A stretch of DNA of 64,000 bases from an uncultured virus (IMG/VR IMGVR_UViG_3300011547_000001). Taxonomy: Duplodnaviria > Heunggongvirae > Uroviricota > Caudoviricetes. Positions 1 to 64,000 of the stretch are shown piece after piece. The position numbers and the translations under genes are program-made. Below the pieces are notes generated by a model that saw only the letters and a program-made list of their open reading frames with translations, was not told where the DNA came from and searched no databases. Position 1 is the stretch's first letter, and every line of letters starts with the position of its first letter. The stretch is taken from the IMG/VR virus record IMGVR_UViG_3300011547_000001; one strand, given 5' to 3'.

Positions 1-2
1 CT

Positions 3-1043
3 AATAACCTCGGCACTGAACTGACCATGAATGCGACACTGTTGTTCTTGTATCAGGGCACTAACGGCGGAGACCCGACTGATTCCGATCGGAAGGTAGA
101 CCCCTCGCTGTACCCTGATCCAATGCTGGCGATCATCGAAACGCTTTACAACATCACCTTCGGTAAAGCATTGAATAACCTGTACAGCCGCATCCGTCCT
201 CTGGTGGGTGAAGCTCAGTACAAGCGTTATCCAGCAGATGTGCCTGAGACCTACACCGAAACCACCTATCTGAAAGAAGATGGTGAGATGGTAATCGTCG
301 ACGGTAAAGCAGTTATCGAGCATCGGGCAGGCGAAATCGTCTACAACTCCGACGGTAGTATGCGTTTGAAAGCTCGTGCTGGTTGGGTGATGTACGACGA
401 GAACGAACAGCCTATTGTGCTGGAACCTCGTGACCTTCAGTACCACTTCGACTTCATCGGTTTCGATGGAGCCTATCTCTTCACAGGAGACGACTACGAC
501 AAAGACTTCGCGCAAGAAACGAAGAACCTGTTCCTGAACGTCATCGGGACGGACATGGACTTCTTCAACTCGATGTCGATCGACCAGACGGCGATGAGTT
601 ATCAGCCGCGTAACAAGCTTGGTTATCAGAAGGTGGTAATCAACAGCAACGCACAGACCTACCTCAAGCAGGACCTGTCGTTTGTTGTGACCTATTACCT
701 GACGAAGGCAGGCAACAAGAATGCCCCTCTCAAGGAAGCCCTCCGCGAGTCCTCTCCGCGCACGATCAACGGCTGGCTTTATGGTGCATCCACCACGGCT
801 AACTCCGATCTCATCGCGGCTCTGAGGGCGGCTGCAAGCAGTCCTGAGGTTAAGGCTATCCGCGTGGATGCCTTTGCTGGCAATACCCTGATTGACGTTA
901 TCAGTAACGCTGACCAACTCAGTGGGTTCTCGGTTCGTAAAGAACTGCAACTCACCAGCGATGGTTTGCTGTCGATCAAAGAAGCCGTTGAAGTTGGCTT
1001 TGAGCCTCACGATGTAAGCATGGTAAACCTCGGTTCGTTCTGA
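3..1043 (+). CDS. C-terminal part of a large, probably virion structural protein (truncated at the window edge)
   Basis: The frame is open from position 3, upstream of the ATG at 27. The ORF is followed by a hairpin. Function is inferred from context only. Confidence 0.55.
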   Translation, partial: NNLGTELTMNATLLFLYQGTNGGDPTDSDRKVDPSLYPDPMLAIIETLYNITFGKALNNLYSRIRPLVGEAQYKRYPADVPETYTETTYLKEDGEMVIVDGKAVIEHRAGEIVYNSDGSMRLKARAGWVMYDENEQPIVLEPRDLQYHFDFIGFDGAYLFTGDDYDKDFAQETKNLFLNVIGTDMDFFNSMSIDQTAMSYQPRNKLGYQKVVINSNAQTYLKQDLSFVVTYYLTKAGNKNAPLKEALRESSPRTINGWLYGASTTANSDLIAALRAAASSPEVKAIRVDAFAGNTLIDVISNADQLSGFSVRKELQLTSDGLLSIKEAVEVGFEPHDVSMVNLGSF

Positions 1044-1053
1044 ACCAGCTATA

Positions 1054-1088
1054 ACCCCTCCCCTGCCCTTACCAGGCAGGGGGGGGGT
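1054..1088. terminator. GC-rich hairpin between convergent genes
   Basis: acccctcccctgcc ... ggcagggggggggt, between stops at 1043 and 1097. Confidence 0.7.
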
Positions 1089-1096
1089 ATGGCCGC

Positions 1097-1843
1097 TTAC
1101 TCGTCCAGCAGGTCGCTCAGGTAACGCATGAACATGTAACCCACCATGATCTGTGGAACAGTGCGCTTGAGCGCCCATTCGATATCATCGAGGGAGAACC
1201 ATTCACGGTACCCGTAGTTGCTGATGGATTCCACGTAGGTTTTCTGAGCTTCGCGCAGACGAGGGATGAAGTCGTCAATGAAGAGGTAATCCCCGTTGAC
1301 AACCGACGAAGGCGCTTCCGCCTCGTTTACCAGGTCTGGCCAGTTGTTGGCCTTACCGTCCTCGATGGCGCTGCGTGCTTCCCAGGAGTAGTCCTCGATG
1401 AAAGCAATGTACGTCAGGCAGTTACGACGGAAGTCGTTGTAAGCTTCTACCTTCAGCGCATTCTCTTCGGTCACCTCACCCGATACCAGCCTGGGCATGA
1501 CCTCACTCACGGTGTCAATGATGAACCCGTGGATGGTATCGAAGTACTTCGCCATGAACGCCGTATCAGCACGCCAGGCGGCGAGGTCAGTCGGAGACAT
1601 CCTGGCGCCTGACAACACACGCCCATTCTGCTCAGGGAACGCGGCAGAGAGCTGAGTGCGCAGCTTTTTACCGTAGTCCTGATTTTGCCAGAGGTCGCTG
1701 ATGATGCGGTTGGCCAGCGGGACGTCAACCCCCTTTTCGAAACTCTTGATCATCTCTTGAGTTGCTTCGAGGGTTTTGTTCGCAGCCGTTACAGCCTCCA
1801 GCTTGAGGGCTTCAATCACTTCCCAACGTTCGGTGATATTCAC
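1097..1843 (-). CDS. Hypothetical protein
   Basis: ORF of about 248 aa. A GTG at 1843 overlaps the upstream stop (GTGA) and is preceded by GGGGGAG. Alternative ATG at 1858. Confidence 0.7.
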   Translation of the reverse strand: MNITERWEVIEALKLEAVTAANKTLEATQEMIKSFEKGVDVPLANRIISDLWQNQDYGKKLRTQLSAAFPEQNGRVLSGARMSPTDLAAWRADTAFMAKYFDTIHGFIIDTVSEVMPRLVSGEVTEENALKVEAYNDFRRNCLTYIAFIEDYSWEARSAIEDGKANNWPDLVNEAEAPSSVVNGDYLFIDDFIPRLREAQKTYVESISNYGYREWFSLDDIEWALKRTVPQIMVGYMFMRYLSDLLDE

Positions 1844-3753
1844 ACGAGACTCCCCCATCCGATTTGTTTGCTGAAGTTGTTCAGCGAGGTTTTGATGCCC
1901 GCGATATCTTCAGTAATCATGAAGTTGACGTGTGCCGCCATCTTCTCGGCCAGCGTTTCAGCATCCTCGCGCTTGACGAACACGAGGTTGTTGGGAAGGC
2001 CAAAGACGTCAGCCGCAGGATTGAGACCCTTGGAACGCGCTTCCTTGATCACCTTCTCGATGGTTTCAACATCGTTGATCACCATGCTGTAATAATACGC
2101 ATGGCAGCGACGATGCCAATCGACCAGGTTGCTGATCTGCTTCTCGACAATCAGCAGAGACTGCGTGACGTTGAAGCAGTACTGAGTGAAGTTACGAACC
2201 GCCACACCCATGGCCTGGTATTCACCGGTCAGGTTCGGGAACTCGAAGAAGCTGGCAATGGCCTCGACCTTCTGCGAATCGGTCTTGTCGACGACGTTAC
2301 CCAGCTCACGCCAGTTGATCTTCGACAGGTCGATCTCGTTGTCGTTGACTTCCTGGTAACGAGCGTTCAGGTAGGCGATAGCCGTCATGATCTCGGAGGC
2401 GTTGTGAGGCGACAGCTTGACCTCTTCCGCTTTGATCGACGCCTTCAGCTTGTCACGTACTTCGGAGAAACCGTTCTCCAGCTGGTCGCTGGTGAAGTTG
2501 ATGCCGTACAACGCCGTATAAAGCGCACCAACGCTTTCCACGATGCCTTTCGGGTCCAGGGCCAGTTTAACTTCCTGGCACGCAGTCATCACACGGTTAA
2601 CCTCGGAAGACGTCATCGACGAACGGGACTTCGAGAAGTCAGCGCTCTTCTGATGAACACGCACACGGTTGTATTCGTCAGCGATGGTCTTCTTTAGGGC
2701 CTTGGTCTTAATGACAACCAAGTCGCCGGCCTTCTTGATCTTGACCAGTGCGTTCTGCATGATGGGGATGGAGTTCGCCAACCCTTCGATGCTTTCCTTG
2801 TCACCTTCCAGCTTGTTGCGCATCATGGTGAGTTGGAGAGAACGTCGCTGACCTTGTTTCAGGTCACCCACGTAACGCTCGACGTTGTAGTATTTGGGAT
2901 CCAGACCGAGGCGGGTGATGGTTTCCTCGAATTCCTTCTTCATGCCTTCCAACGAATCGTCGATGGCCTTGTCGATACGGGCGCTCTTACGGAAGCCGAA
3001 GATAGCCTTGACCGTGTCCACCACCCAGTCAATCGCCATGCGAATGTACTTGATGATGGTTTCAATGAAGGATTTGAAGCCTTCAGCGATGGTGCTGAGG
3101 AAACCTTCAGCACCCATACGGGCGTTACGCTCGGATGGGAACGGGTCGTAGTTCCTGGCGCCTTGCAGATTCAGCATGAGCGCTGTACGGCGGGAAAGCT
3201 TGCCCAGGGACAGCTCTTCCACACCTTGAACAACGACGGTCTTGCCTTCCTGATCGGTCTCACGATAGTACTCGTTCAGATCGATCTTCTGCTTGTTCTC
3301 GCCGGGGACGTACGAATTGGAGGGCTCGACCAACTGGAAGTAGTCATGGCAGTTCACCATTTCTTGAGTGAGGAAGGTGACCAGTTCTTTGAACTCTTCC
3401 CATTCGCCGACGTCAACGTCTTCGCCTTTAGGCCCCATGCGGACAATCGCTTTCCAGCTGCAGCCGCAGACGGTGCCGGTGTTGGCCAGCTGGCCACGAA
3501 CTTCATTGGCGCGTTTATGCGCGGTGGCGTGGATGGCCGAAGCAGGGATTGGGAATACGGCGTTCCACTTCTCCAGCATGAACCAGGCGCGTTTACCCAG
3601 GGCGTCGGTCCACTGGGTGTCGTTGGTGAAACAGTTGCGAGTGATCGCGCGAACGAAAGCTTCGCTGATTACCGGCGCTTGTACCTGTACGTCGGTAGCA
3701 CCCCATTCGGCGAGTTTGTTCTTGAGTGCAATGACATGGATCAAATGGGACAT
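1840..3753 (-). CDS. Probable internal head (virion) protein with prohead-protease-type G-x-E sites
   Basis: 637 aa, RBS AAGGAG. GAEGFLSTIAEGFK followed by an amphipathic helix is typical of phiKZ-like internal head protein families. Confidence 0.6.
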   Translation of the reverse strand: MSHLIHVIALKNKLAEWGATDVQVQAPVISEAFVRAITRNCFTNDTQWTDALGKRAWFMLEKWNAVFPIPASAIHATAHKRANEVRGQLANTGTVCGCSWKAIVRMGPKGEDVDVGEWEEFKELVTFLTQEMVNCHDYFQLVEPSNSYVPGENKQKIDLNEYYRETDQEGKTVVVQGVEELSLGKLSRRTALMLNLQGARNYDPFPSERNARMGAEGFLSTIAEGFKSFIETIIKYIRMAIDWVVDTVKAIFGFRKSARIDKAIDDSLEGMKKEFEETITRLGLDPKYYNVERYVGDLKQGQRRSLQLTMMRNKLEGDKESIEGLANSIPIMQNALVKIKKAGDLVVIKTKALKKTIADEYNRVRVHQKSADFSKSRSSMTSSEVNRVMTACQEVKLALDPKGIVESVGALYTALYGINFTSDQLENGFSEVRDKLKASIKAEEVKLSPHNASEIMTAIAYLNARYQEVNDNEIDLSKINWRELGNVVDKTDSQKVEAIASFFEFPNLTGEYQAMGVAVRNFTQYCFNVTQSLLIVEKQISNLVDWHRRCHAYYYSMVINDVETIEKVIKEARSKGLNPAADVFGLPNNLVFVKREDAETLAEKMAAHVNFMITEDIAGIKTSLNNFSKQIGWGSLV

Positions 3754-3762
3754 GGTCGCTCC

Positions 3763-5123
3763 TTAACGCAAGGCTTGAAGTTGTGCAGGGATGAGGTTGA
3801 GTTCGTGGTTGGCCAGGACACTGGTGTAATGCTCCACCTCTTGCAGGCGGAAGTCATTGCCGCTCATCATCCAGCCAAAGAAACGATGAATCACGGTGTT
3901 GTCGTACCAAGGTTTCAACTTGTCGTTGATCTTGACCAAGTTCTCCAGGTCTTTGACCAACTCAGCTTTTGCCTTGTTGTCCATGTTCTTGTCTTCGCGC
4001 AGCTTGGCAATCATCTGCCGCAGCGCGTCATCGAAACGACGATGGTCGGCGTTGTACACACCGGCATAACCGCGCGAGAAGTAGTTGAACAAGTACATGA
4101 AGGTGAAGATGATCAGGCCGCCGGTAATGAGCACGATAGCTGGCACGCCCACGATAATCGCGGACAACAGGCTGGGGAGCGTCATGAGTCCGATGAAGAT
4201 GGTCTGCACCGCGGCGATCAGGATACCGCTCAGTACTACTTCGATGCAACCGGTATCCACCATGATAGCGATGGCCGCAATGACGTCTTTTCCGAAGCCC
4301 ATGCGAATGGCGTACATATCAGCCACTACTTCGGAAGACATGCGCTCCACACCAACCGACAGAGCGCGAGAGGTATTGCGCTGAGAGGTCAGTTTCCCGA
4401 AGTACATGATGACTGCTTTGGCGTCTGGATCATTTGCAATCACTTGGAGTTCGGACTGTTTCTTTTTGTCCAAATCCAGAATAGAAGCAATATCCTGCAA
4501 CACCACTACACGGTCTTCGGTTCGTTCCGAATTGGTGTAGAAGTGAAGCGCGGCTTTAGCCAGCAGGTTATCGGCACAGGCGGTGGCCAGCATCATGCAC
4601 GCGCCGAAGCAATGACCTTTCTCATGGGCAAGGGCGCCTGCCAGCAACCGATGGAGCGGAACGCCGTACTTCTGGACCTTATCCTTGGAGAAATAAGAGT
4701 TCAGGTTACGATTGATTCGCAGCTCAANNNNNNNNNNGAGCCCGTCACCTTACCCGTTTTATAGTCGATGCCACCTTTGAAAACCTTCTCGGTGTTCTGG
4801 GTGAACCAACGATAGAGCGTGCTCTGAGTGGATTTCAGCAGCTCATCCGCATACTCGCTGTTCAGTACATGGTTGGGGGAGAAGTACGCCACGTCAACCG
4901 ACAGGTTACCTGAGTCGACGATCTTGAGCGTGATGTTATCAAACCCGGTGTATTCTGCGAGGATCTTCAGGATGCCCTCGCGCGCTTCATAAGCGAGAAC
5001 ACCCATGGCATCGATATGCTGTTCCAGGTGGTCGCTCATCTTGCGGGCGAAGTCTTCGTTCTGGAAGTCGATGAACTCCAGCCCTCCAACTCGCCACTTG
5101 GTCAAAAAATCCATCGAAATCAT
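3763..5123 (-). CDS. Membrane-associated HExxH zinc-metallopeptidase-like protein (M48/HtpX-like), interrupted by an N gap
   Basis: ORFs 4701-5123 and 3763-4647 join across the gap at ~4728-4737. Motifs ALAHEKGH and EVVADMYA, plus two hydrophobic segments. Confidence 0.6.
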
Positions 5124-5206
5124 GAAGGGCGTTCTCCGTTAAATTTAGAACTGTGTCGCCATTGTTATAGCGCTAGAAAGCGGGCATAAAATGCAGGGGC
5201 AAATGA

Positions 5207-7036
5207 ATGCAAACCAACACTTCACCCATCATTGCTAAAGTTTGTAAACACGCCGCATCAAGCAATCACCGCTGGGACCGTAAAAAGGATCTGTTGTGCG
5301 CGAAGATTACCAACATCCATGCTGATGGTACGCGCACTAACGAGTTGATCGGTATCGAGAACTACAAGCAGCCGTACTGGATCGTCAAAGAACAGCATCG
5401 TAAGTTTAAGCAGCACAAGGACTATATCGAAGAACGGTACGTTCGGGAATACACAGGTGCTCGTGCAACGATTCCGTTCGAGGTCAAGAAACAGCTCTTT
5501 GGTGCAGCTGACCATAAAGCCACCATTCGTGACGTAAAAGATTTTCCGTATGTCTTTGGTTTGGACCAAACACCTGCGGTTCACTTCAAACAAAGTTATT
5601 TCCAGCGTTATGGCGAATACCAAGAGAAAGAACCGTACACAGTGGCCGCCTTCGACGTTGAGGGTGACATGTACAAGGAAGGCGTTCCCATCATGATGGC
5701 TTCTGTCACCATGAAAAAGAAAGCCTACTTTGCAGCAGTCCGTAGTTGGTATAACGAGAAAGATGATGCAACAATTCTCCGCAAGTTAAAAGAAGCGGAA
5801 GAAAAGTATTTATCGCCGCACTTAAAACGGCGTAGTTGCTCGGTTGTTTACGAGTTATTCGATACGCCGGGTCAAGTGGTTAAAGCGTGTATCGACAAGT
5901 TTCATGAGTGGGAACCTGATTGGATTCTGTCGTGGAACGCAGGCTACGACATGGAAGCCTCTCAGAAGGCGCTGGAGGCCGAAGGATACGATCTCCCTGA
6001 CGTATACTGCGACCCGAGCATTCCGCGCGAGTATCGCTATTACAAGTACGATCCAGGCCGTACTCACAAGGTTAAAGAGAACGGCATGCGCAGTCCTCTG
6101 GAACCTCAAGAGAAGTGGCCTAGCGTTCGCACCATGGCGAAGTGGCAATGGGCCGATGCAATGTCGGGTTACGGCATCAAGCGATTCTCGTCTGGTAAGT
6201 TGGAAAGTTATTCGCTTGAAGCTGTTAGTCAACGTGAGAAAGTTCCTGGCAAACTGTATACCGAGGAAGGTAACGACCAAGGTAACGGCACACCACAGTG
6301 GCACCGTTATATGCAGAAGAACTACCCTTATCTGTACTCGATGTACAACATCGCTGATAACTTCCCAATTGAAGAGATCAACGAAGCAACAATGGACTTC
6401 ACTCTGTCGATTCCTATGTTGCTGCGTTATTCGGAATACTTCAACTTTGTTTCTCAGCCTCGTTTGATTTCTGACACGCTGAGTTTCATTGCGCGGGAGA
6501 AAGGGTATGTCTGGGGCAGCACTCCTGCTCAACGAGACAAAACGCTCAACAACATGCTGCCGACATTGGACGAGTGGATTGCATTGCTCGATACCGAGAA
6601 GAACGCTACGAAGGGACGTGCGTTGTTTATCGGTCTTTACGACGTCATCAGTTCTGGTCGACTAGACACGTCCGACTTGGACGTCGAAGGAGCGTATCCA
6701 ACAGCGACGCTAGCCCTCAATGCGGGGGCCAAGACAACACAGCTTGAGGTATGCCAGATCCAAGGTGCAGACCCGATCAAGTTCCGTGAGATTGCAGTTA
6801 ACTACGCGAGTAGTCCTCAAGCGAACGCGATCAGTCTTTGCCATGACCTGTTCCGCTTCCCACACATCGCAGAAATGCGTGAAGAGTTCGAGCGTGTTCT
6901 TATCGAACTGGGTATGGCAGACATTGTGGAAGAAATGCGTAAGCAAGTTCCTCCTCCACCTAAAGCTGAAGTTGTTCAACTCGTACAACCAAAACCAGCA
7001 GAACCTGTTCAACCAGAAATACAGAAAGCGGCATAA
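5207..7036 (+). CDS. Split family-B DNA polymerase, N-terminal subunit (3'-5' exonuclease plus motif A; phiKZ gp82-like)
   Basis: ExoI AFDVEGD, ExoII SWNAGYD, ExoIII YNIAD, motif A DLDVEGAYPT. Motifs B and C are absent here and present at 38410-40492. Confidence 0.85.
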   Translation: MQTNTSPIIAKVCKHAASSNHRWDRKKDLLCAKITNIHADGTRTNELIGIENYKQPYWIVKEQHRKFKQHKDYIEERYVREYTGARATIPFEVKKQLFGAADHKATIRDVKDFPYVFGLDQTPAVHFKQSYFQRYGEYQEKEPYTVAAFDVEGDMYKEGVPIMMASVTMKKKAYFAAVRSWYNEKDDATILRKLKEAEEKYLSPHLKRRSCSVVYELFDTPGQVVKACIDKFHEWEPDWILSWNAGYDMEASQKALEAEGYDLPDVYCDPSIPREYRYYKYDPGRTHKVKENGMRSPLEPQEKWPSVRTMAKWQWADAMSGYGIKRFSSGKLESYSLEAVSQREKVPGKLYTEEGNDQGNGTPQWHRYMQKNYPYLYSMYNIADNFPIEEINEATMDFTLSIPMLLRYSEYFNFVSQPRLISDTLSFIAREKGYVWGSTPAQRDKTLNNMLPTLDEWIALLDTEKNATKGRALFIGLYDVISSGRLDTSDLDVEGAYPTATLALNAGAKTTQLEVCQIQGADPIKFREIAVNYASSPQANAISLCHDLFRFPHIAEMREEFERVLIELGMADIVEEMRKQVPPPPKAEVVQLVQPKPAEPVQPEIQKAA

Positions 7037-7048
7037 AGCAGCCATAAG

Positions 7049-7078
7049 CCCCTCTCCCGTCCTAGGACGGGAGAGGGG
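7049..7078. terminator. Perfect palindromic hairpin between convergent genes
   Basis: cccctctcccgtcc-ta-ggacgggagagggg. Confidence 0.75.
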
Positions 7079-7093
7079 TAGCCTTACGACCGG

Positions 7094-8242
7094 TTACTTC
7101 TTGTCCTTCTTGTCCTTGGCGTCTTTGTCGTCCTTGGCATCGGTTTCAGGAGCAGCGGAGCCGCTACCGCCATCACCGATACCGAACACACCAACCAGCG
7201 CGGCGTTGGCGTTCTTGACGTGGGTGAAGTTGGCCTCGATCAGCTTCGACATGCGGGTAGCGCCGACCATGAGCGTGCGCAGTGCGCCAACTTCAGCGGT
7301 CAGTTCTTTCTTGTCGTTGGCATCCTTGGCCTTCTTCAGCTTGCCCTCGGTGGCGGTGATGATGCTGTCGATGGCGCCTTTCTTCTTGTTGAAGATGTCC
7401 GATAGCGCCTTCACGCGATCGATGTTGGCCGACGCAGCAGTACCGAAGGAGATGGCACCCTGGACGGTGTCGATCGAGGTTGCGCCTTGCAGGGTCTTCA
7501 GGAAGACCGCTTCACCCATGTTGTGCTTGGTGATTTCACTGGACATGTCAGTGAGCAGGTGCATGGCCGGGTGGTCCTTGGCGGACAGGGCACCCGCAGC
7601 CTTGGCTTCACCAGCTTTCATGCCGTCGGCCGCTGCCTTGATCAGGGCGTTCTTGGCATTGACCGCCTTGTCGACCACACCTTTCAGCTTGGCCTTGCCC
7701 TTGTCGTTCATCTTGGCGTATTCGGCCAGGGCAGCCTTGATGGCCTTCTTCTTCTCGGCAGGGGACTTGGCGTCTTTCAACGCTTTACCCGCCGCGGAGT
7801 CGCCTAGAGCAGGAGCCATTTTGCTGGCTTGCTTGTTGGCGTCTTCGTCGGACTGGGTGCCTGCGTCAGCGGCCTTCAGCTCGTCGGTCTTATCCTTGAT
7901 GTCGTCCTTGGCATCCTTGGCCTCTTTCTCGGCATCGCGCGAGAAGAAGAAGTCCCAGATCGACTTGAAGGTCTTGCAGATGAAGTCCCAGACAGCTTTG
8001 AAGCCGTCGCCGATGGCGGAGAACACGCCTTCCATACCTTCGACGCCATGACCGCGCAGCATGCCGTGGGAACGCAGAATGCCTACCGCGTAGTGCTGGG
8101 CTTGGGTCAGGTTGTCGAAACGCTGGAGGCTTTCACTGCCGTTGATTTCGAGGGTGTGTTCGAGGGCGTCGTACATGATTTCCATGTGCGGGACATCGGG
8201 AACCGCGTAGTTGTCGCCATCGAGTTCGAGAGTAGTTTCCAT
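7094..8242 (-). CDS. Probable internal head protein (Ala/Lys-rich, G-x-E processing sites)
   Basis: 382 aa. GVEGMEGVFSAIGDGFKAVWDF resembles the motif in the 637-aa protein. Strongly biased codon usage. Confidence 0.65.
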   Translation of the reverse strand: METTLELDGDNYAVPDVPHMEIMYDALEHTLEINGSESLQRFDNLTQAQHYAVGILRSHGMLRGHGVEGMEGVFSAIGDGFKAVWDFICKTFKSIWDFFFSRDAEKEAKDAKDDIKDKTDELKAADAGTQSDEDANKQASKMAPALGDSAAGKALKDAKSPAEKKKAIKAALAEYAKMNDKGKAKLKGVVDKAVNAKNALIKAAADGMKAGEAKAAGALSAKDHPAMHLLTDMSSEITKHNMGEAVFLKTLQGATSIDTVQGAISFGTAASANIDRVKALSDIFNKKKGAIDSIITATEGKLKKAKDANDKKELTAEVGALRTLMVGATRMSKLIEANFTHVKNANAALVGVFGIGDGGSGSAAPETDAKDDKDAKDKKDKK

Positions 8243-8271
8243 GATGCTTCCTTGTGTTCTGGGCCGGTGCC

Positions 8272-8991
8272 TTAGGCCGCGGTGTGTTTGCGGTAGTAAG
8301 CCGTGACGTTCTCACGCGCCTTGGTGGGGAAGTTCTCGATGACCGCGGTGATGTCAACCATCTTGCCGAGGTCGCGACGACGTTTCCAGTTCTGGGTCAG
8401 GGTCAGCAGGAACTGGATGTAGCGCTGGTAGCACGCCACGGATTCAGCCGGGTAGTAGAGTTCCAGCTTGGGGATGAAGCGGAATGCAACACCGCCGTCG
8501 GACACCACCTTGATGTCCTTACGGAGCGCAGTGCGCAGCGCATCAGCAACCAGCTCGAACTGGTCGTAAGGAAGCTTCAGGCTCTCACCCACGGTGTTCA
8601 TGAAATCGACCTGCTCGCGATCGCGGTCTTTCTTGGCAGGAATGCCCAGACGGCTGGCCAGGAAGTCGAAGTGACGGTTGATGCGGGTGAGCATGATGTC
8701 GGTCACAGCGGTACCGCGACCGTTGACGATTTCGTCTTTAGCGACGGACGCAGCAGGATCGGCCAGGGAAGGCTCGGCGGATGGGATGACCGCGGGTGCT
8801 TGAACAACAGCGGCAGCGGCAGGATCGGCAGCGGGATCGCCGCCCTCGGTGTTGCTATCACCATCACCGGAGACGGTAGTGGGATCGCCGCCTTCTTGTT
8901 TGGTGGTTTCCAGGACGAGTTCTTTCTTCTCGTCCGGTTTACCGGAGAGGTCTTTGACCTCGGTGCCGGTGGTGGTATCTTTTTTGCTCAT
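8272..8991 (-). CDS. Hypothetical protein with a disordered acidic/Pro-Ala N-terminus
   Basis: 239-aa ORF with TTTTATG (late-promoter-like) upstream at 9037-9043. Confidence 0.75.
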   Translation of the reverse strand: MSKKDTTTGTEVKDLSGKPDEKKELVLETTKQEGGDPTTVSGDGDSNTEGGDPAADPAAAAVVQAPAVIPSAEPSLADPAASVAKDEIVNGRGTAVTDIMLTRINRHFDFLASRLGIPAKKDRDREQVDFMNTVGESLKLPYDQFELVADALRTALRKDIKVVSDGGVAFRFIPKLELYYPAESVACYQRYIQFLLTLTQNWKRRRDLGKMVDITAVIENFPTKARENVTAYYRKHTAA

Positions 8992-9083
8992 CGAAAGGGC
9001 CCTTTACGATAGAGATCCGGAAATATTTCTAAGCAGCATAAAATACCTACCCTCAGCAACCCGAAGGCCACTGAGGATAGGGT

Positions 9084-9482
9084 TTACTTCTTAAGCAGTT
9101 CGTGCAGCCCAAGTTTCTTGATCATCGCCAGCTGCTCTTTACGAATAGCGGAATCGGAATCATCTTCCTGTTCCTCTTCAGCCTTTTGCCTTGCGATCTG
9201 ACCTTCGACGACAGCTTCCAGAAGTTCGTCCAGCATTGCCATCGGCATGGACATGTAGTCCTTTAGCGGGAGTACTTCTGAAAGCTTGTTAAAGCCATAG
9301 CGCTTGCCACTCGACTTCCAAGACCAAGGATGATAGAAGTTGTGTTCCGCTTCGTAATAAGCCACCGAAGCAAACGGGCTCCTGCGTGCGATGCCGTAGT
9401 ACCCCATGTTGAGGTGATACAACATTCGCTCGTTCAGCAACATTGAATCAGCAGAGACACCGCGAAGGTCTTTACCCAGCAC
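9084..9482 (-). CDS. Hypothetical protein, probably the -1 frameshift extension of the upstream gene
   Basis: GTG start without an evident RBS. The frame is open back through the T TTT TTT heptamer at 9617-9623. Confidence 0.6.
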   Translation of the reverse strand: MLGKDLRGVSADSMLLNERMLYHLNMGYYGIARRSPFASVAYYEAEHNFYHPWSWKSSGKRYGFNKLSEVLPLKDYMSMPMAMLDELLEAVVEGQIARQKAEEEQEDDSDSAIRKEQLAMIKKLGLHELLKK

Positions 9483-9532
9483 ATTCGCGATAACGTTTCT
9501 GAACGCAGGACTGAACGCAGGGCCGTGTTCCG

Positions 9533-11251
9533 TTACTTCAGTAAGTCGGAGTGGACTTTTTTCATGAACTCGTGTCCGTCCGACGCCCGCTTGAGGATTG
9601 TCACCTGGGTAAGGATAAAAAAACTCATGATCGCGTTGATCGGGGTGTAACCACGAACGTGGTCCAGGGTCTTGTGAGGATCCAGGTGATCACCGCTGTT
9701 CTGCTGGCATTTCGGGCAGGTGTAGTTCTGGATGCCGGTGAAGGTGCGGGACATGAACGGTGTCTTGTTCAGCACGAACTTCGTCAGACCGGTGTTCAGG
9801 TCATCGTGGTCCAGGATGATCCCGTACACGCCTTCATCGAACTCACCCTTGTCGACGTCTTCGTCCCAGCGGTTGAACACTTCGTCCGGCTCACCAGAAC
9901 CAGGAGCCCCCAGGCGGGTGTAGCTCGCCACCCAGTGGATGTATTCGGTCGCACCCATGTTGGCGTAGACCAGACCCACTTGAGCATCGAACTCCTTCGG
10001 ATCCACCACCTTGCTGCGGATATCCGAAATCTCGGCGTTCACCTGCGAGATGAAATACTCGAAGGCACCGAACGCTTCAGCCAGGGTAGGCGGGGCGATG
10101 GTCAGGTACATGGTCTTGTCCGCGTTGTACACGCGGTTGGACTCCAGACCGTAGGTCGACTTGCGGCGATACTCATCGCACTCCGCAGCGGTCAGTTTCA
10201 CACGACCGTTGAAGATGTTGTTGAGCAGAGCGCCTTCGGCTGCGTCGATGATATCCCAACGAACCTGGGTCAGGGTCGACGGATCAACGAGACCGAACTC
10301 GCTCCAGTCGCACTTCATGTTCAGACAGCGCAGGTGCAGGTTCACGCCCTGGGTGTTGAACGATTCCAGCAGTGCGTTCACCAGGGTTTCGAAGTCAGTG
10401 ACCGAGATGTGATTGATCAGGTCGCTGAAATCGGTGATGTCACTCACGCTGCACGAGCGGATGTACTTCACCATGAAGTTCCAGATGGCTTGAGTTGCAG
10501 CCATTTGGGCGATTACGGCGGAGTTGTGGTTTACGCGACGCACATAACCGACGATGGTGCGACGGATATCGTTGATCAGGCCGCCGGCCAGCGTGCGGTT
10601 CGGACGCTCGAAGTTGACCTTGATGTACGAGTCACGCAGCAGAACGTCCCACTTCAGCTTGTCATCGTTGGACGACGCGGCAGCGCGACGCATGCGCTCG
10701 GAACGGCGGAGCTGGATGTCGATGTTCTTGCCAGGGACTTGACCGACGATGTCACCGGTAATGAAGCCACCGCGGTCGTGCACGTTGGAGATGTTCTCTT
10801 CACGCAGCATCTTCGCCGGGATCTTGACTTCGTCCTGGATCTCGCTGATGTAGTTGTATACATCAACGGCCAGGGCTTCCATCTCGTCCTTGGTGCGACC
10901 GGGGTGTTCTTTCTCGACGTACTCGCTCCAGGTCGCTTCGGCCGCTGCCAGTTGGCTTTCTTCAGCCAGATCTTCGCCGAACAGTTCGCGGGTGTTGGTG
11001 ACCGCCAGCCAACGACGGATCAGATCACGCGCATTGACGATGTCGGCCTTGGAGTTACCCAGGAAGATCTTCAGGGCAGAACCGGAAGTGCGTTCTTCCT
11101 CGGTGAGGATTCGCTTGAAGACGCCAACCGGTTCCTTCCGGTCCTTGACCGTGGTGTTTTCGGCGGTGTGTTCTTCGCTGACAGTGGCTTTACGGACAGG
11201 CTCTGGAACGGGTTGTTCCTTGCTGCCTTCCAGGAATTCATTTTCAGACAT
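9533..11251 (-). CDS. CxxC-containing protein, candidate tail/baseplate-hub assembly chaperone
   Basis: 572 aa with CLNMKC and CPKC. Near the C-terminus, PINAIMSFF is encoded over a slippery T7 run. Confidence 0.6.
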   Translation of the reverse strand: MSENEFLEGSKEQPVPEPVRKATVSEEHTAENTTVKDRKEPVGVFKRILTEEERTSGSALKIFLGNSKADIVNARDLIRRWLAVTNTRELFGEDLAEESQLAAAEATWSEYVEKEHPGRTKDEMEALAVDVYNYISEIQDEVKIPAKMLREENISNVHDRGGFITGDIVGQVPGKNIDIQLRRSERMRRAAASSNDDKLKWDVLLRDSYIKVNFERPNRTLAGGLINDIRRTIVGYVRRVNHNSAVIAQMAATQAIWNFMVKYIRSCSVSDITDFSDLINHISVTDFETLVNALLESFNTQGVNLHLRCLNMKCDWSEFGLVDPSTLTQVRWDIIDAAEGALLNNIFNGRVKLTAAECDEYRRKSTYGLESNRVYNADKTMYLTIAPPTLAEAFGAFEYFISQVNAEISDIRSKVVDPKEFDAQVGLVYANMGATEYIHWVASYTRLGAPGSGEPDEVFNRWDEDVDKGEFDEGVYGIILDHDDLNTGLTKFVLNKTPFMSRTFTGIQNYTCPKCQQNSGDHLDPHKTLDHVRGYTPINAIMSFFILTQVTILKRASDGHEFMKKVHSDLLK

Positions 11252-12050
11252 TGGCTGGATCCTTCATGGTTGGGGCTGCGCTGATATCTTTGGCGAGGTC
11301 GATGGCGTCGTCGGCATCGAAGTCATTGTCTTCCACCAGGCCGTCCGGTTGCAACGGCGCGGTCATATCCTTGTGGATGAGTTCTTGGGTACGGTACTTC
11401 GGACCAACGGTCTCCATGCGCTTCTCATGGAGACGAACCGACAGACCTTCCTGGCTCTCGCCTTCGAGGCGGTGTTCTTTGACGTACTGATCGACCGCCG
11501 CCTGATTAGGCTTGAGCAGCAAGCTGTGCATGTCGGGGATCTGAATGGTGGACAGTTCCGCCATGGTGTTCGGGTAGTCGGTGTAGATCTCGATGTAGTC
11601 GAACGGCTTCTTGCCGGCATCGATGAGGTCGTAGATCGCGTTGATGTTCTCGACGATGCGTACGACGTTACGGTCGAAGTTCTCGATGAGATCGATTTGT
11701 TCGGCATCCAGCGTGAAGCGTTTCTCGAGCACCAGGTCGGAAACGATCTCCAGACTGCCGTGGGTGACGGCAAACACGGGGATCATTTTGTGCATGCCCT
11801 GGATGACGTTGAGGTTGGTCAGCTTCTTGGCGTGCTTGCTGGCCGCGCCTTGCTTGCGCAGGTCTTCAGCCACCTCGGCAATACCTTTGGTGGCTACCTC
11901 CAGAGCCAGGTCCTTGCCCGCCTGGTTGCGACGCTCGCGTACCTTGTCCAGTTGTTTCTCTTTGGCCTGGTAAGCCTGAGCACGAACATTCTGTTCGCGT
12001 TTTTTGGACTTGGCTGCTTTGCGCTTCTGGGCACTCTGGTTTTTGGACAT
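11244..12050 (-). CDS. Hypothetical protein with a basic N-terminus
   Basis: 268 aa; the stop overlaps the start of the next gene. Confidence 0.75.
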   Translation of the reverse strand: MSKNQSAQKRKAAKSKKREQNVRAQAYQAKEKQLDKVRERRNQAGKDLALEVATKGIAEVAEDLRKQGAASKHAKKLTNLNVIQGMHKMIPVFAVTHGSLEIVSDLVLEKRFTLDAEQIDLIENFDRNVVRIVENINAIYDLIDAGKKPFDYIEIYTDYPNTMAELSTIQIPDMHSLLLKPNQAAVDQYVKEHRLEGESQEGLSVRLHEKRMETVGPKYRTQELIHKDMTAPLQPDGLVEDNDFDADDAIDLAKDISAAPTMKDPANV

Positions 12051-12086
12051 GCTATGTTCCCTTTATTGGATAGCGGAGATATTCCG

Positions 12087-13052
12087 ATGCTTATTGAAAA
12101 AGATGAAGCCATACTGCTGGAAGATGACGATGATCTGGCTGAAGGGCTCATCGGAGGTATCTGGACCTCCTTCAAACAATCGATCCCCGAAGCTCAGGCT
12201 AAAGTATTGGTCACCGGGTTCAATTTAATTATCCTGGGTGACCCTGAACAGACCAGTCAGGACTTAGAAGAAATCGACGGAGTCCTGGGAAATAAAACGG
12301 AGTCCCTCCTCCCGGGTATGATCACCAACGTGTTGGTAGACGAGTCAATTACCGTCGCTCAACAGAAGATGGTCGTATACGAGTTGATAACCAACAATAT
12401 AATCGAAACGCTAGTGAGGCTTGGTTTCATCTTGAACGATGATAACCTGAATCACGAGAAGTTGCAGGAGATGTGCGAGATCGTTTCGTTCTTCTACGAG
12501 ATGGATTCGTACGAAGACCTCATCGGTATTGCTGACCTGTTGGAGTCGTCTGACATCGCGCCAGTGGACCGTTTCCTGATGGCCATGCAGAAGTATCTGG
12601 GTGAAGATGCCGACCTTACCGTCCACGAGCTTCTGTTGCTCGATGTAAGCGAGGTTACGCTCAAGGTAATACGTGACAACCTGGTCTTCGGGGAAATCAC
12701 TGAGGCGATGCCTGAGACGCTCATACAGCGTGTTCGCGATAACGTCGAAACCATCAAAGGCACCTGTGCGTATGACCACATCATCAACAACGGTCAGCCA
12801 GGTAGCGCGGTCGACGTTTACGTCAGCTTCTTCGCGCCTCAGCTTAAACCGATGCTGGATGCAGGGACCTCTGAATCCTCCCTTCAGTACTGTAAGGAAA
12901 TGATCGGTATCTTCCTGATCAGCGAGGTAAACAGCCCTCGTCTGAAGGAGGAACTGCTGGAGTTCCTTTACACCATGATCAACGACCATATGGTCCTCAA
13001 CCGTGTGGAGACCGCAGTCAACGCACTGGTACTCAAACATGAACAAGCTTGA
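12087..13052 (+). CDS. Hypothetical acidic protein upstream of the virion RNAP subunit
   Basis: ATG at 12087 after GCGGAG. The upstream part of the 732-aa ORF is an antisense shadow. It overlaps the next gene. Confidence 0.7.
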   Translation: MLIEKDEAILLEDDDDLAEGLIGGIWTSFKQSIPEAQAKVLVTGFNLIILGDPEQTSQDLEEIDGVLGNKTESLLPGMITNVLVDESITVAQQKMVVYELITNNIIETLVRLGFILNDDNLNHEKLQEMCEIVSFFYEMDSYEDLIGIADLLESSDIAPVDRFLMAMQKYLGEDADLTVHELLLLDVSEVTLKVIRDNLVFGEITEAMPETLIQRVRDNVETIKGTCAYDHIINNGQPGSAVDVYVSFFAPQLKPMLDAGTSESSLQYCKEMIGIFLISEVNSPRLKEELLEFLYTMINDHMVLNRVETAVNALVLKHEQA

Positions 13053-14343
13053 TTACCTCAAGTTCTTCTTTGAGAACAAGATCTACGAATCCAAGGCAGC
13101 CATTCAGGCTATCTTGGCAATCCAGTTCGAAGATCCTGAATCCTCGGGCATCTTCAAAGAACACCCTGGTGCGGTGTTCGTAGAGAATGGCAAGTTCAAC
13201 TACATCAGTGGGACGTTGATCGAAATTGCAGGGGACGTTAACGACGCCTTCGTCTACATGGACACCGTCTTTGACTTCCCTGGCGATTTCCACCCGATGT
13301 TGAAAGGAAACGCCATCAAGTCCACCTTTGGGCTGATGCTGTTCAACATCGTTCTCTTCTGGGAACCCTTCGGTGGTAAAGTTGACTACGTTAATAAGTC
13401 CTTTGCCAACAAGAAGATGATGGAGGGAATCCTCAGCAAGTTGATGGTGGACAACCCAGCGCCGGGTGAGGAAGTTCCTGAGGGTAAAGCGTCGGTTGAT
13501 GACTGCTTGAAGTTCAGCAGTAACTGTCAGTTCCTCCATGGGCTCAGTAACTGGTTTGTTAAGCCAGGTGGTGTTGACACACTTACGCTCAGTCCGGCCA
13601 TCCTCAAGCGTAAAGAAGAGTTGCTGGCTGAACTCAGGGAAAGCGGCAAGATCAATGATCCCGTTGCCTTTACTGAGATGTTGACGAAACTGGTCGACAT
13701 GGACCGTAAGGAACAACTCAGCGGTCCAAGCCGTAACTTCTACATTGCCGACAAGTACATCAGCACTGCGCGTAAGCGTATGTTCCTGGCGTTCGGTATT
13801 GAGCAGAACGCAACGGGCGATGGCTGGGTGGCATTGCCTAGATCTCTTGACGAAGGCATTGACCCCGAGCAAGTTGTTAACTACATCAACACTGCTGTGG
13901 CGGGTGCGTACAGCCGCTCCATGGCAACCGGTGAGGGTGGTAGTCGGGTTAAGGACACCCTACAGCTCATTGGCCGAAGCATTCGTAATGGCGACGACTG
14001 CGGGACTCCTATTGGCGAGGAGATCATCCTGACGAAGTCTACTGCACAACGTTGGGTGGGTGGCTTCTTCATTACTGGTAAGGGTAAGGCCGAGCAGATC
14101 ACCGCTGAGAACGCGGCAAGTTTCATTGGTAAGACGCTTATCATGCGGGTTCCTCAGTTCTGTGGGCAGGTCGATAACAACTTCTGCCTGAAGTGCCTGG
14201 GTGCTGGTTTGGGTGCTAACGCTAACCGCCTCAGTGCTGAACTGGCCCGTGTTCCAACGGAAGCCATGCTGACGCGTATGAAGGCTCACCACCAAGCGGG
14301 CCTGGATACCGTCATCATCGATTTGAATGCAGCCGTGAAATAA
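13039..14343 (+). CDS. Virion RNA polymerase beta-prime-like subunit (phiKZ gp80-like)
   Basis: Bridge-helix-like YSRSMATGEGG, DDCGT, RVPQFC and CLKCLG zinc ligands, trigger-loop-like MLTRMKAHH. Confidence 0.8.
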   Translation: MNKLDYLKFFFENKIYESKAAIQAILAIQFEDPESSGIFKEHPGAVFVENGKFNYISGTLIEIAGDVNDAFVYMDTVFDFPGDFHPMLKGNAIKSTFGLMLFNIVLFWEPFGGKVDYVNKSFANKKMMEGILSKLMVDNPAPGEEVPEGKASVDDCLKFSSNCQFLHGLSNWFVKPGGVDTLTLSPAILKRKEELLAELRESGKINDPVAFTEMLTKLVDMDRKEQLSGPSRNFYIADKYISTARKRMFLAFGIEQNATGDGWVALPRSLDEGIDPEQVVNYINTAVAGAYSRSMATGEGGSRVKDTLQLIGRSIRNGDDCGTPIGEEIILTKSTAQRWVGGFFITGKGKAEQITAENAASFIGKTLIMRVPQFCGQVDNNFCLKCLGAGLGANANRLSAELARVPTEAMLTRMKAHHQAGLDTVIIDLNAAVK

Positions 14344-14353
14344 AGAAATCCCA

Positions 14354-14395
14354 CTATAACCCCTCCAGCCCTTTACGGGGCTGGAGGGGTTATAG
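14354..14395. terminator. 18-bp hairpin between convergent genes
   Basis: ctataacccctccagccc / gggctggaggggttatag. Confidence 0.8.
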
Positions 14396-14399
14396 GAGG

Positions 14400-14900
14400 T
14401 TAAATAGACATTGCAAAGAGGCTGTTATCAACAACGTCAAAGAAAACCCTGGACTTGGACTCTTTACTGAATCCTTTTAGATGATACGACGTAAACGCCG
14501 TATGCTGCGAGTTAGATGGATTCTCCAGCACTTGCTGAATCATCATCAAATCTAACGGATTATTACCCGCTTGCAGCGCAGCCATGGACTCGCTCAACTT
14601 GTAACACACAACAGCGTGCTCAGGAGAGTTTTCGTCGTAGGCTTCATCATCTTTGAGGACGCCGTCTTGTCGTGCTCGCTCGGTCAATACATCCAACAGA
14701 TAGAGCACTGAGTCCGCGAACTCACTTTCGGGGTGATCGCAATAGAACGCTGGATCGTCGATGATGTCGAACGATTCGTTTGGGTTCTTGACAACGTTGA
14801 TAATCGCCTCCAGTAACACTATGGAAAGGAACTCTTCCGAGATATCCGAATAGAGTTCGTCTTTCCGATCCGCGTCAATGCAGACAAAGAACGTTGTCAT
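14400..14900 (-). CDS. Hypothetical acidic protein
   Basis: 166 aa, ATGA-coupled to the upstream gene. Confidence 0.7.
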   Translation of the reverse strand: MTTFFVCIDADRKDELYSDISEEFLSIVLLEAIINVVKNPNESFDIIDDPAFYCDHPESEFADSVLYLLDVLTERARQDGVLKDDEAYDENSPEHAVVCYKLSESMAALQAGNNPLDLMMIQQVLENPSNSQHTAFTSYHLKGFSKESKSRVFFDVVDNSLFAMSI

Positions 14901-15265
14901 TTATCCGTCTCGATCGTCATGTGGATGCCAGTGAGGGTCATGCTGAAGATACTGAACGTCTTGCCGACGTGGTCCTTCAGCAGCAGGATGGCGTCACGGT
15001 AGGTCGGGGTTTCGCTTTCGAATTTCTCGAAAGCTTCGATCACGGCCTTGCCGACTTCTTCGTAGAAGCTCTTGACCATCTTCTCGTCGTCGGCGTTGAT
15101 GGTGTGCGGGAGGACCAGGTACTTCTTCACGAGGTCGAAAATGTCGTCCTTGAAGGGCGTCTCCATCATGATGGAACGGATACGTTCCTGGATCAACTTT
15201 TGCACGATGTAGTAGTGCGAGCAGTTTTCAATGCCTGGCGTTGGAATGAAAAGCGAACTGGTCAT
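14897..15265 (-). CDS. Hypothetical protein
   Basis: 122 aa, in an operon with overlapping neighbours. Confidence 0.7.
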   Translation of the reverse strand: MTSSLFIPTPGIENCSHYYIVQKLIQERIRSIMMETPFKDDIFDLVKKYLVLPHTINADDEKMVKSFYEEVGKAVIEAFEKFESETPTYRDAILLLKDHVGKTFSIFSMTLTGIHMTIETDK

Positions 15266-15686
15266 TATTAAGCCCTTCGATCAAAAGGAAGACGTGGTTA
15301 AGTGTTACGGCCAATACTTCAATGTTGCTTACTGCGATGTCGCGGTAAATCTCGTGAATGATATCCCGGTTATCCTTGATGATCTCACTCAAATGATCAT
15401 AGGAACACGACGAGATAAAGTCCTTATCGGCCAATCCGTCGCGATAACCTAGAGCCGGTTCCGGTGAAACGTAGTAACCCTCATCGTCGTGGAGTTTGTC
15501 CAGGAGGATCCAGTCGCACCATTTGGTATCGAGTGGAAGATCCGGATCACCTTGATGATAAAGGAAGTCAACGAGCGCCTCCGTAACGGTGTCACGGATA
15601 CACGGACAGAACCAATCGTTAACCCCCAAGTTAGTTGCTTTGAACATTACCGTGGTGATAATGGCCTTTTTCGTTTTCAGAGTCAT
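15228..15686 (-). CDS. Hypothetical protein
   Basis: ATG at 15686 after GAGG, just downstream of the helicase stop. Confidence 0.65.
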   Translation of the reverse strand: MTLKTKKAIITTVMFKATNLGVNDWFCPCIRDTVTEALVDFLYHQGDPDLPLDTKWCDWILLDKLHDDEGYYVSPEPALGYRDGLADKDFISSCSYDHLSEIIKDNRDIIHEIYRDIAVSNIEVLAVTLNHVFLLIEGLNNDQFAFHSNARH

Positions 15687-15712
15687 GCCTGCCTCTTGGG
15701 TTAACTCGCGAC

Positions 15713-18021
15713 TTACGCCGCGAGCGAGCAATGAGAGTCCCACGTCTTGTGCGTTTTGCGCTTGTTGGCAAATGCAACGACGCGTTTCTTATCGCAGTCA
15801 CGATGCTGTTCAATATCCACACAGACTGGATAGACGAACCGAGGGGTAATCCGGCCGTCGAACTTACCACGCAAATCGCGCAGTCGCCCAATGATCTGTT
15901 TGTTCCTTTGAATAGAGAACACAGTGTGAAAACAAACAGTAGTAACCAGTCCAGGAATGTCCTTACCTGTCCCGCAACTACCCGGCGTGGTGATGACGAT
16001 TTCGTGCTCGAGATACTTCGTCGGGTTCTTCTTGTCGAGTGTCCCCAAATAGGTATCAAAATCCATGTCCGGATAACGTTGCTTAAATTTATCCTTCATG
16101 ATCTGGCACATCTTGATCAACGTGAAGAAGTAGAGACACTTAGTCCCAGGCTCCCGCACATCCAAGTAGAACTCCTTGAACGCCTTGTCGGCAATCTCAA
16201 AGTAATAGTTCGTCAACATTGGAGAGTTCAAGATGCACGTTTCGTACACGATGTCGCTGTAACCGCCCATCTGCTTCGTCTTGATCTTGAACCGCTGGAG
16301 ATCCAGCTGGTACAGATACGCAAACGTATCGATATAGTTCTCTGCCTCAGCCTCTTTAAGCCGCATGTGAATCGGCAGCATGGCTTTGTACATCTTGTTC
16401 ATGAACAGGTCATCAGAGATGAGTGTTGCGGACAAGAGCAGGAACTTCTCAACGTTACCATAAAGCATGCTGACGCACACCTCGTGGAACGATTCATGGC
16501 CTTCGTCGATAATGCGGAACCCAGGCTGAATCTTGCGCATGATCTCGTCGAGGCACATGGCATCTGGATCGTTTTTGGTGTTCCTCAGGTAACCGGAAAT
16601 CCTCGTGGTAGGCAGAATGATGATCTTCGGGTCGATCCTGCCAGATTCGATTGCTTCTGCCAGCAACGGCAGTCCCATTTCCCACACGACCACATCCCCT
16701 TCTTCCATCTCCAATTGCTTGTCGATGTCATTCAGCCAGGTCGTGATGTAACGAGGCTGGATGGTGATGATGGTGCGCATGCCCAGCATGACCATGGTGT
16801 ACAGGGACATGTAAGTGTTGTGGGTGACGACGTAATCTTTGATCACGTAGAGCCGGCTTTCGTGCGCAACGGAAATGCACTTGGTCTTGGCGCGGTAACT
16901 CTGAGCGACACTGACGATCTTTAACGACAGATCATCGAACGTCATTCCTACCAGCTCATTGACCTTCTCGTCGAGCGTAAACAGTGACGCCGGGTCTTTG
17001 TGCCGAATAACGACTTTGTGCGCATGTTCTTTGCCCGCGCGGTATGCAATTCCACCCAGGGACCAGACCAGTCGCTGGACGGTTTCGGCACTTCTGCGAT
17101 ACGGAGTGGAATACTCGATTGAACCATCGAGCTTAGGCTGAGCGCCGCGGTCAAGAAGCCCGCGGAGAAGGGCGAGCCGTTGACGATGAGAACCTTCAAG
17201 GTATTTATCTCCCAGGATGCGATCAGTCCAGCCGATCAGGTAGGGTTCGACGATGTCAGCACGATCGGGCTGCTGTTCGGATTCCGTGAGTGGCACGTAC
17301 CAGTTGCCGTCGTCAGGATCCGTGTCCTGAATACGGGCACTGTTAACCGTCTCCCATTTACCACCGACACCCAGCTTAGCTTGCCAGAGATGCTCAGGGC
17401 ACGTAACAGCCGTTCTGCCGTCTTCAAACGTCACACGCAGTGTAGGAGTCACCCCTTGCGGATAAACGCCTGTAACGGCCGTATACGAGCCGTCAGGGGC
17501 CATCACATGATCGCCTACCTGGATTTCCCCCATGTTCTTCCAACCACCCGGTACACGGATGGGGGTATCTTCGGTTAACGCCTTGCCTTGACCTGTGGCT
17601 GCGTTGTTGACTTTAATCGGGCGTGGGTCTAACTGATAGTTGATCCACTCCACCTGGTCTTCACNNNNNNNNNNGGAGTCTCAAACGCCTTCTTCAATTT
17701 GAAGGTGCAGCGCTTCCCCTGAATAACAGGTTCATCCACGATCTCAATCCTGGATGAGTTGTAACCTTTGTAAGCCGCTGCCTCCAGGAATTCTTTCAGC
17801 AGACTAGCAGGGATTCGGTATTCGGTTTGGTCGTGGTTAGACCGAGCGAACACATGAGACGGTTTCCAAATAGACCGGTTAGATCCTGGAATCCTTTCTC
17901 GTTTCATTTTGTACAAATGGGCTCTACAAAAGGGACGGATTACCTTGTCTTTAAATTCCCCGTAGAACCCGAATATGCGCAAGTAGTTGTGCGCTTTACT
18001 TATCGTGGCCGTACATCGCAT
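15713..18021 (-). CDS. Superfamily 2 (DExH) helicase with intein (phiKZ gp75-like), N gap near the 5' end
   Basis: Walker A ATGQGK|T split by the intein, IIDEGH, LLSAT, QIIGRLR. ORFs 17629-18021 and 15713-17653 join across the gap. Confidence 0.85.
16817..17581 (-). mobile_element. Intein (255 aa, Ala1, class-3-type W-C-T signature, degenerate LAGLIDADG) in the helicase Walker A motif
   Basis: GK|ALTEDTP ... TCPEHLW ... KTKCISV ... VVTHN|T. Confidence 0.9.
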
Positions 18022-18079
18022 AGCCCAACCTCTTGCCTATTAGGGGGACCGAAGCCCCCCTTTAGAGGGGGACCCGGTG

Positions 18080-20092
18080 TTAGGAGACGCCGTGCTGGAA
18101 GAAGCATTCAAGCGGACTTGGCTGCCGATCTTTTACCATCATGGTCCTTGGGTTGTTCAACACGTTCTGCTGCTTCTCGAACATCATGAGGCCACCGCCA
18201 CCACGATTCTCGATACAACTGATGAAGCTAGCAAAGTATTTCTCACCAGGGCCGTTCGCCAGCTTATACGACAGCTTGGCTGGATCCTTGGTAAGTGCAC
18301 ATGCGAGAATGGTCTCGATGTGGATAATGTTGATACCCTTGGTTTCGTGGTTGATCAGCGTCCAGAATTCGCCCACTACCTCGCCAAAGATCTTCGGGGT
18401 AACGGACTGTTTCCGCCAGGCGTTGTTACGCTTGTTGAACGTCAGGAAGTTTTCTACACGACTGCGGTGAGCGTCGAGATCTTCACGGGTGTACGGGAGC
18501 ACGAAGATCGGCTCCAAGAAGTTCCACTCCGAGAGGTCAACCGAAATGAATCGTTTGTCCTCAACGGTCCAGCCTTTCTCCAGGACATACCGCAGGAAGC
18601 CCATAGAAAAGCGTGCGTGGCGAGAAGATACCGACGTCACAGCAGGATGCTGTTGGGTAGTAGTACCACCCATCATGACGTCTTCAATTTCGTACTTGAA
18701 CGTAACCTCCGAGAAGTACGGTAGGTTGTCCAACGAAACTTCATCCAGCGCATCGAGCGATTTGAGGTCTGCCAATTCCTTGGCAATACCAGCCCTCAGC
18801 ACCATCTGTGTTCCTTCTCGACAGATGTCTTTCGTCAGGAAGATTTCATCCCCGTTCGACGAAATGATGTCCTTATCCCGATTGTGCGGTACGAACTTCT
18901 TCGCAGTCGCATTTCGGATAAAGTGCTTGGTACTCAGCATCTTTTGACCCAGTGGGTTACAGATGGTGGTACCGGAGTACATCCCCACGTTTGCGTCGCG
19001 ACGCATCATCGTGTTATATGGGATGTGGGCTTTCATCGCACCGTAACATCTACCACACGGCGCTCCGCTCTTCCCATTTCGACAGAACGAGACACTTCGA
19101 ACGGATACAACATCACCCGCTTTGAGTAGCTTGGCGGCCTTGGCGTCGATCAACGCAGTCGAACCGTCCTCCAACTGACGGTACTTGCCCATGAGCGCAG
19201 CAGCCATCTCAGCGCAGGTCACACGGATAGGTACAACGTCCGTGCTACCGCAGTCGGTTTGGTGATCGATCGAATGGAGTACTGCCCCGAAGATGTGAAT
19301 CTTGCGGTGGAACCATTCAGAGTCTTTCAGTGCCTTACCGTTAGAGATGAGCGACTTACCAGAGCCCCGGCTGTCCCCCAATGAGTCAGCCAGGTTAACA
19401 ATGCCCTCGGCGTAGTTACTTCGAATGGCGTTGGGTTGGATCTGGTTACCGAGGTCGAATACCTTACCTCGGATGCCGGCCGTTTGATACGCCTGGTTGA
19501 TACTCACACCACCCGTACGGGCCAACAGTGCCACGGTATTGTTGTTCAGGCTTGGCGCCGTCTTGATGTAATCGCTGAACAGCACTTCGCCTTCGTCGAT
19601 ACTGATTTCTTCGTTGAGTACCTTCTCACGGATCTCAACGATACCAGGGTCATCGACCAGCTCTACCACGGACTCAGCCTGAGCTGAAACAATAGATCGT
19701 TCCGTCATGACCACGATCATGTTGTTCAGCTTGGTCTGCCAGTTGTAGACCATTACCTTGATGTAGTCGTTCTCGACTGGATCGTCGATGTGAGGCATGA
19801 CCTCACCAAGGATGTAGTCAACCGGAGTCGCCAGGGTCTTGTCGTTGTAGACAATATCCCGGCCAGTGCCGTCGTACGCGGAAGGAACCAGCTCTTTGAT
19901 CGAGTACGGGACGTCATTGTAGCGCCGATGCACGATCAAGCCTTGCCAAGTCAACATCAAGGCATAGGTGTCAGTGAGGGCCTTTTCGCCGAAGTCGTCC
20001 ACAACCTCGGCAGCCGCCCTGAACCCACGCCATCGTAACACCTGTGCTTCCGTGAGGTTTGCGAAGTCTCGTAAGTTCACCATCATCGTCAT
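18080..20092 (-). CDS. Non-virion RNA polymerase beta-prime C-terminal subunit (phiKZ gp74-like)
   Basis: TDCGS, RSVSFC, PCGRCYG, LGQKMLSTKH, IHIETIL. Confidence 0.85.
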   Translation of the reverse strand: MTMMVNLRDFANLTEAQVLRWRGFRAAAEVVDDFGEKALTDTYALMLTWQGLIVHRRYNDVPYSIKELVPSAYDGTGRDIVYNDKTLATPVDYILGEVMPHIDDPVENDYIKVMVYNWQTKLNNMIVVMTERSIVSAQAESVVELVDDPGIVEIREKVLNEEISIDEGEVLFSDYIKTAPSLNNNTVALLARTGGVSINQAYQTAGIRGKVFDLGNQIQPNAIRSNYAEGIVNLADSLGDSRGSGKSLISNGKALKDSEWFHRKIHIFGAVLHSIDHQTDCGSTDVVPIRVTCAEMAAALMGKYRQLEDGSTALIDAKAAKLLKAGDVVSVRSVSFCRNGKSGAPCGRCYGAMKAHIPYNTMMRRDANVGMYSGTTICNPLGQKMLSTKHFIRNATAKKFVPHNRDKDIISSNGDEIFLTKDICREGTQMVLRAGIAKELADLKSLDALDEVSLDNLPYFSEVTFKYEIEDVMMGGTTTQQHPAVTSVSSRHARFSMGFLRYVLEKGWTVEDKRFISVDLSEWNFLEPIFVLPYTREDLDAHRSRVENFLTFNKRNNAWRKQSVTPKIFGEVVGEFWTLINHETKGINIIHIETILACALTKDPAKLSYKLANGPGEKYFASFISCIENRGGGGLMMFEKQQNVLNNPRTMMVKDRQPSPLECFFQHGVS

Positions 20093-22317
20093 TGAGATGC
20101 TCCGATACCGGGAACGTGAATGTCACCCTTCATATCCGGCAGTCCATCCAGAATGGCCATCGCGGTGTACTCACCAGTATTATCCGGCGTGAGGTCGCTT
20201 GGCCGCTCATGACGGAGCGTATGACCAGAGTCAGACAACATGCCGGACGACATCCGGATAGCACGGTTGTACCCGTACTCATGCGGCTTGACGATCTGAT
20301 CGATGTTGAAGGAGTCGTGTGCGCGAATCAACCGCATCGTCATCAAGTCCCTCAGCTCTGGCGAGTATGCCATGGCGAGCTGCTTGACGACTTCCGTCGG
20401 TCCCACCTGGCTGACCCGCAGCCTGGCCTCCGTTTCACCGGAGTTACGGTTCCAGATATCGCGAATGAAGCTGGCATATTTGTTGGTGTCGTTGAGTTTC
20501 GCTGGCATGCCGAACGGGTTGGATACCGGTAGCGCCTGCGCACTCATGTCCGTACCGAACTTGTCCAGCAACATGAAGTGCTGGTTGGTGATCAGAACGG
20601 GGTTGATGGACCGCACACGCTCACCCAGGGAGTCGGTGAACGTAATGTGCTCTGGTTTGTAGCTGTAGACCTTGCGCAGCTCCTTGATGATGTCAGCCCC
20701 GTAGAGCTTGGTATCGCTTCGGACTTGTACGCTGATCTGCGTCTTCGCAACGTGTTCAACGAACTCCTGCATGACCTCCTTATCGGTGATCGAGTTTTTC
20801 ACGATCTCCGCATATTCAGGGAAGCCGGTCTCGAAGAACAACATCAACTTAGAGTACGCCAGGTCGTAGTCTTTCGCTTTGACCGCAGCCTTCACTTCCT
20901 TGTGAATATTGATGTTGATGAAGTTGATACTCTGTTCCATGAGCATCGAGTAGATCTGCCGCCGGAACGCCGGGTTGTTGTTGATGATGATGTCAGCATA
21001 AGTGCCGTCGTCATACATCGGTGCCTCGTGCTGAGGAATCACCTTCACGATTACGCCTTTATCGGCGTTGATCCCCGACATCTTGAACTTGGTGCGGCCC
21101 GGCACGATCTCCCGCAAGGTAATGAAGATGTTCCAGTCTTTCAGCTTGTTACGCTTGATGCCACGGCTGAGTGGGTTGATTCGTCCGTTCTGGTTGACGG
21201 TGTAGTTGCCGTAGGCGTTGTTGATGAAGTTGGCCAGGGCATCGGTAATGTCGATGTCGTTGCCGCGGTTAGCTGCGATCTTGCTGTTGTACCAGCGCAG
21301 CACATCGTTCCACATTTCGTTCTGCTTCTTCTCGTAGATTTCGAGCAGTTTGTTGTGTGGTTGGGCGATGTACTCGGTGGAGCGGTTGTTGGAGCGGTTC
21401 TTCATGCGGTCGCTGAGAACATCCACCGCCATGACTTCAGCGTTGGGCGATGCACGGAACAGGATATCGCGTTTCCAGTCTGGGCGGGTAAGCGCCTTCT
21501 TGGTAAGCGACACCAGTGCGTTCTCGGTAATGCGGCGGCGGAAGCCCATGACCAGGCCATCGTCGCGAATGCGCTCGCCACTCTCTGGGAATGGACGGTC
21601 TCCGTACAACATCAACGGAACCCACTCATCCTCATTCCAGGAGAAGTTACGCTCGTGCTTGAACACGCAACGGAGTTTCTCGTGTGCGCACACGTCAGTA
21701 ATGACGATACCGTCCTCTTCAGTTGCCCCGAACGACGCTGGAGCTACTTTAAGGTCAGTGCCGAACATCCACTCGCCAGATGAGCTCACTCGCGGGCTCT
21801 TGGCGAACCAGGTGCCTTTGGGGAAGAACGCACCTTTTACGAGCTTGGACATGACCGGCTTGTTGGGAACGTACTCGAACCCAACGTAGGTGTTCTGCAT
21901 GTTGTAGCGTGGAATTTCCAGGATGTCGTATTTGTTCTTCTCGTCGTTCTTAAACAGAACAAAGATCGAATGCCACTTGTCCGTGAGTTCCGGGTTTTCG
22001 CTACTGACGTCAGTACTGCGAACGTAGAACACTTCCTCGACTACCATGTGCGACGGTGCTTCAATGCGGCGAGCCGCTTCAGCGTATTGGTACTCGTAGC
22101 CGGTGATGATCTTACGTTCAGAGGCGCCGTTGGTGTGTACTGCTTTTGGAACCATGTTCCCGATCATGTACATACGCGTAGGCGCAGCACTCCACGGAAA
22201 AGGTACCAGGTTGGAACAAACACCCATGATCATCGGGTGGATCTGATTCTCCGGTTTCTGAAACTTCAGCTTACTTGGTGGACCGTCAGATTTCTTACCC
22301 ACTAAAGAACTCCTCAT
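20089..22317 (-). CDS. Non-virion RNA polymerase beta C-terminal subunit (phiKZ gp71-73-like), intron-free
   Basis: LVPFP..RMYM.GNM, EEDGIVI, KMSG...DKGV, DIIIN, NSGETE. Confidence 0.85.
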   Translation of the reverse strand: MRSSLVGKKSDGPPSKLKFQKPENQIHPMIMGVCSNLVPFPWSAAPTRMYMIGNMVPKAVHTNGASERKIITGYEYQYAEAARRIEAPSHMVVEEVFYVRSTDVSSENPELTDKWHSIFVLFKNDEKNKYDILEIPRYNMQNTYVGFEYVPNKPVMSKLVKGAFFPKGTWFAKSPRVSSSGEWMFGTDLKVAPASFGATEEDGIVITDVCAHEKLRCVFKHERNFSWNEDEWVPLMLYGDRPFPESGERIRDDGLVMGFRRRITENALVSLTKKALTRPDWKRDILFRASPNAEVMAVDVLSDRMKNRSNNRSTEYIAQPHNKLLEIYEKKQNEMWNDVLRWYNSKIAANRGNDIDITDALANFINNAYGNYTVNQNGRINPLSRGIKRNKLKDWNIFITLREIVPGRTKFKMSGINADKGVIVKVIPQHEAPMYDDGTYADIIINNNPAFRRQIYSMLMEQSINFININIHKEVKAAVKAKDYDLAYSKLMLFFETGFPEYAEIVKNSITDKEVMQEFVEHVAKTQISVQVRSDTKLYGADIIKELRKVYSYKPEHITFTDSLGERVRSINPVLITNQHFMLLDKFGTDMSAQALPVSNPFGMPAKLNDTNKYASFIRDIWNRNSGETEARLRVSQVGPTEVVKQLAMAYSPELRDLMTMRLIRAHDSFNIDQIVKPHEYGYNRAIRMSSGMLSDSGHTLRHERPSDLTPDNTGEYTAMAILDGLPDMKGDIHVPGIGASQ

Positions 22318-22411
22318 TAGGATCGACCTAATCTGAAATCAGATCAATGTTTTATCTTCCCAGCTGATGATATAGGTTTAAAATCAGATAGCCAGGCTTT
22401 AGGAGCTTCAC

Positions 22412-22735
22412 ATGCCCATTGTCAACTACGACGCTTCAAAAGAGGTGTACTACACCGAACGCTTCAAAGCGCTGGTGCGGTCGCAGAAGGAATTTCTCCT
22501 GCGTTACGCTACCACGATTACCCTTACTAATCGTAATCGCGTGTACGCATTCAAAAACGATTTCTATCGCCTACTCAGGGACAACAAAGTCCCACAGCAT
22601 CTCTGGTGGACGGTGGCTTTCCTGAATGGGATTGAAGACCCCAACCAGGACATTACCGGTCTTCACATAATTTACAACGTCGACCAAAGCGTACTGGATA
22701 AATGCCTAGTGCGTAGTAATACCAAAGCTGGTTGA
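22412..22735 (+). CDS. Small protein, weak resemblance to LysM/T4 gp53-like baseplate wedge proteins
   Basis: 107 aa, RBS AGGAG, motif LWWTVAFLNGIEDP. Confidence 0.5.
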   Translation: MPIVNYDASKEVYYTERFKALVRSQKEFLLRYATTITLTNRNRVYAFKNDFYRLLRDNKVPQHLWWTVAFLNGIEDPNQDITGLHIIYNVDQSVLDKCLVRSNTKAG

Positions 22736-22760
22736 ATAAAAACAAAAGCAGCATAGAACG

Positions 22761-22786
22761 GTAGCCGGGGGATATCCCCCGGCTAC
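22761..22786. terminator. Perfect palindromic hairpin between convergent genes
   Basis: gtagccggggg-atat-cccccggctac. Confidence 0.75.
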
Positions 22787-22803
22787 TATTCCATTATGGC
22801 CGC

Positions 22804-24264
22804 TTAGTAGGTCGCGGTTTGAGTGTGGTAAGCGTCACCGCCGTTGTAGCCACCGTGTGCCAGCTGTTGGTTCACAGCTGCACCACCTGCGGTTACAGGA
22901 CGAGCCATCATCATGCCGTTATAGCCCATCATGTTTGGCATCATGCCGGGCATCATATTCGGCATCATCCCAGGTACCATCATGTTGTTCACCATTCCCG
23001 GTACCATCATGGCTGCCATTTGAGCCGCCATGGCGTTGCCCTCGTTACGCTGCAACAGGTTGCCGCGAGCGGTGCAGAGGTAGATGACCGGAGTACCATT
23101 CATGGTGACTGCGTGGTGGATTACGCGAGCGTTGACGGTATCGATCTCGGTGCGCTGCCAGCGATCGCCTGGGTTGAGGATCGGTACCGTGAGATCGAAG
23201 CCCGCATTGGACGCCATTTGCTGGAGCTGCTGGTTGGGCTGAGACGCACCCTGAACAGCTTGCTGTGGCGTGCTGTTGATCGCCATGAGCCCTGCGAAGT
23301 TCTGCTGAACCTGCTGGGTGGCAACATCCGGGGTTTCGTCCTGGGTGTTGTGGCTGTTGTAGTCCAGCACCGGCACTTGGCGATAGATGTCATCCAGCTC
23401 GTCCAGGCGCTCGAACCAGTCCACATCGATCGGATAGATGCCAGCCTTGTCGAACTCTGCCCGGAAGAGATTCTGGACGCGGTTCATTTGGCCGGCGATC
23501 TCGCAGTAGCAGCCCAGATAGGAAACCAGGCGAGCGCCAGTCGATTGATACGACTCGTACTCGATGGCTTCCGGATCCAGCACCGCAGGCACCAGAGACT
23601 TGAACAGATGAGCCGCCAGCTTGAGTGCGCCACGGGAGATGCTGTGACCGCCGAATTCCACGAGGTGGCCGTCAGGCTCGCCTTCCGAACGAGTCAGACG
23701 CTTGGTGAGTTCGTTGTAGAACGGGAAGACCGGCTTGGTCTTGTAATACACGCGCTCGCCAGTACGCTGACTACGACCGCCACCCTTGGTCACCTTGAAG
23801 TGGATGAACCGCATGTCGATGCCGTTGTCGTCGATCTCGACTGGGATGCGAGTGTACAACTCGTTCATCTCTTCCAGTACGGAACGCTTGACCGACTTCA
23901 GCGGCGCCATCATGTCGAGGGTCGCTTGGTTCCAGGCTTTCTTTTCCTTGCCCGCCGCACCGATCAGAACGATCGGGAATTTGCGGTAGGCATCCAGCAG
24001 GCGCATCATGGTCATGCGACGAATGACCTTGAAGACCTCGGTTTCCTTGGACAGGATGTTTTCACAGGCCGGGTGGAAGAAGACCTTGCCGATACAGTTA
24101 CCTTCGAGAACTTCGGAGGTCGGCAGGAACATCGGCATGCCGTCGATGGTGATCGGCACGTCATCCGGAGCACCGCTGATACGGAAGACGATTTGGCCGT
24201 CATCCTTGATCACGGCACCCCAGGATTGGAGCATTGCCTTGTAAAGCTTGTTGAGTTCGTTCAT
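22804..24264 (-). CDS. Conserved chimallivirus core protein (phiKZ gp70-like) with a Met/Gln-rich low-complexity tail
   Basis: 486 aa, located between the PicA-like gene and the nvRNAP beta gene. Confidence 0.6.
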   Translation of the reverse strand: MNELNKLYKAMLQSWGAVIKDDGQIVFRISGAPDDVPITIDGMPMFLPTSEVLEGNCIGKVFFHPACENILSKETEVFKVIRRMTMMRLLDAYRKFPIVLIGAAGKEKKAWNQATLDMMAPLKSVKRSVLEEMNELYTRIPVEIDDNGIDMRFIHFKVTKGGGRSQRTGERVYYKTKPVFPFYNELTKRLTRSEGEPDGHLVEFGGHSISRGALKLAAHLFKSLVPAVLDPEAIEYESYQSTGARLVSYLGCYCEIAGQMNRVQNLFRAEFDKAGIYPIDVDWFERLDELDDIYRQVPVLDYNSHNTQDETPDVATQQVQQNFAGLMAINSTPQQAVQGASQPNQQLQQMASNAGFDLTVPILNPGDRWQRTEIDTVNARVIHHAVTMNGTPVIYLCTARGNLLQRNEGNAMAAQMAAMMVPGMVNNMMVPGMMPNMMPGMMPNMMGYNGMMMARPVTAGGAAVNQQLAHGGYNGGDAYHTQTATY

Positions 24265-24276
24265 TTGTTCCGTCCG

Positions 24277-25710
24277 TTAAGAGGCGAAGTGGTCAGTGAT
24301 ACTGTCCATAAAGTTACGGGCCTGATCCAGACTGGCCTGGCTTGGCGTGACGTTCGAGCTGGTGCGGTTGATGTTGTAAGTAGCGTTAACGAAACGCTGC
24401 TTGCCTGCCTCGTTGTCATCGAAGTGGATGAAGACCGAGGTTTCGCCGAACACCGAACACTTCACCTCCACGCTCAGAATCGTGGAGTTATGGATGTATC
24501 CCGTGCTGTAACGGCTGAAGAATTCGATCTCCATACGGTTCTTGAAGTCTTCAACACGCTGGTCGGCGTAATCGTCCCCGTCGAGAACGGAGGTGAATTC
24601 GCCGTGCGCCCAGCCGACGGAGTTCTCCATCGCGTTCAGTTCGACTGGGTTGTTGGTGGCCGCGAAGTGCAGCGAGGTCAGTCCAACGCTCATCAGGACG
24701 TGGGTGGTGACGAACGCCAGTTCCGATGCGATGATCTCGTGAGGGGACATCGAACCGTACGGATTGGAGTCCAGAGTGTTGTTGTGGGAACCGAAGTCGG
24801 TAGTCCGCAACAGACGCAGGTCCAGTACCTGAGGAAGGTTCGGGAACACCGTCATCAGTTCGCCGACGCTCCAGCCTTGGAACCCGTTCATCATGTTCAT
24901 CTGACCGAGACGGAACATCATGATCTGGAAGAACTCGTTGTCCGAGGTCGAGATCTCATTGATGCTTGGGCCGAGGCTTTCGCTGAACGCGTTTTCGATA
25001 CCGAAGGCGCTGTGCGTCGCCGATACCTGGGTTGCAATACGCAACAGCTCGCGACTGTGGTGGGTCGGGTTGAGGTTGTTGGTCTTGGACGGCTGGACGG
25101 TCTTCGACAGGTTGCTGTTCATCAGACCAGTGTAGTTGTTGAGGTTACCGTTTGGATCGGTACCCACTGCCAACATGCCCAGGGATTCGTTGGCCACGTC
25201 CATCGGGCGAATGGCGCGAATGTCCTTGACCATGTAGGGATCGCCCATGAGGAACTGGTTGGACGAGGTCACCGTACTGGAACGCATCGGCATGCCGAGG
25301 TTGTCTTGGCGATTGCGACTATCCACAGCCCAGGCACGGACCGGAACGATCATGGTGCTTGGATCAATCCCGTTTTCATCAGCGCCACCGCCGGTGAGGT
25401 AAACCATCACCGCCAGTTCGACTTCGCTCAGGGCGTTCTTGGTAACGGTGAACTTCAACACACCGATGCCACGACGGACGTTGAAACCATCCTCGATGCT
25501 CACGATCCCGTGAGGGTTAGCCGACAGGGAGCCGGACTGAGCCGCGATCTGCGCCAAGGTGGTGCCTTTAACGCCACCCTGGAATTGTTCCATCTTCAGT
25601 GTGTCGATGGCCTGGGAGTTCAGGTTGAGGATGTTGTTGCGGTGCACGTGGTCGTGGTTCTGGTTGCCCATGCCGAAACGTGCCAGGTTCAAAGTAATTT
25701 CGCCGCTCAT
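24277..25710 (-). CDS. picA: Probable phage-nucleus protein importer PicA/Imp1 (phiKZ gp69-like)
   Basis: 477 aa, directly downstream of the sigma-like nvRNAP subunit. Assigned by synteny and size. Confidence 0.6.
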   Translation of the reverse strand: MSGEITLNLARFGMGNQNHDHVHRNNILNLNSQAIDTLKMEQFQGGVKGTTLAQIAAQSGSLSANPHGIVSIEDGFNVRRGIGVLKFTVTKNALSEVELAVMVYLTGGGADENGIDPSTMIVPVRAWAVDSRNRQDNLGMPMRSSTVTSSNQFLMGDPYMVKDIRAIRPMDVANESLGMLAVGTDPNGNLNNYTGLMNSNLSKTVQPSKTNNLNPTHHSRELLRIATQVSATHSAFGIENAFSESLGPSINEISTSDNEFFQIMMFRLGQMNMMNGFQGWSVGELMTVFPNLPQVLDLRLLRTTDFGSHNNTLDSNPYGSMSPHEIIASELAFVTTHVLMSVGLTSLHFAATNNPVELNAMENSVGWAHGEFTSVLDGDDYADQRVEDFKNRMEIEFFSRYSTGYIHNSTILSVEVKCSVFGETSVFIHFDDNEAGKQRFVNATYNINRTSSNVTPSQASLDQARNFMDSITDHFAS

Positions 25711-25726
25711 TGTGAACTCGCTTATG

Positions 25727-27310
25727 TCAATCGTTGATTTTGTGGATCAGGTCCATGAACTCTGCTTTGATTTCAACATCGATCTCAAGTGGGAACAGAG
25801 CACCTGGTTTAACTCGCTGGTAAACCTCGGGGTTGTCCAACACCCCATATTCCAGATTGGACTGCCACATCCCGTTACCTAACAGCTGGAGAAACTGGGT
25901 TGCGGATACCAAGGCTTCGTTGAACGACTTGCCCTCGTTATTACGAGTCTGGATTTCACAGATGGACGCCAGGTAGGTCCTGTCATCCGTTGTAAGACGC
26001 AAACCATCCGACAGGCTACGCATGCCATTAGGATCATGGATAGCACCGAGGATAGAAGGAAGGTACCGATAGCCGCGCTCGCTCAGTTTTACCTGTGCCA
26101 GCACGATGGCCGACATGAGCTGATAATAACGGCAGGCATCCCAGATAAATGGGGATACGACCGGACCATCTAATTCATACGCCAGTTGCAAAAGTTTGCG
26201 TGTATGGTCTCCCAAATAGAAGTCCCAGTTCTTGGGGAGATTGTCGTAAACACGCTCAACCAGAGCTTCCCGTTCGATACTCAGGCCAATGCACTGGTGT
26301 TTGAAGCGATCTACCGTCCGTTCTACTTCGTTCTCGTCGAACAGACCGAAACTGAAGTACTCGGCTTCTTTCACTTCGTCGGAAGACTTGATCTCTTCGC
26401 TCAGCTGGTATTTATCCAGCATGGAACGTTTGTCTTCGTCGTCGTCGGTTGGACGCTCTTTGTCCCGGAAGGTTGCACCGCCGGTTTCGTGCAGGAGCAT
26501 CGCCGAGTTGATAGCCGTGGCGAGGTTCTTTCCTTCATCGGTTTCAGGGATCATCGCGCAGCACAGACGGCTGAACAAGGTGTTGTACAGAACCTTGTAA
26601 ACGAAGTTCTCGCGACTGGTCACGCTTTCAACCTGTATCGGTGTACCGCGTTTATCAAACGCGTAACGAACATAGGTCGTCAGCTTACGCCAACCAGGCA
26701 GGTTGGTGATGTGCGCGTTGTCTTTGATCAGCTTACCGCAGACCAACTCAGCCTGCCCAGGCGCCATGTACTGATCAAACCGTGAGATCAGACCGAACAC
26801 GATCGGATAAGCACCAGCGCGGGTTACGTAAGCCAGTTTGGCCAGCTCAACGTAATCCTGATCCATGATCGTGGTTTCTTCGGGGTAGTCACCCTTACTG
26901 GCCGCTTTACTCAGATCCTTTGGAATCTTGAGATGGCGGTCAGAGTACTGGATGAACGAGCAGTACTTGTGCACGTTGATCAGCGTGTAGATCTCGTTGA
27001 GGATCGGCTCAATCAGTTTGAGGTCTTCTTCGTAGAGGGTGAACTTGCCGTTGTCAACAACAGCATGTGCTTTCTCGTACAGCTTGAAGAGTTCTTCTTG
27101 CTTCTTGACGTCCATGGTTGCGTCGACGTACTCGTTAAAGCAGTCGAAGAGGTTGCCTTCTGGTTCCTNNNNNNNNNNNNNNNNNNNNNNNNNCACGCGC
27201 TCCAGCTTGATGCTGGCTTTACCTGTGAACTTGATAACGTGCGCATTGAAGGAAACGATGATGTGTTCAATCTGTTTCTTCGAACTGCGACTGATGTCAA
27301 TGGAAAACAT
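25727..27310 (-). CDS. Non-virion RNAP promoter-specificity (sigma-like) subunit (phiKZ gp68-like)
   Basis: About 527 aa with an N gap and an early-promoter motif upstream. Position fits the core block. Confidence 0.65.
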   Translation of the reverse strand: MFSIDISRSSKKQIEHIIVSFNAHVIKFTGKASIKLERVXXXXXXXXXEPEGNLFDCFNEYVDATMDVKKQEELFKLYEKAHAVVDNGKFTLYEEDLKLIEPILNEIYTLINVHKYCSFIQYSDRHLKIPKDLSKAASKGDYPEETTIMDQDYVELAKLAYVTRAGAYPIVFGLISRFDQYMAPGQAELVCGKLIKDNAHITNLPGWRKLTTYVRYAFDKRGTPIQVESVTSRENFVYKVLYNTLFSRLCCAMIPETDEGKNLATAINSAMLLHETGGATFRDKERPTDDDEDKRSMLDKYQLSEEIKSSDEVKEAEYFSFGLFDENEVERTVDRFKHQCIGLSIEREALVERVYDNLPKNWDFYLGDHTRKLLQLAYELDGPVVSPFIWDACRYYQLMSAIVLAQVKLSERGYRYLPSILGAIHDPNGMRSLSDGLRLTTDDRTYLASICEIQTRNNEGKSFNEALVSATQFLQLLGNGMWQSNLEYGVLDNPEVYQRVKPGALFPLEIDVEIKAEFMDLIHKIND

Positions 27311-27406
27311 TCATTAAACACTCCACTAGTTTAACTCACCAGGATAATATAGTTTTCTATTTTTCCAGCCTGGTATGAAAAATCGATTATCAGCTATAAG
27401 GTAAAT

Positions 27407-27430
27407 GGGTGAGGGCACCTGCCCTCACCC
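27407..27430 (-). terminator. Hairpin downstream of the ChmC-like gene
   Basis: gggtgagggca-cc-tgccctcaccc. Confidence 0.65.
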
Positions 27431-27443
27431 TATTCACGCCTGC

Positions 27444-28142
27444 TTAGAAGTCAGGGTCGTCGAACTCGCCGTCGTCGAAGTTGTTGTTATTGTTGTTGTT
27501 CTGCGGACGGTTGTTCTGACCGGAGTCATTGCGCGGCTTCGGCGGTTCCCAGGCGTTGGCTTCCATCTCGTCGAGGATAGGACGGTGGAATTGGACGTAC
27601 GCCCGCACCGACCAGCGCGACATGGCACCACGGTCTTCGACAACTTGACCGTCTTCATTTTTCATCATGATCACGAGATCACGGATGCCCTTGAAGATGA
27701 AGACAGCCTTGTAGTCGCCCTTGCTCCAGCCCAGGGAGATCACGCCATCGTCGCCACGAGTAACGACGTAGTTGACCTGAGCGATCGGGCTGTCGGACAT
27801 GCGGCCGCCGCCAGGACCTTGGATGAACTGCTTCTTGCGCGGAGTGATCTTGCGCATGCCGAACTTGTCGTTGGTGGTAGCTTCCAGGAGCGCTTCGAAA
27901 AGCACACCGCGGTCACCCCAGTCCATCTCGACTTCTTTGTGCGTGTTCTTGGAACCTTCCTTGAAGATGCCGTCATGGACCTTGGCCACGATGGCGCCGT
28001 TGTTCTTCTGTTCCCACATGAACTGCGCTGGGTACTTCGCGCCCGGCAGCGGCTCTTCGGTGGTCGGAAGCGGCGGACGGTAATCGTTGAGGATGAACTT
28101 TTTGCGGTACTGCGGTTTCGGTTGTCCGTTGTTATTGCTCAT
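27444..28142 (-). CDS. chmC: Probable nucleus-associated nucleic-acid-binding protein ChmC (phiKZ gp67-like)
   Basis: 232 aa immediately upstream of the sigma-like subunit, with an Asn-rich, acidic disordered tail (NNNNNNNFDDGEFDDPDF). Confidence 0.6.
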   Translation of the reverse strand: MSNNNGQPKPQYRKKFILNDYRPPLPTTEEPLPGAKYPAQFMWEQKNNGAIVAKVHDGIFKEGSKNTHKEVEMDWGDRGVLFEALLEATTNDKFGMRKITPRKKQFIQGPGGGRMSDSPIAQVNYVVTRGDDGVISLGWSKGDYKAVFIFKGIRDLVIMMKNEDGQVVEDRGAMSRWSVRAYVQFHRPILDEMEANAWEPPKPRNDSGQNNRPQNNNNNNNFDDGEFDDPDF

Positions 28143-28208
28143 GATTACCTATCCTGGAAATTGTTCTGCTTCAATAATAATTGGGGTTCAGTTAAAAGAT
28201 GATGCCTG

Positions 28209-28997
28209 TTACAGCATCATCAGCAAGCCTGCCCGATCTACGCCTTGTGGGAGATCATTGATGTTAGACCTTACACGGCTCATGGTCGTGGCTGGTGTCC
28301 ATTTGTGATCAGCAGCAAGCTTCTTCACGAGGTTCTTGATGCCGATCGAACTGGAACGGAAGTTAGTAGAACGGTCACCAAAGATCTGGATCGTCAGGCG
28401 ATTGAACGGCATGTAGTGCAGCTCATCGCCTCCGGTCAGCTTGGTGTACCATTGGGTGTAGGGCTTAATCGCACCCGTGCGCGACTCAAAGAGGTAAAGC
28501 CGAGTAACCGCGGTGGTATCAACCAGATCGATTACGTGATGGGTCATGACAACGCCATTCCCCTTAAAATCAGGAAGACCCATTACTGTCTTCTCGATCA
28601 GCTTTTCGTACTTCTTGAGAAGGATCTTGATTGCACCGTCTACAACACGAACCCGCTCTTTCTGCTTCTCGGTCTTTGCCTCTGCCCGATCAGCGTATTT
28701 GAACTTGAGCTTAAAGATCGCGTAGGATGGGCAATAGACGATCAGCTTAACCGGTTTGCCCAAACGGTTGGCTTCTAACCACTTGGCGATTAGCACCATG
28801 TCCGCTTCTACATCCTTGGCGATTTGTTCCTCGTCCTTGCGCTCGCGGTCCTCGGTTTCATAGGCTTCAATAGCGTTACGGATCAGCGTGCGGAGATTGA
28901 ACATCATCACGTCAGCTGTCCGTATGCTATCCGTCCCACTGTTCTCAAAAGCAAGGGACGTCGCAGCAGACATCCCTAACGCACCTAAAGCTCTCAT
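28209..28997 (-). CDS. Conserved hypothetical core protein
   Basis: 262 aa, translationally coupled to sbcD. Confidence 0.7.
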   Translation of the reverse strand: MRALGALGMSAATSLAFENSGTDSIRTADVMMFNLRTLIRNAIEAYETEDRERKDEEQIAKDVEADMVLIAKWLEANRLGKPVKLIVYCPSYAIFKLKFKYADRAEAKTEKQKERVRVVDGAIKILLKKYEKLIEKTVMGLPDFKGNGVVMTHHVIDLVDTTAVTRLYLFESRTGAIKPYTQWYTKLTGGDELHYMPFNRLTIQIFGDRSTNFRSSSIGIKNLVKKLAADHKWTPATTMSRVRSNINDLPQGVDRAGLLMML

Positions 28998-30118
28998 TAG
29001 AGAAACTCCTGAAGCACATTCAGCGCTTCATCTTTGGAGATGGCCAGTTGTTCGAAGCGTGGTTCAGCCTCTTCCCAGATATGAGCTGCAATATTTTCCT
29101 TAACCAGTGTGATCCCTTCGTAAATCCGATGGTCGGACTCATCGTCAGAAAGCAGCTGATCTTTGGCCTTGGTGGTTTCAGAGTCAAAGCCCATCAAAGG
29201 GTATTCCCTGGCCATAACTTCCAGCACAGGGCCCACTACAAGACTAGAACCACCCACTACACGCAGCTGGCTAAACGCCGGCATTTTGTTCTCACGAATG
29301 CACGCGTGGATATCTTTCACCAACTGCAACGCTTGAATGTTAGGCTCAACGTTCAGCGTGATATACGGAAGGGCGTTCTTGTTTTCATAGAAGAAGGATT
29401 CAAACACATCGGTCTTTTTATCAAACTCGATGCGGTACCCGCCCTTCGCATGTTCCTCCCCGTGCGCCGTGCGGTCAAAAGAACCTGACCGACGAAGTTT
29501 ACCTTTGGACACAGGGGTATGAATGTGACCCGCCAGGATGTAGTGACGGGTAATGGTCTCCCAGCGTTCCAGGCTATGGCCTTTATGCCGGACCTTGGTG
29601 TGCAGCTCAAAGTCGAAAGCAAAGTGAGCACAGACAATATCGACCATGTCCATATTGTTTTCTTTGAGCACCTTGAGCGCCAACTCCCATATTTCATCGG
29701 GAGTAAGAGCGCCCATGTTGTCAGGCACATACATGATGGTCAAGCCATCGAGCTGCTCGTATGTGTGAACGCACAAGGTATCCACGTAACGAACGTCCAT
29801 ACCCTCAGGCGCGAGGTGTACGAAGTGCTCAGGCTGCCCCCAGTCATGGGAGGAGGTGCCTTCTAACCACACGGCAATCATTTTCGGATTGATCGAATGG
29901 CTTTGATGAAGGTAGTTACCTCCCCACTTGGTTACTGCTTTACCCTCAGCCTGCTTGAAGTTAACAAGGTCTTCCATGAAGTCACCACCGAAAATGACAA
30001 TGTCAGTCTTGGCGGGGTCATGATCAACAACGAGAAACTTCGAAAGGTTGCCCAGCACATGATGAGTGGGCGTCCTTTTGTGCGCGGTGTGCTGATCAGA
30101 TGTCCATAGAAGCCGCAT
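28997..30118 (-). CDS. sbcD: SbcD/Mre11-like metallophosphoesterase nuclease
   Basis: TSDQH, FGGDF, EGTSSHD, LAGHIH, SGSFDR. Confidence 0.85.
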   Translation of the reverse strand: MRLLWTSDQHTAHKRTPTHHVLGNLSKFLVVDHDPAKTDIVIFGGDFMEDLVNFKQAEGKAVTKWGGNYLHQSHSINPKMIAVWLEGTSSHDWGQPEHFVHLAPEGMDVRYVDTLCVHTYEQLDGLTIMYVPDNMGALTPDEIWELALKVLKENNMDMVDIVCAHFAFDFELHTKVRHKGHSLERWETITRHYILAGHIHTPVSKGKLRRSGSFDRTAHGEEHAKGGYRIEFDKKTDVFESFFYENKNALPYITLNVEPNIQALQLVKDIHACIRENKMPAFSQLRVVGGSSLVVGPVLEVMAREYPLMGFDSETTKAKDQLLSDDESDHRIYEGITLVKENIAAHIWEEAEPRFEQLAISKDEALNVLQEFL

Positions 30119-30134
30119 GTTTACTCCTTACTGA

Positions 30135-30938
30135 TTAGCATTCCATCGGGTTGAACGGTTTCTCTTCTTTCGGTGCAGCGGCTGCTTCGGCTTTCTCCGC
30201 CTGCTCTTCTGGAGTCTCACCGTCCCACTCGGCCCGGCATTTCTCGAAGCTGAACTGGCCTTTGGAGAGTTCGATGATGAACGCGCGGTCTAGCTTGCTG
30301 ACCGGCTTCTTGTGATAGAACGCGTACATGATGTGACGCGCACGGTCGATGTCTGCGAGCCGTACTTCGTCCTTCTTGTTGATGCGGTCCTTGATGAAGT
30401 AAAGCAGCTGTTCTACAACCGGCACGATGCCATGCTTTTCGTAGAACTCAGGCAGGATCATGTCCGGGTAGGTGATCCGTTTGTGGTCCTTCATCTGCTC
30501 GGCCATACGCTTGGTGATGGCGAGGTTCAGGTTCGGATCATTGGCACGCTGGGTATCCGCACTGTTGTGATGCATGCGCCAGCTGGCCATACGCAGGAGT
30601 CGGAAGTCTTCCGGTGTGAGTTGGTGGGCGATGAGCGGCGGAACGATCAGCACTGGTTTGTGATCTTCGTCCACGATCAACGCGCAGCGAGTGCCGTTGG
30701 CGGTCTGAGCGCACCAGGGCTCAACGGGGAAGTAGTTGATGCCGTAACGGTTACCGAGGGCAAAGCCCATCAGCCATTTCTCGACGAACTCTTTCTCGTA
30801 GATGACGACACCAACGTTGTAGGGAATATCCGAATCACCCAACATCAGCTTGCCTTGGATCTCGTGGACCTTGACTTCCTCCAGCCAGCGGAAGTCTTCC
30901 ATGATGATGTTTCTGCGGTCTTCACGGGACATGCTCAT
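30135..30938 (-). CDS. Conserved hypothetical protein
   Basis: 267 aa, ATGA-coupled. Confidence 0.75.
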   Translation of the reverse strand: MSMSREDRRNIIMEDFRWLEEVKVHEIQGKLMLGDSDIPYNVGVVIYEKEFVEKWLMGFALGNRYGINYFPVEPWCAQTANGTRCALIVDEDHKPVLIVPPLIAHQLTPEDFRLLRMASWRMHHNSADTQRANDPNLNLAITKRMAEQMKDHKRITYPDMILPEFYEKHGIVPVVEQLLYFIKDRINKKDEVRLADIDRARHIMYAFYHKKPVSKLDRAFIIELSKGQFSFEKCRAEWDGETPEEQAEKAEAAAAPKEEKPFNPMEC

Positions 30939-31342
30939 CGTTTGTATCTCTCCGTTTCCAGTACTTTGAATAGTTCGCCAGTCACTAACACGGCTTTTGC
31001 CATGTCATAGCTGACGCCGTTATAAACAAATTTAGCGGCAATTACCAAGTGGTAGACGGTCTTTGTATCGTTCTGATACTGGATGTCTACCTCCACTTCT
31101 GATACAGGGAAAAGTTCTTTTACGTAAAGATCGAACGCATCCTTGGTAGCCCTTACCATCTCGGTTGGGTTACGCCCGAACTTGCCCCAGAGATAATAAA
31201 AGCTAGGTACATTCGGGATGACTTTACCCTGAGAACGACGGCTAGCCAGCCAATACATGAAGTGAAGCGCCATGGCGCGCTGGGGTGACTTTGTCTCCCA
31301 ACCGTCCGCGGAACTCATTGTTCCTACACAAAAACCTGCCAT
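30935..31342 (-). CDS. Conserved hypothetical protein
   Basis: 135 aa. Confidence 0.7.
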   Translation of the reverse strand: MAGFCVGTMSSADGWETKSPQRAMALHFMYWLASRRSQGKVIPNVPSFYYLWGKFGRNPTEMVRATKDAFDLYVKELFPVSEVEVDIQYQNDTKTVYHLVIAAKFVYNGVSYDMAKAVLVTGELFKVLETERYKR

Positions 31343-31449
31343 ATCCGAATACCTTTAATTTACGGGGCTCCTATAGAAACGGCGGCAAACGTAATATGGC
31401 AAAAAAAAATAAACACCAGGAGAGGTTTCCCTCTCCCAGTGTCAGTGGC

Positions 31450-32088
31450 TTACTCCTGAACTTCCTGCTTGGCACCGCCGAGCGGGTTGTTGTCAGGACT
31501 GGCGATATCGAACAGACCTTTGGCGCGATGGTAGTCAATCGCAATGTAGGTCTTGTCCAAATCGTTCCTGGAGCGGAACGAAAGTGCATTACCGAAACAC
31601 TCATGGTAATGCGCGTGTTTGAGAACACGCTTATCGTCCACAGTGTTGAACGTCAGCACACCATGACGAGCGCGGCGATAGAAGGGGTTAGCTTCGCCGA
31701 TGCCCGTACACAGTTTGTTGAATTCGCCACCGTAGCCCTCGGTCTTACCGTCGAGGTAGTCCTGTTGCATTCCCGGGTGGGCCATGATGAAGTCGCGCAT
31801 GAAGCCACGCGCCCCCTGCAAGCCCGTAGGAGTGCCCAGATAACCAATGTCGAACTGACCTACGTAGTCACCCTCCGATTGCGTTGTAAGGCGCTTGGAG
31901 AGTTCCCAGGCCCTGGAGTTGAAGAAGGTGTTGAAACTGTCCAGAGCTTTGTCGGCTTGTCGAGCAAGCCAGCCACCCGCTCCCTTGAATGCAGCGGCAC
32001 TTTGGTGCACGTACTGACTGTAACGCTGCATTTGGGTGTCGGTATAGCTACCTGACATCGCGTAGGTAAACGCGTGTGCACTATTCAT
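31450..32088 (-). CDS. Conserved hypothetical core protein downstream of nvRNAP beta-prime
   Basis: 212 aa, ATGA-coupled. Confidence 0.7.
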   Translation of the reverse strand: MNSAHAFTYAMSGSYTDTQMQRYSQYVHQSAAAFKGAGGWLARQADKALDSFNTFFNSRAWELSKRLTTQSEGDYVGQFDIGYLGTPTGLQGARGFMRDFIMAHPGMQQDYLDGKTEGYGGEFNKLCTGIGEANPFYRRARHGVLTFNTVDDKRVLKHAHYHECFGNALSFRSRNDLDKTYIAIDYHRAKGLFDIASPDNNPLGGAKQEVQE

Positions 32089-33716
32089 AGCTCTATCAAC
32101 TCGGTCTGCTTCATCAGGGTGTTCAAGTTCATCAGGTTAGTCGCAGTTTGACCCGCGTAGTCACCCACCTTGAACGGTACGTTCTTATCCAGTACCTGAT
32201 GATGTCCGAAGCCGCCATATGCGCGCGCCTTCGATTCATTGTCAAATACCATCACGACGTATTCGTTATCCCCGTCGAAGTCGGCGTTTTGTTGCTTACA
32301 CGCCAGAATCGGAATCTTGATACTTTCGTCTTCAAGGTCCCGGTTTACTTTCAGGAAGAAGCAACGCAGACTCAAGTACTCAATGGACGGGTTACGACCC
32401 GACTGGATCAAGCACTTGCGACTTTCCTCCATGTCCCGGAAGAACTCATCAATCAGCGGATCGATATAATACGCTGCGAGGTTAATTCGTTCCTGGGCTT
32501 TGTACGGTGTAAACCCACGCCGATACAAGAACGACGTGATGTGAATCTCCAGCATCGACAAGCACATCTTCCACGGTACCAACAACTGGTCCGTATCGAT
32601 GATGCCGGTCTGAGACGTAATAACGGAACGGCCTGTGAATGGCAGGGCGCCCGACACCACGTGTTTACGGTTAATCGCTGGCTTGTGGAACAGGCCCTTG
32701 GGGTTATTCACCTTGCGGTACTGGTCGGCAAGCAACACAATGTTCTTGCCCACGATTTCCACGTTGCGGTGTGCTTCGGCTTCGCTCAACTTACCAACAG
32801 AGCTGGACTTGGCAGTATCCGCAATGGCCAGGTAAAGCGCAGCCGTCGCCGGCTGGTGGGCGTAGGAGTAAATCTCTTTGCCCGATTTTTCCAGTACCGT
32901 GCTGTAACGGCTCGGCACTTTGATGTAGTCACAGAACGCGATGTTCTTGTACTTCAGATACAACGCGTACAGCTCTTGAGCTTCCTGGTTAGGCTTGCTG
33001 AAATAACGACGGCCATTCCCTACCAGGATCCATTCCATCAACGCGTCAGCGTTATCATAGAACGAATTGAGATCGAGTTCGTGGATCTGTAGCTCTTCGA
33101 GCATGTTGTTGATAATGACGCGGGTGGTGTTCGTTTGCTTCTTGACCTGTTTCCGATAGATAGGGTCAACGAAGTAACGTGGAATGCACACCTTGGGACT
33201 ACCGATCGAGATCCCATTGAAGAAACTCGAGAGGAAACCCGGGTTAATGAATTTCTTAACCCCCTCAGGACATCGTAGCCACAACCCAACATCTTCACCA
33301 CGGTCCAGGAATACCTGCGCCTTGTTACCACAGTCAGGACAAGTTTTACCACTGCCCAACAAGTAGTTACCACGCAGTCGACGAGGACTGTCACAACCAC
33401 ATGACGCAACGGTATCGAACGAGTTACCAGAGAACTCCATACGAGTCAACCTGGCAACCTCTTCTTGATGGTCCTCCAAGTTGAAATCGAAGTCGTTCAG
33501 GTAAACGCGATCATGCCGACTCGTGTCATGCAGGTAGTTGTAGTCTTCGAAGTCGTGATACAACGGCCTGGAGTAAGCTGGGTTATCCGCCAACGACTTA
33601 CCGAACTTGTCCGCGTAGGACTGGAAGTACGGAAGTGGGTTGAGTGCTTCTGCGCTAAACTTTGTCAGTGCTTCAACCGCCAAGGCGTTGGAGGGAGTAA
33701 GCTCCGGAAATATCAT
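32085..33716 (-). CDS. Non-virion RNA polymerase beta-prime N-terminal catalytic subunit (phiKZ gp55-56.1-like), intron-free
   Basis: Catalytic NADFDGD, zinc finger CGC...CPDC, GRSVIT, GRNPS. Own ATG at 33716 with GGAG RBS. Confidence 0.9.
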   Translation of the reverse strand: MIFPELTPSNALAVEALTKFSAEALNPLPYFQSYADKFGKSLADNPAYSRPLYHDFEDYNYLHDTSRHDRVYLNDFDFNLEDHQEEVARLTRMEFSGNSFDTVASCGCDSPRRLRGNYLLGSGKTCPDCGNKAQVFLDRGEDVGLWLRCPEGVKKFINPGFLSSFFNGISIGSPKVCIPRYFVDPIYRKQVKKQTNTTRVIINNMLEELQIHELDLNSFYDNADALMEWILVGNGRRYFSKPNQEAQELYALYLKYKNIAFCDYIKVPSRYSTVLEKSGKEIYSYAHQPATAALYLAIADTAKSSSVGKLSEAEAHRNVEIVGKNIVLLADQYRKVNNPKGLFHKPAINRKHVVSGALPFTGRSVITSQTGIIDTDQLLVPWKMCLSMLEIHITSFLYRRGFTPYKAQERINLAAYYIDPLIDEFFRDMEESRKCLIQSGRNPSIEYLSLRCFFLKVNRDLEDESIKIPILACKQQNADFDGDNEYVVMVFDNESKARAYGGFGHHQVLDKNVPFKVGDYAGQTATNLMNLNTLMKQTELIEL

Positions 33717-33748
33717 GCCCAACTCCAAAAAATCAAAAGGCGGAATAA

Positions 33749-33773
33749 TGCGTGGGGGGAGAAACCCCACGCA
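33749..33773 (-). terminator. Hairpin between chmA and nvRNAP beta-prime
   Basis: tgcgtgggg-ggagaaa-ccccacgca. Confidence 0.6.
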
Positions 33774-33803
33774 CTTCTTTAAACACCTAAGCCGCCGGGC
33801 GGC

Positions 33804-35843
33804 TTTGATGAACGAAACGCCGTTGCCGTAGGCCATGCCCAGGCTTGGCTGGTTGGGGTTGTTGGAACCGGCTGCCGCCATGGTGGCCAGGCCGATGCCA
33901 GGGGCAAAGACCAGGTTGCTGGAGCGGTAGGAGCCGATGTTGTTCGCCACGTTCAGTTGACCGATGCCGTCCAGGGATTGACCCAGGGCCGCCATGAAGT
34001 CCGGTGCCCAGATGTAAGGCTGAGCGAAGCCGTTGATGTGTGGATCGGTGGAGAAGTTCGCGCCGGTCATTTCCAGACGCAGTTTCTGGCAACGCTGTTT
34101 GAAGCCCTCGCGCGGATCGGTGCCGTACTGGGTACCCAGGAAAGCTTCGATGCCGGCCAGGTTGTTCTTGCCCTTGATGTGCGAGATCATCATCTCGTCC
34201 ATTTCCTGGGTGTTGAACGACTTGTCGCCCAGACGACCACGGCCGTTGACCGCGATCATGCCGGTAGGCAGCAGGATCGGCTTGGTAGGAGTCCAGCCGC
34301 CCTTCTTGAGGTTTTCCTCGATGGTGGCCGACATCTTGTTGTTCGACATGGCGTCGATCAGCTTGACGACGGTCATCACTTCCTGGTGGTTCGAGCTGGT
34401 GTCAGCCAGACGTTGCAGGAAGTTGTGGATCGAGGCGTGTGGACCGGCCGGCAGAACGTTGACCTGGAAGGTAGCGTGCGGGCTGACGTTCATGCGGATC
34501 CAGTTGGACACGAAGTCGGTGTCGCTGAGCTTCTTGACGTCCAGGATATCGTTCTGGGTCCGCGCGGCCGCCCACGGGGTCGAGGACAGCATTTGCTGGA
34601 TGCGCAGTTCCATGTCCGCCAGCGAACCACGAGCACCGACGCAAGCCTTGCGAATCGCTTCGGCCCAGGTGTAGTGGTTGTTGGTGCACATCAGCAGGTA
34701 CAGGCCGTAGAAGAACGGGTACAGACCGCCGTTGTAGCCCATCATTTCGCCGGCGGTGACTTCACCCATGGTGATCACCGGACGCAGAGGACGGTAGCCA
34801 TTGCCGTAGCCGCCAGCCATGCCACCCATGAAGGATTGCAGTTGGGCCAGTTGATCCGGACGGCTGGTCATCATGTAGCGCTGCCAGTCTTCGAACGACA
34901 CCGCGGTCAGGGACACGGCACCGGTGACCCGGCAGATGTCCTTGGAGTTGACGTTGAAGTCGCGGTTGTAGTTGCCGTTGTTGCCGTTCGGGAAGATGGT
35001 AGTCGCGGTGACTTCCATGTTGTCCGCGGTCAGGGTGCGGCCTTTGGTCACACGACCGCTGATTGCGGTAACGCGAGCTTCGGCGGCGCCGCCCTTGTCG
35101 TACGGCTGTTGAGCGTTCTGGAACGGGTTCGGCAGCGGGATCTTCTGCGCGACCATTTCCAGGGTGGACTTGACCAGCAGCGCTTCTTCCCACTCGGCCG
35201 CGATGTCCAGGGCGTTGTTGCGCGGTTGATCCTTGATGTCACCGGCTTCTTCGTGCTTGAGCATTTCCAGGTCGATCACCCGCAGGCTGACGACGGAAAC
35301 GTTCTTGACGTTCTTGTCTTCGGCCTTGCGTTGGTAGTGATCGCGCAGACGCTTGTAGAAGTCGCCGTTGGCGTACTGGACCGGGGTGAGCGGGATGCTG
35401 ACCTGGCTGGCACCGAAGACGCCATTACCGGCGAAGTCGATACGCTCGCTGTTGATGGTCAGGTTGTCTTTGGAGAACAGGAAGCCCGCGACGTACATGG
35501 TGTCGCCGACTACCACGTCGAGGCCGATGCCTGGCAGAACAGGCGAGACCGCGCTGGTGAATTCCTGGAGGTTCGGGATGATCTTGCGTTGCAGGTCGCT
35601 GATCGAAGCTTTCTTCTGCGCGTCGTAGTACTCCTGAAGAGTCTTCAGCGCGTCGCTGGCTTCGGCCAGGTTGCGGTTGTCGGAGGTCATCGAGGACAGG
35701 CGGAACAGACCAGACAGCCCACCTTGAACGGTACCCGCGGTGTTACCCAGGGTGGAGGTGTAGTCACCGGCCTGGGATTGCTGTTGTTGCTGGGCATCGT
35801 TGTTCCACGCTGCGTTGGTTGCGTCGTCGCTGGACAAGCTCAT
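33804..35843 (-). CDS. chmA: Chimallin, major phage-nucleus shell protein (679 aa; the expected stop reads AAA in this sequence)
   Basis: Directly upstream of nvRNAP beta-prime, with an early promoter, AAGGA RBS, strongly biased codons and flexible N- and C-terminal segments. Size fits chimallin. Confidence 0.8.
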
Positions 35844-35931
35844 GAGAGTTTCCTTCTTTCTGGTGTGGTTTGCTTATAAGCGAGAAAAGTAATTAGCCAA
35901 TCTAAAGATCAGCGTTAACTATTCGTCCAAG

Positions 35932-35943
35932 TGATATAGGTTC
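35932..35943 (-). promoter_or_regulatory. Early-promoter-like motif (AACCTATATCAC) for chmA; second copy at 35984-35995
   Basis: The motif recurs upstream of minus-strand genes and resembles the phiKZ early consensus TATATTAC. Confidence 0.7.
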
Positions 35944-36100
35944 ATAAATTTCTTGCCCCTGTCCCGTATCGGCTATTAACCGATGATATAGGCAAGAGCT
36001 TTAGAACCCGCTCACAATTTTCGAATTGCGCACCGATCTCCCCCAGGGAAACCCCGGAGTACTCTGCGCTATATAATAGAACTCTAATTGAGAAATACTC

Positions 36101-37201
36101 ATGCACACACTTTCTTTCCCACAGGAAACCAAAACGGTTTATCCCGGTTCTAACTTCCTGGACATGGGTAACCTTCTCAGAGTGACTCAGATCAACGCCG
36201 ACGACTTCAAAGAGAACGTCAGCACCAATATCTTCGTCCTGGAAGATCAGCATATCCTCAGCCAACTGCTGTACCACCTGGCCGTTGATCCAGACTGGAC
36301 CATGGAAGAAGTTCTTGTTCAAACGCGTTACCGCGCTAATGCATTGGCTTCTCTGTTTAACATTACTTCGTCAAACCGTCCGGGTAAAGCGTTCTACGGT
36401 GGTTTCTATCGCGATGGGTGCATCGAACACTGGACACTCATCGACAATGAGAAAGCATACACCAACGTCCACCTGGATAGTATTAACCCTCTAGTTCCTT
36501 TATACAGCACTTCGATGATGCGGGGCTACAAGCACCCGGCACTCCGCAGTTCCGTCAAACCCAGCAGCCCTACCGAATTTGCCATCATCGGCATTGACAT
36601 CGTCGAGCTGGCATTGGGCTGGTGGGTTTACATGAACAGCCCCGAATGGGGTTACGGCACCCGGGAATCCTTCCTGTGCAAATACGTCCTGGGTAAGGCT
36701 GTCTTCACGCAGAACCAGCTTTCGATCATCAACATGTTGTATTCGTTCTTCGTCTTTGATGAACCCATGAACAACATCGTCCGCACTTACAACGTGAGCT
36801 TTACCACGGTGAGTGAAACGAAGCTGATCAAGAAGTTACTCGGGCACATCATCGACGACATGACCAGCGTTCGGCTGAAGAACATGGAACACTTCATGTC
36901 GAAAATCAAGAGCGTGTATCGGGAACCCCATTTCAATTACTTGCGTGGTGGAAAACAACGGCTGTTTACGCAAGCTCGTTGGACGTGGGAACCTGGCGTA
37001 CTCAAGCTGATGGTTATTTACCTGTCGGTTTGCAACCGCATGAAATACCGTGCGAGCGACGTCAATGGACCCATTTCGAGGGCCATTCGACAGATGATCA
37101 AGAACTACTCAGCTATCCCAGAACCATTTTGTAGGGACCTGGTCGTTGCCTTAGCCAGCGAGGTGTTCCGTCTTAATACTGAAAATATGAAAATAAATTG
37201 A
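36101..37201 (+). CDS. Conserved hypothetical core protein divergent from chmA
   Basis: 366-aa ORF ending at a hairpin. Confidence 0.75.
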   Translation: MHTLSFPQETKTVYPGSNFLDMGNLLRVTQINADDFKENVSTNIFVLEDQHILSQLLYHLAVDPDWTMEEVLVQTRYRANALASLFNITSSNRPGKAFYGGFYRDGCIEHWTLIDNEKAYTNVHLDSINPLVPLYSTSMMRGYKHPALRSSVKPSSPTEFAIIGIDIVELALGWWVYMNSPEWGYGTRESFLCKYVLGKAVFTQNQLSIINMLYSFFVFDEPMNNIVRTYNVSFTTVSETKLIKKLLGHIIDDMTSVRLKNMEHFMSKIKSVYREPHFNYLRGGKQRLFTQARWTWEPGVLKLMVIYLSVCNRMKYRASDVNGPISRAIRQMIKNYSAIPEPFCRDLVVALASEVFRLNTENMKIN

Positions 37202-37211
37202 TTAAAGGATG

Positions 37212-37239
37212 CCCTAGGAGCCCCATGGGGCTCCTAGGG
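37212..37239. terminator. Perfect 28-bp palindrome between convergent genes
   Basis: ccctaggagcccc-at-ggggctcctaggg. Confidence 0.75.
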
Positions 37240-37252
37240 TAGTCTGACTATT

Positions 37253-37594
37253 TTACCTCCAAATTTCCCTGAACGTCTTCTGTTCGGCACTTACTCTGTC
37301 GAGCAGCTCAAGTCGCAAGGCTTGAAGCTGTTGGCGTTCCTGTTTCAGCCGAGCTTGTTCTTCTTGTAGGGCGATGTATTCCGGATTATCCATGCCTTCC
37401 AAGTAGGGGAGTTCCTTGAGCAGGGTGTACTTCTTACCCATCACAGCTGTTTCTTCGTTTAGCAACCCTATGCAACGAGAGTTCATTTCACGGATCTCAT
37501 CGATACGTTCCGCAAACTCCCTGTATTTAGCCCGAAGGTAATCGTGAGTAAGGCGGGTATGCAATCCACGTACGTTTGACATGTTAATCTCCAA
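37253..37594 (-). CDS. Small coiled-coil hypothetical early protein
   Basis: About 110 aa with its own early motif at 37628-37639. The start may be the ATG at 37582. Confidence 0.65.
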   Translation of the reverse strand: MEINMSNVRGLHTRLTHDYLRAKYREFAERIDEIREMNSRCIGLLNEETAVMGKKYTLLKELPYLEGMDNPEYIALQEEQARLKQERQQLQALRLELLDRVSAEQKTFREIWR

Positions 37595-37627
37595 AGGTGA
37601 AAGACATGATTGTCTTATTCACCTCGG

Positions 37628-37639
37628 TGATATAGGTTT
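37628..37639 (-). promoter_or_regulatory. Early-promoter-like motif
   Basis: tgatataggttt on the plus strand (AAACCTATATCA on minus). Confidence 0.7.
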
Positions 37640-37654
37640 ATAAACGACTGTAAC

Positions 37655-38020
37655 TTAAACCTTGTCGAGGTCTACCTGGTGGAGCAATGCCCACAGGTTA
37701 CTGTCATGAGACAGCACGAACTCCTCCAGCCAAGGATGGTCTTTACCGAAACCGTCTTGACGAACGTTCTCGATGAAGTTCTCCTTGGTGGTGATGATCT
37801 TCAGCAGTGTGCCGTTGACATCATGGGCCCGGATGGTAACGTAAGGTTCCAAGGGGTCTTGAACGTCCGGATGACAGAAACCCACCTTCAGGATGATCCT
37901 GGAGCGGTCATTGTCCAGCGGCGCGCACTCCATGGAAGGGGTGTACCCCAGAGCCGGTACGTCCATGTAGAACCCGTGAGGGCCTTTCTTGATGGTGATG
38001 TTTGCGTGCGGCTTGTACAT
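37655..38020 (-). CDS. Hypothetical protein
   Basis: ATG at 38020 after GGGAG, adjacent to the upstream stop. Confidence 0.65.
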   Translation of the reverse strand: MYKPHANITIKKGPHGFYMDVPALGYTPSMECAPLDNDRSRIILKVGFCHPDVQDPLEPYVTIRAHDVNGTLLKIITTKENFIENVRQDGFGKDHPWLEEFVLSHDSNLWALLHQVDLDKV

Positions 38021-38021
38021 G

Positions 38022-38402
38022 TCAGCTCCCCATGCGGTCTGGGCTGCTGGCCCAGTCGTCGAGATAGGCTTGATGTTTGGTTGCCTGGTCGGCTTTAAAC
38101 CATTCCGGAGATACCACGATGACGGCGTCAAAGTGCTCTCGGAAGAGTGGCTGGATGGTTAACACGTGTTTTTCATCGCAGACAAAGAAGTCTTGCTCAT
38201 GATCTGCGTGCATGATACGCACACGAACCCCCTCCACTTTCAGAAGCTTGGTGATCTCAGGGGCCATGATGATATCCTTGGTGAACCACTGTTCGGGCGG
38301 ATAAATATCAACAAAGGCACCGTAACCGATGAAGGTAATCCCGGACGGGACGTGACGGTAAGCCACGGTGTTGTCGGCCGGGAGTTCTACAAGTTTTTTC
38401 AT
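38022..38402 (-). CDS. Hypothetical protein
   Basis: 126 aa, GAGG RBS overlapping the polymerase stop. Confidence 0.65.
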   Translation of the reverse strand: MKKLVELPADNTVAYRHVPSGITFIGYGAFVDIYPPEQWFTKDIIMAPEITKLLKVEGVRVRIMHADHEQDFFVCDEKHVLTIQPLFREHFDAVIVVSPEWFKADQATKHQAYLDDWASSPDRMGS

Positions 38403-38409
38403 GGTAACC

Positions 38410-40492
38410 TCAGTGTTCGTCCGATACCAGACGAGTTACTTTGCTGTTCATGATGTACAACCCCAAAGACTCCAGGATTGCGTAAATGGATTTCAAGTTC
38501 TGACTGATGATCAAACGCGTGTCTACGATTGGCAAGATCTCTTTCGGGATACCACCCATCGATTTGATCATGTCTGTCGGAATATAAACCGACGTCAAGT
38601 TACTCCGTCCAGTGACATAGTCCTGGAACTCTTGACCAAAGACCGTGTGTCCAACCGAGGTGAAGTAGTTCTTCATCTTGGTCTTGTTGCTCAGGTCCAG
38701 GTTAACCTTGTACGCTTTATAAGGCAGCGTTGGAGCATCCCCGAACTTCTTGGCGAACACAGACTGCCACAGTTCGTGGTAGTAGTAGATCGACGAATCA
38801 GGGTTGGTATAAGCGGCTTCTTCCTTGATGGTGTTCTTGGTCAGCCAGCTATAACCACCAGATTCAATCTCTTCCACCAGCGCACGTTCGATGTTACCCA
38901 CTTGATGCAACAGCTCGGCGGCGTCCAATTGCTTACGACCGTACAACGCTTCCAGTACGTCACGCATGAGTTTGTTGGTGAACTCACGTACTTTAAGCGC
39001 GATCTTGATACCGCGGAGGTGAACACCTTTCTGTTCTAATTCCGGTTCATCATGGAGGATACCTTCCAACATCAACTGAAGCGCGTAGTAGTGTTTAGAC
39101 ATCGACGTGGTTACGTACGAGCTAAACAGGAACTCGTTCTTCATGTTTAGACGATAGCGGTACTTCTTGATGACGTTCATGTTCGTACTGAGACGAGCAT
39201 GTTGGTCAACCGCGATCGAACGGATGAAGTAGGTCATTACTCCGTTGAAGCAAAGACCGTCTTGCTTACGCTCAGGGTCAACATAATCGTCAATGATCAT
39301 GTCAACACTGTAAATCATGGAGTCGGTGTCAGACGTCAACACGTTCTCGCGCACCAGCTCCTTGATACTGAATACAGCAGGAGGCGGTGTATCAGCTTTC
39401 AGGAATGCGCCAATGAAATCAGCCCACTTTACTTCCAGCCCGATGTGATAGGCGTTAAGGTAGGCGATCTGCGGCTTGGTGGCTTCCTTGCCCAGCTTAG
39501 TAATACAGAGGATCTCGTAGTCACTGTNNNNNNNNNNTAGTTTCGTCAATGACCTCCGGGAATGCCGGGATATGACACCAATCATTGAAGAACTCTTTCA
39601 TCAGACTCTGGTTGGTGGTATACAACCCACGCAAGTCCATCGAGCAAAGCAGGATGGTCAGTTCCAGTGGTCTGAGGTTTTCCAGATACAGCCGGATCGC
39701 GCCCATACCAGTTGGGTCGTTCCAATAGTAACTGCTGCACCGCTTAACCATGTCCATGACTTGGTCAACGGTGGCGTGCCGCATGTTGTATTTCTTGAAG
39801 ACCGCTGCGATTTCGTCTCGACGGGCAAATGCCAAGGTGCTGATGAATAGTTCCATCGTCTTGTTGTAACTCAACAAGAGACGGTTGCCCGTGATTAATC
39901 GTTCGTTGATGATGTTGGCGGTCGAAGTTACTGCACGGCAAGTACTGGTCAGCGAGGTGTGACCAGACTTATTGTGAAGCGGTGTGCCCGAAGAAGACAT
40001 TGCGCCCGACTGGGCGTTGTTGAAGATCTTCAGCGCTTTCTGGATTTCGTCGAATGCAATACGGGCGTCTTTATCACCCGCAGCGATAGCACCCTTCATC
40101 CGGCCTTTGTACAAGCGACGGAATTCGATGAACTGGTCAGTACCAATGGCATTGACCGACATCTCTTCGTTACTGTTGGTATACGCCACTAGCGACGGAG
40201 AGAGGTGATAGTTCTTTTCCTCTACGTGAGCGAAGAACTCACGAGCAGGCATTACAACAGCTTCGCGGTCACCGTACTTGTTCTTCTTGAGAACCTTGAA
40301 CTTGGCTTCCTTGAACCCGTTTTTGTTCGGAACGAAGACCTTGGTGCACAGATCTAATACAACGTTGTAATCCCACTTGTAGAAAACAGACAAGTAGGCT
40401 GCGGCCATCAAGTGATAGCCTTCCACCATATTGCGATTCGGCTTATAGTCTACCTGTTGAAAGGGAGACAAATGTTGTTGCATCGCCGTCAT
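38410..40492 (-). CDS. Split family-B DNA polymerase, catalytic C-terminal subunit (phiKZ gp50-like), N gap in the middle
   Basis: Motif B QKALKIFNNAQSG, motif C SDTDS, MSKHY, KGVH. The two ORFs join across the gap at ~39528-39537. Confidence 0.85.
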
Positions 40493-40598
40493 GGGATGCC
40501 TCTCAATCAGATGAAGTGAAAATAAAAAGAGATCGAACCAAAAAAGAAAAGTCATTACCGCACGTTCCTGTATGAATAGGAAGTGCGGTAACGAAGTG

Positions 40599-41015
40599 CT
40601 ACTTGTTCGTGACGTTGTACGTAACCGCCGCACCGAGGCTGGCGAAGAACGACTTCGTCGGGGCGTCCCATATTTCGCGCCAGGTGTCGCAGACCATAGC
40701 GCAGCGCAGACCGGCAATGATCAGGAAACTGCTGTCCAGGATCCACGGAATGCCCACCACTTCCATCTGTCCGTTCAGGTTGCGGTAGACGATGTAGTTG
40801 TAGGCACTCGGGTCATCAATCCCGTTCACCTTGCTGGCGAAGTATGGGAACATGTTCTTGTGCTTGACGTTCAGTTCCTGGTCGATCTTGAGCGCCGTCA
40901 GGTACCCAACGCCAACCGCGTCAACTGGAACCTGACGACGTTCGTCGCCGAGGATGCCTGCATGTACGAATTGGAAACTGATGTAGTCTCCTTTGCTTGG
41001 AAGAGTGAACGCCAT
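40599..41015 (-). CDS. Conserved small protein upstream of the DNA polymerase subunit
   Basis: 138 aa, GGGGG RBS. Confidence 0.7.
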   Translation of the reverse strand: MAFTLPSKGDYISFQFVHAGILGDERRQVPVDAVGVGYLTALKIDQELNVKHKNMFPYFASKVNGIDDPSAYNYIVYRNLNGQMEVVGIPWILDSSFLIIAGLRCAMVCDTWREIWDAPTKSFFASLGAAVTYNVTNK

Positions 41016-41023
41016 GGGGCCCC

Positions 41024-41341
41024 CTAGTAATGAAGTTCGATGATAACCAGGGGGAGCGTCATTTTGAACCCTTTCAGGAAAACAACAACCCCTGGCACCT
41101 CTGTAACATAAGCCTTCTCAGGACGACCATGGAAGTGTTCATTGAGCAGGACATCAGTGAGCCCTGGCAGTTCTTCCCAGGGAGTATCGTCGTCGGTATC
41201 CATCATCGCCAGAACGTGCTCTTTGAGGACATCCCGGCAGCGCGCAAATGATAAATCTGCGGCCATTGAATCATCGACGAAGTGCTCAACCAACAAACCC
41301 GCTACCCGCTCGTAATCAATGGCTAGATTGTATCCGCGCAT
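41024..41341 (-). CDS. Hypothetical protein
   Basis: ATG at 41341, 4 nt after the upstream stop. Confidence 0.6.
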   Translation of the reverse strand: MRGYNLAIDYERVAGLLVEHFVDDSMAADLSFARCRDVLKEHVLAMMDTDDDTPWEELPGLTDVLLNEHFHGRPEKAYVTEVPGVVVFLKGFKMTLPLVIIELHY

Positions 41342-41345
41342 GCTT

Positions 41346-41675
41346 TTACTCGGTGTATTCGAAGATGAACGTCGCAGTGCCGCTGGTAACACGGCAGTTG
41401 ATTACCGCAATGGTGTCACAGTTGGCGACAGTACTCTGCAAGATCAGGAGGGTCTCGGCGTAGTCCCTGGCCAACTTCTCGTTCATTTCGGGGATGGGGT
41501 GGGTGAACTTCACCGCGGTCGGGAAGAACATCTGCGAGCAGTCAACACCGCAGGTCTCGAACATCGCGCGGTAGACCCCGATGAACTCAGGAACATCCGT
41601 CTGAGCAGGCAGCTGTACGACGTGCGTGAAGAGCTTCTTTTCAGGGGAAGGTGTTGGGGGAATCGGGTTGTTCAT
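41346..41675 (-). CDS. Hypothetical protein
   Basis: 109 aa, GGAG RBS. Confidence 0.65.
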   Translation of the reverse strand: MNNPIPPTPSPEKKLFTHVVQLPAQTDVPEFIGVYRAMFETCGVDCSQMFFPTAVKFTHPIPEMNEKLARDYAETLLILQSTVANCDTIAVINCRVTSGTATFIFEYTE

Positions 41676-41985
41676 CGTCCAGCTCCAGGATGATCGTTGT
41701 AGGGTGAATGGTCCAATGCATTAGTCGGCCAGTTAAAGAAGCCTGACGAACATGATTGGCGATTTCATTCAGTTGCTGAAGACCCTCTCGAATCATGGTG
41801 GCGACTGCGAAAGGTTCCATGTCCATTTCGGACTGGATGAATTCAGCGGTGATGTCAGACATGGGGTCGTTTTGACGCCAGTACATCACCATAACCGAAA
41901 GCGTGTCCATCGTTTTTTCTTCGGTGAACCCGCAGCGTTTGAACAAGGCTGGGAGGCTTCCGAGTGAAATGCCAGCGGTTGACAT
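41641..41985 (-). CDS. Hypothetical protein
   Basis: 114 aa, GAGGAGG RBS. Confidence 0.65.
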   Translation of the reverse strand: MSTAGISLGSLPALFKRCGFTEEKTMDTLSVMVMYWRQNDPMSDITAEFIQSEMDMEPFAVATMIREGLQQLNEIANHVRQASLTGRLMHWTIHPTTIILELDDEQPDSPNTFP

Positions 41986-41987
41986 CG

Positions 41988-42419
41988 TTATTCCTCCTCT
42001 TCTTCATCTGGTCTATCGAGATCCCTCACGTCGTAAGCAACCAACACATGACAATTGGGAAGGATCTTGTAACCAAATGGGAATTCAGGTTCTTGATACG
42101 TGAACAGCCATTTTGTCATCAAATGAATCGAAGAGACTGCATCTTGTTGAATGTCCCAGAGATCGTCTTTGGACAAGTACCAGCGGCTCAGACGACCGTT
42201 GGTGCGGCGGTTGTTAACCCACTCGCCTTTAGGACCAGCCCAGTTTGCCAGGGCTGACTCGTATACTTCGTATGCGATATCGTCGTACACACTTACAGGT
42301 TTGACGATACAACACTCTTCGACGTCTTTTCTAAGCGTCTTTAATACGTGTCCCAAGTCGATCTGATAGTAGCGGTATTCTCCGCTCAGGCCGTGTCGTA
42401 ACAGCGTTAAGGTATTCAT
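41988..42419 (-). CDS. Hypothetical protein
   Basis: 143 aa with an acidic tail. Confidence 0.6.
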   Translation of the reverse strand: MNTLTLLRHGLSGEYRYYQIDLGHVLKTLRKDVEECCIVKPVSVYDDIAYEVYESALANWAGPKGEWVNNRRTNGRLSRWYLSKDDLWDIQQDAVSSIHLMTKWLFTYQEPEFPFGYKILPNCHVLVAYDVRDLDRPDEEEEE

Positions 42420-42852
42420 TAAGCGTGTCCTGGTCGGGATGGTCGCTTACCGTGTCTACGATTTTTTCTTTCTGTTTGCGAGGACGGGCTACCGGTTTGA
42501 ACTTACGAATCGTCCCCTCAAAATCCATGTTGACAAGTGCGCGGTGGAAGTTGCCCCCGATCTTTTTGAACTCGAGCTTTACCAACAAACGAGAGTCCCA
42601 CCCCAGCTCCCTGGATCTCTCTTTGATGTGCTCGGCGTAACGTAACATAAGCTGGTCCGGCTGGATCATGTCATAGCTACTCAACATAATCTCAATCAGC
42701 GGATCCAGAATTTCCCTTTTGCGGTGTGGTTCATTTACGATTTCTACTGCCACCTCGATCATGCGGGCGACCAGCTCTTCACGTGCAGCCAGTTCGAGTT
42801 TCGTCCCCATGACCAGGTCTTTGGCAAGTCCCTTGACGTCAAATGAAATCAC
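42331..42852 (-). CDS. Hypothetical protein
   Basis: 173 aa, GTG start after AAGGGA. Confidence 0.6.
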   Translation of the reverse strand: MISFDVKGLAKDLVMGTKLELAAREELVARMIEVAVEIVNEPHRKREILDPLIEIMLSSYDMIQPDQLMLRYAEHIKERSRELGWDSRLLVKLEFKKIGGNFHRALVNMDFEGTIRKFKPVARPRKQKEKIVDTVSDHPDQDTLNEYLNAVTTRPERRIPLLSDRLGTRIKDA

Positions 42853-42862
42853 GTCCCTTTCC

Positions 42863-43162
42863 TCAGTAATCGAAGGTCAAAATGTAAAGTTTACTCGGAT
42901 GACCAATAGGCTTGATCGTGACCTTGGCATTTCTGGGAATGCCTAACGTCTCGCCCGCCACTAGATCCCGAAGCCCTTGGAAGTCGTAGCCATACATCTT
43001 CCGCCAGGTGGTACCAAAGGTAACGAAGTCATTGAAGCCTTCGTCTTGGAGAACTGCAATCAAGTCAAGAGCGCCTACGCCGCGTTCTAAGACCTTTTCC
43101 TCCAACCCAATGGGTAGCCCTATCCTGAACCCTTTCAAATCAATAGAGCACGATTTAGACAC
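42863..43162 (-). CDS. Hypothetical protein
   Basis: 99 aa, first gene of the small-gene operon after phuZ. Confidence 0.55.
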   Translation of the reverse strand: MSKSCSIDLKGFRIGLPIGLEEKVLERGVGALDLIAVLQDEGFNDFVTFGTTWRKMYGYDFQGLRDLVAGETLGIPRNAKVTIKPIGHPSKLYILTFDY

Positions 43163-43290
43163 CTTCTTGCCCCCTTCTGAAAACGTGAATGTCCTATAGA
43201 TGTGTTTGTCTGTAAAAAGACATTCGGAAAAAAGCGTAATAGACCCTTAGAGCACCGAGGATCGCTCCCCGGCACCCTAAGGTAATCTAC

Positions 43291-44331
43291 TTAGCCGAAG
43301 CTAATACCATTGCCATCAGCCGCTTTGGAAGCGGTAGCCACTTTCTGCTGACTGAAGGCATTGGCCGATGCGGTTTTCTTTTGTTCCAGCTCGGCGATCT
43401 GACCTTCCAGAGCGCGCAGGCCGTCACCGTGGTCCAGGGCCATGTGCAGCTCGGTCATGTTGGACGGACGGTTGTCGTTGGCTGGGAACACGCCTGGGGA
43501 GCGTACGCCGGCGCCTTCGAAGCGGGAGACGATCGAGTCCTTGCTCACGAACAGGGACGCCACGGCAACCGGTGGGCGTTCCTTGAACTGAGGTGGGAAC
43601 GGAGCGGCATCGGGGCCTTCGCTGAAGATGCGCTGATCGTGGAAGGTGATACGGGACAGTGCCGGGGCGATGTCGTACTTGGAGTACTCGACCAGGTTCT
43701 GGAAGTCCGAGAAGTCCATCTCGCCGTTGGCCTCGGTCATGAACAGGCTGAGCAGGTCCGCCTTGGAAACGACGGTCTTGTTCATCTCGCCGCGGGTCAG
43801 CTTCGGATCGTTCCACATCTCGATGTACGGAACCGGCTTGCCCAGGACTTCAGGTTTGACCTGAGCCGAGAACCAGGTCAGGGTGTTCACGCTGTTGCGG
43901 AAGGAGACCAGATCGCCCTTCTCACCGATGAAGATGCAGACCGCGGTCTTGTCTTGCTTCTTCAACCAACGGAAGGTCAGCAGGGCGAGCAGCGAACCCG
44001 AACCACCGGCCAGGTTGCAGACGACGACGTTGTACAGCGAAGCGCCGAAGCGTGGCAGGACTTCGTCGACGAAAGGCTGGGCGGCCTCGTAGTTGGCCGA
44101 CTGGATCTTGCCGGAGCCTTTGGCGACCTGGGTTGGATCGCTCGGCAGCTTGATACGAGCTACTTCGAAACCGCTGGCAGGTTGGTTGGCGTTGGAGGCA
44201 TCCAGGCCGACGAAGCGGGCGTCTTTGTTGTAGGTACTGATGGCGTGTTGTTTGATCGCGTCAGCGATGTTGATACCAGTACCGCCGCAGACCCAGTAAG
44301 TAACTTCAGGGAGTTGTTGAACGTTGGACAT
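43291..44331 (-). CDS. phuZ: PhuZ phage tubulin (FtsZ/tubulin family GTPase)
   Basis: VCGGTGINI, GSGK, signature LAGGSGS, T7-loop-like EMDFSD; 346 aa. Confidence 0.92.
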   Translation of the reverse strand: MSNVQQLPEVTYWVCGGTGINIADAIKQHAISTYNKDARFVGLDASNANQPASGFEVARIKLPSDPTQVAKGSGKIQSANYEAAQPFVDEVLPRFGASLYNVVVCNLAGGSGSLLALLTFRWLKKQDKTAVCIFIGEKGDLVSFRNSVNTLTWFSAQVKPEVLGKPVPYIEMWNDPKLTRGEMNKTVVSKADLLSLFMTEANGEMDFSDFQNLVEYSKYDIAPALSRITFHDQRIFSEGPDAAPFPPQFKERPPVAVASLFVSKDSIVSRFEGAGVRSPGVFPANDNRPSNMTELHMALDHGDGLRALEGQIAELEQKKTASANAFSQQKVATASKAADGNGISFG

Positions 44332-44402
44332 GTAGTGCCTCTCTTTTGACTTACTGTTGAGAATTTAAGCAACCCGAAATATCGTTTCAGATTACAAACG
44401 GG

Positions 44403-44414
44403 TGATGTAGGTTT
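44403..44414 (-). promoter_or_regulatory. Early-promoter-like motif for phuZ
   Basis: tgatgtaggttt (AAACCTACATCA on minus). Confidence 0.65.
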
Positions 44415-44456
44415 GAAATATTCTTCCACCACCTTAAAAATTCAAACTCGGAAAAT

Positions 44457-44866
44457 AACCTCCCGCCAAAACAGCGGGAGGGTTTCCGGAGAAACTAAGC
44501 ACCTGATGAAGAAAACCTGCCTGAACGGAGGGAGGACCAACAACCCACCGTACCACGCACCCCTGGGAAACCTAACCAAAGGAAACCAGAAGTCGTAAGC
44601 AAGTATAAGATATGGTCCAGCCAAAAATAAAAAGTGCGGTATAAAAACCCGCTCGCCGCCAAGCAGCACAATGGCAGCCGGCGGCGAGCGGGGCCCAGCA
44701 TGGTGATGTTTTTGCCGAACGAGGTCGGCGACAGCGCTGCGCTATGGTTACGGGACACGCTGCACTGCGCCGCAAGGGAAATCACCGAACCCTTGCAGCA
44801 GGACCACCAGCACCAGATCGAAGGAGATGCAAACTCACGAGTTCACATACAATGGCGTTGGTATGT
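44457..44866 (-). ncRNA. Candidate structured non-coding RNA region (one or two RNAs)
   Basis: About 410 nt without a credible ORF. Several stems have G-U pairs favouring the minus strand, and there are two terminator-like hairpins. Confidence 0.4.
44643..44692 (-). terminator. Canonical intrinsic terminator (13-bp GC stem plus T tract on minus)
   Basis: cccgctcgccgcc ... ggcggcgagcggg followed by TTTTT on the minus strand. Confidence 0.75.
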
Positions 44867-45511
44867 TTACGCAGGGGCGCCGACGTTGTCAGGTTCGGTT
44901 TCCCGTTTGTGCTCGATGTCTTTCTTCGCGTCTTCGTTCCCGTTACCGGAAGGTGCGGGCTCTTCAGGTTTCTTTTCCGGCTCTGGTTCTGGCGGACGAA
45001 CCGACAGGACTTCCGGAACACCTGGGAACTCGAAGATCTGCAGCGCACCACCGGAACCCACGTCGAGTTTGATGGCGGCCTTCACGGCAGTACGGGCATC
45101 ACGACCGATAGAGAGAACCCCCAGGGCGAAGTCGGTGCCGGAGCCCATGGCGATCGGAGGCAGCATGGGGAGCAGGGCAGTGCGTTCGCGGTTCTGGTGT
45201 TTGTCCTTGGAAACACGCCACACGAAGCTTTGGCCTTTCTCGTCGATGACGATGGCGTGGAACATGATCTGGTTGTTGTCGTCGAAGCGGGTCTTGTACG
45301 TGATGTCTTTCTGGAGCTTTTCCTTCACGTAGTCGATGGCCGAAGCCTCACCCGCCAGCGCGAACGCCACGACCTTGATCCCGTTGATGCTCCAGAACTC
45401 ATGTTCCTCGGGAGTATGGATTTTGCGGAAGGGCGCAAGCTGAGCGGTATCCATGGTCGTCACTTGCGAATCGCTGACCAGCTCTTTGCCATCCCAGACT
45501 ATGGTAGTCAT
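44867..45511 (-). CDS. HslV/proteasome-beta-like Ntn-hydrolase (threonine protease)
   Basis: M-TTIVWDG..LVSDSQVT N-terminal Thr nucleophile, AMGSG, DVGSGG. AAGGA RBS and early motif at 45588-45599. Confidence 0.75.
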   Translation of the reverse strand: MTTIVWDGKELVSDSQVTTMDTAQLAPFRKIHTPEEHEFWSINGIKVVAFALAGEASAIDYVKEKLQKDITYKTRFDDNNQIMFHAIVIDEKGQSFVWRVSKDKHQNRERTALLPMLPPIAMGSGTDFALGVLSIGRDARTAVKAAIKLDVGSGGALQIFEFPGVPEVLSVRPPEPEPEKKPEEPAPSGNGNEDAKKDIEHKRETEPDNVGAPA

Positions 45512-45622
45512 GTTGTCATTTTCCTTCTCGAGAAGTTTTGTTACGTGGTGGAATTCCATAAGAATATCTTTGGAGTACTCAAACAAATAATTTAGGTTTG
45601 AAAAATTCCTTTCTGTTTACCT

Positions 45623-45749
45623 CGCGTGCGCGATTATTAAGATATATTAAGTAATATAAATTTATTATAAATAATAAATTTAAAAGCAATAAGGATAATC
45701 TATATATAAATATATAGATTCTTTAGCGTGTGGTGCGCACGCGCACGCG
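45623..45749. other. AT-rich palindromic element flanked by a GC inverted repeat (origin candidate)
   Basis: cgcgtgcgcg ... cgcgcacgcg encloses a nearly pure A/T tract containing two internal palindromes. Confidence 0.45.
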
Positions 45750-46087
45750 GAATAGAGAAGGGAAACTTTTTCTTAAGAATTTTTCTTTTTGAATTTACCT
45801 TTCCAAAAATTGTTCCCGAAGGGATTAGCCTAAAGGCAAATTTAAAAACCCCGGCCGCCGCCCCGCGGCCAAAATCGATTATAACCCGCCGCTTCGCTCG
45901 TTACCCAAACGTTCTACCCTCAAGGTATCCTACCCTACGTCGTACCCATCAAAACGCGTTATACGCGATTATAGAGCGTCGACTTACTCGAGCCTTAAAT
46001 CGTCACCAGGGATGCTATAGGCTCTTACTGGAACAGGGGATTTAAAGACCCTCGAGGAGATCAAATGAACAGGCTTAGCGCCCCTCC

Positions 46088-46900
46088 CTATCGGGAAGGA
46101 CGCTTGGGCATGGGCTTCATCTCCATGAGTTCTTTCAGTACCTCTGACGGAATCCCGCCACCGAGTTCAACGACCTCTTCAGGTGTCGCAAACACCCAAG
46201 AACAGTGTTTGTGTTCCCTGATCTTGCCTAAACAACATCGATTGATGGACGTTTGAATGAACCCTAGCGCGAGCTGTTCTTTCCGTCCGCTAAGTATGAA
46301 TTCAAATCCCTTGTAATTACCACGAAGAACCTTTCCTTTGGCGGGCTTCGTTCTGGAGTTGCTGTTGCCTGATGCGATAACGTTTAAACCAGTAGTTATT
46401 GCGTGGCTCACATTTCCAGAATGAGTGGCCCATTCAAGATTACTAATCTCGATATTTAATTTATCTCCGTCCTTGTGATTAACCTGTAAATCCTTTGGGT
46501 GACTGAGCCCTAGTTCGCCCAACGGCATGAACGAGCAGGCGAGTGCTCGGTGCACCATGAGTCTTTGCGCGCCTTTATCGGTGACGACGGTATGCCAATA
46601 GTTGGCGCTAATCCAATTGGAGTGGATGAAGGGTTCTTTCTTGCGGAGATGGCCGACACGACCTTTGTTGCTGATGAAGTACTTGTAGGGCTTAACAAGT
46701 ACGTCGCTACGTTTACGCATGAACGGTTCGTATTTGTAATAGACTAATGGCACCCAGACCTCGTAATCTGGGTTTTCTGTTGTTTTCTTTTTCAGCGCCT
46801 CACTTAAGACGGTTAGGTTGAACGGGTATGTTGGTGCATGGTAAACCAATAACTCGTCCTTCGTCAAAAGGTCTTCCAAAGTGTTGCCGAGTAGGTTCAT
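46088..46900 (-). CDS. Free-standing HNH homing endonuclease (NUMOD4-HNH type)
   Basis: YFISNKGRV, VHRALACSF, QVNHKDGDKLNIEISNLEW. More AT-rich than core genes, with an early motif at 46931-46942. Confidence 0.88.
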   Translation of the reverse strand: MNLLGNTLEDLLTKDELLVYHAPTYPFNLTVLSEALKKKTTENPDYEVWVPLVYYKYEPFMRKRSDVLVKPYKYFISNKGRVGHLRKKEPFIHSNWISANYWHTVVTDKGAQRLMVHRALACSFMPLGELGLSHPKDLQVNHKDGDKLNIEISNLEWATHSGNVSHAITTGLNVIASGNSNSRTKPAKGKVLRGNYKGFEFILSGRKEQLALGFIQTSINRCCLGKIREHKHCSWVFATPEEVVELGGGIPSEVLKELMEMKPMPKRPSR

Positions 46901-46961
46901 AATCCGCTTCCTGTATGGTTACTGACAGGGTAATATAGGCTTAAACAATTGCAAAAATTAA

Positions 46962-47822
46962 GTGAGGTGTCCGTTGAATGCAGTAGACTACGCAATCAAC
47001 CGAGTGGTCGCCGGCTCGGAAATCAGCTCTTACATCCTGAAGTTGGCATTTGAAAACCCCAATGCTAACTACGCGGGTAACTGGTACAACCTGGTTAACC
47101 AAACCACGGTTGAGCAAGGCATTCGGGAGAAGATCATCTACCGCATGGTTCTGCCGGCTTGCAACATGGGAGGTGGTAAAACCGAATTTGTAGACCTGAG
47201 TGGTGCTCGGGTGGTTGACTTGGGTAACATGTGCATTGAGGTCAACGTACCCGATAGCACCACCGGTAACCGGAAGATCGTTTCGGTTACCGAGGTTTAC
47301 CTGGGCAGCATGCACTCGGCGACGGGTATGCTCGGGATGGCGATGAACGAAAACGCTACCTGTGGCCAGGGCACCATGACGGACATGATGCAGGGTTTGA
47401 TCGATGGCATGACGAGTAACCGTCAGTTCCCGATCACCTACACCAACATCCACATGAAGGGTAACAACTGCTTCGTGTTGTTTGGTGTTCCAGCGGGTAC
47501 TTACCAGTTGAGTGCCAAAGCGGTTCTGGAATACGACGAAGCCTTGAGCAGCATCAGCCCCCGTCACTACGAGTACTTTGCTGAGCTGGTGGAGTTGGCC
47601 GTGAAGGCTTACATCTTCAAGGAATGCCGCACCCCAGTGGCTGAAGCAGTTAAACGCAGTGGCATCCCACTCCAGGAGATCAAGGATGACATCTCTGAAT
47701 TCCGCGACGCCTGGACTCAGTACAAGGAATACCTGAACACCACCTGGCGGAAGTGCATGGCGTACAGCGACCGGCTGCTGGTGCAGAACACTGTGACCGC
47801 GTCGGTTCCACGCCGCATGTGA
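46962..47822 (+). CDS. Conserved hypothetical (probably late/virion) protein
   Basis: About 286 aa; the start may be the TTG at 46974 after GAGGT. Confidence 0.7.
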   Translation: MRCPLNAVDYAINRVVAGSEISSYILKLAFENPNANYAGNWYNLVNQTTVEQGIREKIIYRMVLPACNMGGGKTEFVDLSGARVVDLGNMCIEVNVPDSTTGNRKIVSVTEVYLGSMHSATGMLGMAMNENATCGQGTMTDMMQGLIDGMTSNRQFPITYTNIHMKGNNCFVLFGVPAGTYQLSAKAVLEYDEALSSISPRHYEYFAELVELAVKAYIFKECRTPVAEAVKRSGIPLQEIKDDISEFRDAWTQYKEYLNTTWRKCMAYSDRLLVQNTVTASVPRRM

Positions 47823-47832
47823 TGGAGTTCCC

Positions 47833-49239
47833 ATGAACGCATTTGTCAACAAGTTTGAATCAGACTTCTCGTTCTTCGAGGGTCTTGAGTCTCATGGCCA
47901 CAACAGCTACCTGGAACTCTTCCGGGATCTGGACCTGCGCCCACGGGACAAAGATGGCAACCCCATTGGCACGCGCGATGGGATGGAAGCCCTCCTCACT
48001 GGAGTGGACTTCGAAAGTAACGGGGCTATCCTCGAAGTGTGCGAACGCTTCGGTAAGTTCCTCGATATCGACGAACGCTGGGTAAACAAACTCAAGAAGT
48101 ACGTGTACAGTTTCACCACCCGTCGTGTTGGGATGGTGGACTACATGGACTTCTTCGGGAGCCCTTACCTGGGATTGCAGAAGATCACCTTTACCACTGC
48201 GGATCGAAACGAGTGGTTCACGGAGATCTTCGACGTCGACGAGACGGAACTCAAGGAAAACCTCCACAACTGTAAGGCGATCAACAAAGACTGGTCGGTT
48301 GTAGGCGACACTTTCAACTTGACCATTCCGTACCTGCTGTACCGGATTCACAAGTCCAGTCTGAGCCAAAAGCTCAAGCACCAAGCCTCGGTGGACGTGA
48401 TCTGTATGTACCACTACAAGTGCTTGACGTCCATCATCCACAACGACTATCCGTTCACGGCACGTCGTGAAGTGGTGCTGGAAACGTACAACCGCTTGAG
48501 CAACAAGTACGATATCAAGAAGTACAAGTCGTGGCGAGCGTTGATCATCGCCAGGGCTGAGTGGATTCTCGATCCCAAGACCGGGATTCACTACGAAGCG
48601 TTTACCACCATGAAAGACGACAAGAAAATCGTTTACATGGTGGGTGATATCCAGAACCGGTTGCGTCGGGCGATTAACGACATCAACAAGGTTTTCCACG
48701 ATGTGAAGAACAAAACCAACATCGTGTCGCTGGATGGGGCCAAGATCAAACTGGAAGACGAACTGAGCGTTAAGTCCGTCAACAAAGAGATCACCCAATA
48801 CACCATGTACCTCGATCGCATCCTCACCGAGGAAACCTCGTTCTATCGAGAAGAGTTGGTGAAGTATGCGTGTGAAGTCCTGGAGGCCGTTCCTTCTGAC
48901 AAGGTGGCCTACGTGGTGCAACGTTTCCCGGCGTTGTACAACAACCCGAAGAAACCGCAGTACAAGGAATTTGCCGACGCGGTGTTACTGCACCTGTTCG
49001 AATACATCCACGCAAACCAGTTGACGAAGACCAAGGTCTACGAAGTACTGGTCAAAATGCGTGGTGCGTACGGCGCTCCTCGCAGCAAGAACGATACCGT
49101 GAAAGTAATCCGTACTCTGGGTGATGCCCTGGTCCGGGAACAGACCGGTATTAAAACCCCACAGAAAGTCCAATTGATACGAACAGCCCTGAGTCTGTAC
49201 TTTGTTCTCCGCATCCTGGGCAAAGACTATCTCGGATAA
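47833..49239 (+). CDS. Conserved hypothetical (probably late/virion) protein
   Basis: 468 aa, GGAG RBS, N-terminal GLE and GME sites. Confidence 0.75.
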   Translation: MNAFVNKFESDFSFFEGLESHGHNSYLELFRDLDLRPRDKDGNPIGTRDGMEALLTGVDFESNGAILEVCERFGKFLDIDERWVNKLKKYVYSFTTRRVGMVDYMDFFGSPYLGLQKITFTTADRNEWFTEIFDVDETELKENLHNCKAINKDWSVVGDTFNLTIPYLLYRIHKSSLSQKLKHQASVDVICMYHYKCLTSIIHNDYPFTARREVVLETYNRLSNKYDIKKYKSWRALIIARAEWILDPKTGIHYEAFTTMKDDKKIVYMVGDIQNRLRRAINDINKVFHDVKNKTNIVSLDGAKIKLEDELSVKSVNKEITQYTMYLDRILTEETSFYREELVKYACEVLEAVPSDKVAYVVQRFPALYNNPKKPQYKEFADAVLLHLFEYIHANQLTKTKVYEVLVKMRGAYGAPRSKNDTVKVIRTLGDALVREQTGIKTPQKVQLIRTALSLYFVLRILGKDYLG

Positions 49240-49263
49240 CCCCCAACGTTTAAGGACAATCGC

Positions 49264-49542
49264 ATGAGCAACGATCTCAACTTCGAACAACTGGCCATTT
49301 CTGATCGCGCCCTGCTCGCCAAGACCACCCTCCCGGTCGGCGGCATTCCACAAGACGTACGTTTCGTGGCGCGGGTCGGTGAAGACAAGACCGCGGACTA
49401 CGACAACGCTCGTTACTACGCGAGTCCGCTGATCGCCCGTACTGCTTTCGAAGACCTCACCAAAGGTGTTGACCCCAACCCCAACTTCCAGGGCCGCACC
49501 CGCGACGAGCTGCAGACGTTCCTTTCCGCGAACACCAAGTAA
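49264..49542 (+). CDS. Small hypothetical protein
   Basis: 92 aa, AAGGA RBS, biased codons. Confidence 0.7.
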   Translation: MSNDLNFEQLAISDRALLAKTTLPVGGIPQDVRFVARVGEDKTADYDNARYYASPLIARTAFEDLTKGVDPNPNFQGRTRDELQTFLSANTK

Positions 49543-49553
49543 GCAGAACCGGT

Positions 49554-49587
49554 TATAACCCTCCAGCCTTGCGGCTGGAGGGTTATA
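49554..49587. terminator. 15-bp hairpin between convergent genes
   Basis: tataaccctccagcc-ttgc-ggctggagggttata. Confidence 0.8.
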
Positions 49588-49591
49588 GTCT

Positions 49592-52500
49592 TTATGCCGC
49601 TCTTCGATTTTGGAGGATGCGACGACTGCGTTCCCGTTTGGCGTTTTCCAACAAGGTATCGATGGTAAGCGCACGTGAAGCTTCGGGTGGCAGGATCTTG
49701 CTGAGCTTATGAACCTCTGCCTCCAGCCGCAGAGCCAAGATGTTGTCGTTCGTCTTGAGGAGTTCGTCAGTAAGCGCTTGGATGCGATTCTTAACGTTCT
49801 CGAAGAACTGAACGATACTTGGGTCCAGATCTTTCTCGGCTTTGGTTTTACCCATTGCCAACAGGTTCCTGGTGTCCGACAAACCAATGCCGGTAGGAAT
49901 ACCGTACAGTGGCTTGTTAGCCCCGAGCTTGATGAACCAGTACGTCAGGAGCCACGCAATGACCAAGTCGTCGTGTTGCTTAGCGTCGTGGTCAATACGC
50001 CCGCCTTTGGTACGCAGGTTGATCAGCTCATCTGCTAGCTTGTCGTAGTTGATGCCATAACCCGTGTTGAGCACCGCATCTTGAACCAGCCCGTACAACA
50101 CTTCACGCGACTTCGCATGGGTAACGAAACCGAAGTGTTGTTTGAACTTGAGGTAGAAGTTCTTGTTGCGATACGCAAACTTGGTGTTCTGGACTTCCGC
50201 ATACTCCTTCTGGTTGTTGACTGGGTCTTGGTAGATCGTGTTGTAGATACGGGTGAACGGATCCATTCCTTTGGCTGGGAGGGTGATAAGCAGGTTGTCG
50301 ATCATGTGGTGCGCGTAGTTACGCTCAATGACCAGCATGCTGTTCTTGAGTGTCTCCAGCATGTCCACGATAATCGCCGTCACGTCGTCCAGGAAGGCCA
50401 ACGGATAACGACCCACCCCAATGACCCTGCCTGTCTTCATACTTCGAATAATCAGCGTACAGGCGTCCTTGTTGATCGCTGACGACGTATCCACTCCGAT
50501 GAGGAAGAAGTCGTTGTGCTCCTCCTTACCCATCGTCAACAGCTCTTCCTGCGTATGGAAGAAGTCCATGTAGAGCCCGCTACTCTTGTACTCCTTACTC
50601 CACACTTTGTCGCGCTTGATGTTGTTGATGGCTTCACGAGTTTGGTCGTCGAACACACGGTTCTCGCCGTCCTCAACCCACATGAGCAGCAAGTCGATCT
50701 TTGCCTTACTGACACTGAGGTTAAGCAAGTCGATGGTTTTCTTGACCCAGTTCTTGTCCTTACCGAGCTGGAGGTAGTTATAAACCATCGAGACGGATGG
50801 AGCCGTGGTAGGCTTAGGCGACGCTTTCAGCAAGCGCATCCGGAGATGACTTTCGCTGTAGGAGTCGAAGAACTTCTCCCGCCACTCGGTAGCGTCCATC
50901 AGCTTCTTGAACATGAAGTCACCGCTTGGGTGAAGCGTCGTGTTCGGCGTAGTGATGTGCGCAATGCCGTAAGGTTTGCCTTGTTTCCTGGCGTTCTCCA
51001 TCGCCGTCAGTGCGGAAGGTGCACAGCCGTTGATGATCTCTTCGATAAAGCTGATGTAACTCGATTCGTCGTAGATCGTGGTTTCAACTGTGAGACCCCG
51101 ACCCAAGTCGCCCGCAGCATCCCGTCCCATCTGAGGTACAGAGATCGTCATGGTGTTGACTTGGTCATCACCAAACGCTTTATAGTTCAGGTAGTTACCG
51201 GAGTCCTTGTCCCGCCAGGTTGGGTTAACCAGGTAGGAAGGAATACAGGTCCTGATCTTCTTGATCGCGTCAATGAACTGAGCACGGTTGTCACTTTTCA
51301 GTGTGATCAGGTGGGACTTGTAACCACGGCCGTTGATGTACGTCAGCCAGAAGTTGATGACCTGGACCGATACCGTGTTGTGAGTAACGATGAAATCATC
51401 CGTGATGTACAGCTGATCTTCGTTATCCACTTCGATGCAGGTAGCGGGCTTGTCACCGCAGTACTCGATCTTCTCTACGTAGAGCCGGTTGTAGGAATAC
51501 TCGATAGGCGCTTTGCGGAATTTGAAAGGCCAGCAATTGATGCTGTGGTCCTTCTCATCAAGCTCCAACGGCAGGGTAATCTCGACCTTATCCTTCTTCG
51601 TGGTCGCCGTACCGCCCAGGCCGCGTACCAGATAGGTCACCTGGCCTCTCAGGATCTCGTTGTTGCTCGCAAAGACAAACTTGCGGTAAGACGTACAGCT
51701 TTGGTCCATCAAGCCCCTGAGGAGGCTCAGGCGGTCTTCCAGGCTACCTTCCAAGTAGTCCATCGGCAGACCATGCTTGCGATCGAAACGAAGCTCCTCC
51801 CCATCCTTACGTTTGATGAAGAGCGATTCCCCACCATCGTAAACCTCCAGGTGAGCGGGGCAGTGTGCTTGCAGGTGGTCGACCTGAAGACCACTGTGCT
51901 TCTTCAGCAGGATGTCACCGTGGTACGAAGACCCCGCAACCATTTGACCCATGAAGTATGGATCAATTTGCAGATTGCGTTTAGGGTGATCCATAGCCTT
52001 GATCAACGGCACCATGAACCGTTTACGCCCGCCAGGCTGCGCCAGGTCGGTGATCAGCTGTGCAGTGCTGTAGTCACCCCAGCAACCGGTATCGTTGTCG
52101 TGGAGCGTCCAGAGGTGCTCTGCGCCCACCGTAGTGGTGCGACCGTCACTCATGGTGATCTTGTACAGTCGCATCACACCCTGAGTATGAACACCAATGA
52201 CGTTAGCAACCGAACCGTCTTTACTGATAACCTGGTCGCCAGTACGCAGGTCACCCATGCGCTTCCAGCAACCATCCACATCATTGCCAGGTACACGGAC
52301 CTTGGAATCGTCGTCCTGCATCTTGCCCTGCTGACGAGGCATGATCATGAACGTGGTGATGTGGTTCAACCAACTCCAAATGAAACTGATGTTCCCGCGG
52401 TTAGCCATGAACTGAAGTTCTGGCTTGAGGCGACATACTTCCCGCAGGAAGTACCAGAAGTTAGTCCGGCTCTCTTCGTTGATCCAAACCTTTTGTTCGT

Positions 52501-52879
52501 TGGTCAAGTCTTCCGCATAAGGGTCAACGTTTTCCAACATGGGGTTGTTCAGTTGCAGCAAGAACGCAAAGTTCAGAATGCCTTGTTGCCGGAAGACTTC
52601 AGCTGTACGGATAAACGTCTTGTTGGTGGTACTGGTGTGATGACTTGCCCTGTAACGAACAAAGTCCTTGAGGAAACGAACGGTTTTGATGCTGTGCAGA
52701 CTGTCTTCCCGGAAGTGAGCCAGGATCAACTCATCACGGGTTCGTTTGGTAAAGTCAATCCGATTCGCTTCATCGTCAATCAATTCTTCTGGGAGGTTTT
52801 GTGCCCCCAGATACTCTACAAGCTTCGTGGCATATTCCAACTCCGGATTGGGTAGTTCCGTAGCCGACTCCATAAGCAC
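49592..52879 (-). CDS. terL: Terminase large subunit with intein (phiKZ gp25-like)
   Basis: NFWYFLREV, Walker A PRQQGK|T split by the intein, Walker B IYDE, ITTPN, nuclease motifs GVDTS, IERN and HDDLVIAW. Confidence 0.92.
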   Translation of the reverse strand: MLMESATELPNPELEYATKLVEYLGAQNLPEELIDDEANRIDFTKRTRDELILAHFREDSLHSIKTVRFLKDFVRYRASHHTSTTNKTFIRTAEVFRQQGILNFAFLLQLNNPMLENVDPYAEDLTNEQKVWINEESRTNFWYFLREVCRLKPELQFMANRGNISFIWSWLNHITTFMIMPRQQGKMQDDDSKVRVPGNDVDGCWKRMGDLRTGDQVISKDGSVANVIGVHTQGVMRLYKITMSDGRTTTVGAEHLWTLHDNDTGCWGDYSTAQLITDLAQPGGRKRFMVPLIKAMDHPKRNLQIDPYFMGQMVAGSSYHGDILLKKHSGLQVDHLQAHCPAHLEVYDGGESLFIKRKDGEELRFDRKHGLPMDYLEGSLEDRLSLLRGLMDQSCTSYRKFVFASNNEILRGQVTYLVRGLGGTATTKKDKVEITLPLELDEKDHSINCWPFKFRKAPIEYSYNRLYVEKIEYCGDKPATCIEVDNEDQLYITDDFIVTHNTVSVQVINFWLTYINGRGYKSHLITLKSDNRAQFIDAIKKIRTCIPSYLVNPTWRDKDSGNYLNYKAFGDDQVNTMTISVPQMGRDAAGDLGRGLTVETTIYDESSYISFIEEIINGCAPSALTAMENARKQGKPYGIAHITTPNTTLHPSGDFMFKKLMDATEWREKFFDSYSESHLRMRLLKASPKPTTAPSVSMVYNYLQLGKDKNWVKKTIDLLNLSVSKAKIDLLLMWVEDGENRVFDDQTREAINNIKRDKVWSKEYKSSGLYMDFFHTQEELLTMGKEEHNDFFLIGVDTSSAINKDACTLIIRSMKTGRVIGVGRYPLAFLDDVTAIIVDMLETLKNSMLVIERNYAHHMIDNLLITLPAKGMDPFTRIYNTIYQDPVNNQKEYAEVQNTKFAYRNKNFYLKFKQHFGFVTHAKSREVLYGLVQDAVLNTGYGINYDKLADELINLRTKGGRIDHDAKQHDDLVIAWLLTYWFIKLGANKPLYGIPTGIGLSDTRNLLAMGKTKAEKDLDPSIVQFFENVKNRIQALTDELLKTNDNILALRLEAEVHKLSKILPPEASRALTIDTLLENAKRERSRRILQNRRAA
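51377..52321 (-). mobile_element. Intein (315 aa, Met1, class-3-type W-C-T signature, degenerate LAGLIDADG) in the terminase Walker A motif
   Basis: GK|MQDDDSKV ... GAEHLW ... PATCIEV ... IVTHN|T. Confidence 0.9.
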
Positions 52880-52950
52880 CTCTGAAAAATCGAAACGCGG
52901 TTAAGAGCTGGCGCCCGGGGTTTTACCCCCGGGGCTGCTTGTTCATAAAA

Positions 52951-54651
52951 TTAAGCGAGTTCTACGGTGACGCCGGTTGCCGCGAGCTGGAACGTGGTGC
53001 CATCAGCTTCTTTGTACAGCCAGTTGATGTACCAGGTCTTGCCTTTCTGGAACTCGATCGGGAACAGGTTGTTCTTGTTCCAGTCAGCAACGCTGAACTG
53101 CCAGCGACGGGAGTCTTCATGCACCAGCTCGAAGTGAGTCGGAGTAGGTGCAATCTCCTCATCCCACACGTCGTACGACGGATCGACTTTCCAGTACAGC
53201 CGGTCAAGCCAAGCAGCCTGGTTAGCAGCGCCGTTGGTCAGGTTGAAGGTGGTGCTCGTACCGTTGTTGCTGGCAACGAGTACGCCCGCCTGATAGGTAG
53301 GCTTGCCGTAAGCGTAGTTCACCGTCCAACGAGTACCTGGACCGTTGATGTCTTTCAGCAATACGATTTCGGTGTGCTGAACAAAGGTCAGACTCTCGTA
53401 GGTTTGAGCCACGTCCTTCAGGTTGAGGTTGAACACCATGCTCTGCGCAACACCGTACGACTTCTCACGCCACGGAGGACTGGTGTCCCCGATAGTGACT
53501 TGATCGGTAACCTCGACGAAGGTCTTGCGGTCCAGGTCGTACAGGAAGTGCTGGAGACGATAACCACCCAGCACCGCACTCCATTGCGGGTACGTGTAGA
53601 TCTTCGGACTGTACGCGCCCTTAACAGCACCGGCCTGGAACGTGTAGATCCGAGACTTGTGGTTGGGGCTACCTGGATCTGCGATGAGCAACTGCTCATT
53701 CTCATCGAGCGCAAGGGTGAGGTTGACCTTAGCCGTTTGCCCCGGCGCTTTCGGACGGTACTCTTCCAGACCGTGCAGCGTGAAACGACCACCGTTGACA
53801 GGCTCCGGTTCAGAGACCCCGCCGTCGGAATAGTGGATCACCGCACGCAGTTCGATGGACGCCAGGTTAGGATCACCGATGTTGGTGAACCATGGCGACA
53901 GCAGCTCGACTTCCTCGATGTAGCGGATGCCGATGCGGTGGTCGCGCATGTACGCCGAATGCTGGACCATCACCGGCTGAGCGCTCGGGATGAACTCACC
54001 CCCTTGGTCGTAGAAGCATAGCGTGCAACGACGGCCATTGCTCAGAGACTGTTCGTTCTCGGTAACGCTGAACTGCCCGGTGGTCATGATGTTGGCATTG
54101 GTGTAACCGTTGATCGCCGCCAGAACGGTAGGGACCTGGTTCTTAAGCAATGCGCCGCTACTGCTGTACTGTGCGCTGATGATCTTGCCACCACCGTCCT
54201 TGTCGATGTTGTCCCCGAGGAACAGCAATGCGTACGCAGCGCCTGGGCGCATGATGGTGGAGTCAATGCGCGCCACGTTAGGACGAACACTGAAGTCGAT
54301 CGACAACAGTGCTTCACCCAGCCCGGGACCATTACGAGGACCGAAGATCCAGTCCTGGTCAGTGGTGCCGTCGCCCACATCTTCCGAATGCCACAGGATC
54401 ATGGTGGACCGCAGAGTAGCTTGCCAGTCCACGTGGGTGACCATGAAAGTGCGGAAGCCAGGTGGGTCGTACACCAGCTCCTCTTCCAGAGGCACGACGT
54501 ACTTGTGCAGGTCGTCGATGGGGTGTACGTCGGGATTGAAAATGTCCCGCAGGTAATACGGACCCATCCGTTCACCCTTGTTGCGGGAGTTAGCCACCAG
54601 CGCGGCAACAGCCCCCGATACCGTACTGCTGTTGGGCAATTTATCAAACAT
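52951..54651 (-). CDS. Virion structural protein (phiKZ gp26-like)
   Basis: 566 aa, beta-rich, between terL and the tail sheath gene. Confidence 0.65.
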   Translation of the reverse strand: MFDKLPNSSTVSGAVAALVANSRNKGERMGPYYLRDIFNPDVHPIDDLHKYVVPLEEELVYDPPGFRTFMVTHVDWQATLRSTMILWHSEDVGDGTTDQDWIFGPRNGPGLGEALLSIDFSVRPNVARIDSTIMRPGAAYALLFLGDNIDKDGGGKIISAQYSSSGALLKNQVPTVLAAINGYTNANIMTTGQFSVTENEQSLSNGRRCTLCFYDQGGEFIPSAQPVMVQHSAYMRDHRIGIRYIEEVELLSPWFTNIGDPNLASIELRAVIHYSDGGVSEPEPVNGGRFTLHGLEEYRPKAPGQTAKVNLTLALDENEQLLIADPGSPNHKSRIYTFQAGAVKGAYSPKIYTYPQWSAVLGGYRLQHFLYDLDRKTFVEVTDQVTIGDTSPPWREKSYGVAQSMVFNLNLKDVAQTYESLTFVQHTEIVLLKDINGPGTRWTVNYAYGKPTYQAGVLVASNNGTSTTFNLTNGAANQAAWLDRLYWKVDPSYDVWDEEIAPTPTHFELVHEDSRRWQFSVADWNKNNLFPIEFQKGKTWYINWLYKEADGTTFQLAATGVTVELA

Positions 54652-57313
54652 TGTTGTTTACCTCGAAGTGGCCCTCGATTGCACAGACAGAGTCCAAGTA
54701 CAGATCGTTAACCTGTTTGATGAACATGAGTTGGATGGCTTTCACCGTGAGCTTCTCGTAGTTCGCATACGGCAAGATTGCGAAGTAACGACGATCGAAT
54801 TTCAGAGGGATAGGGTCAAACGCCAACCACCACTCGTAAGACTTCAATGCCTCACGAATATCCTGGTTGTTGAACGCCGTCTCTCCCCCTACCAACTCAG
54901 GGATGGTGATGAGACCATTCTTCACACCGTTTACCACGACGTTCATGAACGGACTGAACAACAGGTACTTGTCCTGCAAGTTCGGGAGGACTGGAACGCC
55001 AGACCCAACGGGACGAACGGGTTGGTTAACTTCCCAGTGGATCTCCTCGGCATTGGACTGCGGTTTAGGTAACCACCGGGTCAGGTAATCACTTACCCGC
55101 GAGTCGACCTCACGACTGCGTTGTTTACCTGGGTAGTTGTCGTAGTTCTCCACGAAACGAATCGGGCAGTGGACATGCTTAACCATGTACGGCCGACCGT
55201 TCAACGGGTCCCATTGATCGTCAGGTACTTCACGCTCAGCCCGTGGTACTTCGTCCGTAGGGATCAGCGATCCATAAATAACCGTACGAGTAACTCGATC
55301 AGCACGCAGGTTGTAACGATCAAAACGGCCAATAACACCACCGTCAACAAACCCAAGCTCTGTCTCATCGTTCGGGTTATCCGGGCCAGCTTTAAAGCCA
55401 AACGCCCTAACCATGATCGTCTGTGCACCTTCAACGATGAACTCCTTGCTGATGATGTAGCAGTACTTATCCTTGTACAGCCAGTCAACCTTGTCGACCA
55501 AGCACTTCCCGTTGAGCCAGATATCCACCTGGGCAAATGGGATCGGGAAGATCAACCCACCTGGCGCGTAGATGTGAGTCAACGCAAAGGCTAGGCTGTG
55601 GTCGATGTGATCCAGTTGGAACTCGTAGGCCAACGTACCCCGGTTGTACAGGATAATACCGCGTTGGTTAACCTTGTTGAGTCCTACCCAAATCAATCGC
55701 CCATTAACGATCTTGTAAATCGAGGCATTCCCAGTAACGTCAGTCAGCTCACCTACCAGCCCGCCAGTGTTGATACTGTACGCACTGACGTAAACACGGA
55801 TGTCATAAGTCTTATCAACATCGGTGTCTTGGTTGGTTACCGTGTAGTCCAACTCACGCCCGGAATGACCCAAGGTGAATTCAACCAACTTACACGCCGG
55901 ACTGACAGGCGAGTAGTAACGCTGGTTGCTGACGTTCCAGTAGCCGATGAGGTGACCATTCTCATCATGCTCCCAGGCCGTGAACATGTCACGGTAGGTA
56001 AGCGGAACTTCAATGCCACGACCCCCTACCTGATACGTAGCCCTGATCGGGGTTTCACTCAGCACGCGCGTAGCGGCGTTGTAGCCCACGGAGAGCAACG
56101 CATCGTCCTTCTTGATCTTGCCGTACTGCCTGCGCAGCAAATCGATCACAGGACCCCGTTCCAGGCCGTCAGCAGTCCACTCAGCCATGTTCGCCCGCTC
56201 ACCGGTAAACGCCTTGACGATATCCTCGTCAGACATACGGTACAGATAGCGAAGCCGCTGGTGCTCATGAGGCCAGGTGATCTTCCAGTCGGTTTCACGG
56301 ATCAATACCATGACCCGCAGCTTGGTCAGATCATTCAGTTCACGGACGTAGGTGGAAGCTTGTTGAATCACGTCGTCCGCAATACTGACGTCCACATGGG
56401 TCAACTGCCGAATGGTTCCCACGCTGTTACGGTTCAGGTAAAGGGCCTTACCGCCTGGACTGAGCAGGTAGTAATCGTTGTCGTCGAAGTAACGCAACGT
56501 GAAATCACCAGGGCGCTTGGGTGGATGCAGGATCACCTTGCGCTTCTTATCCAGCTCGGAATAGAAGTCCTTCAAACTGGAGTACTGGTAGATCTCTTGA
56601 CGAATGACAGTAGGGTCGTGCCAGATTTCAACGATATCCCCGATCTTGAGACCGGTGATTTCGTTTGGTGCTCCAGGCATCAAAACACCATTGAGGAACG
56701 TCCCGGTGAAACCAGGCATGGCTTTGAATTTGAGGTAGCGTGCCGTGATAACCGGGATTTCTGACGCTTTCTCGAACACCATGGTTTCGTAAATGAACGG
56801 ATTACCCGTTTCATCCATGGCCTGTTCGCCAACAGAGATCTGCTGGCTAGGGCCGTAAGTCCGGAAGTACATGGTCTCGTTGGGCTGGAAGGGGAAACTG
56901 CGAAGCTTCTCCAGAGCGATCAGCGTCAGGCCGTCCTGAGTGCTCATGACCCAGGCGTTGCTACGGCTGTACTGGAAACCCCGCTCGCCGTAGATGTCCA
57001 GCTGGATACCACGGGCCTTGGCCAACTGACCCAAGTTCAACCAACGATCGAACGGATTGCGTCGGTTGGTGTGGTTCATGAAGTTCCAGTAACCAGGCAC
57101 CAGACCCCCCACGCTGAAAACGTGGAAGTAACGCTTAGGGTGCGGCAGGCTACGCCACTGGCGCATGTAACCGAAGTTACCGTTAACCCCAAACTCACCA
57201 GAGATACGCACCATCTTTACCTGGTACTGCTGGTTCTCCTCTGGGTTACTCCAGAGGTTCTTCTCGATATACTCCACTAATGGCGTGGAGTCTTCGGTAG
57301 TTCTCGTGGCCAT
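54644..57313 (-). CDS. Virion structural protein (phiKZ gp27-like)
   Basis: 889 aa, syntenic position. Confidence 0.65.
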   Translation of the reverse strand: MATRTTEDSTPLVEYIEKNLWSNPEENQQYQVKMVRISGEFGVNGNFGYMRQWRSLPHPKRYFHVFSVGGLVPGYWNFMNHTNRRNPFDRWLNLGQLAKARGIQLDIYGERGFQYSRSNAWVMSTQDGLTLIALEKLRSFPFQPNETMYFRTYGPSQQISVGEQAMDETGNPFIYETMVFEKASEIPVITARYLKFKAMPGFTGTFLNGVLMPGAPNEITGLKIGDIVEIWHDPTVIRQEIYQYSSLKDFYSELDKKRKVILHPPKRPGDFTLRYFDDNDYYLLSPGGKALYLNRNSVGTIRQLTHVDVSIADDVIQQASTYVRELNDLTKLRVMVLIRETDWKITWPHEHQRLRYLYRMSDEDIVKAFTGERANMAEWTADGLERGPVIDLLRRQYGKIKKDDALLSVGYNAATRVLSETPIRATYQVGGRGIEVPLTYRDMFTAWEHDENGHLIGYWNVSNQRYYSPVSPACKLVEFTLGHSGRELDYTVTNQDTDVDKTYDIRVYVSAYSINTGGLVGELTDVTGNASIYKIVNGRLIWVGLNKVNQRGIILYNRGTLAYEFQLDHIDHSLAFALTHIYAPGGLIFPIPFAQVDIWLNGKCLVDKVDWLYKDKYCYIISKEFIVEGAQTIMVRAFGFKAGPDNPNDETELGFVDGGVIGRFDRYNLRADRVTRTVIYGSLIPTDEVPRAEREVPDDQWDPLNGRPYMVKHVHCPIRFVENYDNYPGKQRSREVDSRVSDYLTRWLPKPQSNAEEIHWEVNQPVRPVGSGVPVLPNLQDKYLLFSPFMNVVVNGVKNGLITIPELVGGETAFNNQDIREALKSYEWWLAFDPIPLKFDRRYFAILPYANYEKLTVKAIQLMFIKQVNDLYLDSVCAIEGHFEVNNNV

Positions 57314-57318
57314 AGGGG

Positions 57319-58197
57319 CTACCCTTGGAGGTCATAAGCGAAGTCGATGTTCTTGGTGAACGATTCGAGCGTCCCTTTGTTGTACTTGGGATCCAGGGCT
57401 GCGCCCAATGGAGTTTTTTGATAGGCACGGAAGCGAGCCGCGCCGTACACCAGCGCCGTGAACAGGCAAGGCGCCTCACAAGCAGCAGCAATAACCTTAC
57501 TACCGATGGAGTTGAACGTAATACCTCCAACCAGCTGAGTGAAGTCCACCATGGTGACGGTCTTCAGCTTGAACAAGATGGGGTTCTGGTGAATGGCACT
57601 GAGCAGATCACCCAGCAGGGACATACGAGGGAGATCCTCGATCACCGCCAGGATAGCACCCTTCTCGCAGCCGTAGATGGAACGAATGACGTTGATCCCC
57701 ACCAGTTGCAGGTCGGTGTCGTTCTCTTCTTCCAGACTGACGAAGAAGTAGGCCAACAGGATCTTCAGGGTGAGCATCTCGTTAGGAGACAGGTGGGCTT
57801 TGAAACTCATGCGCGAGCTGATGGATTCAGCAAACGCCTTGGAGGCCAGCAACCGACCATTCTTCAGGTTGGTTACGTTGCCTTCGGCCACGTCCTGTTG
57901 GAAGAACGCGGCCAGCCGCATGATGGTGATTTCTTCCGGCTTGAGGATCTGGTTGCTTTTGTTACGGTAAGGGCGTTCGTCGTAGACGGTGATCGTCTTT
58001 CGGTTGTACCCCTGGAACGTCATGGGGAACATGAAAATGCTAACCGGCGTATCACCTTCGTTGGTGATTACGAACACACCTTCCTTTTTGGTGGGGGTCA
58101 AGTTGCGACTGATGTGCAACTCGGCGATGGTCGATTCCACTTTATCGATGGCTTTATTTACCTTCCCGACCGTCGTATCGTACGCGTTGATGAGCAT
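57319..58197 (-). CDS. Conserved protein (phiKZ gp28-like)
   Basis: 292 aa, divergent from the sheath gene. Confidence 0.65.
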   Translation of the reverse strand: MLINAYDTTVGKVNKAIDKVESTIAELHISRNLTPTKKEGVFVITNEGDTPVSIFMFPMTFQGYNRKTITVYDERPYRNKSNQILKPEEITIMRLAAFFQQDVAEGNVTNLKNGRLLASKAFAESISSRMSFKAHLSPNEMLTLKILLAYFFVSLEEENDTDLQLVGINVIRSIYGCEKGAILAVIEDLPRMSLLGDLLSAIHQNPILFKLKTVTMVDFTQLVGGITFNSIGSKVIAAACEAPCLFTALVYGAARFRAYQKTPLGAALDPKYNKGTLESFTKNIDFAYDLQG

Positions 58198-58313
58198 AGG
58201 TGAATCCTTGAAAATAATATGTTATGTGCCAGTGGTAGATTACACTGAACGGTCCAGAAATGGCTTGCATACGATTGTTTTAGGACACCCCCAGAACACT
58301 TACGAGGTTCTCC

Positions 58314-60482
58314 ATGACGACTGTCAACAGCAGCATCATTCCGGGGAAGGTGAACAACAACGGGATCAACGATATGTCGATCCCGTCGCGCACCACGGCG
58401 GCCCCGCCATCCCCGCTCCACAACCCTGTACTCACCCTGGTCACCCCCAAAGGAGAACTGGCTGAAGACGTGGGTACCGTTTGGATCAACGTATCCGAAA
58501 TTGTTCCACGTTTCGGCAACGTTCTCGATCCACAATCGCCGTACTACAACCCTACCGCGCTGCTGATCAGTCAGCTGTCGGCGGGCGGTCAGGCGTCGGT
58601 TGGTATTCGTCGTGTATCGGCGAACAAGGAAGTATCGCGCACTGCGATGTCGGCCTTCCTCCAGAAGCACGAAGTACCTGTGTACGAGCGTGACGCCGCA
58701 GGTAACTTCGTTTACGACGGCAACGGCGACAAGATCCCGACCGGTGAGACCATCACCGTGGGTGCTTCCCTGGTCATCAAACCTGACCCGGAAGCCAAGA
58801 ACAAACGCCCTGGGCAACTGGTCCGCCGTACCATCGCGGCCATTCCTGCCAACGGTGAAACCGCGGCTGTTCCTGAAACCTACGTCTTCCCGATGTTCGA
58901 GGGCATCTGTGGCGTGGGCGAGGAGTACAACCGCGGCGGCATGAACATGGGTATCAACTCGGACCCAATGTCGCAGCGCAACATCGCGGCATTCGTTCGC
59001 AAGACCGGTGTGTATCCGTTCCAACTGCGTACCTTCACCGAAAACGCCCTGGGTATCCGTACCTACACCAAGACTGCTGACCGTCGCGAAGTTGTGGATT
59101 TCACGCTGTTCGAAACCACCTACAACAACACCGACTTCAGCATCGCCCGTGGCTTCGGTGAATTCACCGGCACCAACGCCAACCGCAAGGTCACCCCGCG
59201 TCCGGCGCCGTACAACTCGGTTCACGTCTACAAGGAAAACATCGATGTCCTGATGCAGACCCTGTACGCGATTGAGAAGCCGCACAACGACACCCTGCTG
59301 GAAGTCGGTTCGCTGCACTACCAGCAAATGAACCCGTTCACCCTGACCAACCACAACGGCATTCCGTACCACGCCATCGTCTCCGGCGATCCAGGCGTTG
59401 TGTGGGACATGTCGGGTGCGGTCCGTGCGACTGGTGGCGTTCTGCCGTTCTACCAAGCCAACGGTCAGCTGCCTGACTACGTGGACGAAATCGTCGTTGA
59501 CGATCCGTTCGGCGTGTTGGCCGGTGTTCGCTTCCCGATCAGCCCGGCGCAAGCCTGGCAGGCGAGCAACCACATGGTCAAGTCGGACATGCAGGCTTAC
59601 CTGGATGGCGCCGAGACCAAAAACTACACCAAGAACCGCCAGTCCTTCTGGTGGGACGTCGGCTACTCGATGGAAGTCAAGGAACTGGCCCTGCAACTCC
59701 TGGCCAGCCGGAAAGACATCATCGTGATGCTCGATGCGACGGTGTGGAAACCGGGCGAAACCAACACCCTCGGCGAGATCTACTCCCGTGCAACCTCCCT
59801 GGTCACCCAGGCGCGGCTGTATCCGGAATCCGAGAAGTGGGGTACCGCTTCCTGTCGTTGCGCGATCAACCTGATCGAGGCGAAGCTGACCGACGAGAAG
59901 ACCGGGGATTACTTCTCCATGAACCTCGACCTGGCGTATGCCTTCGCGCTGTTTGCAGGCAACAACGCCGGCGTGGTTCGTGCGGCGTTCAACCCGGACT
60001 CCGACGACAACCGCAACCTGCGCACCATGCACTCCCCGAACATCGAGTTCGAGGACGATCCGATCGCGGCGAACAACTTCGACATCGGTGCTCTCACCCT
60101 GCGTCCGAACGACACCGGCGGCCTCTTCCGGCCGGCGCTCATCACGGTGTACTCGGATCCGGACTCGGTCCTCAAAGACCTGGTCAGCGTCTTCATGTGC
60201 GTCTGCATCGAGAAGATCGCACAGGACGAGTGGAACTATCTCACCGGCTCCACCAACAAGAGTTCCACTACCTATGCGGCCGACTACAAGGATGGCGTGG
60301 AACGTAAGTGCCGCGACCGCCTGGGTGGTGTGGTTCGTCAAGTCGTGGTCGATGCGTCCTTCGCTGAAGGTACTGTGGGTAGCCGCGCTGTGATGAACAG
60401 CATCGGTCACGCCTGGTTCAACAAGGCGAAGTACATGATGAACCTCGATCTGTTCGCCTACAACGAACAAGATCTCGCCTAA
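58314..60482 (+). CDS. Contractile tail sheath protein (phiKZ gp29-like)
   Basis: 722 aa, WWDVGYS, LYPESEKWGT, strongly biased codons, followed by a tube-sized gene. Confidence 0.8.
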   Translation: MTTVNSSIIPGKVNNNGINDMSIPSRTTAAPPSPLHNPVLTLVTPKGELAEDVGTVWINVSEIVPRFGNVLDPQSPYYNPTALLISQLSAGGQASVGIRRVSANKEVSRTAMSAFLQKHEVPVYERDAAGNFVYDGNGDKIPTGETITVGASLVIKPDPEAKNKRPGQLVRRTIAAIPANGETAAVPETYVFPMFEGICGVGEEYNRGGMNMGINSDPMSQRNIAAFVRKTGVYPFQLRTFTENALGIRTYTKTADRREVVDFTLFETTYNNTDFSIARGFGEFTGTNANRKVTPRPAPYNSVHVYKENIDVLMQTLYAIEKPHNDTLLEVGSLHYQQMNPFTLTNHNGIPYHAIVSGDPGVVWDMSGAVRATGGVLPFYQANGQLPDYVDEIVVDDPFGVLAGVRFPISPAQAWQASNHMVKSDMQAYLDGAETKNYTKNRQSFWWDVGYSMEVKELALQLLASRKDIIVMLDATVWKPGETNTLGEIYSRATSLVTQARLYPESEKWGTASCRCAINLIEAKLTDEKTGDYFSMNLDLAYAFALFAGNNAGVVRAAFNPDSDDNRNLRTMHSPNIEFEDDPIAANNFDIGALTLRPNDTGGLFRPALITVYSDPDSVLKDLVSVFMCVCIEKIAQDEWNYLTGSTNKSSTTYAADYKDGVERKCRDRLGGVVRQVVVDASFAEGTVGSRAVMNSIGHAWFNKAKYMMNLDLFAYNEQDLA

Positions 60483-60496
60483 GGGGGTAAGAACCA

Positions 60497-61393
60497 ATGG
60501 CAACTAACCTGCCGCATCGTACGAACAGTACGCTGATGGGGACTTCGGACGCGTTTGTTCAGGCCATGGACCTGGGCAAGCGTCCGGTGATCAACGGTGA
60601 AGAAGGTGGGATGTACGGCTGGGCCGGTAACATCTTCGAATACCTCAGCGCACAACCGCACGTCTCGCAACAAGCGTTCTGCATCGTGTTGTCCACCCCG
60701 GCCATGTTCTCGCGTCTGCCGGGTGGTCCACGTCTGCACTCGCTCTGCAAGGCGTTCTTCGAAAACCGTTCGCAGTCCTTCGAGGGCCTGCGTGACCAGA
60801 CCGAGATCCAATTCGGCGTGCAGGAATGGACCGGCCACAAGCTGTCCATTCCGACCGGTGCTACCCGTACCCTGGGCCCGGTCACCCACACCGTCTACGA
60901 CGTCGAAGGTGAACCTTTCACCAAGATGTTGAAGGTCTGGTCGCAGTGGGGTCTGATGGACCCGGAAATCCTCAACGCCAAACTGGTGCTGCTGGACGAT
61001 CCGGGCGACATGCTGCTGGACGAGGTCTCCTACTCGGCGATCTACTTCGAGCCTACGCGCAACATGCGCGACATCGCTCACGCCGCGTTGCTGGTTGGTG
61101 GTATGCCGACCAACACCGTACCGATCGAGCTGAAGCGCAACAAGGCCGAAGAAAACCAGATCCGTCAGATCCAGATGGAGTTCACCGGCGTCATCGAGTT
61201 CGACACCTACGCGGTCAAGACCATTGCCCGTCAGATGTTGGCTCTGCTGCCGCTGTACAACCCTGACGCGATTGACGTGGCTCCTGGTTTCGACCAGCGC
61301 ACCGCGATCGTCGAAGGTCTGACCAACTCCGGTACTATCGAGCGTATGACCACTGCCAAAGGCACGGTCGTCGATCCAGAGTACATGGGTTAA
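60497..61393 (+). CDS. Tail tube / major virion protein (phiKZ gp30-like)
   Basis: 298 aa directly after the sheath gene. Confidence 0.75.
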   Translation: MATNLPHRTNSTLMGTSDAFVQAMDLGKRPVINGEEGGMYGWAGNIFEYLSAQPHVSQQAFCIVLSTPAMFSRLPGGPRLHSLCKAFFENRSQSFEGLRDQTEIQFGVQEWTGHKLSIPTGATRTLGPVTHTVYDVEGEPFTKMLKVWSQWGLMDPEILNAKLVLLDDPGDMLLDEVSYSAIYFEPTRNMRDIAHAALLVGGMPTNTVPIELKRNKAEENQIRQIQMEFTGVIEFDTYAVKTIARQMLALLPLYNPDAIDVAPGFDQRTAIVEGLTNSGTIERMTTAKGTVVDPEYMG

Positions 61394-61415
61394 CGGGTCA
61401 AAGCAAAAAGCATAC

Positions 61416-61445
61416 GCCCTCCCCCGCCCTAGGGCGGAGGAGGGC
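61416..61445. terminator. Hairpin between convergent genes
   Basis: gccctcccccgccc-ta-gggcggaggagggc. Confidence 0.7.
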
Positions 61446-61463
61446 TATGTCGCTCTTCAGTTT

Positions 61464-61889
61464 TTACACAGGTTTGTGCACGACAGGGTCGTAAACGAAA
61501 ATGACCCCAAGGATAGAGATCAGTGCATCGTTCTTGTGGTTGACCACTTCATCGAAGATCATGAGGTCTTTAGAATGCGAACGACACTCTTCACCAATCG
61601 GGCAGTAGCTTCTGATGTATTCGAACATCTCATCGTTGGTGTACTGCGGCGGGAACTTACAATCCCAACCAAAGATGTGGTTGGAGATCTCTGGTTCCTT
61701 GATTGTGATATCCCTGACCAGGTTTATGGTACCCCCATAGACACCCAGCCTGTATGTGAACTTAAAGCCATTGACATCCTGTTCAATGGAATAGCGTATA
61801 CCTTTTGATTCCATCGAGCGGACAACAATCAAAAGAGCAGCCGCAGTACAGATAGCCACCGCTACTGCATTTAAGATAGTCTCCGTCAT
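61464..61889 (-). CDS. Hypothetical membrane-anchored protein
   Basis: 141 aa with an N-terminal hydrophobic helix. Confidence 0.65.
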   Translation of the reverse strand: MTETILNAVAVAICTAAALLIVVRSMESKGIRYSIEQDVNGFKFTYRLGVYGGTINLVRDITIKEPEISNHIFGWDCKFPPQYTNDEMFEYIRSYCPIGEECRSHSKDLMIFDEVVNHKNDALISILGVIFVYDPVVHKPV

Positions 61890-61893
61890 GACA

Positions 61894-62637
61894 TCACCTC
61901 TTACCGAATATTCGGTTGTAGTTATCCTTAACCAAGGTGCTGATCAACATACTGTTATCAGCGACCGCCTGGAACTTCGCTACGCTCTCCGGCTTTTCGT
62001 TCAATACGAACGAGGGAATATTGCTCCAGAGTGAACCCTTCTTCCCGTACAGACCAGCAAAGTCACTGGCCAGCTTTTCACACCACTCATCAGGAGAGAC
62101 AGGATCATCACTCGCTAACGCATTCAATCGAACATGCTCAACCACTACCTTGGCAGGATTAGGGAATAGCACGTCCGTCATAAGTCGTACAGTATTGGCC
62201 AGCGTAATGACCTGACTGTCTACAGAAAGCCTTGCCCCAGAGAAGGTCATGCGCCGACAGCACATGTGGATCATTTTGATTTCATCGACATCAAAGAATC
62301 CATCGCCTTCTTCATTGAGGAAGACTAAAGCAAAAGCAGCAGAGGCATCGTGGGGGTGTTGCCCTTGATAAGCTCGACCTGTTTCCATGAGCATTGTTGC
62401 GGCGTACGCTACAGAACGACTGTCTTCACTAATACGATAGAGTTCGCAGAGATCTCTTGTTACGAGGATTGCATTGCGCAACCACAAGTGATCGTAGTCC
62501 TCTGGGTTTTGTTTCATGCGATTAAACAACCGCATGATGAAGTTCAACGGTAGGTAAGAACCCGTGATTGTCAGGATATCCTGAAAGGCGTTAAGATCCT
62601 TGAGATCCTTGGCACGGAAGCGTTTACCGGACATGGC
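61894..62637 (-). CDS. Degenerate HD-domain-like protein
   Basis: YDHLW ... AATMLMETG ... HDASA ... LMTD pattern with HD replaced by ME. ATG at ~62637 after AAGGAG. Confidence 0.5.
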   Translation of the reverse strand, partial: AMSGKRFRAKDLKDLNAFQDILTITGSYLPLNFIMRLFNRMKQNPEDYDHLWLRNAILVTRDLCELYRISEDSRSVAYAATMLMETGRAYQGQHPHDASAAFALVFLNEEGDGFFDVDEIKMIHMCCRRMTFSGARLSVDSQVITLANTVRLMTDVLFPNPAKVVVEHVRLNALASDDPVSPDEWCEKLASDFAGLYGKKGSLWSNIPSFVLNEKPESVAKFQAVADNSMLISTLVKDNYNRIFGKR

Positions 62638-62690
62638 ACTCTCCTTGACAAAATAAAAAGAGTTGGGGGATTCCACATCCCCCGATCTAT

Positions 62691-63201
62691 TTAATCGACA
62701 TCCGTCAGACTCTTGAAGTTATCTTGGTCATCAAACCGCGAAACCATGGTGTTTGGTTTGCAGTCATCACGGAACGTCTCTTCTTGGGTGCCGGCGACTA
62801 CTGTAAGGTAACCTTCTTTCTTGCCAGCACGGTCAGTCANNNNNNNNNNNNNNNNNNNNNNNNNNNNNNNNNNNNNNNNNNNCCGTTGTGAACTTCATGT
62901 TGGTCTGCGTGTAGATCTCGCGGTTCTCCACGCCTTCGGCGCTAGAGTACTTAAACGAGCTGCCCATGTTGTTACCCGCCAGCACAACACGGTGGGAAGG
63001 CGTCTCAAGACTCTTCCCGTACAGAATGGTAAAGATATCAGTGGAAGGGTTTCGACTGACCAGCAACTGCTTACCAGACACGGTCTCACACATCAGCAAC
63101 GTATCTTCCATTTGCAGATGTTGAGGTTTCTTCATATCCGCAACGGCAATCGTTTCAGACAATGCAGCCAGAAAGATCAGTACTACCGAAATCAATTTCA
63201 T
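62691..63201 (-). CDS. Secreted/periplasmic hypothetical protein (N gap inside)
   Basis: Signal peptide MKLISVVLIFLAALSETIAVA. Reading continues after the gap (TDRAGKKEG...LTDVD*). Two Cys visible. Confidence 0.6.
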
Positions 63202-63240
63202 GATAACTCCGAGGGTTGGATTATTAATCTCCCCAAAAAA

Positions 63241-63270
63241 TAATAAGTGAGCGGTTAGGCTCACTTATTA
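63241..63270 (-). terminator. Hairpin with T tract on the minus strand
   Basis: taataagtgagc ... gctcacttatta followed by TTTTTT on minus. Confidence 0.65.
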
Positions 63271-63280
63271 TTCAAGGGTG

Positions 63281-63778
63281 TTACACTTTGTTGTGCATGA
63301 AGTCATCGAGCTGATCCTTGGGAAGGCCCTTGACCATCTCGACGCCGGCGTTCACCATCTTGCGCACGCACTTGACCATGGTGTTGTACATGTTGTCCAG
63401 GTAAGTGCCGATGTTCTCGTTGACGTCCCAGCTGGTTACCACCATATGGAACTGAGCCAGCGTCAACGCGGAACCACCCAGCATCAGGTTCAGCGCTTCA
63501 TGCGAATTGTAGGTCAACATGAAGCGACCCACGCCCGGAGCTTTACGCTCGAACACGATCACGTTACCCAGCACAGTGCCGACGATGATCAGACGACGAC
63601 CGGTAGGGCAGGTGGATTTCACCACTTCACCGATCGACAGTTTCAGACCGTCGACAGCGCCATCGAAGTAACCCGTGCCGTTGGCCCAGGTTGGATCGAA
63701 TGGAACGACTGCGGTGATGTTTTCCAGAGCAAGTTCGAACGCGCGTTGCAGTTCGATGGTAGGGTCAAAGTTTCCCAT
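63281..63778 (-). CDS. Hypothetical early protein
   Basis: 165 aa, AGGAGG RBS, early motif at 63841-63852, WANGTGYFDG. Confidence 0.75.
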   Translation of the reverse strand: MGNFDPTIELQRAFELALENITAVVPFDPTWANGTGYFDGAVDGLKLSIGEVVKSTCPTGRRLIIVGTVLGNVIVFERKAPGVGRFMLTYNSHEALNLMLGGSALTLAQFHMVVTSWDVNENIGTYLDNMYNTMVKCVRKMVNAGVEMVKGLPKDQLDDFMHNKV

Positions 63779-63880
63779 GTGGCCTCCTAAGGCTTAGATT
63801 GATTAAAGTTACTTGACTTTAATAGTCTTACTCACCCTAGTTATATAGACCTCAAAAGAACTGCAACTTAAAAATAGACG

Positions 63881-63919
63881 TATACTCCGTACGGGCCCAA
63901 AAGGCCCGTACGGAGTATA
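63881..63919. terminator. 17-bp hairpin
   Basis: tatactccgtacgggcc-caaaa-ggcccgtacggagtata. Confidence 0.7.
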
Positions 63920-64000
63920 GTTGTTTACACGAGTGTTCTAACCTTGCTGCCGATTACCAGCCTGCTAACGCTTTCGTATTGGACCACGCCTTTTACCGGA

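Follow-up and report, generated by a model that had tools for sequence, protein, structure and literature searches.

Whether a phage has fused its nuclear shell protein to a subunit of its RNA polymerase, or whether one wrong base makes it appear so, is the question raised by a single ORF in the window, i.e., the whole 64,000-nucleotide stretch analyzed here from an uncultured virus (IMG/VR IMGVR_UViG_3300011547_000001). As recorded, the ORF occupies positions 32085–35843 of the minus strand and consists of chimallin, a linker, and the nvRNAP β′-N subunit (1252 aa, ~139 kDa). The first-pass annotation had described chimallin as joined to the NADFDGD-containing subunit through a 30-codon linker, which the ORF list confirms: codon 680 (33804–33806) is AAA, and the plus-strand base at 33806 is T. 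Read in minus-strand order (33806–33804), this codon is one base away from TAA, and the relatives all have TAA or TGA there. The bases also confirm that a T-to-A change at plus-strand 33806 would restore TAA. The best explanation, though far from a secure one, is that the AAA codon reflects a base-call or consensus error that put T in place of A at plus-strand 33806.

Identity of the two halves

The N-terminal half (33807–35843, minus strand; codons 1–679, 74 kDa) is chmA, encoding chimallin, the nuclear shell protein, and ends in GVSFI in the ORF translation. It matches the profile phrog_4795, "nuclear shell protein", with an E-value of 2e-106 over profile positions 49–674 of 677. A profile of its clade matches phiPA3 PhuN weakly (E 0.0016), and PF25677 is precomputed on 51 chimallin homologues. 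The chimallin half and the linker gave no match in the local Pfam copy, and a phmmer search of the chimallin half against the PDB found nothing. An AlphaFold model of this half has a pLDDT of 77.1 and a pTM of 0.79. When it was compared with the PDB, nine matches were obtained with E ≤ 0.001, all of them chimallin chains from 201phi2-1, phiPA3, and Goslar (E 1e-22 to 1e-18, target TM-score 0.67–0.79); the next match has an E-value of 0.036. The predicted fold thus matches these solved chimallins at a sequence identity of 12–14%, and the model assigns the N-terminal half the two-domain chimallin fold. Residues 647–679 are extended in the model, with pLDDT below 50.

The polymerase part starts at residue 710, the methionine of MIFPELTPS, and corresponds to a gene of its own (32085–33716, minus strand; 543 aa, 62 kDa) for a phiKZ gp55-like nvRNAP β′-N subunit. 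It matches phrog_2987 (E 2e-139), PF00623 (RNAP Rpb1 domain 2; 32.7 bits against a cutoff of 25.3), and chain A of PDB 7OGP, PHIKZ055 (E 2.4e-32). The identities first proposed for both halves, ChmA and the catalytic β′ subunit of the nvRNAP, are therefore borne out by profiles, PDB matches, and the model. The catalytic Mg-binding motif NADFDGD lies at 32268–32288 (fusion residues 1186–1192), and its counterpart in phiKZ gp55 is reported as DFDGD, residues 417–421 (PMC8287921). The gene retains its own ATG at 33716–33714 of the minus strand and, 6 nt before it, a GGAG ribosome-binding site (33723–33726), as had been noted previously; GGAG or a close variant occupies the same column of all 34 aligned spacers.

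Codon 680 and the spacer in related loci

The closest named system is Pseudomonas phage EL (NC_007623), with which the whole window is collinear over EL 1–48 kb. Its gp023 (nuclear shell protein) and gp024 (RNA polymerase beta subunit) have the same gene order and strand as in the window, with 43–44% identity for chimallin and 61% for β′-N. The spacer between them is likewise 87 nt long and in the same frame, with hairpin, U-tract, and GGAG arranged in the same way. However, EL has TGA at the homologous codon, its spacer contains a further two in-frame stops, and its polymerase gene is interrupted, with gp024 and gp026 flanking gp025. In phiKZ, gp54 (ChmA) and gp55 (nvRNAP β′-N) are also adjacent, judging by gene numbers, but they are separate proteins. 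The closest relative found, L008, is a 5.7-kb contig of an uncultured phage from IMG/VR that shares 71% identity in chimallin and 82% in the first 200 residues of β′-N. It has the same 87-nt in-frame spacer, its last two chmA codons are likewise TTC ATC, and a hairpin lies in the same place, yet it reads ATC TAA where the window has ATC AAA, and a second in-frame TAA follows eight codons on. Among 5.8 billion protein clusters, the nearest chimallin is likewise 71% identical.

Sixty-five related loci were collected, of which three were dropped, two because they are truncated (L019 and L049) and one, L041, for want of a C-terminal match. All 62 remaining loci, each including the chimallin C-terminus, have a stop at the codon aligned to 680. 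Consistently, 31 of 31 chimallin homologues (38–72% identity) terminate at the residue aligned to I679, within one position. A backup stop lies 1–9 or more codons further on in 27 of the 33 distinct spacers; since the homologues nevertheless all end within one residue of the aligned position, even short C-terminal extensions are not seen. The alignments thus show that codon 680 itself was ancestrally a stop. The first-pass annotation, which had considered a stop very likely ancestral and had proposed a comparison with sister genomes, is upheld on this point, as every related locus compared has a stop there.

Downstream of codon 680, the 87-nt spacer (33717–33803, minus strand) is read as linker codons 681–709, and residues 680–709 of the ORF are KAARRLRCLKKCVGFLPPRIIPPFDFLELG. 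The chmA and polymerase genes are adjacent in 58 of 58 related loci containing both, and a stop precedes the polymerase gene in every one of these, whereas in the window the upstream frame is open. This requires a spacer that keeps the frame of the polymerase gene and contains no backup stop, a combination found in none of the 33 distinct relatives: the 10 in-frame spacers all contain backup stops, and the six spacers without backup stops are all out of frame. If codon 680 is misread, this spacer is a coincidence, whereas a selected fusion would require it. By simple arithmetic, an open 30-codon linker arises by chance with a probability of ~0.25 and is not improbable in itself.

The RNA of this region is predicted to fold with an MFE of −39.5 kcal/mol, against −27.8 kcal/mol for shuffled sequences (z = −3.7), and none of 200 shuffles folds as well. 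Two hairpins are present in the fold, as previously proposed. Hairpin 2 (33747–33775, minus strand) consists of an 11-bp stem, with a U-rich tract behind it, and is conserved across the clade, with compensatory changes at 15 of 17 pairs in 34 aligned sequences. It is called terminator-like and no more, because a simple terminator scan scored it on the opposite strand only. The linker also has a lower GC3 than chmA (0.60 vs. 0.82). Given the conserved hairpin 2, the U-rich tract, the retained GGAG and ATG, and this GC3, the "linker" retains the character of an intergenic region.

Hairpin 1 (33784–33810, minus strand) overlaps the lost stop and is longer than was claimed earlier, since CAUC and GGUG flank an A·A mismatch between 33806 and 33788 (CAUC-A-AAGCCGC / GCGGCUU-A-GGUG). 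As recorded, the stem comprises seven perfect pairs and four more across the mismatch. With A at plus-strand 33806, position 33806 would pair with A33788, giving the stem CTAAGCCGC/GCGGCTTAG and 12 continuous pairs. The perfected stem had been offered as an argument for an ancestral stop; the pairing holds, but the argument is weaker than stated, because in L008 the corresponding hairpin leaves the U of UAA bulged and unpaired.

Uniqueness of the fusion and quality of the record

A HMMER search of 1.84 billion representatives yielded no second protein matching both halves among the best 150 of 249 matches; the one long match, P0145, is an unrelated repeat protein. None of 51 homologues is longer than 694 aa. 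A protein collection searched for other copies returned the window's own protein only (1 member, 1 contig), in a search that is weak for distant forms, having missed four chimallins of 689–694 aa within its length range. Megablast of the window produced no match among 50,697 phage records, no relative was confirmed when viral contigs were scanned with the single junction protein, and the exact 27-base pattern beside 33806 is absent from the genome contigs and viral contigs. At the level of sequence, the fusion is thus shown to be unique to the window record, being neither common to relatives nor recurrent, one or the other of which would be expected of an evolved fusion. The literature search found no paper linking chimallin, gene fusion, and RNA polymerase, and nothing relevant on stop-codon readthrough in Chimalliviridae.

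The window contains five runs of N (10, 10, 25, 10, and 43 bases), one of which breaks the DNA polymerase gene up into two reading frames, as fits a scaffolded draft. The runs of N suggest short-read scaffolding, and the record probably derives from Illumina-type reads. For such reads, sequence-specific errors are reported up to 10 nt downstream of a GGC and also at inverted repeats, the latter specified as adjacent and longer than 8 bp; the miscalls mostly copy the preceding base and can cause false SNPs (Nakamura 2011, PMC3141275). On the plus strand, GGC occurs at 33798–33800 and again at 33801–33803, so that 33806 lies three nucleotides after it; the position also comes after the inverted repeat, and the recorded T, where A is expected, repeats T33804 and T33805.

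Other properties of the record speak for the base as it stands. No run of N comes within 5 kb of position 33806. Among 32 EL orthologues compared, chmA alone has a frame running into the next gene, and no premature stop was found in these conserved genes, which argues that the general substitution error rate is not high. Thirteen sequencing runs partially match the window, the best holding 0.20 of the sampled words, and none is listed as RNA. Four of them were compared with the window, giving nine placed records, none of which spans 33806; the nearest covers 33827–34013. Three of these four runs, which come from different studies, contain fragments matching the window at 99–100% identity, implying that the phage is real and circulating. 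The earlier preference for an error over a real change is accordingly plausible, given that the draft is gapped and the site has the sequence context of Illumina errors, but unproven, as the placed records miss 33806.

Competing readings of codon 680

If the base is miscalled, the phage would carry an ordinary Chimalliviridae cassette, i.e., chmA, an 87-nt spacer with hairpin and ribosome-binding site, and the β′-N gene, which would make two separate proteins; the miscall would have arisen in a low-coverage, gapped short-read scaffold. This reading is favored because of the universal stop in relatives, the uniqueness of the fusion, and the error-prone context in a gapped draft, and the base at 33806 is thus probably wrong. 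Against it, plausible errors are very few beside the real substitutions that separate this phage from its nearest relative (~29% of chimallin residues), so that an error prevails only if loss of the stop is strongly deleterious. Such an effect is expected from the 201phi2-1 chimallin, whose free C-terminus is described as the docking segment CTS2, the last ten residues (622–631): this terminal segment docks on a neighboring protomer, and its deletion abolishes self-assembly in vitro (PMC9365700). ChmA is also reported to be essential (PMC10541120). Since CTS2 is needed for assembly in 201phi2-1 and ChmA is essential, a real stop loss should be strongly selected against, provided that CTS2 maps by analogy onto the EL-like clade. 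The recorded chain runs 573 residues beyond I679 and thus leaves no free docking C-terminus.

A real, recent stop loss in the phage lineage or population, tolerated, mildly deleterious, or transient rather than adaptive, is possible but doubtful. The base would then be as recorded, consistent with its distance from the runs of N and with the 32 otherwise intact genes. Ribosomes would pass codon 680, and free β′-N would still be made from its own GGAG and ATG. Transcripts ending at hairpin 2 would give a short ChmA tail on a non-stop mRNA, which would probably be tmRNA-tagged, and read-through transcripts would give a 139-kDa ChmA-β′N protein. The linker is unadapted, with hairpins, U-tract, and ribosome-binding site intact and the A·A mismatch uncompensated, which fits a very recent event. 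Moreover, N-terminal fusions to phiKZ gp55 (EcoRI-sfCherry2-gp55) are reported to be still imported into the nucleus (bioRxiv 10.64898/2026.09.21.753271). On the other hand, none of the 62 loci has lost or shifted the stop, pointing to strong selection for a free, exactly placed C-terminus, in line with the docking role of this segment. Were the allele strongly deleterious, its frequency among virions would be much too low for a consensus to capture it. The site context also favors a miscall.

A functional fusion, in which chimallin-β′N would anchor the catalytic subunit to the nuclear shell beside free β′-N from the internal start, is very unlikely. Its appeal lies in the frame that stays open through 30 linker codons into the polymerase gene, in the clade-wide adjacency of the two genes, and in the need for the nvRNAP to enter the chimallin compartment (bioRxiv 10.64898/2026.09.21.753271); anchoring could, for example, seed nuclear delivery of the polymerase or position transcription along the lattice. 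Yet the open frame carries little weight, as it was selected by how the finding was picked, the fusion is a singleton without clade support, and its linker shows no sign of adaptation. Chimallin is made far in excess of the need for a polymerase subunit, which also counts against such a role. In addition, no chimallin with a free C-terminus would be left, and the segment is needed for the lattice in 201phi2-1 (PMC9365700). The suggestion in the first-pass annotation that the fusion, if real, would tether the polymerase to the shell has nothing to support it. Were it real and functional, the fusion would be relevant to how RNA polymerase comes to be in the phage nucleus: part of the catalytic subunit would be incorporated in the nuclear shell or delivered by it, the compartment wall would be covalently linked to the transcription machine it must import, and the chimallin C-terminus would prove tolerant of a large cargo.

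Three further candidates were rejected: AAA is a stop in no genetic code; AUC AAA G is not a known slippery heptamer for a programmed frameshift, and the other two frames both hit a stop within 7–10 codons past it; and a templated mutation at the quasi-palindrome would perfect the stem, whereas the observed change breaks one pair. The ORF is a singleton whose open frame hinges on a single base, located in an error-prone context of a gapped draft, and its annotation as a fusion protein should wait for supporting reads. The comparison also brought out the structured, covarying spacer found clade-wide between chmA and the polymerase gene, which would be well suited to 3′-end mapping.

Architecture of the fused open reading frame

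The minus-strand ORF 32085..35843 is a single frame of 1252 codons in the ORF listing of the window. Residues 1–679 are the chimallin (ChmA) part, which ends in ...AYGNGVSFI, and residues 680–709 are the linker (KAARRLRCLKKCVGFLPPRIIPPFDFLELG). Residue 710 is read as the methionine of MIFPELTPSN..., the start of β′-N, the catalytic subunit of the non-virion RNA polymerase (ATG at 33716–33714, minus strand), and a GGAG motif lies 6 nt upstream of it (33726–33723, minus strand). Codon 680 (33806–33804, minus strand) is AAA and becomes TAA when plus-strand position 33806 is read as A. The predicted RNA fold of 33815–33714 contains two minus-strand hairpins: hairpin 1 (33810–33784; CAUC-A-AAGCCGC/GCGGCUU-A-GGUG), with an A·A mismatch exactly at 33806/33788, and hairpin 2 (33775–33747), with 11 pairs and a U-rich tail. 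The folding energy of this region is −39.5 kcal/mol, compared with −27.8 ± 3.1 in shuffles, and was equalled by 0 of 200 shuffles. Sequence reading and the RNA fold thus confirm every element of the first-pass annotation here, i.e., one ORF, AAA at codon 680, GGAG-ATG, and two hairpins.

The first half matches PHROG 4795, “nuclear shell protein”, with an E value of 2e-106. Its AlphaFold model (pLDDT 77, pTM 0.79, 32 aligned sequences as input) matches nine solved chimallin chains from 201phi2-1, phiPA3, and Goslar (E 1e-22 to 1e-18, target TM-scores 0.67–0.79), and the next structure match has an E value of 0.036. Since the sequence identity to these solved chimallins is only 12–14%, phmmer returned no match for the chimallin half in the PDB, and the clade profile matches phiPA3 PhuN weakly. 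The second half matches PHROG 2987 (E 2e-139), Pfam RNA_pol_Rpb1_2, and PHIKZ055 in PDB 7OGP (E 2.4e-32). It contains NADFDGD (fusion residues 1186–1192), the counterpart of the DFDGD described as binding the catalytic Mg in phiKZ gp55 (PMC8287921). The PHROG, Pfam, PDB, and model-structure matches bear out the proposed identity of the halves as ChmA and the NADFDGD-containing subunit.

Codon 680 in related phages

The chimallin–polymerase gene pair also occurs in EL-like, RisingSun-like, and Vibrio jumbo phages (tblastn, 50,697 phage records). Pseudomonas phage EL is collinear with the window over its initial 48 kb, and, as in the window, 87 nt separate the end of the chimallin gene from the polymerase gene, with the frame shared; unlike the window, EL has TGA at the codon homologous to 680. 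Scans of IMG/VR and JGI metagenome contigs gave 63 related loci, or 65 with EL and RisingSun. The chimallin C-terminus is included in 62 of them (L019 and L049 are truncated, and L041 has no C-terminal match), and in all 62 a stop lies at most two codons from the homologous position; the polymerase start is also present in 58, 78–113 nt downstream. These loci are redundant and reduce to 33 distinct spacers. The closest relative, IMG/VR contig L008, is 71% identical to the window in chimallin and 82% in the polymerase N-terminus; its TTC ATC TAA corresponds to TTC ATC AAA in the window, with an 87-nt spacer in both. A large protein collection holds 51 chimallin homologues, all of 626–694 aa, the best being 71% identical. 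Of these, 31 were aligned with the window protein (fragments and some close duplicates were excluded by eye from the table), and in all 31 the last residue aligns with I679 or with the residue before it. Given a stop in every locus and C-terminus compared, and the TAA of L008, comparison with relatives places an ancestral stop at codon 680 beyond reasonable doubt, as had been proposed.

A word-indexed junction search among proteins of 688–2191 aa matched solely the window’s own 1252-aa protein (one member, one contig of 167,934 bases). This search was insensitive, missing four known chimallins of 689–694 aa; therefore, a 653-residue query with the junction at its centre was run against 1.84 billion representatives in an exhaustive HMMER search. 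Among the best 150 of its 249 matches, no protein matches both halves: chimallin-type matches cover query 1–299 at the C-terminal end of proteins of at most 690 aa, and polymerase-type matches, from query 331 on, lie N-terminally in proteins of at most 547 aa. One long match among these 150, P0145 (1274 aa), was rejected as a second fusion, being an unrelated repeat protein. No report of such a chimallin fusion was found in the literature searched.

Origin of AAA at codon 680

Among the public sequencing runs listed, the best share of sampled window words was 0.20. Nine contig pieces from four runs were matched to the window and none spans 33806; the nearest, a 187-base contig from run X2 identical to the window, ends at 33827. 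Pieces from X1, X2, and X4, runs of three studies, are 99–100% identical to the window over 170–242 bases. Because near-identical contigs recur in runs from three studies, the window phage or close strains, to judge from these matches, are widespread at low abundance. Across 32800–34500, contigs 99–100% identical were seen in aquatic metagenome, freshwater metagenome, and ‘organism A’ runs at depth 3–4, and the fourth run (wastewater) holds relatives 88–95% identical.

A base-call or consensus error is, by a modest preference, our explanation of AAA at codon 680. The plus strand reads GGC GGC TT[T] G at 33806, directly after an inverted repeat; from the relatives, TT[A] is expected. GGC up to 10 bases upstream is described as a trigger of Illumina sequence-specific errors, as are inverted repeats; most miscalls repeat the base or two just before, and false SNP calls can result (Nakamura et al. 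2011, PMC3141275). The GGC triplets and the copied base at 33806 would fit such errors, and the inverted repeat (7 perfect pairs, plus 4 across one mismatch, as recorded) may fit as well. The window also contains five N runs, at 4728–4737, 17665–17674, 27169–27193, 39528–39537, and 62840–62882 (10, 10, 25, 10, and 43 bases). That at 39528–39537 interrupts the DNA polymerase gene (orthologous to EL gp021) and leaves its two parts (40480..39542 and 39525..38413) in different frames. The N runs resemble scaffold gaps whose length is inexact; masking is a possible alternative.

A real, recent, and non-adaptive stop loss is a possibility to which we give appreciably less credence. Position 33806 is more than 5 kb from every N run, and true differences from the nearest relative vastly outnumber plausible errors. 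Among 32 EL orthologues compared, chmA alone runs in frame into the next gene, and premature stops are absent from all conserved genes. Yet tolerance of such a variant is difficult to reconcile with a C-terminus fixed to the residue in 31/31 relatives, though 27 of the 33 spacers would cap an extension within a few codons. CTS2, the C-terminal docking segment, comprises the last ten residues of 201phi2-1 chimallin, and its deletion is reported to abolish in vitro self-assembly (PMC9365700); ChmA is reported to be essential (PMC10541120). From general bacterial biology, chmA transcripts ending at hairpin 2 would be stop-less, leading to tmRNA tagging of ChmA. A functional fusion tethering the polymerase subunit to the shell is improbable. 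One feature speaks for it: the window spacer is in frame and without backup stops, a combination found in 0 of the 33 relatives (10 in frame, all with backup stops; 6 without, all out of frame), but this property was given little weight because it is what drew attention to the locus. Other explanations share the remaining probability.

Intergenic spacer and neighboring genes

Alignment of the 33 distinct spacers and the window yields a consensus hairpin of 17 pairs at the place of hairpin 2, 15 of them with compensatory changes, and a conserved U-rich tract and then GGAG-ATG lie 3′ of it. GC3 is 0.60 in the linker vs 0.82 in chmA. The covarying hairpin, the tract, GGAG-ATG, and the lower GC3 agree with the first-pass view of the linker, which by these features is an intergenic region. 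Hairpin 2 (33747–33775) is retained throughout the EL-like clade, and its loops are often UUCG or GNRA-like (34 sequences). In Chimalliviridae, hairpin terminators are described as numerous and functional, with 132 termination sites in 201phi2-1; the chimallin gene is not named there (PMC11512511). Hairpin 2 is a putative terminator, left unscored on the gene strand by a simple terminator scan; another possible role is as an RNA-stability element, in either case for an early gene expressed at very high levels. Hairpin 1 is present in L008 too, but the U of its UAA is a bulge. Thus, although the stop base would perfect the stem in the window, as claimed, this is weak support for a stop.

The window β′-N gene (32085–33716, minus strand) is contiguous and encodes 543 aa, as RisingSun gp29. 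In EL (locus L066, 28226–31274), it consists of two parts, gp024 (480 aa) and gp026, with gp025, a ‘putative replication protein’, in between; EL gp026 residues 31–89 match window 32282..32106. phiKZ gp55 is described as gp55 and gp56.1 fused by splicing (bioRxiv 10.64898/2026.09.21.753271; also the PDB chain name). An intron or mobile insert probably interrupts the EL β′-N gene and is missing from the window phage. Residues about 245–615 of EL gp039 (RNAP β; L066, 44708–47818) are missing from the window orthologue (18080–20092) and resemble window 51368–52327 (large terminase ORF 49592–52879) and 16814–17605 (ORF 15713–17653) at 29–38% identity. This extra segment looks like an intein-type insert whose sites differ between phages; a Pfam search of the three ORFs concerned gave no match. 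A weak tblastn match to EL gp036 at 22457–22684 (minus strand; E 2e-7, 32% identity), with one in-frame stop, could stem from a small gene in decay or from chance.
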